Shown here: positions 1-64,000 of the stretch, one piece after another
Layout of the letters: every line of letters begins with the position of its first letter
Position numbering within the stretch: the stretch's first letter is position 1
From: a virus
DNA length: 64,000 bases
IMG/VR virus record: IMGVR_UViG_3300035137_000026
Coordinates: 96,001 to 160,000 of that record
Reading direction: 5' to 3' (one strand)
Position numbers and translations under genes: made by a program
Notes under the pieces: generated by a model
Told to the model about the DNA's origin: nothing
What the model saw: the letters and a program-made list of their open reading frames with translations, nothing else
Databases searched by the model: none

Positions 1-2389
1 TCGTAGACAGGTGCTGGCCAAAGAGTTCATGACAGACCCAGCTCACTATCTGAAGATTGATAGACTGATGGGCGATCATATGGCAGATGCAGAATACCGA
101 ATTCAGAAGAACATGGTAGCCTTGGCTAAGAAGTTCAAGTTCTCACCAGAAGAGATGGGACTTACCTTTGGCCTTATGGATGCTAAGAGAGCTGCTGAGC
201 TGGGTATTGCTGCAGAAGTAGAAGCAGCACCTGGTGTCGTCGGTCTATTCAAGGGACGTCTGGGAGATCTGGCATTTGAAGGCGGAGCTGGCGGACTGGG
301 TAAGTTTGAGCAGACAGGCTTCCGTCTCTTGGCTATGAAGGGTGAGGAGGGACAGAGGTTCGCTGCTGAGCTGGCTACTAGAATCCGTGGCAAAGATGAA
401 TTGATTCCTGCTAATCGGATGATGGCTAGTGTGCTCAATGAGATGGAGCTTACAGAACGACTATCTAAGATAGCAGGCAAGGCTCCTATTGACGAGCGTA
501 CTCTAGCTCAGATGACAGCTGGCGACTTACTCAGAGAAGAGGGTCGGTATGTCACTATCGGTCGGAAGATTCAAGCTTTCGGCGGGGCCAAACAAATCTA
601 TATTCCTGGCATTAAGGAAGCTCAGGGAATGATGCTCCCTACTATTACAGACAAGGGACAGAGAATCCCATCTGATATTAGTAGAGGACTAGAGGATTTA
701 CGTGGCTTGGTAGCCAAGGGCGCAGCCCAAGAAGAGATTGAAGATGTAGCTGCTAGACTCAGAACATCTATCGTCCAGCAAACAGAACTACAAGCCTCGG
801 CTACAGGGAAAATCCTTGGAACTCGGTATCTTACAGGTATTCGACAAACTGCTGCTCAGACAGCACAATCTAATGCTGCATTCAGAATCTCTCCTCGCAC
901 AGCCAACAGAATGTTTGAGGACTTGATTGACCGTGCACAAGGCACAGAGCAGAAAGCCTTCCTCAATATGCAGAAACGTAAGCTTCTGGATGAGGGAGAG
1001 CAACTTATAGGTGGTGTGTGGCGTCATCCAACCACAGGACCAGAAAGCTTCCAGTTTGTTCGCTATCAGGTAGACAGAAATCTAGCCGATGAGCTTATTG
1101 CCGCTCCCTACCAAATGGGAGAGATTGTTCTGGGTGGCAAGCGTCATAAGGTAGATGTTTCGGCAATGGTTGGTATGAAGGGCGACTTTGACAAAGATAT
1201 GTTCAATATCGCTGCTATTTCCGACAGAGATACGGTTAAGCGTCTAACAGCCAAGATGAAGAATGAGGTCGCTGAAGGTTATACAGGCTACTTGTTTAAC
1301 CATTACGCTATGAAGGATCTGATTGATCAACGTAAGGGACCGATCAGTGATCTTGTTAACCTAACTAGACAGGAAGCTCTTGAGCAGGGTGCACGCAATC
1401 TGACGACAGCCAAAGTTGCTACTCCACAAGTTAACCTAGCTCTGCAGAAACTCAAGCTTGGCCTGCAATATGCAGCTCCGAAAGAGTATCGTCCTATGGC
1501 TGAGCTGTTCTGGCATCTTGAGGAGGTTGCTATTGGTGGTAAACACGGTGCTCAACAGAGTAGAATGTATCAGGATATTGCTCATGCCGTAAGACAGAGA
1601 GATGCTTCAACCCTCGAAAGTGTTATCAAGACATTAATGGGCGAGAAAGACAAAGTCATCTCGGGTCAGATAACAGGTCCTACAGGAGACCTTGTGCCTC
1701 AGACCATGAAGTATAGCCCAAAGCGGTGGGCTGATCAGGCTATGCAGGCGGCAGTATCTGCTAGTGAGGATGTAGAGATTGCATACAAGTCTGCTCGGGC
1801 AGCTAAGGGTATAGTGCCACAGGATATGTCCACATTGGTTGAGATGTATTATAAGCGTAGAACAGGCTCGTTAGATGTGGCTCAATCTGTAATGCATTCC
1901 AAGTCTTATGGTATGCCAGGATTTACAGAGAGAGCTAATAGAGTATTGCGTCAGGCCGGCACAAAGACTCGAGCTATTCTTGGTGCTCTAAGTAAAGCTA
2001 AGGCTCCAGCTCTTGTTGGAGCAGCAATTGGAGCCGGCATGATGCTGTCTGCTCCTTCTGTGTCGGGCGCACTACAAGCACCCAGAGAAGGCCCTGCTGG
2101 TGGAAGAAATATAAATAACATAGATCTAGGTCCTCCGGCTGGTGTTGGAGTCAATCCTCCACCTCCAAGGATTATGGTATCGCCCAAGGCTTATGATATG
2201 GGTGGAATTAAGATGTCATCTCGTGCTAATATTAGAATGTCTATGCCGGATGCACAGCAGTCTGGTGGAGACTTCATGCGAAACGCTAGAACTTTAGCTA
2301 GTGGCGGAAATGTCAGAGTCCGGACAACAGATGATCGAGAGGCTCTTAGTCCCCACCGATTGGCGAATAAGATACATGAGAGACTGTAA
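1..2389 (+). CDS. C-terminal part of a large virion protein (tape-measure position) with an RNA polymerase beta-prime-like catalytic region; 5'-truncated
   Basis: The frame is open back to the window edge (cgt aga cag gtg). Motifs occur in beta-prime order: RISPRTANRMF, WRHPTTG, MKGDFDKD (1184-1198), GARNL, EEVAIGGKHG. A Gly/Ala-rich hydrophobic segment lies near the C-terminus, and the gene is directly upstream of the hub gene. Confidence 0.65.
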   Translation, partial: RRQVLAKEFMTDPAHYLKIDRLMGDHMADAEYRIQKNMVALAKKFKFSPEEMGLTFGLMDAKRAAELGIAAEVEAAPGVVGLFKGRLGDLAFEGGAGGLGKFEQTGFRLLAMKGEEGQRFAAELATRIRGKDELIPANRMMASVLNEMELTERLSKIAGKAPIDERTLAQMTAGDLLREEGRYVTIGRKIQAFGGAKQIYIPGIKEAQGMMLPTITDKGQRIPSDISRGLEDLRGLVAKGAAQEEIEDVAARLRTSIVQQTELQASATGKILGTRYLTGIRQTAAQTAQSNAAFRISPRTANRMFEDLIDRAQGTEQKAFLNMQKRKLLDEGEQLIGGVWRHPTTGPESFQFVRYQVDRNLADELIAAPYQMGEIVLGGKRHKVDVSAMVGMKGDFDKDMFNIAAISDRDTVKRLTAKMKNEVAEGYTGYLFNHYAMKDLIDQRKGPISDLVNLTRQEALEQGARNLTTAKVATPQVNLALQKLKLGLQYAAPKEYRPMAELFWHLEEVAIGGKHGAQQSRMYQDIAHAVRQRDASTLESVIKTLMGEKDKVISGQITGPTGDLVPQTMKYSPKRWADQAMQAAVSASEDVEIAYKSARAAKGIVPQDMSTLVEMYYKRRTGSLDVAQSVMHSKSYGMPGFTERANRVLRQAGTKTRAILGALSKAKAPALVGAAIGAGMMLSAPSVSGALQAPREGPAGGRNINNIDLGPPAGVGVNPPPPRIMVSPKAYDMGGIKMSSRANIRMSMPDAQQSGGDFMRNARTLASGGNVRVRTTDDREALSPHRLANKIHERL

Positions 2390-2394
2390 AAACT

Positions 2395-5300
2395 ATGCCT
2401 AAAACTATATACGATCAGCTCCCCGAGTACCAAGATCAGACAACAGAGGCTACTCTCCCAGGAGAGAATGGTCAGGATGTGCCCGCAGGTTCAATCTATG
2501 ACCAGCTACCCAATGGTTTTGGAGAGGGGCCTATTCCTGATGAATGGGTTCCAGGAGCAAAACAAGATCGCCAGAAAGCAGCGGATTTCTTCCGTCAGGA
2601 AGTAGATTTCCGTGGCTTTCCAGATGACTTCTTGATCATCAACGATGTTGTTATCTCTGGAATTCCCACCACAGCTGTATCGATTGAATCTAGTAATGAT
2701 GTTGTTGTAGCAGAGACTCTTAGATCTCGCTCGCCAGTGGTGTCTACTAAGGGTACTCAGAGTATCATGGTAAACATCTCTTTGGTGTTTCCTCCAGGAC
2801 AAGAGCAGTCATATAAACTTCGCCGGTTGATTTCAGAGCTACAGCATCATCCGTTACTTTATGTATACAATGGTAAGATTCGCAAGTCCTTAAATATAGT
2901 CGACCCATCTGAGAATACAATCTTTGTTCTCGAGACGGCTACAATGCGTAGTGACTCCGAGCATACTGGTTCAATTATACTAGATATGACTCTACACTAT
3001 TTCAACTATAAGCCATTCTCACACCACTTCTGGTACAACACAGAATTGCCGTGGACTAAGCCAACGAAAGAACAGGCTGGTGATGATACAGAGCCTAATG
3101 AGCTATATCTAGGTGATCTCATAGGATATGAGGCATCATCTCATTCTATGGATAGAGAGTCTGAGAAGATGGCACGTGATTTGTACAATGGCACAATTGC
3201 TTTGTTTGGCGAAAAGCCAAATGCACCAGTCAATATGCCAATGGCTTCTAAGTCCTGGATGTACTATGCCTCGCATATGTATATGAAAACATGGGCTGTC
3301 AAGGAGACTACCAGTGACTACGTAGGTATCCATCTAAGACAGTATGAGTATAGAACACCAGATAGTGATGAGGCTCGGGCGGGTCGTGGTGCTATTAAGG
3401 ATATATTTAGAGAAGTGACCGAGGATGATCTGCCAAAATTCAACTACCATTATAAATCTCAAGTAGATATACCAAAGGAACAGTATGCAGACCTGACTGC
3501 CACTGAGCGACAGGCACATCATGCGATTGACAAAGAACATGCTCCGCCACCCAAACCAACTGGAATAGATTGGCTAGATACCCGCAATGAACTTGTTTCT
3601 ACATATGGTATTTCAGTATTCGCCGTAAAGAATGGTTTAACACCTGGTGTCTTGAGTCCAGTATTAGCTAATGCTGATGGGTCATATCGAAGCTTCCAGA
3701 ATGCCAGCAAGTGTAACATTCACTTTTTTGAAGTTCTGTATCGCAGCGGTTACGAAGTCTCAGTGGTGAAGACTAAATATGGAAAAGGCTATCCACAGAT
3801 TGGTGGTATGCTTCGTCAGATCCGGAGTCCTAGACTTAAGTGGGGTATTCGTATTTCTACTAAGACAAAGTCTCAGATTAATAAGATCATCCAGACTGGT
3901 GTGCCATGTGGTTTGTTAAACAACTTTCACGTTGTTATTCTGACCAAGGTACACGAGGTAGAGCATGCATCAGATGGAAGAATTACTCGTATCAGATTTG
4001 CTGGCTATGATCAAAAGAAGCTTGGCGAATATAAATCTTGGACATGGACAGACAAAAAGACTCCTGGGGGCCTAGAGATTGTACAAGCTATTCCATCTGG
4101 TACGAGACCGCCATATCGTAATCCTCTTGGCCCGATCAAGAAGAAAGATGCGGTTGTTGAATTTGTTAACAAGGTTAATAAGGCCGAGACCAAACAGACT
4201 GGCGGTAAGCAGGACGGCAAGATACTTAAGGACAATAGAAGCGCAACCAAGCGAATGAACTGGATCAAGAAGATATACTTCAACGAAGGCCTTGAATATT
4301 ATACTGATGATCAGAAAGTACGAAACGTATTCTTTAGAGATATTAGCTGTCATGTTTCTAGCGATCCGATTAATGTTGAACTGATTAACAGACAGAATAT
4401 TGTGATTGCAGAAGACATGGTAACATCTGCTGTGTCGGTAACATTCGGCAATCGCCTTGCTAAGCAAAAATTGCTAAGTCAGGATACTCATACATGGCAG
4501 TTCTTGGGTGCCGGCAATAAAACTGGCACCCTAGTCTTCACATTTGCTGGCGATACAGGCCGTAGGTCAGCTGATAATATCAAGAAGATAATCTATGAGT
4601 CTCGTCGCAATGCTAGGAAGTTTGGTTCTGTTATTCCTGATGCTGGCACAATCAAACTATCATGGGAGGCTCCAGATGGTCGGCAATCTCCAAATACAAT
4701 TTTAGCTTTGTTTGCTGGCAGAACAGGTGAGCATCCACAGAAGGATATGAGTGTAATCGTCACTGATTTCTCAGAGCAGAGCGATCCAAATAACTCAGAC
4801 CTGCACCAGCTAGTAGTCAACTTTATTGTTCAGGACTTTGCAGAAGAGAAGCTAGACAGAAATGTCTTTACTTCTCTGGATCAGAAGAAGCGTGTTCTTA
4901 GTGTTATCATGGATAAGTTTGTCTCTTCTGGTTGGGTTACACCCCAAGAAGATTATGAAGATAAAGACAAGCTTGAGGAAGATGGTAGACTTTGGTTTGT
5001 TGCTGCCAATCCAGAATATATTCTTTATCGAGATACCAAGACAGTTCGTGAGGAGTATCTTATACAGAAACACGTAGAGGGTACAGGTGTTGTCGGTGGT
5101 GGTGCTCGCCCATTTAAGATTGTTGGTAATAAAATCCCAGCATGGCTTGCACCTATTATCATTGAAGCTGTGGCTTATACAGTTAGAGCAAACGATAAGC
5201 TTCCGAGATGGGATACTACTATTTTTGATACTTTTGCCGCTGAACGTCACATGAAAGGTTATAGAGACAATAACGAAACCAAGCGATTGCCAGGCCGTTC

Positions 5301-8300
5301 TTCTTCTGGGCCTGCTGGTAATGTGACACATCCTGGTGAAGAGGTTAATGATCGTGAAGCAAACAACAGGCTGGTGGATCAGATCTTTAATGAGTGGAGT
5401 ACTAATATGGATATTGTATTCCAGAAGATCATGCAACATGCTACTGCTTCTGACTTCAAAAATCACTTTGGTGAGATCGGAGACGAACTTGTAGATGCAT
5501 TAGTGTCTCAGATGGGCGAATGCTACGATGATTTGATGCTACCGCCTACACCTGAGTATAACGTACCTCTACCACCAGACTTCTATGTGTATGATGACTC
5601 GCATGAAGATCCGGCGCTATCCACACTGACAGATGATGGCAATATCGAATTGCTTCTGCGACAGCATTTGCGTAACGAGCGCAAGTCTGTAGCTCGCTAT
5701 CTAGAGGACTATACACTCGGTGGCTCTTATATGTCTAGAAACGTAGAGTTCATCAAGTCTACTCGAGATCATTATGTTTCTCAGATGGACAACGAGATAA
5801 AGTTCATTAACTTTAGTCAAATGTTGGCTGAGGGTTGCTCTACTTGGGAGCCAGTATTTTATAGAAATACAGACCCTGTCTACAATGAAGCTACGGTGAA
5901 GAAGTGGACAGATCACGTTCTTAGTAAGGGTGGCGGCTCAGAAGATGAGAGCCGTCAGACCTTTATGGAGAATCTTGTCAAGCTCAGTCCTTATCTAGGT
6001 GGAGAAGCACGACATTGGATGGCAGACAAGGATCAGCCATATAGTGAAGTTGTAAATCAGATCTATGAAGAGAACTGGAAGCGTCTTGCCTTTGGTCCTA
6101 ATCCTGACTATCAGGCTGCTGATACTGTCATGAATGGTAATCCAATTGATCCTCAAGCTGAGGCTTCACGTCAGGCTATTAAGAAGACAGAATCGGAAGA
6201 GCAGGCCGAAGCGCAACAGAATGCTGAGACATATGGGCCGCATCAAACTAAGATGGAAGATGGTTCCATTACATTCGGCCAGAGCCAGAATGAACGAGAC
6301 GCAGCAGGTTCTGGTATCGGCGGAGCCATTATGGAAGCCTTAGGCACGGTTGGATCATTCTTCTTGGCCACAGCAGAGGCCACAAACCCTGTGATTAGTT
6401 TAGCTAGCAAGGGTATCTCGGCTCTCGTGCAGACAATGAATCACGAAGATGTCAAGAATGTATTCAAGGAAGAGAATGAAGACAACGTCCGTTCTAAGAC
6501 TGCAGCATCTACAGCACTTGGTACAAAGTGGAAAGATCTAAGTATTAGACGTGTGTTCCCTACATTTAAGATATACTTCATTGAAGACGACGAATCAGGA
6601 ACAGAGATCTTACAAGGGCGTACAATCAGAGCATTCGATGACTTTTATTCCTACTCGGCTGTACAAGAGATTAGGGTAATTCGCTCTCGCAAGGTAGCTG
6701 CAGACTTGGCTATTATTCGAATTACCAATGTCGGTGGCAAGTTGCTGCGTAGGCGCTTTGGTGAAGAATCGCAGTATGAGAAAGACCAGAAAGCAAAGTT
6801 TGGTATTGAAGCTGAATATGAAACAGGTATTTTTGCTGATACCGAGAAGGAGAACCCATTTGAGAGAATGGTTCTTCAAGATGGTGTGAAAGTTCAGATT
6901 CGTTTGGGATATGCTAGCAATCCGGACCATTTGGAAACCGTATTCCTAGGTAGCATTGTGGAAATGTCACCTCGGGAAGATGGAAAGATCATAGAGCTGG
7001 TGTGTCAAGGATTCGGAGCTGAGCTAGAAGGTGTAGAGTTGGGGCCTCTGGAGGATGGCCCAATCTTCTATTCCTCACAGCAGGTTCTGTCTGGAGCTAT
7101 TATCCAAGATAGTATTGTTAACTTTGGTCGCCGCTCTAGATGGAATAGAACTCCATCGGCTGAGCAGAGACATCAGTTCACCGGTGGTGAAGGAACTGGC
7201 ACTCTTGGGCAGGTAGGGCCAAGTTCAGTACTAAGAGCTTGGGCTGAAGCACGACAAGGTCGCATGAGCTTCAAGTACCCCTTTAGGAACTACCCACAGG
7301 ACGACAACATTTTTGCGCCTCCTCCAGCTCAGTATGCTACTAAGTGGATGAGGTTCTGGAATAATGCTTGTACCTACCGGCCGCTCAAACAGACACCGTG
7401 GCAGGTATTCAAAGAGCACGAGCTTAGACATCCAGGATATATCTCTCTAGCGGTACCATATGGTCACTCGCCTCGTATGACTATGTTCTTCGGAGCTAAG
7501 GGTCAGCACTATTGGAAGGAACCACCTACAGGACTAGAAATGTTCTTAGCTGAGAGTGCAGAGGAAGAGATCATCAGACTGCGTGGACTGAACAAGGCTC
7601 AGCGTAACCAGGCTCAGTTTAGACAGAACCTGGAGAAGATCGCTAAAGAGAATACGGCTTTGGCAAATGCTATTCTGAAGGGTGTCTCTTCATTCTCTCA
7701 TCCACTTGATGTAGGCACGAAGCTTGGTGAGATTTTTGGTCGCTACAGACCATTCAGAAACTATCATTACTTCGATTCTTCGCACCATATCCTTAAGAAC
7801 TCCATCAGCACAAACCGTGATGGTACATTCAATGAGGTTGAAGTTCTATACTTCTCAGATGAGAATGACATTGAAGAAGACGATATTGATGAACTCGTCA
7901 CCAACCTTGAGCAGCTATCTCGAGGCGAAGCTGGCCTGATGGCTTGTCAGCTGGACGAGAATATGCCTGAAGAGTATATCCGCTCTTACAGAGAAGAGTT
8001 CCCCTCTTGTGTGACGGATGACATGGCTAGACGATACGTCCAGGGTCTGTTTGCACGGCTGCTTAGAGACAGCTACAAGGGTGAGCTTATTGTTCTAGGT
8101 GAGCCGACACTCAAGCCATACGATGTATGCTATCTCAATGACTCGAGTATCAACATGACTGGGCCTATTGAAGTAGAGCAGGTAGAACAGATTTTCAATA
8201 GAGATTTCGGGTACATATCAATCATTACACCTGACATGTGTCTTGATATCAATGACTACTACAGCGCAACGACATTTGACCTAACAGCTGCTAGTATGGC

Positions 8301-8673
8301 TTATACATTTGGTCTGGACAACCCCGACACAGCATTATCTTTGGGTATGTTGGCTTCGCCTCTTGGAACCTTAGCTTGGGCTGGTGGCGTAAAGCTGATA
8401 AAACATACACAGGATGGTGTTCCTGTAATAGCTACGCCATTAGTGCTAAATGGCAAGCCTATGATGAGTGTAGCTATGGGACAGAAGAGGGGCTCACTAT
8501 TGCTTAAGTGGCATGGCCAATGGAAGCAGTATAGAGATGATCTGGCAACTGCTTGGAGTAAGTTTGATATTGCTGAGTCGATGTTCCAGGATGGTCTTGA
8601 TCGACAAGAAAGTCTATTTGGCTTCTTTGGAGCTGAGATAGGCGAATCTATACCAACCGCCGAACCTGACTAG
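2395..8673 (+). CDS. Giant baseplate hub / tail-tube-initiator fusion protein with an internal Cys/His peptidase-like domain
   Basis: 2092 aa. The C-terminal third has hub-like features (QEIRVIRSRKVAADLAIIRITN; VKVQIRLGYASNPDHLETVFLGSI; IELVCQGFGAEL). Two tube/Dit-like beta-rich segments are present, plus SKCNIHFFEVL...FHVVIL. It lies upstream of the wedge genes. Confidence 0.6.
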   Translation: MPKTIYDQLPEYQDQTTEATLPGENGQDVPAGSIYDQLPNGFGEGPIPDEWVPGAKQDRQKAADFFRQEVDFRGFPDDFLIINDVVISGIPTTAVSIESSNDVVVAETLRSRSPVVSTKGTQSIMVNISLVFPPGQEQSYKLRRLISELQHHPLLYVYNGKIRKSLNIVDPSENTIFVLETATMRSDSEHTGSIILDMTLHYFNYKPFSHHFWYNTELPWTKPTKEQAGDDTEPNELYLGDLIGYEASSHSMDRESEKMARDLYNGTIALFGEKPNAPVNMPMASKSWMYYASHMYMKTWAVKETTSDYVGIHLRQYEYRTPDSDEARAGRGAIKDIFREVTEDDLPKFNYHYKSQVDIPKEQYADLTATERQAHHAIDKEHAPPPKPTGIDWLDTRNELVSTYGISVFAVKNGLTPGVLSPVLANADGSYRSFQNASKCNIHFFEVLYRSGYEVSVVKTKYGKGYPQIGGMLRQIRSPRLKWGIRISTKTKSQINKIIQTGVPCGLLNNFHVVILTKVHEVEHASDGRITRIRFAGYDQKKLGEYKSWTWTDKKTPGGLEIVQAIPSGTRPPYRNPLGPIKKKDAVVEFVNKVNKAETKQTGGKQDGKILKDNRSATKRMNWIKKIYFNEGLEYYTDDQKVRNVFFRDISCHVSSDPINVELINRQNIVIAEDMVTSAVSVTFGNRLAKQKLLSQDTHTWQFLGAGNKTGTLVFTFAGDTGRRSADNIKKIIYESRRNARKFGSVIPDAGTIKLSWEAPDGRQSPNTILALFAGRTGEHPQKDMSVIVTDFSEQSDPNNSDLHQLVVNFIVQDFAEEKLDRNVFTSLDQKKRVLSVIMDKFVSSGWVTPQEDYEDKDKLEEDGRLWFVAANPEYILYRDTKTVREEYLIQKHVEGTGVVGGGARPFKIVGNKIPAWLAPIIIEAVAYTVRANDKLPRWDTTIFDTFAAERHMKGYRDNNETKRLPGRSSSGPAGNVTHPGEEVNDREANNRLVDQIFNEWSTNMDIVFQKIMQHATASDFKNHFGEIGDELVDALVSQMGECYDDLMLPPTPEYNVPLPPDFYVYDDSHEDPALSTLTDDGNIELLLRQHLRNERKSVARYLEDYTLGGSYMSRNVEFIKSTRDHYVSQMDNEIKFINFSQMLAEGCSTWEPVFYRNTDPVYNEATVKKWTDHVLSKGGGSEDESRQTFMENLVKLSPYLGGEARHWMADKDQPYSEVVNQIYEENWKRLAFGPNPDYQAADTVMNGNPIDPQAEASRQAIKKTESEEQAEAQQNAETYGPHQTKMEDGSITFGQSQNERDAAGSGIGGAIMEALGTVGSFFLATAEATNPVISLASKGISALVQTMNHEDVKNVFKEENEDNVRSKTAASTALGTKWKDLSIRRVFPTFKIYFIEDDESGTEILQGRTIRAFDDFYSYSAVQEIRVIRSRKVAADLAIIRITNVGGKLLRRRFGEESQYEKDQKAKFGIEAEYETGIFADTEKENPFERMVLQDGVKVQIRLGYASNPDHLETVFLGSIVEMSPREDGKIIELVCQGFGAELEGVELGPLEDGPIFYSSQQVLSGAIIQDSIVNFGRRSRWNRTPSAEQRHQFTGGEGTGTLGQVGPSSVLRAWAEARQGRMSFKYPFRNYPQDDNIFAPPPAQYATKWMRFWNNACTYRPLKQTPWQVFKEHELRHPGYISLAVPYGHSPRMTMFFGAKGQHYWKEPPTGLEMFLAESAEEEIIRLRGLNKAQRNQAQFRQNLEKIAKENTALANAILKGVSSFSHPLDVGTKLGEIFGRYRPFRNYHYFDSSHHILKNSISTNRDGTFNEVEVLYFSDENDIEEDDIDELVTNLEQLSRGEAGLMACQLDENMPEEYIRSYREEFPSCVTDDMARRYVQGLFARLLRDSYKGELIVLGEPTLKPYDVCYLNDSSINMTGPIEVEQVEQIFNRDFGYISIITPDMCLDINDYYSATTFDLTAASMAYTFGLDNPDTALSLGMLASPLGTLAWAGGVKLIKHTQDGVPVIATPLVLNGKPMMSVAMGQKRGSLLLKWHGQWKQYRDDLATAWSKFDIAESMFQDGLDRQESLFGFFGAEIGESIPTAEPD

Positions 8674-8682
8674 GAGGACTAG

Positions 8683-9114
8683 ATGCCACGTCGATTTGGA
8701 GGAAATACCCCACTGGGGAGCGAGCTTAACAGTATGGGCAGCCGCCAAGAAGGCCTTCGTGTGGCTCGTCGGCGAGTGAGATATGGTATTATCAAGGATG
8801 TAGTTGGCCGCAAAACACAACAGAGTGTATACGTGGTTATCCTCAACCTGCTGAATCCTGATGGCTCGCCAGCTGGAATCTCAGGTCCTATACCTCTACA
8901 AGAGCATCCTTCAATGATTGCGGCTAATTATGGATCTCCTGACGAGCTTGTTGGGCGCTATGTAGTGAAGGTAGAGTATATGGGTACCTCGGTTAATAGA
9001 GGCGTAGGCACAATCGTTAAGCCTATTACCGATGATAAAGAGATCACAGAACAGACAAATCAGGTCCAGATTACTGGTGCGGCATTCGCTCCACCAGGAA
9101 GCGGTCTGATATAA
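8683..9114 (+). CDS. Putative baseplate spike-associated protein (OB-fold-like)
   Basis: 143 aa with RBS GGAGG; lies between hub and gp25-like gene; function inferred from position. Confidence 0.35.
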   Translation: MPRRFGGNTPLGSELNSMGSRQEGLRVARRRVRYGIIKDVVGRKTQQSVYVVILNLLNPDGSPAGISGPIPLQEHPSMIAANYGSPDELVGRYVVKVEYMGTSVNRGVGTIVKPITDDKEITEQTNQVQITGAAFAPPGSGLI

Positions 9115-9115
9115 T
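9107..9115 (+). promoter_or_regulatory. Possible extended -10 promoter element (TGATATAAT)
   Basis: Exact TGnTATAAT overlapping the stop of the 143-aa gene, 19 nt before the next ATG; may be coincidental. Confidence 0.25.
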
Positions 9116-9133
9116 ACCGACAGGAGTTTTACA

Positions 9134-9472
9134 ATGCCAACAAAAACAATCAAATCAGAACCTGATGGCGAAGCTGGAATCGTTGCTGCTAAGAATGCCG
9201 TAAGGATCAATGGTAACAAAGACAACTATGTGTTGGCTGATGAGCGGGGGGTTACAGTCAATGGACCAGTCAGTTTTGTCAGCGGTTCCGGGCAAATACG
9301 CTTCGGTGGACTCTGGGTAATGCAGAACGAGATGATGCTGTCTCTTCCATCCACCATGGCCACACCAACTCCTGTAATGACCATTAATCCCCCGGTAGGA
9401 CAGCTTGCAGCCATTATGAAAGATGCTGCAGTAATGATGTCTCTGCTGGCTACATTTGCAGGTGGTTTCTAA
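9134..9472 (+). CDS. Putative baseplate spike / puncturing protein
   Basis: 112 aa, short beta-strand repeats then a hydrophobic helix; RBS CAGGAG; positional inference. Confidence 0.35.
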   Translation: MPTKTIKSEPDGEAGIVAAKNAVRINGNKDNYVLADERGVTVNGPVSFVSGSGQIRFGGLWVMQNEMMLSLPSTMATPTPVMTINPPVGQLAAIMKDAAVMMSLLATFAGGF

Positions 9473-9912
9473 TGGCTCAGATTTACGATAAGGTCGATTG
9501 CTTTTGGACCTCTCGAGGCGACATGATGATCGGTGGCAAGGGGGACATCCTCACCACAGAGTTTGATCCACTTCGTTCGCTTGTACAGGAAATTCAGACA
9601 CGCATTGAATCAGATCAGGGAGACTGGGTTGTCTTTCCAGCGACTGGCACCAATCTGCGAGACTATGTCGGAGAAGCAAATAACCCTTATGTAGCTGAAG
9701 CTATTAAGACTAGGATCCACGGAGCACTTACTAGAGACGGCTTCATTAACAACCGTGATATAAACATACAGTATATGCCTATTGATCGTGACAAGTTGCT
9801 TGTTCGGCTCACTATCACAGTGGCACCTACTGCCTTGAACAATAATTCTCAGACATTAACACTGAATTCGATATACAATTATTCAGATAACAATGTATAC
9901 TTTTTTGCATAG
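9472..9912 (+). CDS. Baseplate wedge subunit, gp25/GpW-like
   Basis: SLVQEIQTRIESDQGDWVVFPATGTNLRDYVGE and IKTRIHGALTRD match the gp25-like pattern; directly precedes baseplate J. Confidence 0.75.
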   Translation: MAQIYDKVDCFWTSRGDMMIGGKGDILTTEFDPLRSLVQEIQTRIESDQGDWVVFPATGTNLRDYVGEANNPYVAEAIKTRIHGALTRDGFINNRDINIQYMPIDRDKLLVRLTITVAPTALNNNSQTLTLNSIYNYSDNNVYFFA

Positions 9913-9923
9913 GAGTGTAGTCA

Positions 9924-11177
9924 ATGCCATTTTTTCCACGTGAAGAGAAAGACATAGTCTCTGAAGCATTACAGAGAATGAGTCGCTCTACTAATATCAC
10001 TCAGCTGGCTCCGGGTGGTAAGGCGAGATTCTTCCTTACAACCGTTGCTCGAGAGCAGGCCCGTCAGCAGGCTCTATTCGATGCCAATTTACTTCAACCA
10101 TACATCAAGTATTCTGAAGGTAAGTTCTTAGACTTCTTTGGTGACATGCTCAATCTTCCTCGGGTAGAGGCGACACACGCAGGAGCAGCCAACGAGAACT
10201 TTATGTTCTATGTACAGAGTGGTCGGTTTACTGATTTAAATTCAGGCTCACCATTTACTGTTCCTGTTGGTACGGTGGTCGGAACAGTTCCGTTTGACGG
10301 CACTACCGTTACTCCAGGTCTTGAAGTTCAGGATACTATTGAGTACAGAACTACAGAGTCTGTGGTGTGTGAACCGACAGCCTCTTATGTGTATGCTCCA
10401 GTTAGGGCCACAGTAGAAGGTGCTTATGCTTCTGTGCCTCGTAATGCGCTGACACAACACGGCTTTGATGGCTATGCACTGGCCGGCACCAACCTCCTGA
10501 AATGTACTAACAAATATGCAATTGATAATGGTGTAGATAGAGAGAGCAATGAGTCTTATCGCTATAGGTTGGCCAATATCTTTACGGCTCGGAGTCAAGC
10601 AATGTATGTCAGTATTCGTCTGGCAGCGTTGAGTATTGCAGGAGTAGCAGATGTTGTTATGGTGAATGCAGAACAGGGGCCTGGCACGTTTGCCTTATAT
10701 ATTCGCAGCATTACGCCATCTGTTAGTCCAGAGCTGGTGACTGCAGTATCTACGGCTGTGAATGAAGTGGTTGCTTATGGTATCCGTCCATTTATTTCGG
10801 CACCTAGAACTCTAGGTATGGAGATGGTTGCTGCGGTGAACTGGTCTCCTCGAGCAAGCAAAGAAGAGATTGCAATCGGTTATACAAATATGCGGAATAT
10901 AGTTGAAGAAACCATCAACGAACTAGATATTGGAGAGGCATTAAATTTGACGGACTTGATTGTCGCAATGCTAGACGTTGCTCCGAAGGCAAATAGGATT
11001 GGTCAGAATATGGTGAACACATTTGAAGAAGTATATGTACATCGATCTAATCCGACTGCTGAGAGCGTGACCACACGCAATCTTGTTTTCTCTGATTATA
11101 TTGAGCCGCTATACAATGAAAGAATTCTACTAGAAACATCTACCCGCTATCGTGGTATTCAGTTCATAACATTCTAA
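9924..11177 (+). CDS. Baseplate J-like wedge protein
   Basis: FLDFFGDMLNLPR, TVPVGTVV, PVRATVEGAYASV, NGVDRESNESYRYRL, AALSIAGVADV are typical baseplate-J motifs. Confidence 0.85.
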   Translation: MPFFPREEKDIVSEALQRMSRSTNITQLAPGGKARFFLTTVAREQARQQALFDANLLQPYIKYSEGKFLDFFGDMLNLPRVEATHAGAANENFMFYVQSGRFTDLNSGSPFTVPVGTVVGTVPFDGTTVTPGLEVQDTIEYRTTESVVCEPTASYVYAPVRATVEGAYASVPRNALTQHGFDGYALAGTNLLKCTNKYAIDNGVDRESNESYRYRLANIFTARSQAMYVSIRLAALSIAGVADVVMVNAEQGPGTFALYIRSITPSVSPELVTAVSTAVNEVVAYGIRPFISAPRTLGMEMVAAVNWSPRASKEEIAIGYTNMRNIVEETINELDIGEALNLTDLIVAMLDVAPKANRIGQNMVNTFEEVYVHRSNPTAESVTTRNLVFSDYIEPLYNERILLETSTRYRGIQFITF

Positions 11178-11187
11178 GGAGTCTGCT

Positions 11188-12837
11188 ATGGCAACATTAG
11201 GCACCTGGCCCCAGGATATATATTACCTGTCGTGGATGACACAGAGGCTAACCAACCGTGCGCCAGATTGGACTCATGCACGCAGATGGTCTTGGTCTGT
11301 ATTCCAGCAGATGTTGAATCCCACAGCTGCAGATCTAGAGCGTGTAAACAAGCAGTTGGTTGAAGAGCGAAATAATATTTATCTCAGTGCCACCAATATA
11401 AACCTGATTGACAGACTCTACTTTGTTGAGCTTGGTGTCGGCATGGAGTTTTCTTATTCAGATGGTGGAGATGGAATCATAGTCTTCGACACTCCTGCGG
11501 TATATGTTGACATAGAAGATACTGAGCATCAGATTACGATTGCCAAAGATAATGATATTGAATCTCTCTGTTACACAGCGGTACCATCTCGAATTGAAGA
11601 CGGAGAGATGGTTTGTTCGTATCTTGAGGTAATTCCACGGACAGAAGTTTCTGAGCTTGGTGACGTAGCCCCTAATTCTTTGCCAATTCCAGGCCATCTG
11701 TATGTCACGCTGCGCAACAATAATACTTGGCAGTATGAGGTTGTTAACAAATACTTCTATCCAAAGATCCACATCCGAGGGACTACTCGCAAGGGTGTAG
11801 AGATGGAAGAAGCTGTTCCTCTTAGATATAACGGTACTTTTAAGACGATTAATGAGTGGGATGAGGTAACCGAGGTTTTTGTTAGCTATCTTGACGCCGA
11901 AGCCGAGATCACAGTTGAGGTTCTTCCATTCGACCGGGATACACAACTGGACACACACAACCTTGTTGTGCCAGCTACCGGAATAGAATCCTGGCGATTT
12001 GTGCGCCTTGAAGAGAAGATATGGGGTAGTGCTTTAGTATCAGAAGGCTTCACGGTGAGCAGCTTTGATGTTATCCGTAAAGGCTTTGATACTCTCGACC
12101 ACGAGTGGGAGATGGAACTTCATAATACTAGCGGCACGCCTGTAGATCTGACAGCTATGGTTCTCAAGCCCAATACAGACTATATGCTAGCTATCGATGA
12201 TAACTATCTGTATGTCTACAACACAAAGCTTCCATACCCAGATCTGACAGTACTGGGTTCAGAGAGTGCAGATACCAAGATGGATCTGTGGTCTGACAGA
12301 TGGATTTATGCCAGAGGTGATTCTGTAAGAATCTTTACTGATATTCTAGATGTAAGTGTGGTGCCCTGGCGAGTCAGATGGAGTGTTGTTGACCCAGATG
12401 GTCAAGAATACTATTTACTAGCTAATGGCTCTAAGGTCTTAACTGACAGCGGTGTGGATGCTTGGATTGGCAATACTCGCTGGGAGTACGGAACTTGGAA
12501 AGAGATATATATGGATTTTCTAGTTGAGCAAACTGGAGTTCATGTAGTCACCCTCGAGACACTCTATGCTGACGCCGATAAACAAGGAAACAATGTTACT
12601 TTGACTACGAAGTTTCTTTACTATGTTCCATCAGCCACTCCAGAGAATGTTATTGAGCTTCCTAATGCATTAAAGAATGCGACAGATATAGGCTTTGATT
12701 CTGATGGCAAACTCTGGTTCTCAACTGGCGATGATATTCTGCTGGCCGATCTATACTACGACTACTTTATGGTGGACTATGAGCTGAATAGAGTTTGGTT
12801 GCGGGAGAATTACTCTTCTGTTAGGGTGGTACTATGA
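11188..12837 (+). CDS. Baseplate/tail structural protein
   Basis: 549 aa, acidic and beta-rich, follows baseplate J; RBS AAGGAG. Confidence 0.5.
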   Translation: MATLGTWPQDIYYLSWMTQRLTNRAPDWTHARRWSWSVFQQMLNPTAADLERVNKQLVEERNNIYLSATNINLIDRLYFVELGVGMEFSYSDGGDGIIVFDTPAVYVDIEDTEHQITIAKDNDIESLCYTAVPSRIEDGEMVCSYLEVIPRTEVSELGDVAPNSLPIPGHLYVTLRNNNTWQYEVVNKYFYPKIHIRGTTRKGVEMEEAVPLRYNGTFKTINEWDEVTEVFVSYLDAEAEITVEVLPFDRDTQLDTHNLVVPATGIESWRFVRLEEKIWGSALVSEGFTVSSFDVIRKGFDTLDHEWEMELHNTSGTPVDLTAMVLKPNTDYMLAIDDNYLYVYNTKLPYPDLTVLGSESADTKMDLWSDRWIYARGDSVRIFTDILDVSVVPWRVRWSVVDPDGQEYYLLANGSKVLTDSGVDAWIGNTRWEYGTWKEIYMDFLVEQTGVHVVTLETLYADADKQGNNVTLTTKFLYYVPSATPENVIELPNALKNATDIGFDSDGKLWFSTGDDILLADLYYDYFMVDYELNRVWLRENYSSVRVVL

Positions 12838-13781
12838 GCGGACGTAAACTACAAGGGTTTTCAATATATATCGAGCTTCCTACACAGGTAGAAGGCACTC
12901 CTGGAGTCCGCAATGTTGTCAATAATTTTGACTATCACGGTGACTTGGTGTCTCTCCGTAGGCTGCATGGTGAAAGTAATGCAAAGTACAAGCAGAGGCT
13001 TATGGATGTCTCGGTGCATCCAGGTGGACCACTATACGAGCAGGTAGTGAGCGGCCTAGCTAGAGATCTAGGATACCTCCGAAAGAATGCTCTTGAGATT
13101 AACATCAAGTATAATAGTGCAGGCGACCCAATAGCGCAGAATCCTCTAGTTGATGTTCTCGCCAATAGAGTTGTTCTCTATAGTGATTGGCGACCAGATG
13201 GCACAGAAGTCATTGACATGGAGATTCGAACCTATCAGTTGGGCGATCCTGGATATTATCTAGATGACCTGGTGGTAGAGATCAATAAGTCGGAGTACTT
13301 TTCGGCTTCGCTAGTGGACGACATCAGACCAAATACTATTACTTCTACTTTGGTTCGAACTAACTCAAGACACATTGTTCCCGAGGCATATATCCGCTCA
13401 GATCAGCTGCAAGTGCTTGATAATCAAAACATTATCGATGGTACTCTGGTCTTCTTTGAGAAGATAATCTTTGAGACAGAAGTAACCGGAACTCCTTCCG
13501 CTGACGGTGAATATGCGGTAAATTACGTATCTGGAGAGATTCAGTCATATCTCCAGCCATCCGGTCAGAGCTATTGCTCATATCAGTATAATGAGTTCCC
13601 ACTGATAGTTGATGCTGTACCAATTCAGGTGTTTGCATTCCAAGATGACGACTTTCAGTATGAGCTGTTCCAGCATGAAACTCTAGATTCCGGTGAGGTT
13701 GTAAATAGCCTGCCCAACGGAGAGGGCTCAGAAATCTATCATCAGCTGTTCACGCAGACTGAAGTATTCTGGGGCGAGTAA
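12834..13781 (+). CDS. Baseplate wedge-associated structural protein
   Basis: 315 aa; FDYHGDLVSLRRLHGESNAKYKQRL resembles the wedge-protein motif; ATGA overlap with the previous gene. Confidence 0.5.
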   Translation: MSGRKLQGFSIYIELPTQVEGTPGVRNVVNNFDYHGDLVSLRRLHGESNAKYKQRLMDVSVHPGGPLYEQVVSGLARDLGYLRKNALEINIKYNSAGDPIAQNPLVDVLANRVVLYSDWRPDGTEVIDMEIRTYQLGDPGYYLDDLVVEINKSEYFSASLVDDIRPNTITSTLVRTNSRHIVPEAYIRSDQLQVLDNQNIIDGTLVFFEKIIFETEVTGTPSADGEYAVNYVSGEIQSYLQPSGQSYCSYQYNEFPLIVDAVPIQVFAFQDDDFQYELFQHETLDSGEVVNSLPNGEGSEIYHQLFTQTEVFWGE

Positions 13782-13783
13782 TT

Positions 13784-16063
13784 ATGGCAGTAACCAGACC
13801 AAGTATAAATTTTAGTACTAAGCAGACGGTGTATCATCGTGAGAGCATGAAGCCTTATGTTGGCTTCGAGAACATAGATGATATGCCTGATGGATGGCGT
13901 TTTGACATCAAACGCTGGTGTAGTCCTTTCGACCTAAGACTGCCAAAAATGCCTCGTCTATCTGATACCTCTACTCAAGGTGTATCTGAGTCGATATACT
14001 TCAAATCTGGTGTTGGATCTGTAGATGCTGGTGATGTCTACATGAAGAGTATAGACGAGTTGTTCCGTGACCACGAGAGACACTGGATTCCTATTCTCCG
14101 TACAGGCCAGTATTTTCGCTACAAGACGCCATGGTATCTATATGGCGACAACAGTAGAGTACAGTATATTAGCTCAAGTGAGAATCGTGATGGACGCAAT
14201 TATCTAAAATTAGATGAAGAACCTGACATGTCTTCACCTATCTTGGCTTCTTCTTTCCGACGAGTCACTGCGACAAGAACTCCTATGCATGACACTGTCG
14301 TACAGCAGATGTATGAGTTTTCGGGTGTCTATGTAGATGAAGAAGAGCAATCAACTGTTACAGTGATGGGCAATATCAACTGGAATAATGTTGACTATAA
14401 CAAGCGTGAATTCATTGTTGACACCAGTATCGAAGGCACAACCAGACTATTCTTCAATAAAGACTACACTGAGACTGTAGGTGTAGTTCCAACATACTAT
14501 CAGGATTTAGCAGCCTGTGAGGTCCTTGGCTTATCTAATGGTTCTAACTACCAGGTCTATTATCTCAAACGATTCCCAGTGCTTGCAGACAATTCCTTCC
14601 ATTTGTATGTAGCGGACGTCTCTACTTGGGAAGAGTGGACTCGAGTTGATACATGGTTCGAACTGATTAATTCCACAGCTCAGAAGCAATATTTCGTCGA
14701 CAAGGACTTGGGGATTATTTATCTTGGCTCGTCTGTTAATGGCGGATGCCCACCGTTGGGTCGCTATATTGTTTGTAGCTACGATGTAACTCTAAGAGTA
14801 GAGTATGAAGAGTCAGAACGGAAGATGGAAGTTAAGGCCTGGGAGGCAGACACTAGCCCGGTGACACAATATATCAACCAGGGCTTTGTGTGTATTACGC
14901 ATGACCAGCTCGAGGCCGCTATTCTCAAACTTGAGATTGACAAGGCTATGATTCCATTTACTCATGCCCCTCGAGAGTACGGGCCTATCTACGTTGGCTC
15001 TGACTATGGAATCCTTAAGGCTACTGTGACCACAATTGGCGGAACAGTTGTGCCTGGTATTGAGGTTGGCTTCGAGATGACACCATCAACCATCGGATAC
15101 CTGGCCGGGTCAGCAACTTCCACATCTGTGACTAACGGTAGAGGAGAAGCATACACCTCTTACCAGCCACCAGTATCTGCTGATACGCTAGGTTTCTATA
15201 CTGTCACAGTAAGAGCATCTACTAATCCGTACTACCCAAATCACAAAGAACTGATTATCAAAGAGACTGAGACTGGACTAGAAGGCCGAGAAGAAGAAGT
15301 CTATACATTCCAGGTACTTAAGGATGACATTCTGCTGGGATATGCTACTGTTGACGATTGGATTTACTACAATCTGGATGCTCCGTCTTGGGTAGTAGAT
15401 GCGACTACATATGCACAGTGGAAGTCTGAGATAATCATCGACTACGAGTTGGAAGATTGGGCTGGCGTACAGGCAGATGGTACAATTGTAGGAAGAAAGG
15501 TTGTTATCTACAAGCTTGATCCTAGTACTGAAAACTATGATTCTTCGGCTGTACATCCAGCCATAGGCGATATGGGGGCTGTTGTTCCTCTCCGGCCTGA
15601 GCTAGTAGAGAAAATCACGGATAGTGGTGATGATTATTATGGTTATTGGCGAGTTATCTATCCAGAAGATGCTATCGCTGATTGTGATCCCGATGACAAC
15701 AATAACAACATTGGTGGTTACTGGCTGTGCTCAAGCAGAGTAATAACTTTCAAGGCACATTGCTGGAGCCCCTACTATAATCGTATAATATATAGCAATG
15801 ATCTTGTGGTGAGGATTTCACTGCCAGACTACTTGCTTGGCGAATACACAAATGATTATCTGCAGAAAGTCCCATTTGGCTGGAAGCTACCAACGGATAC
15901 AGACAATGTGGCTGCAGGGCTCAATGGAGCCACCTTTATAACTGTGAATCCTCACTCTGGACCATATAAGATTGTAGATCTCGTGAACGAGACCACAAGC
16001 GATGACTGGGCATCGGCTCCATTTAAGAGTATCGGATTCCAGATGTACATCGAAGAATCTTAA
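13784..16063 (+). CDS. Virion structural protein with an Ig-like (Big_1/invasin-type) domain
   Basis: 759 aa; ILKATVTTIGGTVVPGIEVGF...SVTNGRGEAYTSY is a Big_1-like signature. Confidence 0.55.
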   Translation: MAVTRPSINFSTKQTVYHRESMKPYVGFENIDDMPDGWRFDIKRWCSPFDLRLPKMPRLSDTSTQGVSESIYFKSGVGSVDAGDVYMKSIDELFRDHERHWIPILRTGQYFRYKTPWYLYGDNSRVQYISSSENRDGRNYLKLDEEPDMSSPILASSFRRVTATRTPMHDTVVQQMYEFSGVYVDEEEQSTVTVMGNINWNNVDYNKREFIVDTSIEGTTRLFFNKDYTETVGVVPTYYQDLAACEVLGLSNGSNYQVYYLKRFPVLADNSFHLYVADVSTWEEWTRVDTWFELINSTAQKQYFVDKDLGIIYLGSSVNGGCPPLGRYIVCSYDVTLRVEYEESERKMEVKAWEADTSPVTQYINQGFVCITHDQLEAAILKLEIDKAMIPFTHAPREYGPIYVGSDYGILKATVTTIGGTVVPGIEVGFEMTPSTIGYLAGSATSTSVTNGRGEAYTSYQPPVSADTLGFYTVTVRASTNPYYPNHKELIIKETETGLEGREEEVYTFQVLKDDILLGYATVDDWIYYNLDAPSWVVDATTYAQWKSEIIIDYELEDWAGVQADGTIVGRKVVIYKLDPSTENYDSSAVHPAIGDMGAVVPLRPELVEKITDSGDDYYGYWRVIYPEDAIADCDPDDNNNNIGGYWLCSSRVITFKAHCWSPYYNRIIYSNDLVVRISLPDYLLGEYTNDYLQKVPFGWKLPTDTDNVAAGLNGATFITVNPHSGPYKIVDLVNETTSDDWASAPFKSIGFQMYIEES

Positions 16064-16072
16064 GGAGGCACT

Positions 16073-19000
16073 ATGGCCAACACAATTGATCAGATGCAGG
16101 ACGTCTTTCCTGTTTCCTTTGAGTTTGTAAAGGGTGAGCAGCCTTCGGCTACTAAGCTAACTGGCTGGGTCAAGCAAACCAATACTGCTTTTGCTAGAAT
16201 GACCAAGGCTGTCGGTGACCCTTGGGAATATACGGCACACAGCGGAACAAGCGGAATTTACTTTCTGAGTCCTGACAGACTAGCACAGGCTAGTCTTGCT
16301 CGATTCATGGGTCCGTCAGACTATACTTCTCCTCGAGGCGCATCATTCCAGGAGCCTATCAGTACAGCCTTAGAAGTAAGGTTGCCATCCTATCGGAATA
16401 CGTGGAATCTAGGCTACCCACTTGTCAAACTTACCAGTGATCATCTACCTAGTGATGCTGGTATGGATAAAGTAGAGAAGCTGAACTGGAGTTCTGACGT
16501 TACATATATTAGCGGACCAGTGTCGTATTTTGATACCGAGGTGGCGTCTGCTGACCTTGTAACAGAATATGGTGAGTTCTATGTTGACTACTACACAGGA
16601 ACTATTACAGCCTACACCACAGCAACATCTGAAATAATACTGCAGATTGATAACCTTCATATGTTTGGTCCTGGCCCGGCGTGGGGCACATCCAACATAA
16701 TTCCCCACTGGAATGATGACGCAACTCTCTGTTGGGTAACAATCAATAGTACATCTGGCGGCACTACGCTCTATGATGTGGCCCTGCCACAAGTACAGAG
16801 TACATCTCGGGATACAGATCCAGATGCAGCTCTGCTTGGAGCAGTGTACCATCCAGATATAGCTATTGCTTCTGTCGTACAGTGGAATGCTACGGTATCA
16901 GGAGCTACGGCATATTATAGACTGCCAGTATCACTGACCAACAACTTGACTGCTGGCGACCAAATTCCAGATGGCTTTATGTATGTCTGGGACGAGTCTA
17001 CTGGGCGCATTGTTCCACAGACAGAATTCTTCTATGTAGACGAGCATAATGTTCAGGTACAAACGCCAGAAGGTTGGCTAACCGAGGGTGGCTCGATTAG
17101 ACTTATTGTTACAGGCACAAGTCTGGCAGAAGCGGTTCACCACCTGATGATGGTACAGCGTGAAGGTCGCCATGCGGGCCTCTCAACTGGCCAGCACCAG
17201 GACACTCTGCACTATATGGTTCCTATCTCCCATGATGAGATCGTAGACTCCTTCAGCGGCCCGATTGGTAGTACAATAACAGAGCCCACGAAGTTCTATT
17301 TCCGTGAGTCAACTGCTCCTGTTAATCCACATCCACAGTATATCCATAGAGCTGGATATCTTGATGATGATGAAGAGGGTAACTCTGCTAATGCTATGAG
17401 AGGGTGGCTTGCTTTTGCGGGCCGCTATGACATTGACAGCGCCTATACGATTGGTGCAGGTACTGCTAGTGGCACTATGGGTGCTACCTATGGTCTTATC
17501 TTTGGCGGTGGAACCATAACCACATCTTCCCAGAATGCTCGACTCGCCTGGGAGGGTGGAGAGAATGTGGACACATGGAGTGGTTCTGGAGACACAGCAA
17601 AGAAACTAGGTTTCGGCATAGACGAGCTTGGTGCTCAACGTGTGGGCAGCGAGCGATTCGGCGCTCTTACTTATACCCCATGGTATGGAATGCCTCTGTA
17701 TCTTAGAGGTCAGGTAGATACAGTATTGGTAGAAGCAGTGGGTGCAGTACTAGGCTTTGACTTCGGCGACTGGGGTGAGATGAACTACATCAAACTCACC
17801 AAAGCATTCCGAAGTGGGAGCTGGGACATGCCCAACCAGGCATGCTGGATTGAACAAGCCACAACATCAGCATTGTCGATTACACCAGGTCTTATCGGTG
17901 GAACAACAAGCAACCGTCTGGCAGCTGAACAAATTCGTGAGTTCAGATTCCGAGCCGGTTCATACAATCCAGACACCAGAAATGCAAATGATGGTCTTGG
18001 AAACACAACACAGCCACTGACATTTGATTCGAGTCTCTCTCATGACGCTATTGAAGCAAATGGTGCTAGTAAGTATTTCGTTGTAGATGGAGAATGCGCC
18101 TCAGATTTCCGTGTTGGCGATACAATTACGTGTGCTGGATTTAGCAATAGCGGCAACAATGATGACTTCACAATTACGGCAGTTTCTCAGATCGGCGGGA
18201 ATACACATGTTAGCGTATCAGAGTCTGTAGTTACAGAGCCTTCTCCAACCAGTGCAACGGTGACGTCATCTACAAACGAATTCAATCCCTATTTCACATC
18301 ACCCGGCATGGTTGGAGCTGACTTCTTTAATGTTTATAGCAATGCTATCTTCTTCTCTGATACTGGCGATGGCAAGACCACGTCGTTTACCGACCGTGGT
18401 AACCTTTGGATGAATACTGGAAGTTCTGATAGTATGCCGTCTGGTATCTACTACGTCCCACAAGCCACTCAGGGTCCAGCCATGGCTCTGTCGCTGTATG
18501 ACTCATCCCTAAGTGCCAGCAGCCAGCCATTGTATGTTGGTGACAGATATGGTTTCTGGTATATTTCCGAGGAAGATGGTCCAGTAGGGCTCATAACTAC
18601 AGATTCAGTGTTGATTTCATCTGGACATGATACTGGAAACCTAGCAACCATAGTGAGTAATATCAGAACCTATGGTGATTCTGGACAATTAGGAATCGCT
18701 GCTGGTGACTATGCAGCAGTTCAGGCATCTTACGGATTGGCTGGCTCGTCTATGGGGCTACAGCTCTATGCAAGCGATGACTATCCAGACATTAGAATAA
18801 CTTCATGGCATGGCGATATAGCCATTAGGACATATACATCAGGCTATATTGCTATCGATTCAACCGAATATCTCACAATAGATGCCAATGACGACATAAA
18901 CATCAATGCAGATAATATCTATCTGGATGCAAAAAGCTACATCTTCCTGGATGCTCCAGGCATCAATGTAACCTCAGAGGACTACAGCGTAACTATTAAC

Positions 19001-19663
19001 ACAAATCTAGATTTCATTGTGAACTGTGGAGACGAGATTGAAATGGAAGCCGATGGCACAGGCGACAATTGGCTCGAGGCAACCAACGGCAATCTCTACC
19101 TCCGATCTGGAACAAGTTTTAATTCAAATGCTGTATTGGGACTGCAAGCAACCGGTCGAGCCTATATCTTGGCAGATGAAATTGAGCTATTAACGAATAC
19201 TACCGGTAGTGGGGATATTGCGATTAAGAATCGGCATGGTGGGAATATCGAATTGTATTGCTCTGGTTCAGGCGAGGTACAGTCAGCTACTATCTATGGT
19301 GAAGTGGCCGCATCTCCAAGGCGAGCAGTATATGTTAGCGATAGCTCAAGTAACTATACTGTAGCCACAACATCGTCCAGCAAGAAATACAAGACTGATA
19401 TCTCTAGCCTAGAAGAGCCACCTACTTGGTTATATGATTTGAATCCAGTAAGCTTCCGGTTCAAGAAGAATAAGAAGTACCTCGAGTGGGGCTTGATTGC
19501 AGAAGAAGTACATGAGGTATTGAAAGCTGCTGAGGTTTCAGATAACGCTATGGTGTTGTATGAAGATGGAAAACCAGATGGTATTCTGTATGATCAGCTA
19601 ATTCCACTTCTTCTAAGTGCAGTGAAAGATCTCAAAACTCGCCTGGATAAACTAGAGGGATAA
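16073..19663 (+). CDS. Long tail fibre/spike with a C-terminal peptidase S74 intramolecular chaperone
   Basis: 1196 aa; the C-terminus SSKKYKTDISSL...LYDLNPVSFRFK...WGLIAEEV...GILYDQLIPLLLSAVKDL is a clear S74 chaperone, preceded by beta-helical I.I.A repeats. Confidence 0.85.
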   Translation: MANTIDQMQDVFPVSFEFVKGEQPSATKLTGWVKQTNTAFARMTKAVGDPWEYTAHSGTSGIYFLSPDRLAQASLARFMGPSDYTSPRGASFQEPISTALEVRLPSYRNTWNLGYPLVKLTSDHLPSDAGMDKVEKLNWSSDVTYISGPVSYFDTEVASADLVTEYGEFYVDYYTGTITAYTTATSEIILQIDNLHMFGPGPAWGTSNIIPHWNDDATLCWVTINSTSGGTTLYDVALPQVQSTSRDTDPDAALLGAVYHPDIAIASVVQWNATVSGATAYYRLPVSLTNNLTAGDQIPDGFMYVWDESTGRIVPQTEFFYVDEHNVQVQTPEGWLTEGGSIRLIVTGTSLAEAVHHLMMVQREGRHAGLSTGQHQDTLHYMVPISHDEIVDSFSGPIGSTITEPTKFYFRESTAPVNPHPQYIHRAGYLDDDEEGNSANAMRGWLAFAGRYDIDSAYTIGAGTASGTMGATYGLIFGGGTITTSSQNARLAWEGGENVDTWSGSGDTAKKLGFGIDELGAQRVGSERFGALTYTPWYGMPLYLRGQVDTVLVEAVGAVLGFDFGDWGEMNYIKLTKAFRSGSWDMPNQACWIEQATTSALSITPGLIGGTTSNRLAAEQIREFRFRAGSYNPDTRNANDGLGNTTQPLTFDSSLSHDAIEANGASKYFVVDGECASDFRVGDTITCAGFSNSGNNDDFTITAVSQIGGNTHVSVSESVVTEPSPTSATVTSSTNEFNPYFTSPGMVGADFFNVYSNAIFFSDTGDGKTTSFTDRGNLWMNTGSSDSMPSGIYYVPQATQGPAMALSLYDSSLSASSQPLYVGDRYGFWYISEEDGPVGLITTDSVLISSGHDTGNLATIVSNIRTYGDSGQLGIAAGDYAAVQASYGLAGSSMGLQLYASDDYPDIRITSWHGDIAIRTYTSGYIAIDSTEYLTIDANDDININADNIYLDAKSYIFLDAPGINVTSEDYSVTINTNLDFIVNCGDEIEMEADGTGDNWLEATNGNLYLRSGTSFNSNAVLGLQATGRAYILADEIELLTNTTGSGDIAIKNRHGGNIELYCSGSGEVQSATIYGEVAASPRRAVYVSDSSSNYTVATTSSSKKYKTDISSLEEPPTWLYDLNPVSFRFKKNKKYLEWGLIAEEVHEVLKAAEVSDNAMVLYEDGKPDGILYDQLIPLLLSAVKDLKTRLDKLEG

Positions 19664-19664
19664 T

Positions 19665-21908
19665 ATGACAGCTTTTAGTGGACAGCAACATTTCCAGGTT
19701 CGCATCACCAGTGTGGGTGGCAACGATTTCGATGCTAGCACCAAGCAGAATGTGAAGAAGCGTGTGGAGAAGATTCTCTACTTAGAAAATCCTCCGGATG
19801 ACGCAGTCCGTCTGACCTATGTCGGATCTAAGGAGCTATCGCCTGCAAACAATCTGTTCATTGGTGACCGTAGCGATAGCCTTTATGCCAACTCCCGTAC
19901 TGGCCGTATTCAAGAATTTGTTGGTGATGTTTCGCCTATTACTGTGAAGAACACAAACTTTATTGTCACTCAGATGTTCAATGAGGCTGACTCTGGTTCT
20001 ATCCCATTGTACTTCAAGCATATATTGCCGTTAGCCATAGTGGCTGAGTCGGTGCGCATCTACGACCAGGATTTTAATGAAGTCAGCACTGACAAACACA
20101 AGCTTCAACTTCAGGCTGTATATGATGAGGACACCGGCTATCCGACAGATGAATATACAGAGTATCATCTATACAATAACCTTAAAAGTTCCTATAATGA
20201 AAGCACAGGTGAATACGTAGTCTATTTTGTCCAGTATACAGATACCTCCGGTACCACCGACGTTACTGTTACGGAGCTGTTAAGCAATGAGCTGGCATAT
20301 ACAGAAGCAACATTTGAAGACATTTGGTATGCGACCCTCGAGTTAAAGCCTTGGGTTAAGGCATACCAGTGGGATCCAATTACTTTGTCAATTAAGATGC
20401 CGGCTTCTGGCGAGTATGCAGTTCAATATCAGGAGAGTAAAAGGATCAGTGTTAAAGATCCTGTGGCTCTAGATGACATTCATCCGTGGTTCCCTCGAGT
20501 TGTGAATGGGCAACTGGTTACAGGATACGATGGTTTGGCACTCAACTATTCAATTCCTGAGTTTGAGAATCAGGCATTCAATCCTCTTGAGCCATACAAG
20601 GTTGCAGTCCGAGTTGGTTGTGTGAAGATAGATGACCATCTTGTAAAGCTCCCACATGAAGACCTACAGAGTGGCTCGCTATTCTCGTACTTCTACTTAC
20701 TATTTGAGAGTGAAGAGGGTGTCATAGTCTATGCTGTGACTAATGATCCATATATGGCTGGTACAGAATACCGAGACTTTGACAATAATACAGTGCTCGA
20801 TGATAACGGTGATGAAATCCTGTGGGCATCTGATACACTATTAGGACTAGATAGCATGAGCGGAATTGCTCATGTTAGCTTTGAGATCAGTGACTCGTAT
20901 GATGTCTGGGCCACATATTCATACAAGGAATACCAGTATGAGGTGACAAGTCTCAACATGAATCCTGTCTTTGATGGAGACGCCGCCAAGGAACTAAGAT
21001 CCGTATACTTGGTTCCGGAGTCTTTGGCTAACTCAAACCTAGGCTTACAAACACAGGGTATCCACTGGATAAAGACTAGCCCCTCTGGTCTTATTACAGG
21101 TATCAGTCAGAACGGAGATGGAGGCAACGAGAATATTGCTTTTGATGCTGAGCTTAAGACCGCAGCTGGCTATGGATTAAATGGCGTATTAGACATGCAT
21201 TATAGCTGGCGGGCAACAACCATGACAGCTTCCTCACAGGAAGTCATTGATGGCCAGCATATAAACGTTTCATCTACTAACAGCTTTCCATACAAGGGCT
21301 GGATCCGCTTCTTGGACGGAAGCGGATATTATAGATATGCACGGTTTGTAGAAAAAACAGATACTTCTCTAATACTGTCCTCAGATGAGAACCAGGTGGC
21401 CTACGAGTCCAGCGGGCTTGTCATAGCAGGGAATACCACAATAGAACTAGTCAATTTCTTGGATGAGCGCACAACGCTAAGCACTCGCACTACAGATGAG
21501 ACAAATCATATCCCTAGTGGATATCCACCATCGTACTCGAAATACTTTATGCTTGCAGAGCTATCCATTAATCCACCACACAGCCAAAAGGATGCTGTTG
21601 TGATTGATGTCAGAGAGAATGGCGGTGGCGTAGATAAAGGCAAATATGAGGATGCTAAAGGCCTAAACCCACAGGTTCAGTGGCTCTCAGACTTTGGAGA
21701 CTATGATGGCCAGGTCTATCCTGGCAATTCAGTGCTAGTTATTAAGCTGCCGATTAAACTGTTGGACACCTATACAGAGAATCAGCTATATGATATTGTT
21801 TTGCAGAACATTCCATTTGGTGTAAAGCCACTTATCAGATATTACGGCTATAAGCCAAACATCTTGTACGTAGGCCCAGAAGAATCAGAAGGAGCCGTAA
21901 TGGGTTAG
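19665..21908 (+). CDS. Virion structural protein
   Basis: 747 aa, acidic and beta-rich; tightly coupled within the structural operon. Confidence 0.5.
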   Translation: MTAFSGQQHFQVRITSVGGNDFDASTKQNVKKRVEKILYLENPPDDAVRLTYVGSKELSPANNLFIGDRSDSLYANSRTGRIQEFVGDVSPITVKNTNFIVTQMFNEADSGSIPLYFKHILPLAIVAESVRIYDQDFNEVSTDKHKLQLQAVYDEDTGYPTDEYTEYHLYNNLKSSYNESTGEYVVYFVQYTDTSGTTDVTVTELLSNELAYTEATFEDIWYATLELKPWVKAYQWDPITLSIKMPASGEYAVQYQESKRISVKDPVALDDIHPWFPRVVNGQLVTGYDGLALNYSIPEFENQAFNPLEPYKVAVRVGCVKIDDHLVKLPHEDLQSGSLFSYFYLLFESEEGVIVYAVTNDPYMAGTEYRDFDNNTVLDDNGDEILWASDTLLGLDSMSGIAHVSFEISDSYDVWATYSYKEYQYEVTSLNMNPVFDGDAAKELRSVYLVPESLANSNLGLQTQGIHWIKTSPSGLITGISQNGDGGNENIAFDAELKTAAGYGLNGVLDMHYSWRATTMTASSQEVIDGQHINVSSTNSFPYKGWIRFLDGSGYYRYARFVEKTDTSLILSSDENQVAYESSGLVIAGNTTIELVNFLDERTTLSTRTTDETNHIPSGYPPSYSKYFMLAELSINPPHSQKDAVVIDVRENGGGVDKGKYEDAKGLNPQVQWLSDFGDYDGQVYPGNSVLVIKLPIKLLDTYTENQLYDIVLQNIPFGVKPLIRYYGYKPNILYVGPEESEGAVMG

Positions 21909-21946
21909 CGTTTGGATTGACTGTGTTCTTACTTAAGGAGTAGACC

Positions 21947-22453
21947 GTGGCCAGAATGATAGTAAGATGGGACAAGATGGGTCCTGAATTTACGTACATG
22001 GTATGGTATGCCAAGCAACCAAAGGGTCCGTGGATTCGTCACAACGAGATTCGTTTAACAGACGAGATTGTGGATTATCTGCGTGGTTTTGATATTGATA
22101 CCGGCGAGTATTACGAAACCTTTAGCTATAATGAGTACTACATCGATGGCCTAGATGAACAGACTAACTATTCTGTGAAGGTGACCTGCCACGATAGGTA
22201 CGATGCTTGGTGGTACAGTCAGACAGATTACGATAGCGTTGGTGGTGGCATGAGAAGTGCTTATTCTATGCCTAGCCCAGATGGTGGTAATAGACTTGGT
22301 TTTCAGTTTTATGTTGACCTGCCAGTCCTTGGAGCTTTCTTTGTCTTAGTCGGATCAAATGCTCCTTCTGTCGGTCCAACATCGTGGCGATATGACGCCG
22401 ATACCGACATGTGGATTCAAACAGCAATACCACAGATAGACATTCCTAAATAA
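21947..22453 (+). CDS. Fibronectin type III-like virion protein
   Basis: IVRWDK...YMVWY...YYIDGLDEQTNYSVKVTC follows the FN3 pattern; GTG start with RBS AAGGAG. Confidence 0.55.
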   Translation: MARMIVRWDKMGPEFTYMVWYAKQPKGPWIRHNEIRLTDEIVDYLRGFDIDTGEYYETFSYNEYYIDGLDEQTNYSVKVTCHDRYDAWWYSQTDYDSVGGGMRSAYSMPSPDGGNRLGFQFYVDLPVLGAFFVLVGSNAPSVGPTSWRYDADTDMWIQTAIPQIDIPK

Positions 22454-22464
22454 AGGGGTTCATA

Positions 22465-23523
22465 ATGGGCAGCACTCTTGATAACGTAGTCCGGGCGACA
22501 ATAAAGACTCATGACGATATTATACTAGCGGGTCATGGCAGGGTAACACCTACTAGGATTGCATATATTGCTCGGTCAAATGATTTCGGACAAACCTGGA
22601 CCACACCGTGGTATGAAAGCATCGCTAACGCTGAGTGGCCGTTAGGTTTTGGTATTAGCACAGACGACGAACATCTATATTACTTTGGCCGCATGAGCGA
22701 CATGTTGTATAGCTGGTATAAGACTAGTGACGATTCATCCGGGAATGTTGTGGCGCACTCTTATCCTGCATGGAGATATGATACCTATCTAGAAGGCGTC
22801 ACAAAGATTGGCGGATATTACTATGCTGGGATGACACCCGACGTGAATGGTTCGATTTCAGGCTTAGACATCGGTTGCTCAAGTGATGGCATCAATTGGT
22901 CTACTGCCATGGAATGGCACAACGACCGTGTTTACAGAGAATACTGGTGGCCATGGACTCAGTTCAAATATCATTCAGGAACTGACACACTGTGGGCTTA
23001 TAACTGGCAGTACAATGTAGACCATACAACCAAATCAGCTATTGTATACAATCCAACGCCTAGAACCAATCCAACCAATTGGATTGATTGGACGTTTGAT
23101 ACAGAGTACTTTAGTGGTTTGCGACCGTATCAAGTTTTTAGTTTAATGCTGAATGAGAATACAGGCCAGCCCCAGTCGTTTTGTGCCAGAGCAGATGTTG
23201 CAGGAGAAGGGGTTCCTCAGCGTCAATGTGTCTTTGGACTGCTGGACAATGGAACATATGATGTTTGGCACCAGAGTACGCAATACACCATTGTCGCAGA
23301 ATGGGATCATCGCAACAACACAATACTTAGGCCAGAGGTTCGCAAAATGTATTGCTTGGCCTGGCATAGCGGAGGCAAGTACATGGCTCAAGAAAGTGAA
23401 GCCACGCAAAATTTCAATGGATATGATATAAAAATGTTAGAACTGCTTACTACACCAGTTCCGACGACAGATGTGTATCCCGTACCATTGTGGGGATACT
23501 ACACTCCAGAAGAAGGACGATAG
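22465..23523 (+). CDS. Beta-propeller protein with Asp-box (BNR) repeats
   Basis: 352 aa; RSNDFGQTW and CSSDGINWS Asp-boxes; rich in Trp and Tyr. Confidence 0.6.
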   Translation: MGSTLDNVVRATIKTHDDIILAGHGRVTPTRIAYIARSNDFGQTWTTPWYESIANAEWPLGFGISTDDEHLYYFGRMSDMLYSWYKTSDDSSGNVVAHSYPAWRYDTYLEGVTKIGGYYYAGMTPDVNGSISGLDIGCSSDGINWSTAMEWHNDRVYREYWWPWTQFKYHSGTDTLWAYNWQYNVDHTTKSAIVYNPTPRTNPTNWIDWTFDTEYFSGLRPYQVFSLMLNENTGQPQSFCARADVAGEGVPQRQCVFGLLDNGTYDVWHQSTQYTIVAEWDHRNNTILRPEVRKMYCLAWHSGGKYMAQESEATQNFNGYDIKMLELLTTPVPTTDVYPVPLWGYYTPEEGR

Positions 23524-23532
23524 GAGAGACAA

Positions 23533-24060
23533 ATGACTGTAAATATTACATTTTCCAACGTGTCTGGTGGAGACTCCCTGTCCGACACAGTGGACCTGGG
23601 TTCTGTAGAGCCTGGAAACGAGTCTTCCTGGCAAGACATCTTCATTCGCCATGATGCTGTGGTTAATGAGATTACAGATTGTGCCTGGTATCTCCAGCGA
23701 TATGTAGGCTCTAGCTATCTTGGCGAGAATGAAGATGATGACTTAACAGAGCTGATGTCATGGGGAGACGCTGCTACTGGTGGATTCATTATCAATCAGG
23801 TAATCCCACCTAGCTGGACATACGGCGAACAGTTTAACACTGGCGATGATCAGCTGATCAAGAATGGATATGGTGATATCAACAACCAGTTGATTCTAGA
23901 TGAGGACGCAATAAACATCGGTACGCCAGCTGGAGATGGAGTAATTCCTGTGGCCGGCGAGGCACATATCCAGGCCCGCTTCAAAGTTCCTAGCTCGGTA
24001 CCTAATGGTGCTGGTTATAGAGCCGCCACACTAGTCTTCTCGTACTCAGCTACATCCTAG
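23533..24060 (+). CDS. Virion structural protein (Ig-like beta-sandwich)
   Basis: 175 aa, beta-rich, ends YRAATLVFSYSATS; RBS AGGAG. Confidence 0.45.
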   Translation: MTVNITFSNVSGGDSLSDTVDLGSVEPGNESSWQDIFIRHDAVVNEITDCAWYLQRYVGSSYLGENEDDDLTELMSWGDAATGGFIINQVIPPSWTYGEQFNTGDDQLIKNGYGDINNQLILDEDAINIGTPAGDGVIPVAGEAHIQARFKVPSSVPNGAGYRAATLVFSYSATS

Positions 24061-24066
24061 GAGGCA

Positions 24067-24165
24067 ATGATGAGTGATACAAATTCTCCAGGAACCGTAG
24101 ACTCTGAAGTTTGGACAGCCAACACGGATCGTGAATACTCTACCCCAATAGAGGAAGAAGAGTAG
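24067..24165 (+). CDS. Small acidic peptide (32 aa), absent from the ORF track
   Basis: Translated by hand as MMSDTNSPGTVDSEVWTANTDREYSTPIEEEE; RBS GGAGG immediately upstream. Confidence 0.4.
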   Translation: MMSDTNSPGTVDSEVWTANTDREYSTPIEEEE

Positions 24166-24194
24166 TTGTCGCCTGCTGGTATATACAGTATAAT
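24166..24194 (+). promoter_or_regulatory. Sigma70-like promoter
   Basis: TTGTCG (24166-24171), 17-bp spacer, TATAAT (24189-24194), in an intergenic gap; followed by an inverted repeat TACAAGT/ACTTGTA (24196-24223). Confidence 0.5.
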
Positions 24195-24243
24195 GTACAA
24201 GTCGATAGTGAATGTCACTTGTATCATATTGAGGAACTAAGAT

Positions 24244-24585
24244 ATGGAAATTACAAGACTTTATAACAATTCGGACAGCGAGTTGCTGAGGATTGACACA
24301 ATCACGGTCGACGTCCAGCCACCGACCTATAAAGACTTACGGATCGGTAATGATCCTAGCCTTCAGATGAAGGTTGGGCCACAAAGGATAAAGACACGGA
24401 TCATGACAGGGGGAAATACGATAACCAACCGCACGGTTGCCACCATCGAGATCACTGGAGATTTTGACAGTTACGACACTTCTGGACCAAATTATGACTT
24501 CACCTGGGCCATTAAAGATCTGGGTAATGGTCAGAAGGTTCGCTTCGATATGTCCAATCTCCCTATTGTCGGAAGCAGTGTGTAA
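24244..24585 (+). CDS. Hypothetical protein (113 aa) with its own promoter
   Basis: RBS GAGGA; flanked by the two longest intergenic gaps of the + module. Confidence 0.55.
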   Translation: MEITRLYNNSDSELLRIDTITVDVQPPTYKDLRIGNDPSLQMKVGPQRIKTRIMTGGNTITNRTVATIEITGDFDSYDTSGPNYDFTWAIKDLGNGQKVRFDMSNLPIVGSSV

Positions 24586-24592
24586 ACAGTCC

Positions 24593-24635
24593 TTGACATC
24601 AAATATCACCTGTAGCATATTAAGGTTTGTGCTAC
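24593..24635 (+). promoter_or_regulatory. Possible sigma70-like promoter overlapped by an inverted repeat
   Basis: TTGACA (24593-24598), 17-bp spacer, weak -10 CATATT (24616-24621); inverted repeat GTAGCA (24612-24617) / TGCTAC (24630-24635). Confidence 0.35.
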
Positions 24636-24673
24636 GAGGAGAGTACGTAACGTTAACCTTATAGGAGTAACCA

Positions 24674-25162
24674 ATGAAAGTTAAGAGAGAAAAACTTGTT
24701 GCCATGTGGGGCCTGATCAATCGCCTTCAGGGACAGAAGACTGCGGTCAAATTCCACTATCTCCTGCTCAAGAATCGAAAGCTTCTCGAGCCTGAGATTA
24801 CTGCCTTGCAGGAAGCACAGACTGCAGATCCACCCGAAGGACACGAGGAGTTCAACAAGAAACGCCTTGCCGTGTGCAACGAATTTGCCGAGAAGGATGA
24901 TAACGGTGAAGTTAAAATTGTGAATAACAATTTTGTCATCCCGCCAGATCAAAAGGAAAAGTTCGAGGCAAAGTTAGATAAGGTGAAGGAAGAGTACAAG
25001 GAAGTCCTGGAGATCATGGATAAGCGCCAGGAAGACTTCATCAGCCTGCTTCAGGAAGAAGTAGAGGTTGATTTGGCTACCATTCCCCTGTCCATTATGC
25101 CCGACAATCTTGTTGGCAATGAAGTTGAGACCCTCTTTGAGATCATCGATGGTGACAAGTAA
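24674..25162 (+). CDS. Conserved phage protein found near tail fibre genes (DUF1617-like)
   Basis: KFHYLLLKNRKLLEPE...NEFAEKDDNGEVK...LLQEEVEVDL pattern recalled from this family; RBS AGGAG. Confidence 0.45.
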   Translation: MKVKREKLVAMWGLINRLQGQKTAVKFHYLLLKNRKLLEPEITALQEAQTADPPEGHEEFNKKRLAVCNEFAEKDDNGEVKIVNNNFVIPPDQKEKFEAKLDKVKEEYKEVLEIMDKRQEDFISLLQEEVEVDLATIPLSIMPDNLVGNEVETLFEIIDGDK

Positions 25163-25644
25163 TGGGAGCATGGCTGAAGCTATTCACTGATGGTACGCTG
25201 GAACATGGTAGTGATGAGCTGATTGCCAAGAGAGAAGCTTCGTGGACTCGTGGCCGGCTAGATGGAATAGAGAAAGTCCGACTATTCAATAGACGGCGAA
25301 CCTGTTCTTTGATTGTTCCCAACACCAACTGGCATCAGTTTGATAGATTTTCAGTTATAGTCTCAGAGGGCACACAGCAGCCCACAATTACTCATCGTGT
25401 GGTACAGGCCGAGATTCAGTCTCATCACGTAGGTCTCTACCTAGTATGCTCAGACTCTGGAGCAAATTATGCTTGGACAGTCGTTCGAGAATTAAGGGAT
25501 GCTGATAGGAATCGTTTTCACAAGAAGCTTACAGATAAACATGTAAGCCAGTGGCTCACCGTTATCTTGCCCGACCGAGATTATCCAGGTATAACCTTCT
25601 CAACTAAGGGTAAGATGAATGACAACCAGCACATATCTAAATAG
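25162..25644 (+). CDS. Hypothetical protein
   Basis: 160 aa, TAATG coupling to the upstream gene. Confidence 0.55.
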   Translation: MGAWLKLFTDGTLEHGSDELIAKREASWTRGRLDGIEKVRLFNRRRTCSLIVPNTNWHQFDRFSVIVSEGTQQPTITHRVVQAEIQSHHVGLYLVCSDSGANYAWTVVRELRDADRNRFHKKLTDKHVSQWLTVILPDRDYPGITFSTKGKMNDNQHISK

Positions 25645-27604
25645 TGTATTAAAGATCCTTCCCGCCGTTCAGGCACGGAATATTACCGATCTTCTTAATG
25701 AGTTCCAAGCCGAGGGTGAGATTAAGGATGCTGACGAGTATAGAGCTAAGCTTCAAGAGCTAACTACTGCCGTCAACGATGCAAATCCTAAGCCTTCCTT
25801 CACGCAGATACGTTCTCTAATCTGGCACCTCACATCGTCTGATGCACACAACATCATGATGAGAGCTACACAGAAGGACCTATTTGCTATCTTCCAACAG
25901 GCTATTGAGCTGGGTGGCAAGGTGGACGACCATCACTTTCTTATTATGAAGAACTTAGCTGCTGATATGGAACGTGGTCTGGCTGACCAAGAAAATACTA
26001 TTCGTAGGCTTGAGTGGCTGGCCAATACATCTAATGAGTTTACGATGGCTATCGTGAATGCCTTTGTGTCGGCCTCGTTGTACAAAGTACCACGCAGCCA
26101 GACAGGTGCAGAGAATCTCTACTTCGACAACCGTACATATCAGAGTCGGACAGAAGCAGAACTTCCTAGTGCTGTTGTCTCAGAGCATGGCCAACGGCTG
26201 ATTTTGGATTCAACTAATGAACCCCAGCTGCTGCCTATCTCGGTTACAATGCACACAGACGAAAGCTCCTATGGTACACAGATTCAGACAGCAGTTAATA
26301 ACAATATTCTGAATCTAGTGGATGGCACCAGAGGAACCTTTTGGACACGCCATGTCTACTTGTCAGAAACAGTTCCCAAGGTAACAACTGTCCTTGAGTT
26401 CAATCTTGGTATGGCCCGTGACATCAATTACATGATCCTCGAGGGTGCAGCTGATACTGTGTTCAATGTCGAAAGTATTTATGGGATTGCGCCTGATGGC
26501 CATAAGATGGCTTTGCTTACAGATGTCACAGAAATTAATGGCAAAGAGCGTGTTGATTTTGACAGGACTCTGGTCCGTGGCGTCTACATTACATTCTCTA
26601 CTAACTCCTACGTGAAAGCAGATTATGTGACCGACCCCAAGTCTGCTATCTTTGATTACTTCGAAGAAGATATGATGTTTGATGAGGTAGACCTTATGGA
26701 GGCATTTGGACCACTAGCAGCCGAGGTCCTGTCGTCTAAGACTCTGGGCGATATACTTAATGTGCCTAGTGGCGACTCTGGCATGGTAGACGCCTATGTG
26801 TATCCGTTTGCACTGGACAATGTGTGGTTTGGGAATAGCCTTTATGAGGATAGTGGTATCTTTGTGTCGAAGCCTCTCAAGGGAGACAATCTTGGTGTGT
26901 GCGCCGTTCAGACAATAGAAACGACAGAGACAGATGAGGATGTGAGTAACTCTATTGAGTTTGAGATCATTAAACAGGATCTTATCCCAAAATTCGGCGA
27001 GACTAAATTTCCTATCCCTAAGCTCGGCCAGACAACAGTAGAATCCGAGCGGCTTATCCTCACAAAGAGAGAGTTGGATAGCACAATGGCTGATTCCGGT
27101 CACCTTAGGTTCTGCCCCTATGTAGATCCAGCATGGACATTTGGAGATGATCAGCCAGTTAAAGTTTATAAGAATGGAGAGCAGCTAACACTCGGAACGG
27201 ACTTCCAGATCGCTATCAAGCTGAATAGTGCTGGAGATGCTCTGTTATGGGTAGGCTCGTGGACAGCCTCGCTGTCTGATTCTACAGTCTTTGCCAACTA
27301 CACTCTAAGTCCAGCCAAAATGTGGGTCAGGATACTTGCACCAGATTCTACGGCAGTCTATACGGTGGATTACACAATCCGAACGAGTGACACGTATATC
27401 GACGATAACACAATGTGGCTTGATACAAACAAGCAAATCTTCCTGTCTGACGAGGGCAAGGTATATTTTAAAAGAGATAATCCAGATGTTACAATAAAAT
27501 CTGAGTTGTACCTGCAGATAACCCTGCGAAGAAATACGGCTTCTCAGTCTACAACTCCAAAGCTTCATGAATATGCATTGCTCGGTGCTTCATATTACAG
27601 CTAG
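25619..27604 (+). CDS. Virion structural protein with a galactose-binding/discoidin-like domain
   Basis: 661 aa; helical N-terminus, then NILNLVDGTRGTFW...LEFNLGMARDINYMIL; ends TPKLHEYAL. Confidence 0.5.
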   Translation: MTTSTYLNSVLKILPAVQARNITDLLNEFQAEGEIKDADEYRAKLQELTTAVNDANPKPSFTQIRSLIWHLTSSDAHNIMMRATQKDLFAIFQQAIELGGKVDDHHFLIMKNLAADMERGLADQENTIRRLEWLANTSNEFTMAIVNAFVSASLYKVPRSQTGAENLYFDNRTYQSRTEAELPSAVVSEHGQRLILDSTNEPQLLPISVTMHTDESSYGTQIQTAVNNNILNLVDGTRGTFWTRHVYLSETVPKVTTVLEFNLGMARDINYMILEGAADTVFNVESIYGIAPDGHKMALLTDVTEINGKERVDFDRTLVRGVYITFSTNSYVKADYVTDPKSAIFDYFEEDMMFDEVDLMEAFGPLAAEVLSSKTLGDILNVPSGDSGMVDAYVYPFALDNVWFGNSLYEDSGIFVSKPLKGDNLGVCAVQTIETTETDEDVSNSIEFEIIKQDLIPKFGETKFPIPKLGQTTVESERLILTKRELDSTMADSGHLRFCPYVDPAWTFGDDQPVKVYKNGEQLTLGTDFQIAIKLNSAGDALLWVGSWTASLSDSTVFANYTLSPAKMWVRILAPDSTAVYTVDYTIRTSDTYIDDNTMWLDTNKQIFLSDEGKVYFKRDNPDVTIKSELYLQITLRRNTASQSTTPKLHEYALLGASYYS

Positions 27605-27612
27605 GTGGTAAC

Positions 27613-30600
27613 ATGCCAAACAAACACTTATCTAGGCCGCCAACAGAAGTCATGAGAGCCAGACTGAAGGTTCTCTTAGAGAATGTTAACTATCTGTATA
27701 CAGCCAAAGAGACGGTTCTCGAGGAAGACCTGGTAAATGCTTACCACACAGCCATGAAGTTGTTCCTAACGTCATTAGACGGTTCTATCTGTGGCGCAGT
27801 GGCCAAGATTCTCAAAGGTTCTCCGGCCGATCCTTTCCACTACAATGTATTTACTAGTTCCATCAACAAGGACCTTGAGGCTCTCTACTCAGAAGCGGGC
27901 GCTCTTGATAAGCTGATTGTCTCAAACTTCAACTCTGTTATTGCCGAAAGGGAACAGGTACTCCAAGTATCCAGACGAGTAAGTGATAAGCTGGGAACCT
28001 ATTTGCTATATGCTGATCCTACTCTGGGTGGCGGGTACTTCTTTGGAGACTCCTTCAATAGTGCCGAGAAAATTGAGGTGGGTTCTGATCTACTAGACAC
28101 AGACGAGTGCTTTATCGGACAGAATGAGGGAGTTATTCTTCTTCCACTAGATGGAGATCCGGACGCACCGAGAATCAAATCCTATACAATAAACAAGCCT
28201 AGCAATGGAAGTGCTGGAAATAATTACGAAACTGATGTTTTGGGCAAAGATGAGATTGAGGCTATCGGAGATAGTGAGCCCAATACTTGGTATGAGTATG
28301 AGCGGGTGACAGCCTACGAGTCCGATACACCGCTTGTCTTTGACCTAACCATTACCCTCGACAAGATCTCAGTTATTAATCATATACATATTAACCCTAT
28401 TAACTTCGGAACGCCATCGCCGGTGTCCATCGTGACGCTCGAGACCTCTAAAGATGGCCTTGAGTATGTGTCGGTTAAGGACGAGGTGCCAATCAAAGAC
28501 TTCGTTTCAGAAGAGGAAGACAATGTATTTGATCTGTCGCCAGCTACCGCAAAGTATGCTGGTCAAGGGTTCTACTCCTTCCTGCCTCGGAAGGCTCAGT
28601 TTGTGCATGTCGTTCTGGAACAATACACACCTTATGCTATTAATACGATAGACGGTTCGCTTCTCCGCTATGCTATTGGCATCAGAGATATCAATATTCT
28701 GGGTCGCAGGTTCAAGACAGAAGGCTCTCTGATCTCTGTGCCAGTGAATATTGGCGAGGAAGCTCGTAAGATCGCCCTGTGGGCCTCTGAGAACCCCGTA
28801 GAGGTTAGCATGCTGTCTGATATCACTCATGCTATTTCAGAGAATGACGGAGCTACCTGGAGGCCCATACAGCCCCAGAGACGCTCTGGGTTCGATGTAC
28901 CTGAGGTGATTGACTATAACACCATTGCAAAAGGTGCCATTGAGACAGATATTGCAGTTAAAACTCTTCGTCATAAAATAAGCATGACTAGAAACACCGA
29001 TGCGTTCTCGGGTAACGTGACTCTCAAAGAAGAGAAAGAAACCAACATTGATGTGCTGAACGTACCTACAGGCGGAGACTTCTCCTTCACAACTACTCAG
29101 CCTCCTATCAGGGAAACTGTTAGGGTGATACTCCCGTTCTACGGAAGCTTCTCCTGTCCCACTGCAGCATATGGTCCTTCCATAGTTGGCCAATCACAGC
29201 CAATGGATCTAGACTTCCTCGAGTTCAATGTGGATGTACCGGCTATCGGCACTCTAAGATATAAGCTACCGTTTAAGAACATTCCTAATCTGCCTGAGCA
29301 TATTCGGGTATTTGTGAATGGCGAACAAATAGAATACTGCTCTAAGAGCGATGAAGGTATCGGCAGCGTGTCTGGCACACAGTCTTTTACCAGCTATGAT
29401 GTGGTGGATGAGAATAGCAAAGTCTATTTCCTGAATAAGGGTGGTGCAGAAATACAATTTGGCTGGACAGATGCGGCTGGTATTCTTAGAGGGTTTCTTC
29501 CTCCTACAGGTGCCAAGATTGAGGTATGTCTGGATGGAGACAACCCTCGTCTCGAGCTAACAGATGCAGGCTATGTTCTATTGCTCGCTGGAAGTAGCGA
29601 TGGCTTTAAGGAGAACGTCAGCTTAATATCTATGAACAATCTGTCAGACGAAGAAGCAGTTGATGTGGCTATTGAGATTCCAGCTGGGCGGGACAAGGTG
29701 GAAATCTCTAGTTCACAGCCGGTAAACACGAGTGCTTTGTCGTCCAAGAAGAGGCTAAAGTTTCCTGCCAAGGCAGGCTATAAAACCATGTATGATTCCA
29801 CCCAGGTAACCAGAACACTATCTCCAATTAATATTCCACAATCCCGTCTACTGGTTGATAGTTCTTCTGATCCTGTAGAGGAAGAACTAGATCAGGGCAT
29901 GCAGACTATCGTTCTAGAAGCTGAAGATGGCATGCTGCCTCCAGTCTTCCTTGAGGATATGGACACATGGCAGATTGTAGAATACGATATTGATACTGGA
30001 GAGCCACTGATATCAGGCCTACAGTTCACAAACAAAGTAGAATATATTGATGGCCGACAAGAGCTGATGACGTGGAGTGGCACCGAGTGGGAGTCCGATC
30101 CATCAGCTTATAGCTTTGATGCTTACTCTGGCCGGGTCTATACCGGCAGTTTGCCGTACACAGATCGGAAGACAATGTTCCATTGTAAGGCTCTGTCGGT
30201 GACAGTAGTTCCACCAGACAAGTGGGAATACTACAAAACATCTGTTCACGGTCGCATGAATACACAGAAAATCGTGATCAATCCAGAGTATGTAGTAACA
30301 CACACAAGAATTATGGCTGTGGATGGTACCTCGACGCCAGTTCAGAGTGTAGAGTTAATTGGAGAGCAGGATAAGGGGCACGACTGGTTCAAGCAGAAGT
30401 TGGTTAAAGGTACCGTTGTCATGGACGATAGCTTGTTCCCAGAAAGCGTGAAGCGTAAGGAAGTCCCGTACATTGATGGGTATACAGAGTTACACGACAC
30501 TGTACAGATTGAAAATGAGGAAATTGTCTTTACGCCTATCGGCGGTAACCTTTACACATACACACTAGAGCTAATCAGCGATAGCCAGGCTATCGTTGGG

Positions 30601-31197
30601 CAGCCAGGCTTTGCTGCTGTGCGTTCAACGATCAATCCTGTTACTGAGGAAAGCCTATTTGTGGTCTATTCAGCCACAACACCTAGTGCTCCAGGCGAAT
30701 GGACCTTCGAGACTCAGGTAGATGGCTCCTGCTTGATAACCGTATACGTACATGCATCGGTCGACCCAACAGAGAGAGACCATACGGCCAGCTACAAATA
30801 TGCCGTGATTGATCCTGGCGTTGATATGGATGGTCTGTACTCTGTTGACTATGAGACTGGCACTATGCACTTTGCTACTGCTATTGAGCTATCTGGTAAT
30901 ATACAGTATGAAGTATCTGCTTATTCAGCCTTCTATAATATTGCTGAGATTGTGCCTGATGGCGACATCAAAGAGATTGATGAAGAAGGTATGAAGATTA
31001 CACTGAGTACTGCTTTGGGTATGAGATTCCTGAAGATGACTACAGCTATGAAGGCTCGGCCTGCCTATGCCAAAGTGGTCTATGACTACTACAAGAAGTC
31101 TACTGAGTCTCTAGCAGATTTAGAACCATACTTCTCACCAATCTGTAAAGACATCGCATTGAAGGCTGTAACGGTGAGCACGATAGAGGAGTTATAA
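27613..31197 (+). CDS. Large virion structural protein with a discoidin-like domain
   Basis: 1194 aa; helical N-terminus, then EAIGDSEPNTWYEY...LTITLDKISVINHIHI. Confidence 0.5.
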   Translation: MPNKHLSRPPTEVMRARLKVLLENVNYLYTAKETVLEEDLVNAYHTAMKLFLTSLDGSICGAVAKILKGSPADPFHYNVFTSSINKDLEALYSEAGALDKLIVSNFNSVIAEREQVLQVSRRVSDKLGTYLLYADPTLGGGYFFGDSFNSAEKIEVGSDLLDTDECFIGQNEGVILLPLDGDPDAPRIKSYTINKPSNGSAGNNYETDVLGKDEIEAIGDSEPNTWYEYERVTAYESDTPLVFDLTITLDKISVINHIHINPINFGTPSPVSIVTLETSKDGLEYVSVKDEVPIKDFVSEEEDNVFDLSPATAKYAGQGFYSFLPRKAQFVHVVLEQYTPYAINTIDGSLLRYAIGIRDINILGRRFKTEGSLISVPVNIGEEARKIALWASENPVEVSMLSDITHAISENDGATWRPIQPQRRSGFDVPEVIDYNTIAKGAIETDIAVKTLRHKISMTRNTDAFSGNVTLKEEKETNIDVLNVPTGGDFSFTTTQPPIRETVRVILPFYGSFSCPTAAYGPSIVGQSQPMDLDFLEFNVDVPAIGTLRYKLPFKNIPNLPEHIRVFVNGEQIEYCSKSDEGIGSVSGTQSFTSYDVVDENSKVYFLNKGGAEIQFGWTDAAGILRGFLPPTGAKIEVCLDGDNPRLELTDAGYVLLLAGSSDGFKENVSLISMNNLSDEEAVDVAIEIPAGRDKVEISSSQPVNTSALSSKKRLKFPAKAGYKTMYDSTQVTRTLSPINIPQSRLLVDSSSDPVEEELDQGMQTIVLEAEDGMLPPVFLEDMDTWQIVEYDIDTGEPLISGLQFTNKVEYIDGRQELMTWSGTEWESDPSAYSFDAYSGRVYTGSLPYTDRKTMFHCKALSVTVVPPDKWEYYKTSVHGRMNTQKIVINPEYVVTHTRIMAVDGTSTPVQSVELIGEQDKGHDWFKQKLVKGTVVMDDSLFPESVKRKEVPYIDGYTELHDTVQIENEEIVFTPIGGNLYTYTLELISDSQAIVGQPGFAAVRSTINPVTEESLFVVYSATTPSAPGEWTFETQVDGSCLITVYVHASVDPTERDHTASYKYAVIDPGVDMDGLYSVDYETGTMHFATAIELSGNIQYEVSAYSAFYNIAEIVPDGDIKEIDEEGMKITLSTALGMRFLKMTTAMKARPAYAKVVYDYYKKSTESLADLEPYFSPICKDIALKAVTVSTIEEL

Positions 31198-33377
31198 TGG
31201 CATCGCTAGCTACAACATACAAAGAGTACATTCTAGAGCAGTTAATGCTTAAGTATCTATATGATGGTGAGATTCCCACATCAGACGACATCGAGGATGA
31301 TCTAGAAACCTATATGGAAGTTCATCCTGACATGGACGAACCAGCCTCAAAGAGATTTGACTGGTCCGTCAAGCCCGGAGAGAACTCAAGAGCTAGTAAG
31401 ATCCAAGATATCGCTCATTATGTATCCCAGGATGTAGGTGTTGTAACAAGAGAATTCTATCGGATTGCCGAGGTGTCAAGTCGGTTCTATGATCGCTGGT
31501 CTTCTGAGATGAAGCGTCTGAGTGGTTTTGCTCGTAAGCTCGAGCAGAGAGCTGACTCTCTATTGTTGCTGGCGGGTGATACTACAGGATTCTTTGCATA
31601 TGTTGGCGATGTGTTTGCTGACATGTCGAAGGTGGACACAGAGCTAACTGATGCTCGAGTAGACCTACATGAGACGGCGGTCACCATCAACCCATCACAC
31701 GACGAGCTTACAGGACAGGGAGCCCTACTAGACCTGGGGGACATGACAGAGAACGATGTGTCCTTTACGCCCTTGTCCCAGCATCCAGGCATTGCATACA
31801 TGACAACAGGCGACGGCAACATGCTGTCTAATATCTTTGAGACAAATAGCTCCACCTGGGTCGGCCGGGTGGTGTCTGACAGTGCTGGTGATATGGTATG
31901 CGAGCTAAAGGCAAGACTGTCTAATAATACAGATCTGGAGGTCTCTCGTATTGCAGTTGAATTTGTCGGCCCGTTGGGAACAACAAGCTCTACGGTAACA
32001 TGCCTCTATTCTGAGGACGGTTACGTTTGGAACTTAGTTCCTTCTGTAAATGCCACCAAGACCCTAGAGCGTAATATGTCCTGGATCTTCTCTCTAACTA
32101 CCATGAGATGGGTCAAGTTCATATTTCGGAAGACAGCTCCGGACAACGTGGACAACGAGTATATTTTCTCTATTTCCTATGTCAGAATCTATGGTAATGA
32201 TTACGATTCAGATGTGGGTAACACCTTCTACTCAACAGCTATGCAGGCTCTCGATGCAGAGAGCAATCCAATCCTCTTCTCTCTGGTAGCGCTCAATACA
32301 TGTCAAGAGACTCCAGCAAATACAGGAATCACTTACTACTTGTCTGCATCAAGGGATGGAGATATCTGGACTGACTGGATGGGTATTAGCCACTCGGAAG
32401 CTGATGAGGTGTTGTATCCTAAGATTATTAATCTAAGTGGTGCCAACTGGAAGGACAATACAGAGTTTGACGACATCACACTCCTTAATGACACAGTTAC
32501 GGCTAGCAGCGTGGCTCAAATGCAGCTGACTAATGAATTCAGCAACACCACGCTTGACCTTCTTGGTTATAAGTTCAAGAATACTTCCTTTGGTGTTGTC
32601 AACACAGCCATCACGGTGAGCGAAGGTGAGGATCCAGATCTGATTGGTAACAGTGTAGTCGTCTGGCGTAATGTTCGATACCGTCCAGACACAGACTATC
32701 CAGATACCCTGACCGTTCGAAGTAACCCACGGGGATGGGGTATTAATGGCAGTGACTACGTCTGCTATTTTGAAGTGGTAGACTCTGATGGAATCATCCT
32801 TGATTTCGGTGAGCGTACATGCACGATTGACGGTGCCCCATATAGTGGCGTCGTTCAGGTCGATTCTGGTATTCACAAGTTCACAACCCAAGCAGAAAAT
32901 TGGTTTGACATCGCAGATAATATTACGGATGGAGGCTATGCTTCACCTAGCCACGTAGGCTCAACAGAAGAGCTAGAAGCCCTTGATCCTCTGTATCCGT
33001 ATAACCACAAACTAATTATTGAAGGATTCCCGTATGTTACTGGATTCCAGGGCGAGAAAGCCTACACAGGAACAGATATATCTGCAGAGTTCTATGCAAC
33101 TCGTACTAGCTTATTTGACTTAGAAAACAACCATGATACCTACGGATACTTCTCCGTCAGGAGGGTAGGCTCAGAGAGCAGCCCCACTCTAGCCGTAATT
33201 ATGCATTACGATGCCAGCAATCCTGACTATGCCAATGAATTAAATGTAGTTAAGTGGCGCTCCGGAGCAAGCGACACCACTATGTATAAGTATGCTAAAC
33301 TTAAAGCAGTTCTTTGGACCAACGATGCTGGTGTTACACCATCATTGACATCCTACAGGCTGAAGCTGGGGATGTAG
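31197..33377 (+). CDS. Virion structural protein with a discoidin-like domain
   Basis: 726 aa; NMLSNIFETNSSTW...; ends TPSLTSYRLKLG, similar to the end of the 661-aa protein. Confidence 0.5.
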   Translation: MASLATTYKEYILEQLMLKYLYDGEIPTSDDIEDDLETYMEVHPDMDEPASKRFDWSVKPGENSRASKIQDIAHYVSQDVGVVTREFYRIAEVSSRFYDRWSSEMKRLSGFARKLEQRADSLLLLAGDTTGFFAYVGDVFADMSKVDTELTDARVDLHETAVTINPSHDELTGQGALLDLGDMTENDVSFTPLSQHPGIAYMTTGDGNMLSNIFETNSSTWVGRVVSDSAGDMVCELKARLSNNTDLEVSRIAVEFVGPLGTTSSTVTCLYSEDGYVWNLVPSVNATKTLERNMSWIFSLTTMRWVKFIFRKTAPDNVDNEYIFSISYVRIYGNDYDSDVGNTFYSTAMQALDAESNPILFSLVALNTCQETPANTGITYYLSASRDGDIWTDWMGISHSEADEVLYPKIINLSGANWKDNTEFDDITLLNDTVTASSVAQMQLTNEFSNTTLDLLGYKFKNTSFGVVNTAITVSEGEDPDLIGNSVVVWRNVRYRPDTDYPDTLTVRSNPRGWGINGSDYVCYFEVVDSDGIILDFGERTCTIDGAPYSGVVQVDSGIHKFTTQAENWFDIADNITDGGYASPSHVGSTEELEALDPLYPYNHKLIIEGFPYVTGFQGEKAYTGTDISAEFYATRTSLFDLENNHDTYGYFSVRRVGSESSPTLAVIMHYDASNPDYANELNVVKWRSGASDTTMYKYAKLKAVLWTNDAGVTPSLTSYRLKLGM

Positions 33378-33389
33378 TCAGTATTAGGG

Positions 33390-33395
33390 TATAAT
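33390..33395 (+). promoter_or_regulatory. Isolated TATAAT -10 box before the 479-aa gene
   Basis: Exact TATAAT in a 35-nt intergenic gap, followed by RBS GGAGG; no recognisable -35. Confidence 0.25.
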
Positions 33396-33412
33396 AGATT
33401 CGGAGGCTTGTA

Positions 33413-34852
33413 ATGACAACGACATATGGATTCAACTGGTCGTGGGTGAGCAATACTGATGCAACTTTGAATAAATCAGGTGTGGTGTACCAAGGCGGCG
33501 GGACAATCTATGCATTTCGCCAGCCCTCTGGCGGAGCAATTAGCTCAGCTGATCTTACTGCATTTGGCAAGTCGGTAGGACAGAATCTACAGAAGGTTCA
33601 CAGTGATTGGCGGACATACATTCGCCCAATTCTGAATTCCCTACCAGCAGGCAACGCTGACACACGATGGAGTACAGAGATTGGCAAGGGACTGCCCAGT
33701 AAGATTGACTGTTTTGCTTATGGTGTCCAGGGAACAACACTATTTGTGTTCAATGATGCTACTAGCAGCAAAGCAGATGGTAGATACTGGGACTCTACAG
33801 AGTATCGTCCCAAGACTATCGCAGAAGCCTTCGAAGATGTCTACCAGGCGCTCTCAGAGATTGAGACAACGTTAGATGACGATACTACGGTAGATTTAGA
33901 CCCACTGTGGGCTGCTATCGGTGAGGCCTATCGAGATACTGATAGGGCCACAACAGTAGGAAGCCTGGATAGTCGTGTTGGTACACTTGAGACGTATATC
34001 TCACAGCTAAACGACGACATCTATGAGCCTACAACATACCCTTACCAGATCGGGACTCCTCTACCATATAGCATTGCTACAATGCTCAATGAGCTGTTGG
34101 TTCTTCATAACTCAGGTGGTTGGGGAGCAGATCCGAGTGATGTGAGTCATGCTGGCATTATGCCTAGTGCACATACGCACGCATTCGATGAGGTGCTTCC
34201 TCCTCCAGCGCCGGCCAACACCCAAGGCCGCTCTGGTTCCTATACAACACTAGAGAATGAGGTCCTTAGACTACGATGGGAAATTCAACGTACTCGAGGC
34301 TCTACAAGTTGGTACTCGGACGTTACCTACCCTTATGGTGGAGTGGCCGACCTTAAGAACCACATCTTGGCTGTAGGCAGCGGTACACCATCAGCCAGCA
34401 ACCCACATGGTCAGAACTACATCGACATGGGAGTTGACACTTACCTGGATGCAATTGTTTCTTTTACGGGGATGTCTAACTACACAGACTCGAACCCCAC
34501 TTACACAAGTACCAACTATATTACACAGAGTGACTCTCTACAGGATGCTGTTAGCGATCTGGATGCAGCATTATACTCAGCCCTCGGTACAGCGGTCGTT
34601 CGCATGGACTATGGTCCATATGATCGCTCTGGACTCTCAGAGACTGAGAGAATGCAGAATCCTATTGTTGTAAGCCATAGCTTCAGCCGTAAGCCTGTGA
34701 TCAACGTGATCGACGCCGCACCGGAGGATGGTGCCGACTATTGGGGCATGTACAGCTCTCCTGACTACGACGTGGAAATTGACTATCCAAATAACGACAC
34801 ATTCAGAGTATGGACCGATGCAGCCATCGTTGAGATAATTGCATTCTTCTAG
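33413..34852 (+). CDS. Virion structural / fibre-associated protein
   Basis: 479 aa with heptad-like segments (LDSRVGTLETYISQL; LQDAVSDLDAAL). Confidence 0.5.
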   Translation: MTTTYGFNWSWVSNTDATLNKSGVVYQGGGTIYAFRQPSGGAISSADLTAFGKSVGQNLQKVHSDWRTYIRPILNSLPAGNADTRWSTEIGKGLPSKIDCFAYGVQGTTLFVFNDATSSKADGRYWDSTEYRPKTIAEAFEDVYQALSEIETTLDDDTTVDLDPLWAAIGEAYRDTDRATTVGSLDSRVGTLETYISQLNDDIYEPTTYPYQIGTPLPYSIATMLNELLVLHNSGGWGADPSDVSHAGIMPSAHTHAFDEVLPPPAPANTQGRSGSYTTLENEVLRLRWEIQRTRGSTSWYSDVTYPYGGVADLKNHILAVGSGTPSASNPHGQNYIDMGVDTYLDAIVSFTGMSNYTDSNPTYTSTNYITQSDSLQDAVSDLDAALYSALGTAVVRMDYGPYDRSGLSETERMQNPIVVSHSFSRKPVINVIDAAPEDGADYWGMYSSPDYDVEIDYPNNDTFRVWTDAAIVEIIAFF

Positions 34853-34863
34853 GAGGGGTTTGA

Positions 34864-36783
34864 ATGGCAGGAACAAGGCTAGATAGATCTAATAGAGGCA
34901 AGGTGTCGTTTGGCACTGGTGCTCCTAGTTCATCTACTAGAGGCAATATTTATCTAGATGAGTCGAGTGGACTCTTGTATGTGAAGTCTGGGTCAACCTG
35001 GTACGTCTGTGGTGATAAGCTGTGGAACCTCGATGGCGGTAACATCGTTAATCGGAATAATTATCCACTTAAAATAACAGCTAGCGACGACTCTGAATTT
35101 ACTCTTAGCTCTAACAGCTCCTCAGATACTAGACTCACATTGGGGTCGGTTAATGCCGGCTCTGGTAGTGCTGAGCTATATATTGGTGGGTCTGAGACAG
35201 ATGAGCTTAACATCTCTGCCGTGACCTTCTTTATGCTTGGCTCCAATTCTTCGTATCTAGGAGTCAATGACGTAACGGTTTCAGATCTAACACTTACTGT
35301 AGACTGTTCAAACAACGGTGCTGGAGATGCACACGTTAAGATTGCAGGAGACAATAGTGTATCCTTGTGGACTGGCGAAAGCGATGGCTCGACAATTGCA
35401 CTATATGTCTCTGAGGTAGGAGCCGTTGGTATTGGAGCCGATCCGGGAAACTACGGAGTGGAGAGAGGTAGCCTAATTGTTGGCGATCTTACCTCGGGAA
35501 TGGCTGGGGCTGCCCTAAACATATGCGATATTACAAGCGTAGGAAATGTCAGCACATTCCGCCGAGATAGCAATACACTCAAGATCAACGAATATACCGC
35601 AACGACTGTAACAGAGTGGTATGACGGTGACTTCCCTAGCACAAGTCTTATCTATCGGCTGGATGGATCTGGTCATCACCATGCGGTTGACGGAACTACC
35701 AACCTACCTGCTTACAGTTTCATAAACAATGTAACAGCTGGGATGTATTACAACGACACTGATACTAGGTTAGAATGGAGTATTTCAACCAACCTGTTGA
35801 TGTATCTTAATTACAATGACGGACTAAGAGTGACGCTTGGTAACGGAACGGTTAACTTTTTGATTTCTGGAAACCAGATCTTTGACTGTAGTCTTACTGA
35901 AGTTGTTGTTAATAATGGCGGGCTTGATTCAGTAGACCTCCGTGTCGAGAGTGATAATTACAACAATATGCTGCGTGTAAATGCAGAATATGACCTCGTA
36001 GCCATCAGTAAGGATGGCGGTTGGACTACTGGCGGCCCCGCCGATGCGGCTCTAAATATATGCGACCACACAATGTTGCTAGGAGATGTAATCTACGACG
36101 TAGATTTTACAGATGCTACTTACTCAACTATTTCTCGTGTTCGTGCTCTAAGCATTAAGATGATTCCAACCGGTCTTAACGCCGGGGAAGATGCCCTGAC
36201 CAACTATACATTTGGTAATGGTACCTGGTTGACGGATTGTGGACCCACAGGAACGTGGACATATTCTTCCGGCTGGGTTATTCCCGGACAGACAGGTCGT
36301 GATATTGGATGTGCCCTAATCTTCCCTCTGATTCGCACTGGTAACTGGGAGTTTAAGGTTACATTTAGTACAGTTGCTCACACCGCATCTGATGAGACAC
36401 ACATCTCTCTTGGTGTAATATCTGTCGGTAACTTTACACCATTCCATACAGTTGCGGTATGTACATCAGCTGGAATTGCTGCTCCGCAGTTCTGTACATC
36501 CAACGGCAATGGTGGCTTTAATATGCAGCAGTCGGCTGGGTCGGCTGGCAGTTTGCCAGGCACCTTCTCGCTAGGTATACGGTATGAAAATGGCTGCTTC
36601 TTCCAATGGAATAACACTACTGGATCATGGCACACAACTGCATGGTCTGGTGTATTTGGAACTTCAGGAGGATGGTCTCAGTTTGGTATCGATCATCTTT
36701 ACTTCCTTGCAAGCAGCGAGGATGTGCTACAGTCCTCAAAAGATGTAACAGTAACAAACGTATACTTCGAATATCTAAACTAA
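34864..36783 (+). CDS. Tail fibre / receptor-binding protein
   Basis: 639 aa; N-terminal FGTGAPSS...GNIYLDESSGLLYVK, fibre repeat DGTTNLPAYSF...GMY, and a beta-sandwich C-terminus. Confidence 0.65.
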   Translation: MAGTRLDRSNRGKVSFGTGAPSSSTRGNIYLDESSGLLYVKSGSTWYVCGDKLWNLDGGNIVNRNNYPLKITASDDSEFTLSSNSSSDTRLTLGSVNAGSGSAELYIGGSETDELNISAVTFFMLGSNSSYLGVNDVTVSDLTLTVDCSNNGAGDAHVKIAGDNSVSLWTGESDGSTIALYVSEVGAVGIGADPGNYGVERGSLIVGDLTSGMAGAALNICDITSVGNVSTFRRDSNTLKINEYTATTVTEWYDGDFPSTSLIYRLDGSGHHHAVDGTTNLPAYSFINNVTAGMYYNDTDTRLEWSISTNLLMYLNYNDGLRVTLGNGTVNFLISGNQIFDCSLTEVVVNNGGLDSVDLRVESDNYNNMLRVNAEYDLVAISKDGGWTTGGPADAALNICDHTMLLGDVIYDVDFTDATYSTISRVRALSIKMIPTGLNAGEDALTNYTFGNGTWLTDCGPTGTWTYSSGWVIPGQTGRDIGCALIFPLIRTGNWEFKVTFSTVAHTASDETHISLGVISVGNFTPFHTVAVCTSAGIAAPQFCTSNGNGGFNMQQSAGSAGSLPGTFSLGIRYENGCFFQWNNTTGSWHTTAWSGVFGTSGGWSQFGIDHLYFLASSEDVLQSSKDVTVTNVYFEYLN

Positions 36784-36794
36784 GGAACTTCACT

Positions 36795-37148
36795 ATGTAT
36801 AATAAGTTTAGACAAGGGGTTATCGGCTGTATTAGGAAACCTACTCTTAAGGAACTTCGCCGGTCACTTGAGGCAGGTACTCGAGAAAAGATTGTCGATA
36901 AGCTTCGCAACACAGACCCTGTTGATGTGATTGTGGTCAGTAGTGATGAAGACAAAATCGATCTAAAACTTCAGAGAGAGCAGGAAGAAGCTGAAGAAAA
37001 TGCTTGTATTGAGTCGCTTGTAGAAGAAGTATATGGTGGTCTACTGGTGGCAGAGATCTCCGTCGAGGAGATTCCCACCAAGAAACCTAAGCGTAAGAAG
37101 AGAACTACAAAGAAGAGAGTTACGAAGAAGACTACTGAAGCTTCCTAG
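36795..37148 (+). CDS. Hypothetical protein with an acidic middle and a Lys/Arg-rich tail (117 aa)
   Basis: Start moved to MYNKFRQG at 36795 (RBS AAGGA), because the longer ORF overlaps the fibre gene; tail is KKPKRKKRTTKKRVTKK. Confidence 0.55.
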   Translation: MYNKFRQGVIGCIRKPTLKELRRSLEAGTREKIVDKLRNTDPVDVIVVSSDEDKIDLKLQREQEEAEENACIESLVEEVYGGLLVAEISVEEIPTKKPKRKKRTTKKRVTKKTTEAS

Positions 37149-37344
37149 CTAATTCCAACAGCTCCCGAGTCTCGGCCTCGAGCTGCTCTACGAGTTGTGT
37201 CAATTCCTCAATCCTATTCTGTCCAAGCACATTCAGTCTGTTTAGCTGGTTAATGCTCCCGCCTCCTTGGACGAGGACGGCAAGTTGTCTTACGGTAGTC
37301 TCTAGATCGTCTAGTCGCTTACGTTCTGTGGTAGTTAGCGCCAT
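37132..37344 (-). CDS. Small coiled-coil protein
   Basis: 70 aa heptad pattern; RBS AGGAG; last gene of the - strand run. Confidence 0.55.
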   Translation of the reverse strand: MALTTTERKRLDDLETTVRQLAVLVQGGGSINQLNRLNVLGQNRIEELTQLVEQLEAETRELLELARKLQ

Positions 37345-37919
37345 TAGTCTGTTCTCCTAAAGGTAGTATGTATCAACATATTGCCACGGTGGTTATCTTT
37401 AATGTGCTCGCTAGTGTATTCAGGGTGGTCTGCTAGAAACTTATCTACTGCTCGTCTGACGCCTCTAAGGAAATCATAGTCATCAACTAAAATCCACTCA
37501 CATACCTTATGTGATATTTCCATGTCATGAAGGCAGCCTTTGTAGGAATGGTCGCCATCAATATGTATAAAATCATATTTGCCACCATATAGTTCGTTAT
37601 TCCTTTGGCTGTCAAATAATACCAAGTTCACATTGAATTCCCTAAGGATTTTAGGTGCTAGGTCGGTAAAGAGTCCACTGACTCCCCCGTGAGCATTTCC
37701 GTTGTTGTCTAGGCCTATAAACTCAGCCTGATGACATGCACTTAGGAAAGCAAAAGCAGAGTATCCAGCTCGCACACCGATTTCACATATACGCTTGGGT
37801 TTCAAACGCTTGGCAATGGCGTGCTTGTTTCTGTAATAGTGTTCTACTTTAGGGTTTGTAGGGAAAGACTTTCTTTCGCCGTCCCACCACATTTCAGCCA
37901 ATTCATTCCACCAATCCAT
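37344..37919 (-). CDS. Class I SAM-dependent methyltransferase (Methyltransf_24-like)
   Basis: ICEIGVRAGYS, FIGLD, YDFIHIDGDHSY, ILVDDY; start moved to MDWW at 37919 (RBS AAGGA). Confidence 0.8.
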   Translation of the reverse strand: MDWWNELAEMWWDGERKSFPTNPKVEHYYRNKHAIAKRLKPKRICEIGVRAGYSAFAFLSACHQAEFIGLDNNGNAHGGVSGLFTDLAPKILREFNVNLVLFDSQRNNELYGGKYDFIHIDGDHSYKGCLHDMEISHKVCEWILVDDYDFLRGVRRAVDKFLADHPEYTSEHIKDNHRGNMLIHTTFRRTD

Positions 37920-37929
37920 TATGTTTTCC

Positions 37930-38745
37930 TTACCACCATGAGAGGTTAACATACCCAACCTGTTCAAGTAGTTCTTTTAGTTCGTCATCCTGGTGCAGGC
38001 ACTCATACTCTACTCCGAGTATCCGCTTCATGCCAGTAACATCTCCTGATAGTATCATGTTCTTGGCTTCATTAAAACCTTCCACCCCACGTTCTCTCTT
38101 GCATAGTAGAGTGCCATCCTCAGTAAGCCCAATTGGCCTCCAATCGTAGACGAAATCTAGGCCAGGCTTCCTCAGTTTAAGCCCACAGTACTTAAATAGG
38201 TCGCTTGCCAAGTTAATCCGACCCTCTAGCTCTTTGGCTGCATCTGTATCAACAGGGAATAGAAATCGGTTTTTGCAGGGTATTTTTAAGATATCTTTAA
38301 AGCGTGCAGCAACAGTTTGTGCTCTGTCTTCTCGTATTGCTTGGTCTTCGTGCTGATAGTGTACCTTATACCTTGCATAGGTTCTCCAGATTAGGGTGTT
38401 AAGAGAAAGCATCGGATCTCGCATCGAAATTACTACTGGTATTTGGGATCTTTTGGTTTGTAGAGTAGTTACTAAGGGTGAACCAGGAGTGTCATGGTGA
38501 CCATGCACCAGGATAACATCTTTCCCAGCTTTTTCTTCTGGAGTTAGGAAACTTAAAGCTGTTTTCTGAATCCATGACTGGTCTACTACAGTACAGGGAT
38601 TGTTCTCGAGCGAGAGTTTTCTGCCTCGGTTTTCCATAAATCTCTCGCCTTTCCAAAAGAATTTGTCTGGCGGATAGTTACTTTGGATTAGTCGACACAT
38701 AAACGTACCACCAGTGTGTGTGACGGTGTAGGCTATGGCTATCAT
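37930..38745 (-). CDS. Sulfotransferase-like P-loop protein
   Basis: YTVTHTGGTF (5'-PSB-like) and VVISMRDPMLS (3'-PB-like); paralogue of 39469-40314. Confidence 0.6.
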   Translation of the reverse strand: MIAIAYTVTHTGGTFMCRLIQSNYPPDKFFWKGERFMENRGRKLSLENNPCTVVDQSWIQKTALSFLTPEEKAGKDVILVHGHHDTPGSPLVTTLQTKRSQIPVVISMRDPMLSLNTLIWRTYARYKVHYQHEDQAIREDRAQTVAARFKDILKIPCKNRFLFPVDTDAAKELEGRINLASDLFKYCGLKLRKPGLDFVYDWRPIGLTEDGTLLCKRERGVEGFNEAKNMILSGDVTGMKRILGVEYECLHQDDELKELLEQVGYVNLSWW

Positions 38746-39467
38746 GTGGTTTCTGCTCCTTTAATTTTACTGGTCAGCTGGTCGTATGATTGTTTGGCGT
38801 AGTGCTCCCATCCTGTCCAGACGATACCATTCTTGTCCTGCCCACAATAATTCTGTGGTTCTTTTGCATCACAAGCAGTAAGCTCCATTTGTACAGTGGG
38901 CCAGCCAAGTATATGAGCAGCTTTTCGTGTGAAGTTAGCTAGCCTTTTGATTATGGTTCTGTCTTGTGCCCGAGAACACTCATAGCGAACCATGATCTTC
39001 TTGACATGGGAACCCCAGTTTTCGTTGACTCTCTTATCCATTTCAGCCAACATGTTTTCTAACTCTTTTGGATTTGGGCGCTTTATTCTCTTGGCCACGC
39101 CGAACTTTACCAGAAATCCTCCCTTAAGACGGAAGGCATATCTCACCCCGTCACCCAGGTCATAGTACTGACTGGTGGCCTCGTGGAATGGGGACCATAA
39201 GAAAGTATCAATCTTCCTGGGTATTTTATAAGCAACTGGCCTCATCATCTTTAGCTGATCCGGGGACAGTTTGTCTGCATAAGGCATCGTGAATTTTTTG
39301 CCTGGCACAAACTTTTTGAGAAATAACTCTAGACCTGCTCCCATGGCGGTGTAGGTGTCGGGCGTCTTAGTGCTAATACAATCACACATGCTAAAGCGTT
39401 TGATGTGACCTAGGGTAGAACGTTGACGACCCTTAACAGCTAACTGGATAAGTTCCTCGTTAGTCAT
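38742..39467 (-). CDS. Hypothetical protein, possibly a degenerate SGNH/GDSL fold
   Basis: FSMCDCIS near the N-terminus and WEHYAKQSY near the C-terminus loosely resemble GDSL blocks I and V. Confidence 0.3.
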   Translation of the reverse strand: MTNEELIQLAVKGRQRSTLGHIKRFSMCDCISTKTPDTYTAMGAGLELFLKKFVPGKKFTMPYADKLSPDQLKMMRPVAYKIPRKIDTFLWSPFHEATSQYYDLGDGVRYAFRLKGGFLVKFGVAKRIKRPNPKELENMLAEMDKRVNENWGSHVKKIMVRYECSRAQDRTIIKRLANFTRKAAHILGWPTVQMELTACDAKEPQNYCGQDKNGIVWTGWEHYAKQSYDQLTSKIKGAETT

Positions 39468-39468
39468 G

Positions 39469-40314
39469 TTACCACCATAGAAGATTGCTGTATCCAGCCT
39501 TGTCTAAAAGCTTCTTTAGAGGATCTTCCTTCTGCAGAAATTCAAATTCAAAGTTGCAGAATGCATTCTTCTGAATGTAGCTTACGTTGCCAGACTTGTA
39601 CTCTCGTTTCATCTGCTCGAATTGGCTATAGGCCTTGTCTTGGCCTGCTCCAGAACTCTTCTCTTGGCTGGTGTTGATGGGCTTCCAATTGTTTACAAAC
39701 TCTTGTGTTTGCTGGTTGTACTGTAGGCCACAGTGTTTGTAGAGATCTTTGGCTAGCGACGTGCGCCCCTGGGTGGTCTTCGACAACTCTCCGTCTATAG
39801 GGAATAGCAACATTCTGGCAGGCGGCACGACAAGTATATCCATAAAGGTTTGACAGATTCTTCTTGCTTCCTTGTGTCTTTGCTCTATCGGCCTTATATT
39901 GGGTAGTTTCCTACCGTATCCATACCAGCCCTGCCACGAACGAGTCATAATAGCTAGGAACGGGTCTCGTAGAGGAGACACAAATGATATATCGAGCGGA
40001 TCGGCGTGATGTAGAATCTTCATTATTGGCTTGCCTCTGTGCCAGTGATGCCCCTTAATAAGAAGCAACTCTAAATTACTCCACATCTTAAATACTTTGT
40101 CATCGGGCTTTGCAGACTTCTTAATCAGTATTCTGAGCTGATTACCACTAATAGGAGATTGGAAATTGTAGTCTTCATAGTTCATGCCATCATGATAGCG
40201 GTTGCCAAACCACATATCGTCAACTTGGCACCACTTGTTTGTACTCTGCCGCTGTAGATCCATTACAAAGTGAGTGCCAGTGTGGGGTATTGTATACGTA
40301 AAGATTGTTTTCAT
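39469..40314 (-). CDS. Sulfotransferase-like P-loop protein
   Basis: YTIPHTGTHF and FVSPLRDPFLA; colinear with 37930-38745 through to GYSNLLWW. Confidence 0.6.
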   Translation of the reverse strand: MKTIFTYTIPHTGTHFVMDLQRQSTNKWCQVDDMWFGNRYHDGMNYEDYNFQSPISGNQLRILIKKSAKPDDKVFKMWSNLELLLIKGHHWHRGKPIMKILHHADPLDISFVSPLRDPFLAIMTRSWQGWYGYGRKLPNIRPIEQRHKEARRICQTFMDILVVPPARMLLFPIDGELSKTTQGRTSLAKDLYKHCGLQYNQQTQEFVNNWKPINTSQEKSSGAGQDKAYSQFEQMKREYKSGNVSYIQKNAFCNFEFEFLQKEDPLKKLLDKAGYSNLLWW

Positions 40315-41201
40315 TGACCCATTAAATCCTGTAACTTTTTAACAACCTCAGCAGTTTCTAGCTCTTGAAACTTGTGTGGTGGAAGTTCATAAGCGTGAGT
40401 CCACTTTTCTTCATATGCCCAGTTTCCTGTCTCTCCTCCGTGCTGCATGACACTTCGTTGGTTGCCATGCTCGTCACGGGTAGGATAGAAGTATACAGAT
40501 GGTACACTATTTGTCCACGCCGCAGATAGCATGCTACTGTGCGCACCAATAAATCCCGCTGCCTCTCTAACGATAGCAGCTCCAAGACGTAAAGATGTTA
40601 GGTTAATCATATTGTGGATTTTGGGGCCAGATACATCAAGCACCTCGTCCTGACAACGAATACCCATGCGTCCCCGTTCTGAGTGTCCCAGGATAACAAC
40701 TGGAGTTCCTAGTCGTTGAAGCTCTTCTATTACTTCAATATACTTAAAGTCTGGGAAACACTTGTACTTCCCGTCCTTAGGATGTGGTCGACAGCCTCTA
40801 TGTGGAAGACCAGCAAATGGGTGAATAACAACATATGGCTCTTGTCTTATCTCGTCTAGAATCTTAGTCTCTGTTGGAGACAGATATAGCTTGTTTAGAC
40901 TTGGTTTAATTTGGTTGTTAGAAGCATATTTTTTTATGTCTTCTGTTAAAACCATTTGCTTCCACATCCGTTCGTCCGGATGCCCAGGCGGCTTCCAGTC
41001 ATGAGTAAGAATTGCATCGATATGGGGATTGAGTTCGATCAACTCTCTTGCTGTAGAAGAATGACATGTGATTATGGCTATAATTTTGATGTCTTTATCA
41101 TGCTTCTTTACGTTCTCGACTAGTTTCCACTGAGGCTTCTTGAAGTATGTGTATATAAAGTCTCCGACTCCCCCTCCTGCTCGTACATGTAATATGGTCA
41201 T
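40311..41201 (-). CDS. Glycosyltransferase, GT9 (heptosyltransferase-like, GT-B fold)
   Basis: GGGVGDFIY, PYVVIHPFAG, FIGAHSSMLSAA. Confidence 0.7.
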   Translation of the reverse strand: MTILHVRAGGGVGDFIYTYFKKPQWKLVENVKKHDKDIKIIAIITCHSSTARELIELNPHIDAILTHDWKPPGHPDERMWKQMVLTEDIKKYASNNQIKPSLNKLYLSPTETKILDEIRQEPYVVIHPFAGLPHRGCRPHPKDGKYKCFPDFKYIEVIEELQRLGTPVVILGHSERGRMGIRCQDEVLDVSGPKIHNMINLTSLRLGAAIVREAAGFIGAHSSMLSAAWTNSVPSVYFYPTRDEHGNQRSVMQHGGETGNWAYEEKWTHAYELPPHKFQELETAEVVKKLQDLMGQ

Positions 41202-41203
41202 GC

Positions 41204-43183
41204 CTATCTCCTAAATTTCTTCTTGACTACTTCGGCAACCTGCTTAGCTCTTATGGCTAACATGCATTTAGAGTGTCCTCGAATTGTGTTTAGCTGCTTA
41301 CAGGGTATTCTACTGTTTCTCCAGCAAGGAATACAGTCCATATCTGATTTTATCACAGTCACATTATCGTAGCCCTTACATCGAGGCCTATAGTCTATAG
41401 GACCAAATAGAGCTATGGTGGGTATGTTTAGGGCCGCTCCGAAGTGAAGGAGGCTGGTGTCCACAGTAATGAGTCCATCGCACTGCTCAAGAATCGCTAT
41501 GGATTTCTGGAGTGGGAAGCCACAGGCATCAATCACGTTTTTGAAAACGTGTTCTCTTGAGTGATCAATTAATATTAGCTCAAAGTGTGGACCCAGCAAC
41601 TCAGATAGCTGGTGGAAGTACTTCTCAGGCCAGTTGCGATACATTTCGGCGCTTCGCAGCCCGACAGCTATCTTTGGCTTATTAGAGGATACCGTCTTTG
41701 CAATGAAGTCTTTTGCCCACTGTCTATGGTCATCGTGTACTATATATTTAGGCTTTAGTTCATGTACGATTTCTCTGACTCCAGCTGCTTCAGCGTATAT
41801 CTCAACACGACTTTTCTGTACATCCTTGCCTGCAGCCACCCTAGCAGATTCGTATCTGGCACATGGCGATGATAGATCAATAATGGCGTAGTATCTTTTG
41901 GGATTGATATGTGCATCCGCATCTATTAGCCTATGAACACTAGGGTTATTTTGCAGAACAGGCCATAGTTTACTCTGGCAAGCGACCTCAATGCGTTTGT
42001 CTGGATGCTTTTCCTTGATAGCCTCGAGCGTGGGCGTAACCATTAACATATCACCAATACCGTCTGTAATTCGCCGCACCAGAATGACAGGGTCCTGATT
42101 CTTATCAGTAAGATCTTTGCCGTATGTTATGTGTGCGGCCGTTATGTAGTTACTAGTAATTTTCCTTCTGATTGCTACTTTCACATCTTCTGGTGTTACA
42201 CCAGTGAGGCACGCAAACTTATTACCCTGGCTCTTGGTGCATCGTGGGCTGTACCAACAGAACTGGCACGGGAGCTTCTTTAACAACACGGTGCAGTTGG
42301 AGTAGTAGTTGCATCTGCTCTCTGGGGGCACAGGACCAAAAATTGCAATGATTTTCTTTTGGAGTGCGCCGGCCAAATGAAGCATGCCGCTATCAGGACA
42401 GACAGTTACCTCACAGCAATCCATGATGGCCGCAACCTCCGTGAGCTTGTGATCTGCTATTATAGTTACGTTACTCTTCTTGTGTCTCTCCCATCTCTCG
42501 ACAGTGTTACCCCAGTCGAATAGAAAGACATGTAAGTCATCGTCTTCAGCCAACAAGTCTATTAGGGTGCCGATGTGATTGAGTGGCCATGTACGTCTGG
42601 CATCGTTGCTGCGAGCCTGGATGGCAATTAGAGTTTTTTGGCCTTTTACATGTTTCTTGATAAACCTGTCGGCCCACTTCCGTTCTTCCTTCTCAATAAT
42701 GTAGATTGGAATAGGATCTGCAGATACATCTATGCCTACGGCATTAGCAAACATGTCTATTCTGTTAGGTGGTATAGTTCCAGGCTTCTCTTGGTCTAAT
42801 CCAGTGGAGGTGATGTCTACAACATAATCGTATTCTGGGTCTCGAGCATCATGAAAAGGTATCAGCGTGTCTACATACGGATTATGTCTAATGATGTCAG
42901 CCAGTGCCCCCTGCGAGTACTTCATGTCAGTAGCATAGGTAATGTGACACTGTGGGATAACCATCTTAATAGCCTTAGTTATTGGCGTTGTCATGAGAAC
43001 ATCGCCAATACCACCCAACCTACGCTTCAAGCAGATTCGTGGGCTCACAGATCGCCTAAGCCTGCTGATCTTAATACGAGTTCCTTCGACCTTCTTCTTT
43101 GAGCTGGCGTTGACAACTCTAGCTGGCCTTGGGGATCTCCTATGTTTTGGGGTTATTACTCCATGCTTCATTTTGTTGGCCAT
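41204..43183 (-). CDS. Tandem double GT9 glycosyltransferase
   Basis: Two full GT9 units: RRLGGIGDVLMTTP...DSGMLHLAGAL..IAIFGP and RITDGIGDMLMVTP...DTSLLHFGAAL..IALFGP; basic N-terminal extension. Confidence 0.85.
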   Translation of the reverse strand: MANKMKHGVITPKHRRSPRPARVVNASSKKKVEGTRIKISRLRRSVSPRICLKRRLGGIGDVLMTTPITKAIKMVIPQCHITYATDMKYSQGALADIIRHNPYVDTLIPFHDARDPEYDYVVDITSTGLDQEKPGTIPPNRIDMFANAVGIDVSADPIPIYIIEKEERKWADRFIKKHVKGQKTLIAIQARSNDARRTWPLNHIGTLIDLLAEDDDLHVFLFDWGNTVERWERHKKSNVTIIADHKLTEVAAIMDCCEVTVCPDSGMLHLAGALQKKIIAIFGPVPPESRCNYYSNCTVLLKKLPCQFCWYSPRCTKSQGNKFACLTGVTPEDVKVAIRRKITSNYITAAHITYGKDLTDKNQDPVILVRRITDGIGDMLMVTPTLEAIKEKHPDKRIEVACQSKLWPVLQNNPSVHRLIDADAHINPKRYYAIIDLSSPCARYESARVAAGKDVQKSRVEIYAEAAGVREIVHELKPKYIVHDDHRQWAKDFIAKTVSSNKPKIAVGLRSAEMYRNWPEKYFHQLSELLGPHFELILIDHSREHVFKNVIDACGFPLQKSIAILEQCDGLITVDTSLLHFGAALNIPTIALFGPIDYRPRCKGYDNVTVIKSDMDCIPCWRNSRIPCKQLNTIRGHSKCMLAIRAKQVAEVVKKKFRR

Positions 43184-43195
43184 GCAGAGCCTCTG

Positions 43196-43777
43196 TTAGG
43201 TGGTTTTGATGAACTCGAAATTAATTGATGGCTTGAAGTTCTCGTCGTCGAAATACTCCGCCTCTGTAGTACCAAAGACCTCGCCGGTAGCATGAAAGCT
43301 GCCAGGCTCTGCATTGTGGACTGTATAAACAAGGTGGGTTACGAGCATAGTCTTGTCAGCTAGAATTTCACCAATCTTGTCACCTAGTTCTGTGTGGAAT
43401 CTAGGTTCGTCAGAATTCAGCATCCGTGTCCGAATGTTGTCAACTCTACGCTGGCTTGGATAGTCGCCCAACTTGATTTCCATTCGGAAGATGTTGGGGC
43501 GGCTTCTCATGAGAGTCTTGCAGTACTGCTGTGCTCTCTCTAGGCTCATGCTGCGGATGTCAGTAATGCCTGCCATTGGTGGCGGACTGGCTGGGTCCAT
43601 ATCGTAATAGTCATATGTAACCCTCATGCGCTGAACACCTTTGCCACTAGCATTAATAGCCTTGACAATGCTGCTCTGATCTTTGGCATACTCGGCAACT
43701 TCCTGATGTGTGGGGTTCCGGCCGAAAAGACCAGACGATGGATTTCTTACTGCATTGGGATCGAACTCTTTAGTCAT
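43196..43777 (-). CDS. Hypothetical protein
   Basis: 193 aa, coupled to neighbours; no motif recognised. Confidence 0.55.
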   Translation of the reverse strand: MTKEFDPNAVRNPSSGLFGRNPTHQEVAEYAKDQSSIVKAINASGKGVQRMRVTYDYYDMDPASPPPMAGITDIRSMSLERAQQYCKTLMRSRPNIFRMEIKLGDYPSQRRVDNIRTRMLNSDEPRFHTELGDKIGEILADKTMLVTHLVYTVHNAEPGSFHATGEVFGTTEAEYFDDENFKPSINFEFIKTT

Positions 43778-44355
43778 TTTTGACTCCTCCAGTTTAATGT
43801 CTCTTGCAAGTCAGACAGCATCGTAGCAACTGTTCTTCTGTCTATTTTTAGTAACTTAGCAAGTCCTTGAGCTGTGAGCTGCCTCTGATCAGCTGCAAGT
43901 ATCATATATATAAGATATTTTTCGCTTCTTGTAAAGCATTTTCCTACATATCTGTCTTCCCATAGGATATTTGGGACGGTCCAATAGAACTCCTCATCCA
44001 GGGCATACTCACCACCAGTATCAACGAGACCACTAGGCTCCTCTAATGGACACATGTACTTTTCAACTCTGGAGAGCATGTCGGCTACCCGTCTAGGTAT
44101 CTGAGCCTCTAGGTAAGGCACAATAGAACTAGTATACTTCTTGTGCTCTCTAAACAGCTGTTCACAAAGCATAAACAACTCTGATTCAGCTTCAGCTGCC
44201 AGCAACCCCTTCTTCATGAGAGACCTCTTAGCCCAGCCTAACAGAGGCCTAAGCAATATATAGAATGCATAGACCCTGTCCTGCTGGCTAGTCTCAGGAG
44301 TGTAGAATATGGCTCTCTCGTATTTACGAAAGAGGTGTTTGCGGCGTAGCTTCAT
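43774..44355 (-). CDS. Putative sigma-factor-like protein with a C-terminal HTH
   Basis: AESELFMLCEQLF...SSIVPYLEAQIPRRVADMLSR resembles region 2; LTAQGLAKLLKIDRRTVATML is an HTH like region 4. Confidence 0.45.
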   Translation of the reverse strand: MKLRRKHLFRKYERAIFYTPETSQQDRVYAFYILLRPLLGWAKRSLMKKGLLAAEAESELFMLCEQLFREHKKYTSSIVPYLEAQIPRRVADMLSRVEKYMCPLEEPSGLVDTGGEYALDEEFYWTVPNILWEDRYVGKCFTRSEKYLIYMILAADQRQLTAQGLAKLLKIDRRTVATMLSDLQETLNWRSQK

Positions 44356-47162
44356 TCGACTACTGATGGGCCGATCGCTGGATGTTGGTACTCCGGAAGG
44401 AATCTCTCGGCGTGGCCGTCATACATAGCTGGCAATCTGTCGTTGAAGGCTCTTAAGATCTCTAGAGCACAGCCTCTGATGATTGGGTGAGCTGGCTTAT
44501 CACATCTCATATTGAAAACGTGCATCCACTCTCTTAGGTTGGCGGATATAACAATCTCAGACTTAAGACCAATAGGTAACACGGATCTAGCAATCTGAGC
44601 CTTGACACCCATGTCGATAAGCTTCATGTAGTGCTGCTCACAGTGGCGCATGGCAGCTTCCCACTCGTCTTGCTGCTCGGGTGTCATACCAGGCTGCTTA
44701 ACAACTGTAATCTCAGCATCGAACTTGCCTCTGGAGTAATTACAATACCTTGTAGACTCCTGTGCAAAGCTAGCAATCCTGTGACGTACTAGCTCGTGAG
44801 TGTTTCCAGACCAAAATGCTTTGCCATTTCGTCTAACATATAGTGTCCCATTGGGGACTGTAACGCAACGAATCTTGCCCTTGTAATGTTTCTTAGACCA
44901 GTGTTTCTTATTAAATAGATGTTCGTTAGTCCTATCGGTTACAGACACAATGTACTGGATTACTTTGTTGGTGATGGTATTCCCATTCTTCATTTCTCGT
45001 GACTGGCCTCGCCTGTCGTCGGTTCTTATAGAGGCACATCGCCCACCCTTCATAAATAGCTCTTGTAGGTCCCCAGCAAATCCATAGCTAGCTGTATATA
45101 CAACAGTATGGCCGTTCTCTTTATGAATGTTACCGTCTCCAGCCACGACGCCTTCCAAGAATGCTCTAATGTAGTTTGAGTTAGCATGTTTAATCCAGGT
45201 TGGACATCTGCCAGTATATGTTTTCTTCTGGTCTCTAGGGAACCACTTTCTAAGAAACTTATATAGCTCAGTGTTGTTTATTCGAAAACCGTCAGGTTTC
45301 TCTTGAAACTTCCATCCTAATCCGCTTAGTACTTTCTTAATATATCGTCTTCCAGATTCTTTAGTCTGCGAGATAGTTACTCGTCCACCAGTGTCTTTAC
45401 TCTTCCATAATGAACCATCAGTGATCCATATACCCATAAATCTAGCAAAGTCTAGTTTGTGTATTTGTGGAAAGAGATAAGCATATGGAGAGTCTTTACG
45501 AAAGCAGTTCTCCCCTATGTCTCGGAATAGCCCTCTAAGAAATTTTACCCGCCGCCCATAGATCTCTTCTGCTCTACTAATTTTCCAATTTTTGTCTTTC
45601 CTTGAATCGTAGTGAAACCAGAACATTCTGTGATTCGGAGTAACTGCAAAGTCTACAATGGTAGACTTGCCGTAGATAAGTTCGCCATCCCAATCTTCTT
45701 CTGTATAATCTAATCTTTTCTGGTACTCTGCGCCTTCTGTCTCAGTATTCATTGTTAAAAACAAATCATCATCTGTTGTGTCTTCAAATTTCTTCCAGCC
45801 ATCATAGGTTAGGACTTCTGTCTGATCGTCATAACATAGTCCTCGGTCGGCGCTAATACGAGCTGAGGCCATTGCATGCTCAAGCATCGCATGGTGGCCC
45901 CTGTCCCTAAGCATCCTAATGAACTTAGGAGCAGACTCCTCTGTGATCTTGTCCTCTGACTTATAACAGTTTCCGATCCACATCGACTTTCCATTATCTC
46001 TGATGCAGATGATACCATTGTCAGTAGAGGGGCAATACACCTTGCCACTATACTCTTCTTCAATCAACTGGTCTGGCTTAATGATCCAAGAATCTCGTTG
46101 GGATTCTTCAGCATAATATATCCCATTACAGTTTCTCCAGTGTTCTGAATCCATGAACCCAACTGATGCGTTCTTTCCTGTTAGTATCCATAATTCCTGA
46201 ACTTGATCGACTAGGGCCTTGTTGATTGACAGATATCTTTCCGTCCTCGTTGTATTTCCAGAACCGTCACCCATATATAGAATGTCTAGAAAATAACTGA
46301 TCATTTCAGAAGATAGCTCCCTAACCAAGTTTGGTATCCTCTTATTCTCAGAATAGCGACCACAATGTTCTTCGACCCACTCTACAAAAGGTCTACCCTC
46401 CCAGATTCTAAAAGTATGGATGTGTAATCTCCTAGAATCTGGTATCACTGAGAACTGGAGACCTAGTTCGATTAAGGCTTCTTCTATCTTATAATACAGC
46501 TGTTCGTGTATACTCTGTGTAATTCCAATGTAAGATCCAGACCCTTTTGGCTTTCCGATGTGGCCTTCGGCAATGTAGGCTGCAAGAATAGTTAGGAAAT
46601 CTTGATTAACTTCATATGTCTTGCCTTTAATAGTTGTCTCATGTGATGGGTTTCTAGAGACGTATTTATAGTCATTTGTCTGAATATATTTTGTACAATT
46701 GTCTTCTCGTTGCAGTATGCTATCCTTGAAATATTTTGGAACCCACCATCCGTAATTGCGCTTATCATCTTTTAAACAACGTGCTTCCACAAAGCCATAT
46801 GGCTTAATAGTATCCTGGTGATGTGCCTTGCATGCAAACATTCTATGGTCGGGCGTTACTCTAAATTTAATATTTCTATGTCTTGAAGATAGCAAGCTCC
46901 CGCTAAAATCTTTTGCTACCATCTTTGATGGTTGGTATTGGAGCTGTTTCGTGTCACTGTTAAAGGTCAGCACTTTGTTAGTCGGCTCTATGGCTGAAGC
47001 TTCCTTCCATCCTTCGTCTGTTAGTATTTCAGTGTCCGGATGCAGGCACGTGCGCCCAACTCTCTCCAGCCACTGCTCTATAGTGGCGTATCCCTCTGGA
47101 ATGTGGAATACAATCTCATCAACCTTTGGTTCTGCTACTCTCATTTTGAACTCCATACCCAT
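44352..47162 (-). CDS. thyX: Flavin-dependent thymidylate synthase ThyX precursor with two inteins
   Basis: Exteins join to ERVGRT|CYKSE...GHHAMLEH...DRGL|THELVRHRIASFAQESTRY (RHR-X7-S motif); mature protein about 231 aa. Confidence 0.92.
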   Translation of the reverse strand: MGMEFKMRVAEPKVDEIVFHIPEGYATIEQWLERVGRTCLHPDTEILTDEGWKEASAIEPTNKVLTFNSDTKQLQYQPSKMVAKDFSGSLLSSRHRNIKFRVTPDHRMFACKAHHQDTIKPYGFVEARCLKDDKRNYGWWVPKYFKDSILQREDNCTKYIQTNDYKYVSRNPSHETTIKGKTYEVNQDFLTILAAYIAEGHIGKPKGSGSYIGITQSIHEQLYYKIEEALIELGLQFSVIPDSRRLHIHTFRIWEGRPFVEWVEEHCGRYSENKRIPNLVRELSSEMISYFLDILYMGDGSGNTTRTERYLSINKALVDQVQELWILTGKNASVGFMDSEHWRNCNGIYYAEESQRDSWIIKPDQLIEEEYSGKVYCPSTDNGIICIRDNGKSMWIGNCYKSEDKITEESAPKFIRMLRDRGHHAMLEHAMASARISADRGLCYDDQTEVLTYDGWKKFEDTTDDDLFLTMNTETEGAEYQKRLDYTEEDWDGELIYGKSTIVDFAVTPNHRMFWFHYDSRKDKNWKISRAEEIYGRRVKFLRGLFRDIGENCFRKDSPYAYLFPQIHKLDFARFMGIWITDGSLWKSKDTGGRVTISQTKESGRRYIKKVLSGLGWKFQEKPDGFRINNTELYKFLRKWFPRDQKKTYTGRCPTWIKHANSNYIRAFLEGVVAGDGNIHKENGHTVVYTASYGFAGDLQELFMKGGRCASIRTDDRRGQSREMKNGNTITNKVIQYIVSVTDRTNEHLFNKKHWSKKHYKGKIRCVTVPNGTLYVRRNGKAFWSGNTHELVRHRIASFAQESTRYCNYSRGKFDAEITVVKQPGMTPEQQDEWEAAMRHCEQHYMKLIDMGVKAQIARSVLPIGLKSEIVISANLREWMHVFNMRCDKPAHPIIRGCALEILRAFNDRLPAMYDGHAERFLPEYQHPAIGPSVVE
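44802..45836 (-). mobile_element. ThyX intein 2 (345 aa) with a LAGLIDADG endonuclease
   Basis: Starts CYDDQTEVLT, block B TPNH, MGIWITDGS and FLEGVVAGDGN motifs, ends WSGN followed by Thr +1. Confidence 0.9.
45969..47048 (-). mobile_element. ThyX intein 1 (360 aa) with a LAGLIDADG endonuclease
   Basis: Starts CLHPDTEILT, block B TPDH, AAYIAEGH and FLDILYMGDGS motifs, ends WIGN followed by Cys +1. Confidence 0.9.
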
Positions 47163-47187
47163 GCTCTATGGTGCTCTGATTTGCTCA

Positions 47188-47793
47188 TTATTCCCAACCT
47201 CTGATTTTGTCTGCATACTTCTTAGTTAGCTCGTCGTAGAAGAGGTACTTGAAGCCTTGTTTCTCGCAGAACTCAATATCCTTCTTCTTATACTTGTTAT
47301 AGATGATAATGATAGTCTTTGCTGCATCATCGGGATAACACTTCTTGAAGCGTCTGAGTTTGTTCCGGCTGCGGGCATCCATATATCCCTTAACCTCTAC
47401 CCAGCCCTGCTCTAATCCATCGGGTAGCTTCTTTCTGCCACGTATCTCAAAGTCCATTACATATACATGAGGTTTGGTCTTGTACCCCTCAAATGTAAAG
47501 GCCCGCTCCTCATACTTCCAGGGCACTCCTAAGTGCTGGAGTATCCTTGCGAAGTTTGCCTCTGTGGCCGACTTGAAGGAGTATGCGGGATGTACATCTT
47601 TCCGTACACCCTTCTTTGTCCGTGCAAAGTTGGCAGCCACAGTCTTGATTGTCTTAGACCCACGGCTGGACTTCGCTGTTTTCTTGTCACCACAATCTAC
47701 ACAGACAATCTTCATTGCCATCTTGTAGCCATCGCCCAAGTAAAACAATTCCTTGCCGCATACACTACAGCAAACAATTCTACTTCCTACCAT
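47188..47793 (-). CDS. PD-(D/E)xK endonuclease (T7 endonuclease I / resolvase-like) with an N-terminal Zn ribbon
   Basis: FKSATEANFA...WKYE...YVMDFEI...WVEVKGY; CSVC...CVDC at the N-terminus. Confidence 0.7.
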   Translation of the reverse strand: MVGSRIVCCSVCGKELFYLGDGYKMAMKIVCVDCGDKKTAKSSRGSKTIKTVAANFARTKKGVRKDVHPAYSFKSATEANFARILQHLGVPWKYEERAFTFEGYKTKPHVYVMDFEIRGRKKLPDGLEQGWVEVKGYMDARSRNKLRRFKKCYPDDAAKTIIIIYNKYKKKDIEFCEKQGFKYLFYDELTKKYADKIRGWE

Positions 47794-47798
47794 TTACA

Positions 47799-48209
47799 TC
47801 ATCCTTCCATATTAGTAACAAGTTGTTTCTGCTTTAACCCCTCGTTCCAGTCTTGTATTTTTACAGATTTCTTCCAGTTGCAGGAATTGCCATCCTCATC
47901 TGGAATATTACACTCATACTCAGCCGTGACTGTCTTCTCCTTGAGGTTCTTGGCAATACTCGGGATTACCCATTTGCCACAGACCTCGCAGCGCCTGTAG
48001 GCACCAGTAGTCAGCTGAATATCGTCTACGCTAGCCTCAATATCCACCTCTGGGACGAGCAGGGAGATTCGGATGAGTGCTTCATTCTCTTCTGGTACAA
48101 CATGGAGCTGGACTGCGTCTACTGTCTCAAGTTCCATGTCATTCAGGAATATAGAGATGTCGCCGGCCGCATCTCTAAGAATCTTAAGTTTGACTGTCGG
48201 TTTTGGCAT
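47799..48209 (-). CDS. Hypothetical protein with a C-terminal Zn-ribbon-like motif
   Basis: CEVC ... ECNIPDEDGNSC. Confidence 0.5.
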   Translation of the reverse strand: MPKPTVKLKILRDAAGDISIFLNDMELETVDAVQLHVVPEENEALIRISLLVPEVDIEASVDDIQLTTGAYRRCEVCGKWVIPSIAKNLKEKTVTAEYECNIPDEDGNSCNWKKSVKIQDWNEGLKQKQLVTNMEG

Positions 48210-48540
48210 CGTCGTCTCCTAGCATAATATGTGGGTACGGCTCGGCTTCTTTGACCGACTGTAGCATGCTCTCGGGGATTTTGATTGTCAAGCCCTTCTT
48301 GTCATCGGACATTGCTTCTTGTTCTTCATCCTCTTCTCCTACACAGACGTAATCAAATGTCCACTTAGATGAGACCCAGTGACAGCTGGAGCATTCTACC
48401 GGCTCATCCATACCATCATCGTAGCGGCCATCATATTCGAATTCTTGCATACAGTTTGGGCAATTTAGGATAATTGTCATGGGTTCCTCCAGCGTGGCAA
48501 CTGTTAAATTTTGCTCACTTGGACATCCGTACATACTCAT
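48184..48540 (-). CDS. Small Zn-ribbon protein
   Basis: CPNC...CSSC; start moved to MSMYGCP at 48540 (ATGA overlap with the upstream small ORF). Confidence 0.5.
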   Translation of the reverse strand: MSMYGCPSEQNLTVATLEEPMTIILNCPNCMQEFEYDGRYDDGMDEPVECSSCHWVSSKWTFDYVCVGEEDEEQEAMSDDKKGLTIKIPESMLQSVKEAEPYPHIMLGDDDAKTDSQT

Positions 48541-48707
48541 TTGTATTTCTCCCAGCATGGCTTGCAGTACCATTCCATGCTCTCTACTGTGAACTCGCTA
48601 TCTGGTGTAAACCTGCTTGGTGCCTTCCAGGAGACAAATCTCCCGCAGCAACAGCAGTTTGGGTTTACTATCCGAACTTTCGGCTTGGTATTTTTCTCGT
48701 TGGCCAT
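48537..48707 (-). CDS. Small Cys-rich Zn-finger protein (56 aa), absent from the ORF track
   Basis: Translated by hand as MANEKNTKPKVRIVNPNCCCCGRFVSW...WYCKPCWEKYK; RBS GGAG; fills the gap between neighbours. Confidence 0.55.
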   Translation of the reverse strand: MANEKNTKPKVRIVNPNCCCCGRFVSWKAPSRFTPDSEFTVESMEWYCKPCWEKYK

Positions 48708-49210
48708 TTGTACTCCCTCGGATGTGGAATCTTAGCCTTTGGCTTAGCTGGTACTATCTCCTCTGCTGGCTGAGATGCCTCCACTGCTTCTGAGACTCTC
48801 TGAGACAGCTCCTCTGCCGTGATCTTCTTCTCGTCATACTTGACAACCAGATAGGCCCATCCAGCCTTCTCAGCGGCCTCCTGCTTCTCCCAGTCGGCCT
48901 CCATCCGCTTCCTGTAGTTCCTCTTGGCTTCTTCTCCAGTGACGCCTCCGAAATACACAGGCCTAAAATGGTGTTCGCCATGCACCTCGACCACAATATT
49001 CAGTCCCAGAACAACCCAATCAAACTTCTCTCTTCCTGAGGCGAACGATGGATTTACTTGGTTGACTGGATACTCCTGTCTTACTTGGTAGTTTGGGAAC
49101 AGCTCCGTCAGCAGATTTCCGACGTGCTTGTGCATCTGGCTAGCATTCTTTGCTAGCTGTTGGGGTGTCTTAGCTCGTTTCATAGATCGGTAGCCTTGCC
49201 ATCTCTTCAT
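48668..49210 (-). CDS. Vsr/DUF559-like endonuclease
   Basis: VRQEYPV...KFDWVVLGLNIVVEVHGEHHF...DWEKQEAAEKAGW. Confidence 0.7.
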   Translation of the reverse strand: MKRWQGYRSMKRAKTPQQLAKNASQMHKHVGNLLTELFPNYQVRQEYPVNQVNPSFASGREKFDWVVLGLNIVVEVHGEHHFRPVYFGGVTGEEAKRNYRKRMEADWEKQEAAEKAGWAYLVVKYDEKKITAEELSQRVSEAVEASQPAEEIVPAKPKAKIPHPREYKWPTRKIPSRKFG

Positions 49211-49553
49211 TCATGATACGTCTCTGCTCTTCTTGAGCTTTAGTCTCTCCCTCTGGTGGTTTCTCTAGAACCTCTTCTACGGGGAGTGCAAGCAACCATT
49301 CTTCAAGCCAGTATGGTAGTTGAAACACAAGCTGGTGTGGGTTGTCTCTGTCCTGTCTTATCTGTACTTCACCATCTTTTTGTAGCTTGCTGGCGTCTAT
49401 CTCGCCCTCTTGTGCAAGCTTCATAAGTACATGCTGTAGCTCTACTTTGATGGCATAAATACTACGGCTAGTGATGCTTTCTCCAATGTGTTTCTCAATC
49501 GCCTCGGAGATTCTTCTGTATATTTCCTTCCGCTGTTCGGTTTGGTTTTTCAT
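49170..49553 (-). CDS. Hypothetical protein
   Basis: 127 aa, RBS GGAGAG, coupled to neighbours. Confidence 0.5.
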   Translation of the reverse strand: MKNQTEQRKEIYRRISEAIEKHIGESITSRSIYAIKVELQHVLMKLAQEGEIDASKLQKDGEVQIRQDRDNPHQLVFQLPYWLEEWLLALPVEEVLEKPPEGETKAQEEQRRIMNEEMARLPIYETS

Positions 49554-49873
49554 ACGAATCTCTCCTCTTTGTTTTTTACCATTGGTGGCATTATATTAAG
49601 GTAGCCCTGTGACTGGGCAAACTGAACTAGAGCCCGCCACAGACTTTGATCCTCTATCTTCTTGAGGCTATGAGTACAGTCTTCCACGTATGCCATCTGC
49701 TTAAGGTTGTCTAGGAATATCATGTAGCGTTTACCTTGATAGCCGATGGTTACTCTATGCTCCCATCGGTAGTATGGTAGCAGATCTACATTCACGTTCT
49801 CTTCGCCATTAGCAAGTGCCACGTTTACTGGTAGAGGAAATCGCTTCTCGTTTACAAGGTAAAATCCTGGCAT
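49550..49873 (-). CDS. Hypothetical protein
   Basis: 107 aa, coupled to neighbours. Confidence 0.5.
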   Translation of the reverse strand: MPGFYLVNEKRFPLPVNVALANGEENVNVDLLPYYRWEHRVTIGYQGKRYMIFLDNLKQMAYVEDCTHSLKKIEDQSLWRALVQFAQSQGYLNIMPPMVKNKEERFV

Positions 49874-50568
49874 ACCTTACACTCCTTGCAGGCATATGGG
49901 TTCGCATGCTGAGTTCTGGAACGAATGCCGCATTCTACATGGTACAACATCTTTCGAATTCCTTCCATGGCTTTTGGGCTAAAAGTTGACGTGGTGACAC
50001 TTATTTTGTCAATAGACTCGTCTACGTCTATTGAGATGTAAGTAATCGTCTCTCCACGCCCGCTATAGAAGGCATAAGCTATTGCTTTTATTGCCGGATC
50101 CGTGGCTGCCTGACGAAGCGAGAGTCCCTTCCTGTCTAGATTAATAAGAACTGTGTTCTGGGGTTTCTCGAGATCTACCTTGACAATGTCCACCTGAGCC
50201 TTCAGGACACTTGTGCCTATCCGGATGGTACTCTCTGCTTCTACTCCAGCTGTTGGCATCATCCAGTCAGACATGTCGTACTTGCAATAATCAGTGAATT
50301 TATGGGCTGCTGCCAGCGAGATCTTAGTGGATTCTGTGGCTGGTAGATGTTCTGCCGCCGGCCACCAAATCTTATCCCATGCCTGTCTTAGTTTCCGTGG
50401 GCTGACGATACTATCTTTGAGGCAAGCATGTCTTTCGGCCTCTATGATTGCTGCTCTGATCTTCTGTTCTGTGAATGTGAGTGGTTTAGCTACAATCCTT
50501 GTTGCGCCCTTAGCCTGAAGAACAGGGCAATAAACGTAACACGCTATGTCGAGTGGGCTGAGGTACAT
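49852..50568 (-). CDS. Cas4/AddB-like PD-(D/E)xK fold protein, probably catalytically degenerate
   Basis: YVYCP near the N-terminus and CKECKVC at the C-terminus; AQVDIV retained, but the D/E-x-K position reads VLINLD. Confidence 0.5.
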   Translation of the reverse strand: MYLSPLDIACYVYCPVLQAKGATRIVAKPLTFTEQKIRAAIIEAERHACLKDSIVSPRKLRQAWDKIWWPAAEHLPATESTKISLAAAHKFTDYCKYDMSDWMMPTAGVEAESTIRIGTSVLKAQVDIVKVDLEKPQNTVLINLDRKGLSLRQAATDPAIKAIAYAFYSGRGETITYISIDVDESIDKISVTTSTFSPKAMEGIRKMLYHVECGIRSRTQHANPYACKECKVCQDFTL

Positions 50569-50729
50569 TACTCGTCGTCGTCAAGATCGTAGTGGCTCTC
50601 CATTTCGCTGAGTACGTTGAATGGCTGCTCTACGAAATGGCTTCGGTCTGCATTACAGGCGGGACAGTTGGTTGTTACACCATACTCTCCCTCGAATTCA
50701 TTTCCGCAATTACTGCACTGATAAATCAT
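50568..50729 (-). CDS. Rubredoxin-like Zn/Fe ribbon microprotein (53 aa), absent from the ORF track
   Basis: Translated by hand as MIYQCSNCGNEFEGEYGVTTNCPACNADRSHF...DDDE; RBS GGAGG; TAATG coupling downstream. Confidence 0.65.
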   Translation of the reverse strand: MIYQCSNCGNEFEGEYGVTTNCPACNADRSHFVEQPFNVLSEMESHYDLDDDE

Positions 50730-50886
50730 CTTGTTCCTCCTCTAAATCTCCTGTGATTTCATCTAAGAGATCCGCTACCCGTTCTGCACTGTCAGTAGCG
50801 TGGTCAATAATTCTGGCCACAGTTTCTGTTTTAGCGGCCATCTCTACAGCCTTAGTGGCTGCGACTGCTCCGATAAGTTGTTTCAT
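50710..50886 (-). CDS. Small hypothetical protein
   Basis: MKQLIGAVAATKAVEM..., RBS GGAGG before 50886. Confidence 0.45.
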   Translation of the reverse strand: MKQLIGAVAATKAVEMAAKTETVARIIDHATDSAERVADLLDEITGDLEEEQDDLSVQ

Positions 50887-50931
50887 GAATCCTCCAACAC
50901 TCAACATAACGCATTACTCATACAGCGACAA

Positions 50932-53400
50932 CTAAAAATCATTAGCTGCTCTGTTTTCTGCTAGGAAGGCCTTACGGTCCTTCTGATCCTGGATGGCAGT
51001 TTGTAGTTCAACAGCTCGATACTGTCCTGCATAGCCGTAGAGATCCAGGAATTCTCTGCCTTCGTATCCAGAGACCTTATTCTTACCGAACTTTACCCAG
51101 ATTCTAGGTAGTATGTCCCCATGCTTATCTTCGTGTATAAGGATAGCGCTGTCTTCATCACAATGGTGTAGATCATTGTACAAGTGAATGATTACACTGG
51201 CATCGTACTGTAGTGCCCTGGATTCTGCGATTGCCAAGTTGGTTGGCCTCTCACCAGGAGCTAACTTTCTATATTCCACTGTGGATACGATAGTAATGTG
51301 GTTGGCTACCGTCATGTTTTTCATTAGATTGCTCAACCGTTTGACTCGCTCGTGACCCTGTAACTCAGACAAGTCTGGATACTTGTGGAAGTTGTCACAG
51401 AACAGAACGACGTTCTTCTCTGGATATTTTTCTCTATACTTCCTTACCAGAGCTTCTGCGTACATTAGAGACTGTCCGTCACTAGCATCACGAATGACAA
51501 TCCTCTCGTCTCTAATTGCCTGAATAACTTTGTTGTATCCCTGCTCTCTGAGTTGTGGTACGAACTCATATCCATCCTGCATTTTCCAGTAGTTTGGACT
51601 CGAGACATGGTTCAGTCTGAGCTGAAGCGTCTCTGTAGCGCAGCAGACCATCTTGTATAGGATGAATCTGGCGGCATCATCAATGGAATGGTAAATACAG
51701 ATGGCATTGTTTCGCTCTTCGTTTGCTATCTCCCAGGCCATTTGGCTAGCGAATGTTGTCTTGCCGGCCTGCTCCGAACCACCAACAAATACTAGATTGT
51801 CTGATCTCCAGTCATCATCTAGGTGAGCAGCGATACCACCCAAGCCCCATGGCTTCATAAAGAACCCTGCGAATTCTCCACTCTTCTGCTCGTCAGCTTC
51901 CTTCTGAGCCAATACTGTGCCTAGAACTGTGTTCTCGTCGCTCTCCTGTTGTACGGCCTTGTTGATCTCACCTAACTGGTGCTGGGCCTGAATCAGGGCC
52001 ATCTCTGCCTTTTCTGGGTTCTTCTGTACTTCCCAGGTCAGGGCTTCAATGACTGCTTTCTTTTTATGTTGTATGTTTGCTTCCTTCTCGCTTCTGAGAC
52101 GCTTCACCTCAGACATGATGATCGCAATATCATGGCCTGTCATCCTGGAGACCTGCTTAGCCATCTCCTGCTGGCGGATATGACTCTTCTCAGACACGAT
52201 TATCTGAGCCATCTTTTGGGCTATCTCTGACTTCTTGTCCTCATCCAAATCTTCCTTCTCTGCCTGTTCTTCCATGAACTTGGCAAGCCTCCATTCGAAT
52301 GCTGTCCATTTCTTTAGCCGAACGAACTCATCAATGCCCCTAGCTCTCAGCAGATCGTCTGGATCTTCTCCGCTGGGTAGCTGAATAAGTTTGACCCTGA
52401 AGTCTTTCTCTTGGGCGAACTTCTCATCCAAGGCTTTTCTAACAGCCTCTTCTCCTGCGTCATCGCTATCGAAGACTAGGATGAGGTTGAACACCCCACA
52501 TCTCTTCAGTAAGTTAACGTGGTGGTCTGTGAGTGCTGTACCTAGAGTGCAGCAGCAGTTCATTAGACCATGGTGTCTAGCTGTAATGACGTCAGCTTGA
52601 CCCTCGAAGATGTACAGAGGGCTGGCTGCTGTCTTTGCTACATCAAAGCCGTAGAGACGTGATCCCTTATTGAAGATGGCGCACTCGAGCCCCGTACCTC
52701 TAGTGTTGATATACTTTGGGCCACTGGTTTGGTCACCTTTTTTGTGCTTCAAGTTTTTAGCACTGAAGCCTACTGGCCTACCCTTGTCATCATAGACTGT
52801 GAATAACAGATTGTGTTTGTCGAATAAGTTCGATCTATCCAGGTCAACTGCACTTAGGAATTTTGGCTCATAGCCAGCCTTCTTCATTGTTTCCATGAAC
52901 TCTTTGTAGTTGACTGTCCCAATCCCCCAGCTTGCAAGCTTTGATCTCTCCCAACTCCGGCGGTCAATCTCATAGTCAACCGTTGAGTAGTCCCCAAAGT
53001 TTGGATTACTAACCAGCTTGGCCGCTAGTGCATAAGCTGAGTATGTTCTGTATTCGTATATCTCTTCCGGTGTTAGATCTTCCAGCTCTACTTGAACTCC
53101 GAACTTTTCTGCGAGATACATGACGTTCTCTTCAATGAATCCTCTGCCGGATATTGGCTTGCCCTCGAGGTAGTGTGCCGCCAGGAAGATACCAGCTGAG
53201 CATCCACATGCAAAGCAGTTCGCTCTATACTGGTCTATCTCACCACGACATGACATTGATGGGTGAGTGTCATTATGGTCCGGGTGAATGCAGTTGAAAT
53301 CCTTGCTTGTGTCAATCCCATGTTCCTCAAGGTATTGTTCAAGATAGGGCTCTAGGGCCTCGCTCATTGCATCCAGGTTAACCAGTCTCTGCTTCATCAT
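50932..53400 (-). CDS. DNA primase-helicase (CHC2 Zn finger + TOPRIM + DnaB-like SF4 helicase)
   Basis: CIHPDHNDTHPSM...CFAC; IFEGQAD and VFDSDDAG (TOPRIM); GGSEQAGKTT (Walker A); LFCDNFH; SRALQYDASVII. Start moved to 53400 (TAATG coupling). Confidence 0.9.
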   Translation of the reverse strand: MMKQRLVNLDAMSEALEPYLEQYLEEHGIDTSKDFNCIHPDHNDTHPSMSCRGEIDQYRANCFACGCSAGIFLAAHYLEGKPISGRGFIEENVMYLAEKFGVQVELEDLTPEEIYEYRTYSAYALAAKLVSNPNFGDYSTVDYEIDRRSWERSKLASWGIGTVNYKEFMETMKKAGYEPKFLSAVDLDRSNLFDKHNLLFTVYDDKGRPVGFSAKNLKHKKGDQTSGPKYINTRGTGLECAIFNKGSRLYGFDVAKTAASPLYIFEGQADVITARHHGLMNCCCTLGTALTDHHVNLLKRCGVFNLILVFDSDDAGEEAVRKALDEKFAQEKDFRVKLIQLPSGEDPDDLLRARGIDEFVRLKKWTAFEWRLAKFMEEQAEKEDLDEDKKSEIAQKMAQIIVSEKSHIRQQEMAKQVSRMTGHDIAIIMSEVKRLRSEKEANIQHKKKAVIEALTWEVQKNPEKAEMALIQAQHQLGEINKAVQQESDENTVLGTVLAQKEADEQKSGEFAGFFMKPWGLGGIAAHLDDDWRSDNLVFVGGSEQAGKTTFASQMAWEIANEERNNAICIYHSIDDAARFILYKMVCCATETLQLRLNHVSSPNYWKMQDGYEFVPQLREQGYNKVIQAIRDERIVIRDASDGQSLMYAEALVRKYREKYPEKNVVLFCDNFHKYPDLSELQGHERVKRLSNLMKNMTVANHITIVSTVEYRKLAPGERPTNLAIAESRALQYDASVIIHLYNDLHHCDEDSAILIHEDKHGDILPRIWVKFGKNKVSGYEGREFLDLYGYAGQYRAVELQTAIQDQKDRKAFLAENRAANDF

Positions 53401-54014
53401 TATTCCATGCCCTTTTCGTCCCACCAGCGGAGTGTTTCTTTGTACTCCAGAACTATGTTGGCTGCTTCTTCCATGTTGTCTACCTCAAATGGATAGACAC
53501 CTCTAGTCTTTTCATTCCATGGCTGTTTCATCATAATCGGAATCGGCCCATCGATGTCAGCCAATACCCTGGGATCATCATCAATGATAAAATCAGCCTC
53601 TACGCATTGTTTCGAGTGTACCGAGTCCACCATAAACAGATAGTACTTCATGTTGGGGAAGTATCTCTTCAGCCATACATCTTTCTCTGGTGGGCAGCGG
53701 TCCCAGTTAAGCACTTTGGTAACAAAGCATATCTCTGCACCAGCATCGGCAAGTCTCTGGACCTGCTTAATGGCTCCTGGGAATGGCGGAATATCCTCGA
53801 AGAATCCCTTGTCACAGATTTCATCGTACAGCTCTCTGTGATCAGTATACTTTGCCTGTTGCTCTGGAGTCATCCTTTCCCAGACTAGTTGTGCTGTCTT
53901 GGGTTTGTAGGCATCGTCCTTCGTCATCTTGATACCATACAGCTCTTCAACCTTCTTAAAGGAAGTGGTTGTAAAGTCCGCAATGGTGCCATCCATATCT
54001 ACTATGACTCTCAT
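53400..54014 (-). CDS. HAD-family 5'(3')-deoxyribonucleotidase
   Basis: VIVDMDGTIADF, PPFPGA, FVTK, EKDVWL, IIDDDP, QPWN; start moved to MRVIVD (RBS GGAG). Confidence 0.85.
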   Translation of the reverse strand: MRVIVDMDGTIADFTTTSFKKVEELYGIKMTKDDAYKPKTAQLVWERMTPEQQAKYTDHRELYDEICDKGFFEDIPPFPGAIKQVQRLADAGAEICFVTKVLNWDRCPPEKDVWLKRYFPNMKYYLFMVDSVHSKQCVEADFIIDDDPRVLADIDGPIPIMMKQPWNEKTRGVYPFEVDNMEEAANIVLEYKETLRWWDEKGME

Positions 54015-54039
54015 CGTTCTCTCCGTTGTTTGTGGAACC

Positions 54040-55011
54040 TTATCCGTCGGTTGCGCACTGGTCTTTCCAGTCGCAGTAGGCACAGTGCCAGTCGCCAAGT
54101 TTATTGCTCTTAGCGTTGGGGTTCTTTACCCATCTCTCATACTTGCCTTTTGCAATCTTACCTTCAGAATACAGTCTTTCAACTGTAGCTGCATCGTATT
54201 CGACCATGTATTCTTTTTTGGGTAGGGTTTTCTTGCGCAGGATCTTAATCAGCTCTTTATATCGACCATGCATGTCTTCTATTGTAAAGGGCTGGAGTGA
54301 TGGTCCTTCCTGGAATGCATTCCAGTATGGTCCTGGAATCTGCTGCCAGTAGCACTGGTGCTTGCCATCATTCCGCTTCTGGAAGCCTACCTTGAACTCT
54401 ACCCTTGCACCACTAGCTCTATCCATATAGAAAATTCTATATTCATCGAGCACATCCTTATACTCCCAGGCATAGAGCAGTGCCTGAAGGAAGTGGCTTT
54501 CTTTCGGCTGGCCGGCAATAAACCGGCCAGTCTCCTTCTCCCTCTTTACTCCATGGATCTCCTTCTGGTTTGGGTACTCTGCGTAGGTCTTCATCTCTAT
54601 ACCCATCAGCTTACCTGTCATGGGATTCCTGAGGATAGCATCCATCTCTCCAGAAAGCACAAGCTCTTTATTGAAGAACTTCACGTTGTTAGATACCCAG
54701 AGACCCATCTCTTTCCAGAGTTTAATCTGCATTCTCTCCAGTTGTTTGCCTATTCGGCCTGTCTGGTGGAGCTTGATACCTCCTGGATTGCTCTTGGGTA
54801 TGTCGTTGGTTCTATAGAACACCTGTCGGTGACACTTACCCAAGACAACCTTACGCTTGCCATCTTGGTAGGCTACCGAGGCCTCTGATGGCCAGAGACC
54901 CTGACGTCTCTTATCGAAGGCCCTGTGTCTCTCAGCAAGTATAGACTCATCTTCTTCTGCGATCAGAGAAAATACTGGCTGGTTATTCATCGTATAGGAT
55001 TGGCGGCTCAT
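54040..55011 (-). CDS. Cas4-like PD-(D/E)xK exonuclease
   Basis: LWPSEAS, KCHRQVFY, LSGEMDAIL, GIEMKT, QALLY, CAYCDWKDQC. Confidence 0.75.
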   Translation of the reverse strand: MSRQSYTMNNQPVFSLIAEEDESILAERHRAFDKRRQGLWPSEASVAYQDGKRKVVLGKCHRQVFYRTNDIPKSNPGGIKLHQTGRIGKQLERMQIKLWKEMGLWVSNNVKFFNKELVLSGEMDAILRNPMTGKLMGIEMKTYAEYPNQKEIHGVKREKETGRFIAGQPKESHFLQALLYAWEYKDVLDEYRIFYMDRASGARVEFKVGFQKRNDGKHQCYWQQIPGPYWNAFQEGPSLQPFTIEDMHGRYKELIKILRKKTLPKKEYMVEYDAATVERLYSEGKIAKGKYERWVKNPNAKSNKLGDWHCAYCDWKDQCATDG

Positions 55012-55282
55012 GCTTCGGCTTCCTTATGTATTTATCGTCCATGTACTCTCGCCCTTTGAACAGGCAACCAACATCTGGGACGCATTGGTTCTTCTCTAAC
55101 TCAGCTACCTTCTGAGCAAGGTGCTGGATCAACTCCACCATGCACCACTTCTTGCGGCGATGTCTTACAAGGATTGCTCCAGGCTTGCTCGAGAGTATCT
55201 TTCTTCCTCTAGCAGATGCTTGCTCATCACATGTCTTCTTGGCTGGCCATGGTGCTACTAGAGGTGCTGGTTTCTTGGCCAT
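54983..55282 (-). CDS. Hypothetical protein
   Basis: 99 aa, RBS GGAG. Confidence 0.45.
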   Translation of the reverse strand: MAKKPAPLVAPWPAKKTCDEQASARGRKILSSKPGAILVRHRRKKWCMVELIQHLAQKVAELEKNQCVPDVGCLFKGREYMDDKYIRKPKHEPPILYDE

Positions 55283-55288
55283 GCCTGT

Positions 55289-55873
55289 CTACTCCTTCTC
55301 CTTCGATGGGAACCTAACGACATTGCCTGGGCGTTCGCTTGGAAGAACTACATCACTCTCTGCCTCAACGTCTTCTGGCGGGGCTGTCTCTTCCTCATCT
55401 ACAGGCTGCATATAGCAGTCACAGTTGTGTTTACAGTCACAGTCTAACGTACAGTTCTGGTCATTGCCTTGATGTTCTGTCTGTGCTCCCTCAGCTTCTG
55501 CCTGCATTTGTGCTATCTGTGCCTGGATCTGCTTTTGCATTTCCTTCTGACGCTGGATAATCTTGTCAGCCACGTCCGTCTTGTAACGCTGCTCAATCTC
55601 CTCCTGTGTGAAGAGACCTTTCTCAACCATCATGGCTGTCAGCATCTGCATTGTCAGCCTAGCTGTATCCAGCACCATGCCGATATTCTCCTGGGATCGG
55701 GCAATCTGTACCATCCCCATCTCTAGGTTCTGCACGGCTCCCACTAGAATCTGAAATTCATCTGGTGGTCCCTCGGCTGGCATACCATCTGGTGACAGAA
55801 TTGCAGGGTTTGGAGTGCCGGCCTTCTGAAGCATCTGGCGAACAATCTCCTGTACTCGTTTATCTTCACTCAT
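55289..55873 (-). CDS. Hypothetical coiled-coil protein with a Cys cluster
   Basis: Start moved to MSEDKR at 55873 (RBS AAGGAG); Gln-rich coil and CTLDCDCKHNCDC. Confidence 0.55.
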   Translation of the reverse strand: MSEDKRVQEIVRQMLQKAGTPNPAILSPDGMPAEGPPDEFQILVGAVQNLEMGMVQIARSQENIGMVLDTARLTMQMLTAMMVEKGLFTQEEIEQRYKTDVADKIIQRQKEMQKQIQAQIAQMQAEAEGAQTEHQGNDQNCTLDCDCKHNCDCYMQPVDEEETAPPEDVEAESDVVLPSERPGNVVRFPSKEKE

Positions 55874-55884
55874 CCTATATCTCC

Positions 55885-56832
55885 TTAGTGCATAATCCGT
55901 GGTGTGTCTTTCGGGGTTACACTGTTGCGGTCTCTCATCCACTTACCACAATCCTTACAGCGCAGTCTCTTGTACTTATATAGCTTGGTATATGAGTATC
56001 CTCTGTACTCTAGATTAGTACCACCACATGCTGGGCAGTGCAGTATATCGTCATCAATAAGTAGGTTCCAGTTCGGCATACTGGCTGCCAGTGGCATCAG
56101 TTTTTCTGTAATGTCTCTTTGGGTGCGAACATCCTGTACGTTGTATTCTGCAATAATTTCCATAGCCTCTACGTCGTGTGCTTTAGCTCGTCTCCAGATA
56201 TACAGTGGCACCTCAGACTTCTGTTCGTCGCATCTAAATGCTCGAGCGATAGTCTTCAGCTTGTTGTTGTTTAGCCTCAGGTTCTTCTTAGCAATTCTCC
56301 AGGTATCAATATGTACTGGCTTGGGGATTACTGGAAGCCCATGCATGAGACACCGTGTCTGAATGAACGGGAAGTCAAATCCTGGAGAGAAGTGTCCGAT
56401 TAGCACATCTGCCTCTTCCATGATCTTAACTACGTCTTTCAGTAAGTATAGGTCCCTTTTCTCGACTGGTAGCTCATCCCAACCAGAATAGTCCCACATC
56501 CGCATGACTACTGGCTCTGGCTCGTCGTGCCACCAGTAGCCGAAGCAGATCATCTCTCCAAATTCGGCAGACAGATCGGTGGCTTCAATGTCGAAGTACA
56601 TAATCTTAGCCTTGCTTATTTGGGTGGCTATTGATGATCCGTATGGTAACTTAGGAGGCTTATTGCGCTTGTCCTTGTGCCGGCGAATAATACCCTGAAC
56701 GGCCTTAGTAGTCCTTTGTGGGAATCCTTTGCTAGCCAGTATCTCTGCGATCTCTCGTGCTAGCTTATTGCCAGCGTGCTTGATGACCAACTGTCTCTCT
56801 TTGTCGGTCCATTTATCATGTGTGTCTTCCAT
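55885..56832 (-). CDS. RNase H-like 3'-5' exonuclease (RNase_H_2/DnaQ type) with an N-terminal HTH and a C-terminal Zn ribbon
   Basis: YFDIEAT, GHFSPGFDFPF, HIDT, YNVQDV (DEDD); CPAC...CKDC; WTDKE...EIA HTH. Confidence 0.8.
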   Translation of the reverse strand: MEDTHDKWTDKERQLVIKHAGNKLAREIAEILASKGFPQRTTKAVQGIIRRHKDKRNKPPKLPYGSSIATQISKAKIMYFDIEATDLSAEFGEMICFGYWWHDEPEPVVMRMWDYSGWDELPVEKRDLYLLKDVVKIMEEADVLIGHFSPGFDFPFIQTRCLMHGLPVIPKPVHIDTWRIAKKNLRLNNNKLKTIARAFRCDEQKSEVPLYIWRRAKAHDVEAMEIIAEYNVQDVRTQRDITEKLMPLAASMPNWNLLIDDDILHCPACGGTNLEYRGYSYTKLYKYKRLRCKDCGKWMRDRNSVTPKDTPRIMH

Positions 56833-56836
56833 GTGT

Positions 56837-58939
56837 CTATCTCATCCTTTTCATATTTGTTGCGACAGCCAATGCTTGCTGATAGGCCGTGTGGCTAACA
56901 TCCTCACGGGGGATGAACTCTACCAGTGTGCCGTCTTGTACCGTGAGTGTAATCGGGTGAATGTGTCCAGCCTCATTGTCCTCAGTTACTAGCTCAAGAT
57001 CATTGATAATCACCTTGATGAGTGGTGGAGAATCATCACTTTCAGGTGCCGTAACCCTAACACTCCCACTAACAATATTGACTGTGTCTTCTTCGAGGCA
57101 CTTTTCTAGCTTTCTCCACTGTCGGGGGAAGATGGTTGCTTCCATTCGGCCCGACTTGTCCTCGATGTTGACTACGGCCATGTTCATGCCACTCTTGGTC
57201 CTAATCTTTCTGATTGCTGACACAACCACTGGGATATTGATTGGCATCCCATCTTCAATTCCTTCTCCCTCCTTTAGCGCAGCAACGGTGTGTCGTGCGA
57301 GTCTAGAAAGACCAGGGTACTCGTCCATAGGATGTCCCGTCAAGTAAAATCCTAGCGTCTGACGCTCGAGCGCTAGCCTGTCTTGTCTTGAACCCTCATC
57401 TATCTCATTCATCTCCGGTAGTTGTGGCTCTTCCGGAATTTTGTATGGCTTTGGTTCTTTAAGCCGTTTTGGTTCTCTTCCCTTGGGGTTCTTCTTCCAC
57501 TTCTTGATTTTCTCGTCTCTTATGCTTTGCTTTACATCAAAGTCTATCTGGCAGGCCTTCTCCTTCTCCTTGATTTTGGCTACACGTTCTACCCATTTAG
57601 GATGTTTCTCATAATACTTATACAGCTCGTCCAGGTTTTTTACCAGTTGTCCTCTGGAGAATTCTGTTATTTCTCCAAGAGCACCACATGCTGCGAGAGC
57701 TTTAACGGTCCCCTTGTTGATCTTCCGTTGGACCATCTCTTCTAGAGACTTGAATGGCCCGTTGGTGTTCCTCTCTTCCACGAGTGCATCACAAGCTTTT
57801 GGTCCTAATCCTTTGATTCCGGCCAGTCCAAATATTATCGTTCCATTGTTGATGGTGAACATTCCCTCTGAGATATTTACATCAGGTGGCTGGATTGGAA
57901 TCTCTGCCTCTCTGCAGGCATAGATATACTTCACCAGATCCTCCTGATCCTTGAAGGATGCATTTAATAAGGCGGTATAGAACTCTGTAGGGTAATGAGT
58001 TCTTAGCCATGCTGTCTGGTACGAGATAATTGAGTAGGCAACACTGTGACTGTTACAAGTCACAATACCCTGGTCTGTTACGAAGGTATGGTTTGGCGCT
58101 GCCATTTCTACATCGTACACATTCTCCTTCCCGCAGGGTTCTATGCTACGGATGGCTACAGGTTGAGTATACAAACCACGTTCTCCCATCCTAGTCCGCC
58201 CCATGGTATAGTATGCTTTCTTATGGCAGGAGACACAGTACGTTGCGAGATTATCTAGGCTGTTGTTGCTGTGGTTTCTGTCTATGTGATGTATCTCGAG
58301 ACGCTGGTGTGTATGTTGGCAGCACTTGGCTTCACATTGGTTGGCCTTCTGGGAATTTAAAGCATATGGTATCAGGTTGCTATTTGAGTGGTGCCTTGGG
58401 TCATTAGCGGAACCTTTGTTAGTAAATCTGTATGTGGTATCTTGAGGTACATGCCCTGAGTTTATGTATAGGCGATCTTTGGGCTTTAGCTCTGCAGTAG
58501 TCTTCTCTCCATTAGTGGTCGGAAACTTGTGGTTCTCAGTGACCACAATACTGCGTCCATCTTCGGTTGTAATTCGGAATACAGATCTGGTACCTGCATA
58601 TCTAATGTCTACGATTCTATTCTTCCGTAACTTGCCGTCTTGACACATAGAGAATGCCGTCCCATATCCATATCGTCTATATCTGTAAGCTAGCGACGGT
58701 TTACCAATATTTCTAGCATATTCGGGATCGTTTGCTAGTTTGTACATCTGTTCGATGGTGGCCCGAAACTTATTTCTCTTCTGATGACCGACACGATATA
58801 ATGTTTCTTGCCCGCTTATGCATTTGTTGAAACAATTAGAGGCCACCGACCCGTTATTTAGAACAAAGTTGTGATCAGCCTCAAGGCCAATGTCGAACAC
58901 TTTCTGTTGGCCGAGGCTCTTACGGCTAATAATTTTCAT
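56837..58939 (-). CDS. dnaE: DNA polymerase III alpha (DnaE) C-terminal half: split intein C fragment, CFNK, HNH intein, C-extein
   Basis: CFNK|SHSVAYSIISYQTAWLRTHYPTEFY, IQPPDVNIS, IIFGLAGIKGLG, ERQTLGFYLTGHP, and the OB fold TKSGMNMAVVNIEDKSG. Confidence 0.93.
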   Translation of the reverse strand: MKIISRKSLGQQKVFDIGLEADHNFVLNNGSVASNCFNKCISGQETLYRVGHQKRNKFRATIEQMYKLANDPEYARNIGKPSLAYRYRRYGYGTAFSMCQDGKLRKNRIVDIRYAGTRSVFRITTEDGRSIVVTENHKFPTTNGEKTTAELKPKDRLYINSGHVPQDTTYRFTNKGSANDPRHHSNSNLIPYALNSQKANQCEAKCCQHTHQRLEIHHIDRNHSNNSLDNLATYCVSCHKKAYYTMGRTRMGERGLYTQPVAIRSIEPCGKENVYDVEMAAPNHTFVTDQGIVTCNSHSVAYSIISYQTAWLRTHYPTEFYTALLNASFKDQEDLVKYIYACREAEIPIQPPDVNISEGMFTINNGTIIFGLAGIKGLGPKACDALVEERNTNGPFKSLEEMVQRKINKGTVKALAACGALGEITEFSRGQLVKNLDELYKYYEKHPKWVERVAKIKEKEKACQIDFDVKQSIRDEKIKKWKKNPKGREPKRLKEPKPYKIPEEPQLPEMNEIDEGSRQDRLALERQTLGFYLTGHPMDEYPGLSRLARHTVAALKEGEGIEDGMPINIPVVVSAIRKIRTKSGMNMAVVNIEDKSGRMEATIFPRQWRKLEKCLEEDTVNIVSGSVRVTAPESDDSPPLIKVIINDLELVTEDNEAGHIHPITLTVQDGTLVEFIPREDVSHTAYQQALAVATNMKRMR
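58052..58822 (-). mobile_element. Cis intein (257 aa) with an HNH endonuclease in DnaE
   Basis: Starts CISGQETL, block B TENH, HNH motif EIHHIDRNHSNNSLDNLATYCVSCH, block F VYDVEM, ends VTCN followed by Ser +1. Confidence 0.88.
58835..58939 (-). mobile_element. Split DnaE intein, C fragment (35 aa)
   Basis: MKIISRKSLGQQKVFDIGLEADHNFVLNNGSVASN followed by CFNK; closely resembles the cyanobacterial DnaE IntC as recalled. Confidence 0.93.
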
Positions 58940-58959
58940 GTATTTTCCTACTGGTATGC

Positions 58960-61707
58960 TCAGATGGCCCCTAGTGCCTCGCTATATATCTCAAGGTTGG
59001 CGAAAACCCCGCCTAGTTGGTCATTGCCAGACAAGAATTGACATATGTCAATTCGGTCTAGATCATCTGGTATAACAGCAGATGTGTCTTGCGCCTTGTC
59101 TGCGTCAACCATTAGTCGGACATCATCAGGTTTCCAATGTATGTATCCACGGTGTTGATTGCCGTCACAGATATTGCCATCTACCGGTAACTGCACTGAG
59201 TATGCCCCGCCAACCCGTATGTAAGTTGACAGCCTGTTACTAGCTGAAAGGTTCATGAATGTCCATATCGCATCATTGCTTGATCCACCATCGCTAAACA
59301 CAAGAAATTGCCGATAAACACTTGGGGTAAAGTCTGGCAGCATAAAGTCAAATCCACAAGTATTTCTACCTCCGCTTCCGACTCCACCAAGATTTCCATC
59401 ATCGCTCTTAAATCTTAGTTGATCCTTAGATCTCGTCTCAGCTGAAGCTCCGGTAATTATTGGTGATGTAGCATAATCATAGTTCTCACATTGTGCGTAC
59501 CAAATATAAATATCTTCTGTTACACCATCCCCTGCAAATGTGACGTCGTTATCATTTTCTGCGACAAACACACTCCAATAATGTGAAGCAGCAGTACCAG
59601 TAATTTTTAGTACCACCAAAACAAAACCATCACCCAAGTCCTCGATGTATGGCAGAGCACCATTGCCGTTTGTTCCTATAGCAACATTAGCCAAGTCGAA
59701 GTGTGCATATGCTCCTGTTATGGAGTCAACTACCTTAATCCACTCCTTGTCACCTGCTTTAAAGACTGCGCTGAATGTCCAATCGTCAGCTGTAAGCGTT
59801 ATATTTGTCCGAACGCTATGAGTATCGTTATCTACACTACAGACAACTGCATCCATTTGAATTCCTGGGCCGGGTCCATCAATGGAATCAGAGTTGATAG
59901 TACATCGTGTTTTGGTCCATACGGCATTATTAAAGTCATCGCAATACGTAAATAGATTCTGTGACTGAGGTTCTGATAGTCCTCCCTTGATGATTCTCTT
60001 CTGTGTCGGGCGGGCCACACACCGCAACGCTTCTTCTCCAGCTAGATAATATCGTCGTGGTGGAACCTTCTCTAAGGTAATCTTATCAAATTCTACGTAT
60101 CCGTCAGTACTTGCAAGTGCATATAGGAAAGGACCTCGTACAGCAGAAGCGGTATATGATACATCAAAGTACTGCCAGTCTGTGCTGGTGGTAAGATTGA
60201 AGCTAGCACTCCCAATGTTAGATACCCGAGGAGTGGTCACTCCATCGCTTCTACCGAATCCTGTTATTCTGTATCTCTCACCTGGCTCACATTGATGTAG
60301 TTGCCGTGCAAATGGGTTGGTTGTCCCATCATATGCAATTCTAAGGCACCTAGAACCATCTACTGGATCACTTTGCTTAGTGAGTACTGCATCATTCTGA
60401 GCATCCCATCTAGCAACACCGGGAAGCTCCATATCTCCATCCTCTAGATATATACGCTTTATTACGATGTTATCAAACTCTGAGTATCCAGAAGCACCCC
60501 AGTTATAAAGTCTTATATCGCCTGCGCTTGTTACGAATACCTCGTCTAACTCTTGCCACTCGTTGCTGATTGTGCCAGTCCAAATTGAGGTACCACCCCA
60601 GAGGATTCTAGGGTACCCGGAGCTGCCGTCGCCACGGGCTCTACCAGTGATACGGTATGTCTTGTTTGGTGTGAGAACCTGTTGATAGGCATACGCATTC
60701 ATTGTACCATCATAGGCTACACGTAGTACCTGTCTTACTCCATATGACTCCTTAGTCAAAATAGCATCATTCCAAGGAGTCCAGTCGGAAGTTGACTCTC
60801 TTTCCATGTCACCGTCATTAACTACATTTCCGTCCGGCTCTGCTTTGTCTACATATGCAGGATAGTTTCTGGTCTTTAGGATTGGTGCAGCAGTGCCTTT
60901 GGCTAGCTGGGGCCACTGACCCCAAAACTTTGCTGATAGTTTTGCCGCTAGATCATCTTGTACATGTGTATCAAGCCAATCTTGGCCAATCCAGGTAGCG
61001 GCATAGAGTATATCTCCATCAAATGGTTGATTAGCTACTCTTGAACCAAAGTGGAATTCATTAGCGCCATTCAGAGTGGAGTGATATGATGATACATCAA
61101 CTGCCGAACCGCTAGGTAAGCCGTTAACATATATCTGAGCATATCCATTTCTATCTACAAATACCCATGCATCGTAATACCTACCTGTAATTAGGGTGTC
61201 TGAATATATGCCTATATAGCCACTTGAGTCATGTAAGACAACACGCAGTCTATGTGATGATGTGAATGTCCATTCCCAACCAACATTGCCAGTTCTAGTT
61301 GCTAAGATAGATCGATGTGCGGAATCATCAGTACAATTGAAAATTATTCCTGATACTATATCCTCGGTCGATACCTGACCAAATGTTGCATTCCCAGCCT
61401 TATAAAAATCGCTTCCTGCTCCGGAGAAGCGTACAGAACGGTCCATTGGCCCAAGTGCTATAGATCCTTGCCGATACTCTGGCTGCGTGCCACCAGTTTG
61501 TCTAGTAAGAATTTCCCCATATTTCCAAGGAGCAAGATCAGTACTATTGGCATCTATTCCTCTATACCTGTATAGAGGAGATTTGGTTTGTCCATTGATA
61601 GTTAGAAACTCAGACAGTCGGGCTATGCCATTGATGGGCATGTCTGGCTTATCTTTGTACAGCTCAAATGTCTTGAAGGCTGATGGTCTGGAACTACGTA
61701 TGATCAT
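58960..61707 (-). CDS. Lectin-rich fibre/spike-like protein (LamG + two CBM4/9-like repeats + head-fibre-like domain + LamG-like end)
   Basis: 915 aa; QIYVNG...FDGDI (LamG); two DGDME...W...YRITG..R.DG...EFD.I repeats; GGLSEPQSQNLFTY...ITGASAETRSKD. Confidence 0.7.
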   Translation of the reverse strand: MIIRSSRPSAFKTFELYKDKPDMPINGIARLSEFLTINGQTKSPLYRYRGIDANSTDLAPWKYGEILTRQTGGTQPEYRQGSIALGPMDRSVRFSGAGSDFYKAGNATFGQVSTEDIVSGIIFNCTDDSAHRSILATRTGNVGWEWTFTSSHRLRVVLHDSSGYIGIYSDTLITGRYYDAWVFVDRNGYAQIYVNGLPSGSAVDVSSYHSTLNGANEFHFGSRVANQPFDGDILYAATWIGQDWLDTHVQDDLAAKLSAKFWGQWPQLAKGTAAPILKTRNYPAYVDKAEPDGNVVNDGDMERESTSDWTPWNDAILTKESYGVRQVLRVAYDGTMNAYAYQQVLTPNKTYRITGRARGDGSSGYPRILWGGTSIWTGTISNEWQELDEVFVTSAGDIRLYNWGASGYSEFDNIVIKRIYLEDGDMELPGVARWDAQNDAVLTKQSDPVDGSRCLRIAYDGTTNPFARQLHQCEPGERYRITGFGRSDGVTTPRVSNIGSASFNLTTSTDWQYFDVSYTASAVRGPFLYALASTDGYVEFDKITLEKVPPRRYYLAGEEALRCVARPTQKRIIKGGLSEPQSQNLFTYCDDFNNAVWTKTRCTINSDSIDGPGPGIQMDAVVCSVDNDTHSVRTNITLTADDWTFSAVFKAGDKEWIKVVDSITGAYAHFDLANVAIGTNGNGALPYIEDLGDGFVLVVLKITGTAASHYWSVFVAENDNDVTFAGDGVTEDIYIWYAQCENYDYATSPIITGASAETRSKDQLRFKSDDGNLGGVGSGGRNTCGFDFMLPDFTPSVYRQFLVFSDGGSSNDAIWTFMNLSASNRLSTYIRVGGAYSVQLPVDGNICDGNQHRGYIHWKPDDVRLMVDADKAQDTSAVIPDDLDRIDICQFLSGNDQLGGVFANLEIYSEALGAI

Positions 61708-61708
61708 T

Positions 61709-62392
61709 TTATTCTAGAACGAAAGTGCAGCTAACAGAGAGATCTTCGGCATCATTATTTGTTCCGTTAGCATCTGTTGTGATTTCTATGTCGTCATCGA
61801 TGGAGACTGCATAATCTGTATCTATATCTACTGTGGTATGCACCCAAGATGTAGAAACGTCTCGTCCTTCGTTAGAATTGGTAGTACAAACTTGAGTTCC
61901 ACCAATAGAGACGTTAACTCTTGGTTGACTGGCTCCGGTATCTGCTGAAACTACACGATGAGATATTCTGGCTAGATATGCATTTCCTAGTCTCCACTGT
62001 ATATATGTTGCTAAGTCATTTAGGACAAGATCTGTATCGGCGGCATCGGCAAATAGGCCAGGTATATTTATATCTAGCTGCTGAACACGAGAAGTAGGAC
62101 CAAACTGGATCTCGTCATCACTGACACCCAATGGATATCCAGCTATTGTTACAGTACCACTAGAATAGTCAGTAATTATTCCGTAATACCAAGTACCGCC
62201 AGATTGGCGATAACGTATTGGACGACCGACCTTAAACTTCAGCTGATTATCTGAGTCGTCTGTGACAGTGAAGCTTGATCCGGATACTCGAGTGAACGAG
62301 TTGCCACCGAACCATGCTTCTGATATAGAGAAATCACTAACAATTTCATGATAATCCAGCTCTTTAGAAAATGGATTATACTTATAGGGCAT
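61709..62392 (-). CDS. Short fibre/spike-like structural protein
   Basis: 227 aa; MPYKYNPF N-terminus and RVSGSSFTV...FKVGRPIRY resemble phage fibre modules; RBS GGAGG. Confidence 0.5.
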   Translation of the reverse strand: MPYKYNPFSKELDYHEIVSDFSISEAWFGGNSFTRVSGSSFTVTDDSDNQLKFKVGRPIRYRQSGGTWYYGIITDYSSGTVTIAGYPLGVSDDEIQFGPTSRVQQLDINIPGLFADAADTDLVLNDLATYIQWRLGNAYLARISHRVVSADTGASQPRVNVSIGGTQVCTTNSNEGRDVSTSWVHTTVDIDTDYAVSIDDDIEITTDANGTNNDAEDLSVSCTFVLE

Positions 62393-62414
62393 TCACCGCC
62401 ACCTCCACAGTTAA

Positions 62415-64000
62415 TTATAGTATTTCTGCCAGTTCATGTATAGTATACAGGCTATGATTCTCTTTGTATATGGTGTCAATATCTAGCATTGTGCCATCAA
62501 TTGTAAGGAACTTATGATCCTTGGTGGCTTGAATAACAGTCCCGTCCTCGAGGGTGTATTCAAAGGTTTCCTGCTCGCCATTATCGTGCCACTGGCTGAT
62601 GGGTTGTATGGTAATAAGGCCGTTGCTGATTGAGTAGACATTACATTCCAGTTTATTACCTACAATATCCCCAATTCTCATGGGCCCAAACTCTACTGTG
62701 AGCACCTCAGTTTCGTATGTCAGACAATATTTGGCGAAACCGGCAATATCGTCAAATAGCTTAGTAGCAATGCTCTCAGAGATACCATTTGTTATGCATC
62801 CGTTGACGAATTTCTCCCGCTCGGGCTCCATCTTCTCCCGGATCTTCTTGCCAATGATCTGCCTCATATTGTCGGCTTCGGGTAATGTATATCCAGCCAA
62901 ATCTGTACAGATCTTCATAATTTGCTCCTGGAAGCAATTATGGGAGACCACTCCATCAGCTATAAAGTACGGAAAGCTCTGGTCCTGCATCTGGATATCA
63001 TAACATTCTGCCAGTTTGGGTTCTGCTGTAAGGACGTCGAGGTCTTGTGCCTTGTATTCTACATATACTGGAAACGTATCTTGCAGGTATGAAATTCTGT
63101 ATGCTTCTTTATATACTGACAAGAAGCCTGGTATCCTCCAGACGTAGGAGTTGTTTCCCTGTGGTCTATACATCCCACTGCCATGAAGGCTACGTTGTAA
63201 CTGTTTCTTGTGAGATGGAGACTTATAGAATAGTTGCGAGCTTTTAATTAGCTGTCTTAATAGCTTTCTAGCTATAGGTGGATAATAACTATTTCCTATC
63301 CTGCACTTGTAATACTTACCGGGTAGCTTAGGAGCAATGAGGCTACAAAATGCATATCTGTCTACAATATATATGTAATTATCGGAGATACGATATGCTA
63401 TCTTCAGCGAACGCAATAAATCTCCAATGTCTAACAATAGCTTGTGAGAAACAGACCGATAGTAAATTAAGTTCTTTCCGTAGTGGCCGTCTGCGTCCCA
63501 TATTCCACGAAGTAGCTCTACCCTTGATCTTTCATTGAAGTCTCGGAACTGTGTGGGAAGTGTTTTGGTATGTGATTTACTTATCCATTGACCGACTCCA
63601 TACTGTTTATCTAGAAAATTAGTTGGTGGAGATTTTCTAGGAGCAGTATTAAATTTCGAATAAGCATACCATGCTCTTGTGTTTTGATAATATTTGGGCT
63701 CGCCGCCAAAAACTCTTGATATCTCTTCAGAAATCCATTTAGCCTGTTCCTCTGTGCTACATGTAATGGTTTTAGTCCCTGGCTTCATTTCTCCGTTTCC
63801 GATGAGAAGCCCCAATATGTAAGCCTTATCTGAAATGTCGATCAGGTTACTATTAGTTGCCCACTGACTGTATAATACAGATCCACATCGGTCGATTTGC
63901 CCAGATAATTGAGTAGATAAATTGCACTTTAGGTCTTTTGTAGCACAGTCACCATCTGTTGTAAGCCAAACGTGATCATCTGATGATTGAATTTCTTGCT
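62415..64000 (-). CDS. dnaE: DNA polymerase III alpha (DnaE) N-terminal half, truncated at the window edge: LAGLIDADG intein, 70-aa extein, split intein N fragment
   Basis: The frame is open to 64000. Extein CFQEQIMKICTDLAGYTLPEADNMRQIIGKK...LFDDIAGFAKY is the DnaE finger region. Confidence 0.9.
   Translation of the reverse strand, partial: QEIQSSDDHVWLTTDGDCATKDLKCNLSTQLSGQIDRCGSVLYSQWATNSNLIDISDKAYILGLLIGNGEMKPGTKTITCSTEEQAKWISEEISRVFGGEPKYYQNTRAWYAYSKFNTAPRKSPPTNFLDKQYGVGQWISKSHTKTLPTQFRDFNERSRVELLRGIWDADGHYGKNLIYYRSVSHKLLLDIGDLLRSLKIAYRISDNYIYIVDRYAFCSLIAPKLPGKYYKCRIGNSYYPPIARKLLRQLIKSSQLFYKSPSHKKQLQRSLHGSGMYRPQGNNSYVWRIPGFLSVYKEAYRISYLQDTFPVYVEYKAQDLDVLTAEPKLAECYDIQMQDQSFPYFIADGVVSHNCFQEQIMKICTDLAGYTLPEADNMRQIIGKKIREKMEPEREKFVNGCITNGISESIATKLFDDIAGFAKYCLTYETEVLTVEFGPMRIGDIVGNKLECNVYSISNGLITIQPISQWHDNGEQETFEYTLEDGTVIQATKDHKFLTIDGTMLDIDTIYKENHSLYTIHELAEIL
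62418..62726 (-). mobile_element. Split DnaE intein, N fragment (103 aa)
   Basis: CLTYETEVLTVEFG...QWHDNGEQETFEYTLEDG..I.ATKDHKFLT followed by a stop; near-colinear with the cyanobacterial DnaE IntN as recalled. Confidence 0.93.
62937..64000 (-). mobile_element. Cis intein with a LAGLIDADG endonuclease in DnaE (N-terminal part beyond the window)
   Basis: Block B SSDDH, AYILGLLIGNG and LLRGIWDADGH motifs, block F CYDIQM, ends VSHN followed by Cys +1. Confidence 0.88.

What the first reader, a model, noticed from the sequence alone, without database searches (positions are those of the whole stretch)
58940..62414. Two fibre/lectin genes fill the gap of the split polymerase, where a homing endonuclease would be expected
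Seen: between IntN and IntC lie a 227-aa and a 915-aa ORF, co-oriented and packed like one operon (gaps of 22, 1 and 20 nt). They look like receptor-binding or virion-decoration proteins but lie over 20 kb from the structural module. A few hand-counted lines suggest lower GC (about 40%) than some flanking genes, which is not decisive. Established: described fractured phage genes usually carry a free-standing homing endonuclease between the halves. Inference: the split intein makes an essential gene a tolerant insertion site for swappable host-range cargo, or ties lectin expression to replication timing (for example for superinfection exclusion).
Basis: partly seen in the sequence, partly recalled or inferred. 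Interest (0 to 1): 0.84.

Follow-up and report, generated by a model that had tools for sequence, protein, structure and literature searches.

The report
Tail-fibre-like genes inside split polymerase gene
An uncultured 198-kb phage encodes its only DNA polymerase in pieces, and between the two halves of a self-splicing element like the one in cyanobacterial DnaE it keeps two sugar-binding, tail-fibre-like genes instead of the usual selfish nuclease; related phages hold different fibre genes at the same spot, so it looks like a slot for swappable host-recognition genes.

Summary
On the minus strand, a 227-aa and a 915-aa ORF lie between a DnaE piece ending in IntN and one starting with IntC. 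The spacers are 22, 1 and 20 nt. IntN and IntC are close homologues of the Npu/Ssp DnaE split intein, with the catalytic residues in place. Neither cargo protein has a nuclease or mobility domain. The 227-aa protein is a two-domain beta protein with a jelly-roll tip. The 915-aa protein is a chain of LamG/CBM lectin-like domains with a tail-protein segment.

In a 24-kb collinear replication module, this gap is the only place where the window and its nearest relative carry non-homologous genes. At least 12 other distinct phage loci with this intein carry different cargo of 0.5 to over 12 kb, often clear tail fibres. One distant clade has a homing endonuclease there. In a sister clade, cargo is 90% identical between phages whose backbones are about 70% identical.

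The first gap gene shares an N-terminal motif (MPYKYNPF..LDY) across close relatives and with a second gene in this genome.

My reading is a fibre/lectin cassette slot inside a trans-spliced essential gene. I found no paper describing this. Earlier notes of this scan report the same layout in other genomes. Virion location and splicing remain untested.

The parts
62724..62936 (-). DnaE extein segment (end of the finger domain, ...DDIAGFAKY) between the LAGLIDADG intein and IntN
   Evidence: Pfam DNA_pol3_finger positions 116-166. 83-92% aa identity to relatives L009 and L010.
62415..62723 (-). IntN, the N-terminal half of a cyanobacterial-type DnaE split intein (102 aa plus stop codon)
   Evidence: phmmer against the PDB: Npu DnaE IntN 4LX3/4QFQ at E 1e-36. 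Cys1 and the TxxH block (ATKDHKF) are present.
61709..62392 (-). Cargo gene 1 (227 aa). It has a conserved N-terminal motif MPYKYNPFSKELDY, a small beta-barrel, and a C-terminal jelly-roll tip domain. A GGAGGTGG ribosome-binding site lies upstream.
   Evidence: No Pfam or PHROG family. 30 homologues with variable N-terminal extensions, one of them collagen-like. The domain forms the C-terminus of a 741-aa tail-module protein in virus vir525. AF2 pLDDT 90; fold matches to tail-fibre tips, capsid cement proteins, CBM and TNF-like jelly rolls at Z 7-8. The motif is shared with gap genes of L009, L010 and L022 and with a paralogue in this genome.
58960..61707 (-). Cargo gene 2 (915 aa). It is an all-beta chain of lectin-like domains: LamG-like, two CBM_4_9-like, a tail-protein-like domain (about 577-765), and a C-terminal LamG-like domain. 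Its start lies 1 nt after the stop of gene 1.
   Evidence: Pfam CBM_4_9 at E 1.4e-6. PHROG 5939 'tail protein' at E 7.5e-24. tblastn hits to minor tail and tail fibre proteins of Nostoc phage Nsp-JY21, RcapMu and others. Homologues carry Laminin_G_3 and CBM_4_9. AF2 pLDDT 86.8; Foldseek matches to tandem LamG/CBM domain proteins.
58835..58939 (-). IntC, the C-terminal half of the split intein (35 aa, MKIISRK...VASN), followed by the +1 Cys of extein CFNK
   Evidence: phmmer against the PDB: Ssp DnaE 1ZDE at E 1.2e-11 and Npu IntC 4LX3_B at 5.5e-10. The terminal Asn and the Cys+1 are present.
58058..58822 (-). Second, contiguous intein with an HNH endonuclease domain (CISGQ...IVTCN|SHS). It is inserted 4 codons after IntC and is absent from the nearest relatives.
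   Evidence: Pfam Intein_splicing at E 2.3e-9; weak HNH and HNH_3 hits; PHROG HNH endonuclease families. It is a 771-nt insertion specific to this genome when compared with L009.
56837..58057 (-). DnaE C-terminal extein (HhH and OB-fold domains)
   Evidence: Pfam HHH_6 at E 3.7e-21 and an OB fold at 8.6e-9. PHROG 405 DNA polymerase at E 1.4e-56. 63-74% aa identity to phage relatives.
62937..64000 (-). Contiguous LAGLIDADG intein in the DnaE finger domain. It runs on to about 64169, past the window end.
   Evidence: Pfam LAGLIDADG_3 and Hint_2. Boundaries ...YGVM|CLPAG and VVSHN|CFQEQ. It is a 1235-nt insertion specific to this genome when compared with L009 and L010.

Best explanation
The 3.4-kb interval between the two halves of a trans-splicing DnaE split intein is this phage lineage's resident slot for a modular fibre/lectin gene cassette.

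Shown here:
- The polymerase gene is cut at the cyanobacterial 'site a' (FAKY|CFNK) by an intact-looking split intein.
- It is the only replicative polymerase that I could find in a complete genome.
- The gap holds two co-oriented, tightly packed genes for lectin-like beta-sandwich proteins with tail-protein homology and no nuclease.
- Relatives keep the same flanks but carry different cargo.
- The first gap gene keeps a roughly 15-residue N-terminal motif while its distal domains differ.

Inferred:
- The two DnaE halves are joined after translation by protein trans-splicing, so the interruption costs nothing.
- The cargo proteins are accessory virion proteins (side fibres or decoration). The conserved N-terminus would dock them to the particle and the lectin domains would bind host surface glycans.
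- The cassette turns over by recombination between co-infecting phages.
- The slot probably began as a classical 'fractured gene' holding a homing endonuclease, as still seen in a distant clade, and was later taken over by fibre genes.
For: Intein identity and catalytic residues.

Single polymerase: no PolA or PolB and one DnaE in pieces, in a record with direct terminal repeats rated 100% complete.

Cargo identity:
- CBM_4_9 and PHROG tail protein at E 7.5e-24.
- tblastn hits to minor tail and tail fibre proteins.
- The 227-aa domain is the C-terminus of a tail-module protein.
- Homologues have collagen-like or other N-terminal extensions.
- Confident all-beta models with jelly-roll, LamG and CBM matches.
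- A homologue of the 227-aa protein sits next to a LamG protein in an unrelated phage.

Variable cargo at the same site:
- L009: 450 aa plus 105 aa.
- L010: 167 aa.
- L011: at least 1697 aa (CBM/tailspike-like) plus 157 aa.
- L022: 424 aa with LamG_3.
- L135: 12 kb with tail-fibre PHROG hits.
- L141, L144, L147 and L152: 7.7-8.4 kb with collagen-like tail fibres at E 1e-122 to 1e-150.
- L151 and L153-L155: 2-5 kb of unknown ORFs.

Precise boundaries: DNA homology to L009 stops 7 nt after the IntN stop and resumes 10 nt before the IntC start. Over 24 kb the gap is the only non-homologous replacement.

Shared N-terminal motif: found in four gap genes, a 36-codon stub in L009, and a paralogue in this genome.

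Lateral exchange: in L144 versus L147, 4.2 kb of cargo is 90% identical while the backbone is 70-73% identical.

Relatives without this split intein: those with a contiguous DnaE (L018) carry no fibre gene at dnaE. Relatives with a different split intein 4 codons downstream hold a LAGLIDADG endonuclease or nothing.

Same gap with an endonuclease: L032.

Composition: GC3 of the cargo is shifted away from the replication genes, in the direction of and beyond the structural genes.
Against: - No experiment shows that the proteins are in the virion, or that the intein splices.
- The genes sit in an early/middle-type replication operon on the opposite strand from the structural genes. I could find no separate late promoter; promoter-like hits are at chance level.
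- The 227-aa and 915-aa proteins lack an obvious trimeric shaft, coiled coil or collagen repeat.
- Fold matches for the 227-aa protein are of generic strength (Z 7-8).
- Several relatives' gap ORFs have no recognisable family, so 'always fibre-like' is not proven.
- The recent exchange was shown in a sister clade, and its breakpoints lie inside the fibre genes rather than at the intein flanks.
- Flanks between this phage and its nearest relatives are only 70-76% identical. No recent swap involving this genome can be shown.
Confidence: 0.65

Rival explanations
1. The fibre genes simply sit at an old, fixed position. They were placed between the dnaE halves once by an ancient rearrangement. The variation seen among relatives is the ordinary fast evolution of tail-fibre genes. 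The split intein only repairs the polymerase and gives the site no special role as a cargo or exchange site.
For: - The cargo looks fibre-like or is of unknown family in every locus except the endonuclease clade. No metabolic or defence genes were seen.
- The N-terminal motif of the first gene is conserved across the close clade.
- The first two small genes are conserved across the L135/L141/L144/L147/L152 clade.
- The demonstrated exchange has its breakpoints inside the fibre genes.
Against: - Gap length ranges from 0.5 to over 12 kb, with unrelated protein families in different clades.
- The replaced region matches the IntN-stop to IntC-start interval to within 10 nt.
- A homing endonuclease occupies the same gap in one clade, and an almost empty gap exists in another (L158). 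This implies repeated turnover of the whole content.
Confidence: 0.22
2. The cargo proteins are not virion parts. They would be lectin-like proteins made together with the replication genes and acting in or on the infected cell, for example in superinfection exclusion, masking of host surface glycans, or binding a cytoplasmic polysaccharide.
For: - The genes are co-oriented with and tightly packed between dnaE pieces (spacers of 22, 1 and 20 nt), with no supported internal promoter or terminator.
- They lie 22 kb from the structural module and on the other strand.
Against: - Neither N-terminus looks like a signal peptide or a membrane segment by eye; no predictor was run.
- Homologues of both proteins lie in the tail or structural modules of other phages.
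- The conserved N-terminal motif with variable distal domains is the usual build of virion-anchored fibres.
- GC3 is shifted in the direction of the structural genes, though it goes beyond them.
Confidence: 0.1
3. The arrangement is an assembly chimera or a decaying, non-functional polymerase locus.
For: - dnaE here is unusually broken up: three ORF pieces, two cis-inteins and one split intein.
- The free-standing LAGLIDADG gene at the first break has an in-frame TGA.
Against: - The same layout occurs in independent assemblies from JGI, Logan, NCBI and IMG/VR.
- All splicing residues and extein motifs are intact.
- dnaE is the only replicative polymerase in a record with direct terminal repeats rated 100% complete.
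Confidence: 0.03

Closest known systems
'Fractured genes' of environmental phages (Dassa, London, Stoddard, Schueler-Furman and Pietrokovski 2009, PMC2677866)
   Same: An essential replication gene is cut into two adjacent, co-oriented ORFs. Each ends or starts with half of a split intein, and extra coding DNA lies between them. DnaE is among the host genes they list.
   Different: All 26 loci they describe hold a free-standing homing endonuclease in the gap. Their DnaE insertion points differ from the cyanobacterial one. Here the gap holds two lectin/fibre-like genes with no nuclease, and the intein is of the cyanobacterial type at the cyanobacterial site. A distant relative (L032) does show the classical form at this site.
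Cyanobacterial naturally split DnaE intein (Ssp PCC6803, Npu; PolIII-alpha insertion point a; Novikova et al. 2016, PMC4760082)
   Same: It is the same intein family (E 1e-36 and 1e-11 to solved Npu and Ssp structures). The junction is the same, with Cys+1-Phe-Asn, and the half lengths of 102 and 35 aa are the same.
   Different: In cyanobacteria the two halves are encoded at separate loci (PMC2677866). Here they are 3.4 kb apart on one strand in a phage whose DnaE exteins are only about 30% identical to the cellular DnaE sequences found. Genes also lie between the halves.
Genes-in-pieces made by free-standing homing endonucleases in T4-like phages (Aeh1 nrdA/mobE, phage 25 gene 43A/43B; PMC2988022, PMC3045599)
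   Same: An essential phage enzyme gene is split by inserted DNA, and the product has to be reassembled. The first break of this dnaE (LAGLIDADG gene, no intein halves) looks like this type.
   Different: Those insertions are nucleases or untranslated sequence, and reassembly is non-covalent. The gap studied here is bridged by a split intein and holds structural-type cargo.
Hypervariable tail-fibre / receptor-binding loci of phages (conserved N-terminal anchor, exchangeable C-terminal domains)
   Same: A conserved N-terminal motif sits ahead of unrelated distal lectin-like domains. Mosaic exchange occurs between diverged genomes.
   Different: Such loci normally lie in the tail module. This one lies inside the polymerase gene, in the replication module.

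Membership tests
Fractured gene (Dassa et al. 2009) | A host gene is split into two adjacent co-oriented ORFs, each carrying one half of a split intein | tested here: met
   ORF map. IntN and IntC homology and catalytic residues.
Fractured gene (Dassa et al. 2009) | A free-standing homing endonuclease gene lies between the halves | tested here: not met
   No nuclease family appears in Pfam or PHROGs for either gap protein. The folds are jelly-roll, LamG and CBM. The HNH domain lies outside the gap, in a separate cis-intein. The feature is met in relative L032.
Cyanobacterial-type DnaE split intein (PolIII-alpha site a) | Sequence homology of both halves to Npu/Ssp DnaE inteins, with Cys1, TxxH, terminal Asn and Cys+1 | tested here: met
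   E 1e-36 for IntN and 1e-11 for IntC; residues read directly.
Cyanobacterial-type DnaE split intein (PolIII-alpha site a) | Same insertion point in DnaE (end of the finger domain, before CFN) | tested here: met
   The Ssp 1ZDE alignment runs through the CFN extein residues. Pfam places the break at the end of the finger domain. Site a is described in PMC4760082.
Cyanobacterial-type DnaE split intein (PolIII-alpha site a) | The halves are encoded at separate loci | tested here: not met
   The halves are 3.4 kb apart on the same strand.
Cyanobacterial-type DnaE split intein (PolIII-alpha site a) | Protein trans-splicing activity | not testable with these tools
   This needs co-expression of the two halves. 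The only indirect support is that dnaE is the sole replicative polymerase.
Phage tail fibre / receptor-binding protein | Homology to proteins of phage tail modules | tested here: met
   PHROG 5939 tail protein at E 7.5e-24. tblastn hits to minor tail and tail fibre proteins. The 227-aa domain ends a tail-module protein. BFVD fold hits include tail fibre proteins.
Phage tail fibre / receptor-binding protein | Conserved N-terminal anchor with exchangeable distal domains | tested here: met
   The motif [YF]N[PVT][FI]..[LF]D[YF] begins four gap genes, one stub and one paralogue, and the distal parts are unrelated.
Phage tail fibre / receptor-binding protein | Encoded in the tail/structural module | tested here: not met
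   The genes lie in the replication module, 22 kb from the structural block and on the opposite strand.
Phage tail fibre / receptor-binding protein | Present in the virion and needed for adsorption | not testable with these tools
   This needs virion proteomics and genetics in a cultured relative. No cultured relative was found.
Diversity-generating retroelement target | Reverse transcriptase and a template/variable repeat pair | tested here: not met
   No RVT_1 in the genome. The cargo shares no repeat with the genome apart from a 25-nt match at the start of the paralogue.

The most novel reading that the evidence does not exclude
The gap of a split intein in an essential gene is a selected 'safe harbour' for host-range genes. 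The interruption is harmless because the protein is re-joined, and the site cannot be lost because both flanks are indispensable. Fibre cassettes therefore ride in it and are exchanged between diverged phages. A homing endonuclease would have opened the site first and then been displaced. These phage loci, with adjacent halves, could also be the kind of intermediate from which the cyanobacterial split dnaE arose, or the reverse.
Probability: 0.3. Interest if true: 0.85.

Novelty: new variant of a known kind. Interest (0 to 1): 0.72.

Why it matters
Split inteins are known in nature in two settings. In cyanobacteria the gene halves lie at separate loci. In phage 'fractured genes' a selfish nuclease sits in the gap. 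Here, and in at least a dozen other distinct phage loci, the gap carries host-recognition-type genes instead.

If the reading holds, it matters in four ways:
- A selfish element's insertion site would have been turned into a stable home for the fastest-changing genes of a phage.
- It would be a new place to look for receptor-binding genes in uncultured phages, outside the tail module.
- It supplies natural variants of the widely used Npu-type DnaE split intein with both halves in one operon.
- It offers living intermediates for the open question of how the cyanobacterial dnaE came to be split (PMC2677866).

It also shows how heavily one essential gene can be loaded. This dnaE carries a split intein, two cis-inteins, a free-standing endonuclease break and two cargo genes.

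Tried and rejected
- DNA search of GenBank phages with the whole locus found no match. A protein search with the paralogue also found none. No cultured close relative exists; DnaE-C hits in cultured phages were at most 38% identical.
- A single-protein locus search with the 700-aa piece found nothing. I had to go through the extein-only protein search and alignments.
- The metagenome scan returned mostly cellular DnaE and added little.
- Rfam over the whole dnaE region gave no group I intron or other RNA, so the first break is not explained by an intron.
- A diversity-generating retroelement is rejected: no reverse transcriptase and no repeats.
- The promoter and terminator scan was at chance level and did not settle the transcription units. 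I saw no convincing shared upstream motif among the cargo genes, the paralogue and the structural genes.
- Flanks of the paralogue at genome 25-27 kb have no Pfam family, so there is no sign that it also sits in a split gene.
- The ESM Atlas only confirmed a viral family of unknown function for the 227-aa protein.
- PDB fold matches of the 227-aa protein are generic jelly rolls (Z up to 8.1), so no specific ligand can be named.
- I did not build an intein phylogeny of phage against cyanobacterial sequences. The direction of transfer is left open.
Full report
**What is in the sequence**

The window is bases 96001-160000 of a 197,730-bp virus record with direct terminal repeats, rated 100% complete. 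All genes of the finding are on the minus strand. In the direction of transcription the order is as follows:
- a DnaE piece that ends at 62415;
- a 227-aa ORF at 61709-62392;
- a 915-aa ORF at 58960-61707;
- a 700-aa ORF at 56837-58939.

The upstream piece ends with 102 residues, CLTYETEVLTVEF...ATKDHKF. These match the N-half of the Npu DnaE split intein (PDB 4LX3, 4QFQ) at E 1e-36. The 700-aa ORF starts with 35 residues, MKIISRK...HNFVLNNGSVASN, followed by CFN. These match the C-halves of the Ssp and Npu DnaE inteins at about E 1e-11. Cys1, the TxxH block, the terminal Asn and the +1 Cys are all present. The break lies at the end of the finger domain. This is the site where all known cyanobacterial inteins are split (PMC4760082).

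Comparison with the nearest relatives and Pfam show four interruptions besides the gap cargo:
- A 1.0-kb insertion at window-equivalent 65004-66007 cuts the gene without intein halves. It holds a free-standing two-motif LAGLIDADG gene with an in-frame TGA. No group I intron was detected.
- A contiguous LAGLIDADG intein lies at about 62937-64169.
- The split intein comes next.
- Only four codons (CFNK) after IntC, a contiguous intein with an HNH domain follows at 58058-58822.

A homing endonuclease is therefore present next to the gap, but not in it. No PolA or PolB gene and no second DnaE exist in the genome. The pieces presumably have to be rejoined for the phage to replicate with its own polymerase.

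**What the two gap genes are**

Neither has a nuclease, recombinase or transposase match in Pfam or PHROGs.

The 915-aa protein:
- It matches CBM_4_9, and over residues 576-910 it matches PHROG 5939 'tail protein' at E 7.5e-24.
- Residues 577-800 align with the C-terminal part of minor tail or tail fibre proteins of Nostoc phage Nsp-JY21, Rhodobacter phage RcapMu and others.
- Its metagenomic homologues carry Laminin_G_3 and CBM_4_9. One of them lies among large structural genes of a 40-kb phage contig.
- The AlphaFold model (pLDDT 86.8) is an all-beta string of jelly-roll domains. Its best solved matches are proteins made of tandem LamG or CBM domains.

The 227-aa protein:
- It has 30 homologues with a conserved domain of about 200 residues and very different N-terminal extensions, one of them collagen-like.
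- In the archaeal virus vir525 the domain forms the C-terminus of a 741-aa protein between the tape measure and the baseplate.
- Its model (pLDDT 90) has a small barrel plus a jelly roll. The jelly roll resembles tail-fibre tips, capsid cement proteins, CBM6/36 and TNF/C1q domains at Z 7-8, which is generic strength.
- In an unrelated phage a homologue sits directly before a LamG protein. The two gap genes may therefore be a working pair.

There is no reverse transcriptase and no repeat pair, so a diversity-generating retroelement is excluded.

**The N-terminal motif**

The 227-aa protein starts MPYKYNPFSKELDY. A second gene of this genome (25252-26592, minus strand, among tRNA genes) starts MPYKYNPFTGRLDY and matches a PHROG tail protein. 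The first gap gene of three relatives starts in the same way:
- L009: MPYRYNVFTKEFDF.
- L010: MLFSYNPITRRLDY.
- L022: MTYKYNTFLNKLDF.

L009 also keeps a 36-codon stub, MSFKYNPFSRILDY..., just upstream. The parts behind the motif are unrelated. In L022 it is a LamG_3 domain at E 2e-11. In L010 there is a weak BclA_C-like hit. A conserved N-terminus with exchangeable distal domains is the usual build of virion-anchored fibres. That this motif is a docking peptide is my inference.

**Relatives**

A protein search with the C-terminal extein found a phage DnaE clade at 40-74% identity. Its members fall into three kinds.

(a) Contiguous DnaE, for example L018. It has the same NUDIX-dnaE-RNaseH-...-primase/helicase synteny and no fibre gene at dnaE.

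(b) A different split intein four codons downstream (FNK|SHS). Its gap holds a LAGLIDADG endonuclease (L016, L017) or nothing (L015). This is the classical 'fractured gene' of Dassa et al. 2009 (PMC2677866).

(c) The cyanobacterial-type split intein. Its gaps hold:
- 450 plus 105 aa in L009;
- 167 aa in L010;
- at least 1697 aa (CBM_4_9, tailspike PHROG) plus 157 aa in L011;
- 424 aa in L022.

Two further alignment-based scans of IMG/VR found more distant phages with the same intein:
- L135 has a 12.2-kb gap of ten ORFs with tail-fibre PHROG hits.
- L141, L144, L147 and L152 have 7.7-8.4-kb gaps holding collagen-like tail fibres at E 1e-122 to 1e-150.
- L151 and L153-L155 have 2-5-kb gaps of unknown ORFs without nuclease hits.
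- L158 has an almost empty 0.8-kb gap.
- L032, L162 and L164 have a 1-kb gap holding a homing endonuclease (PHROG 3339 at E 3e-5, with a ...HGAFWH motif).

**How sharply the site is defined**

Nucleotide homology between this genome and L009 runs through IntN to 7 nt past its stop. It resumes 10 nt before the IntC start. Across 24 kb of otherwise collinear replication genes, the gap is the only non-homologous replacement, 3374 nt against 1622 nt. The other differences are the three selfish insertions specific to this genome.

In the sister clade, L144 and L147 are 70-73% identical in dnaE and in the 10 kb downstream. Yet they are 90% identical over 4.2 kb inside the gap. This is direct evidence of recent lateral transfer of cargo between diverged phages. 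Its breakpoints lie inside the fibre genes, not at the intein boundaries.

**Composition**

GC of the two genes is 41.5% and 44.4%, against 46.1% for the genome, which is not remarkable. GC3 is 0.29 and 0.35. The neighbouring minus-strand replication genes have 0.49 +/- 0.05 and the plus-strand structural block has 0.43 +/- 0.04. The paralogue with the same motif has 0.38. The synonymous-codon score, a log-ratio of each gene's codon choice against the genome-wide synonymous codon frequencies, is slightly above the genome mean. The cargo therefore differs from its neighbours and leans in the direction of, but beyond, the structural genes. This fits either late-gene usage or foreign origin and does not decide between them.

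**Expression**

A strong ribosome-binding site (GGAGGTGG) precedes the 227-aa gene. The 915-aa gene starts 1 nt after the preceding stop, so coupling is likely. AGGAA precedes IntC. One promoter-like site overlaps the IntN stop, but such sites are no more frequent here than in shuffled sequence. I found no motif shared with structural genes. Timing therefore stays open.

**Interpretation**

The best reading (confidence about 0.65) is that the gap of a trans-splicing DnaE is a long-lived slot for modular fibre or lectin genes in these phages. These would be accessory virion proteins anchored by a conserved N-terminus. The site probably began as an endonuclease-bearing fractured gene.

Rivals:
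- The position is merely old and the variation is ordinary fibre evolution (0.22).
- The proteins act inside the infected cell rather than on the virion (0.10).
- The locus is an artefact or is decaying (0.03).

**Novelty**

Literature searches found only endonucleases in natural split-intein gaps and no report of structural cargo. Earlier notes of this scan report the same layout in other genomes. My analysis was done independently of their details and agrees with them. I class it as a new variant of a known kind.

Noticed in passing
L003:11004-12007 (genome 161004-162007; window-equivalent 65004-66007, beyond the window end): The first break of dnaE has no intein halves. A 1.0-kb insertion absent from L009 and L010 carries a two-motif LAGLIDADG gene. 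Its zinc-finger-like N-terminus is interrupted by an in-frame TGA. Piece 2 begins with a degenerate duplicate of the GSGAGSLV...PDIDIDF segment. This resembles the Aeh1 nrdA/mobE type of genes-in-pieces. No group I intron was found.
   Followed up: partly
window 58058-58822 (-): A contiguous HNH-containing intein starts only four extein codons (CFNK) after the split intein's IntC. It sits at the same FNK|SHS site where other clade members carry a different split intein. The result is two inteins almost back to back.
   Followed up: partly
window 62937-64000 (-), running to about 64169: A contiguous LAGLIDADG intein lies in the DnaE finger domain (...YGVM|CLPAG...VVSHN|CFQEQ). It is absent from the nearest relatives.
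   Followed up: partly
genome 25252-26592 (-), outside the window (L014:226-1566, L137): A 446-aa gene has the same N-terminal motif (MPYKYNPFTGRLDY) and a 25-nt DNA match to the start of the 227-aa gene. It also has a PHROG tail-protein hit and low GC3 (0.38). It sits among tRNA genes and small unknown ORFs, far from the structural module.
   Followed up: partly
L009:8182-8292: A 36-codon stub (MSFKYNPFSRILDYH...) carrying the fibre N-terminal motif lies between the IntN stop and the full 450-aa gap gene. It looks like the leftover of an earlier cassette.
   Followed up: no
L135 (G001:86001-105500): In a distant 124-kb phage, dnaE is in at least four pieces over 18 kb. Small unknown ORFs and an opposite-strand HNH-type homing endonuclease gene separate the earlier pieces. 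A 12-kb fibre block lies in the split-intein gap.
   Followed up: partly
L136 (Rhodococcus phage Trina, NC_042040.1 68795-71665, gp102): The DnaE of this cultured actinophage aligns with the IntC-plus-extein region at 36.5% identity from residue 3. It may therefore hold a contiguous intein at the same site. That would make it a useful outgroup for the origin of the split form.
   Followed up: no
whole genome: The plus-strand structural block (about 63-133 kb) has GC3 near 0.42, while the minus-strand replication and accessory genes have about 0.49-0.55. This is a clear codon-composition split between gene classes.
   Followed up: no
L015 and L018 (relatives): The clade carries many inteins in other replication genes. 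In L015 the ribonucleotide reductase has HNH and LAGLIDADG inteins and RecA has a LAGLIDADG intein. In L018 the primase-helicase has a LAGLIDADG intein.
   Followed up: no
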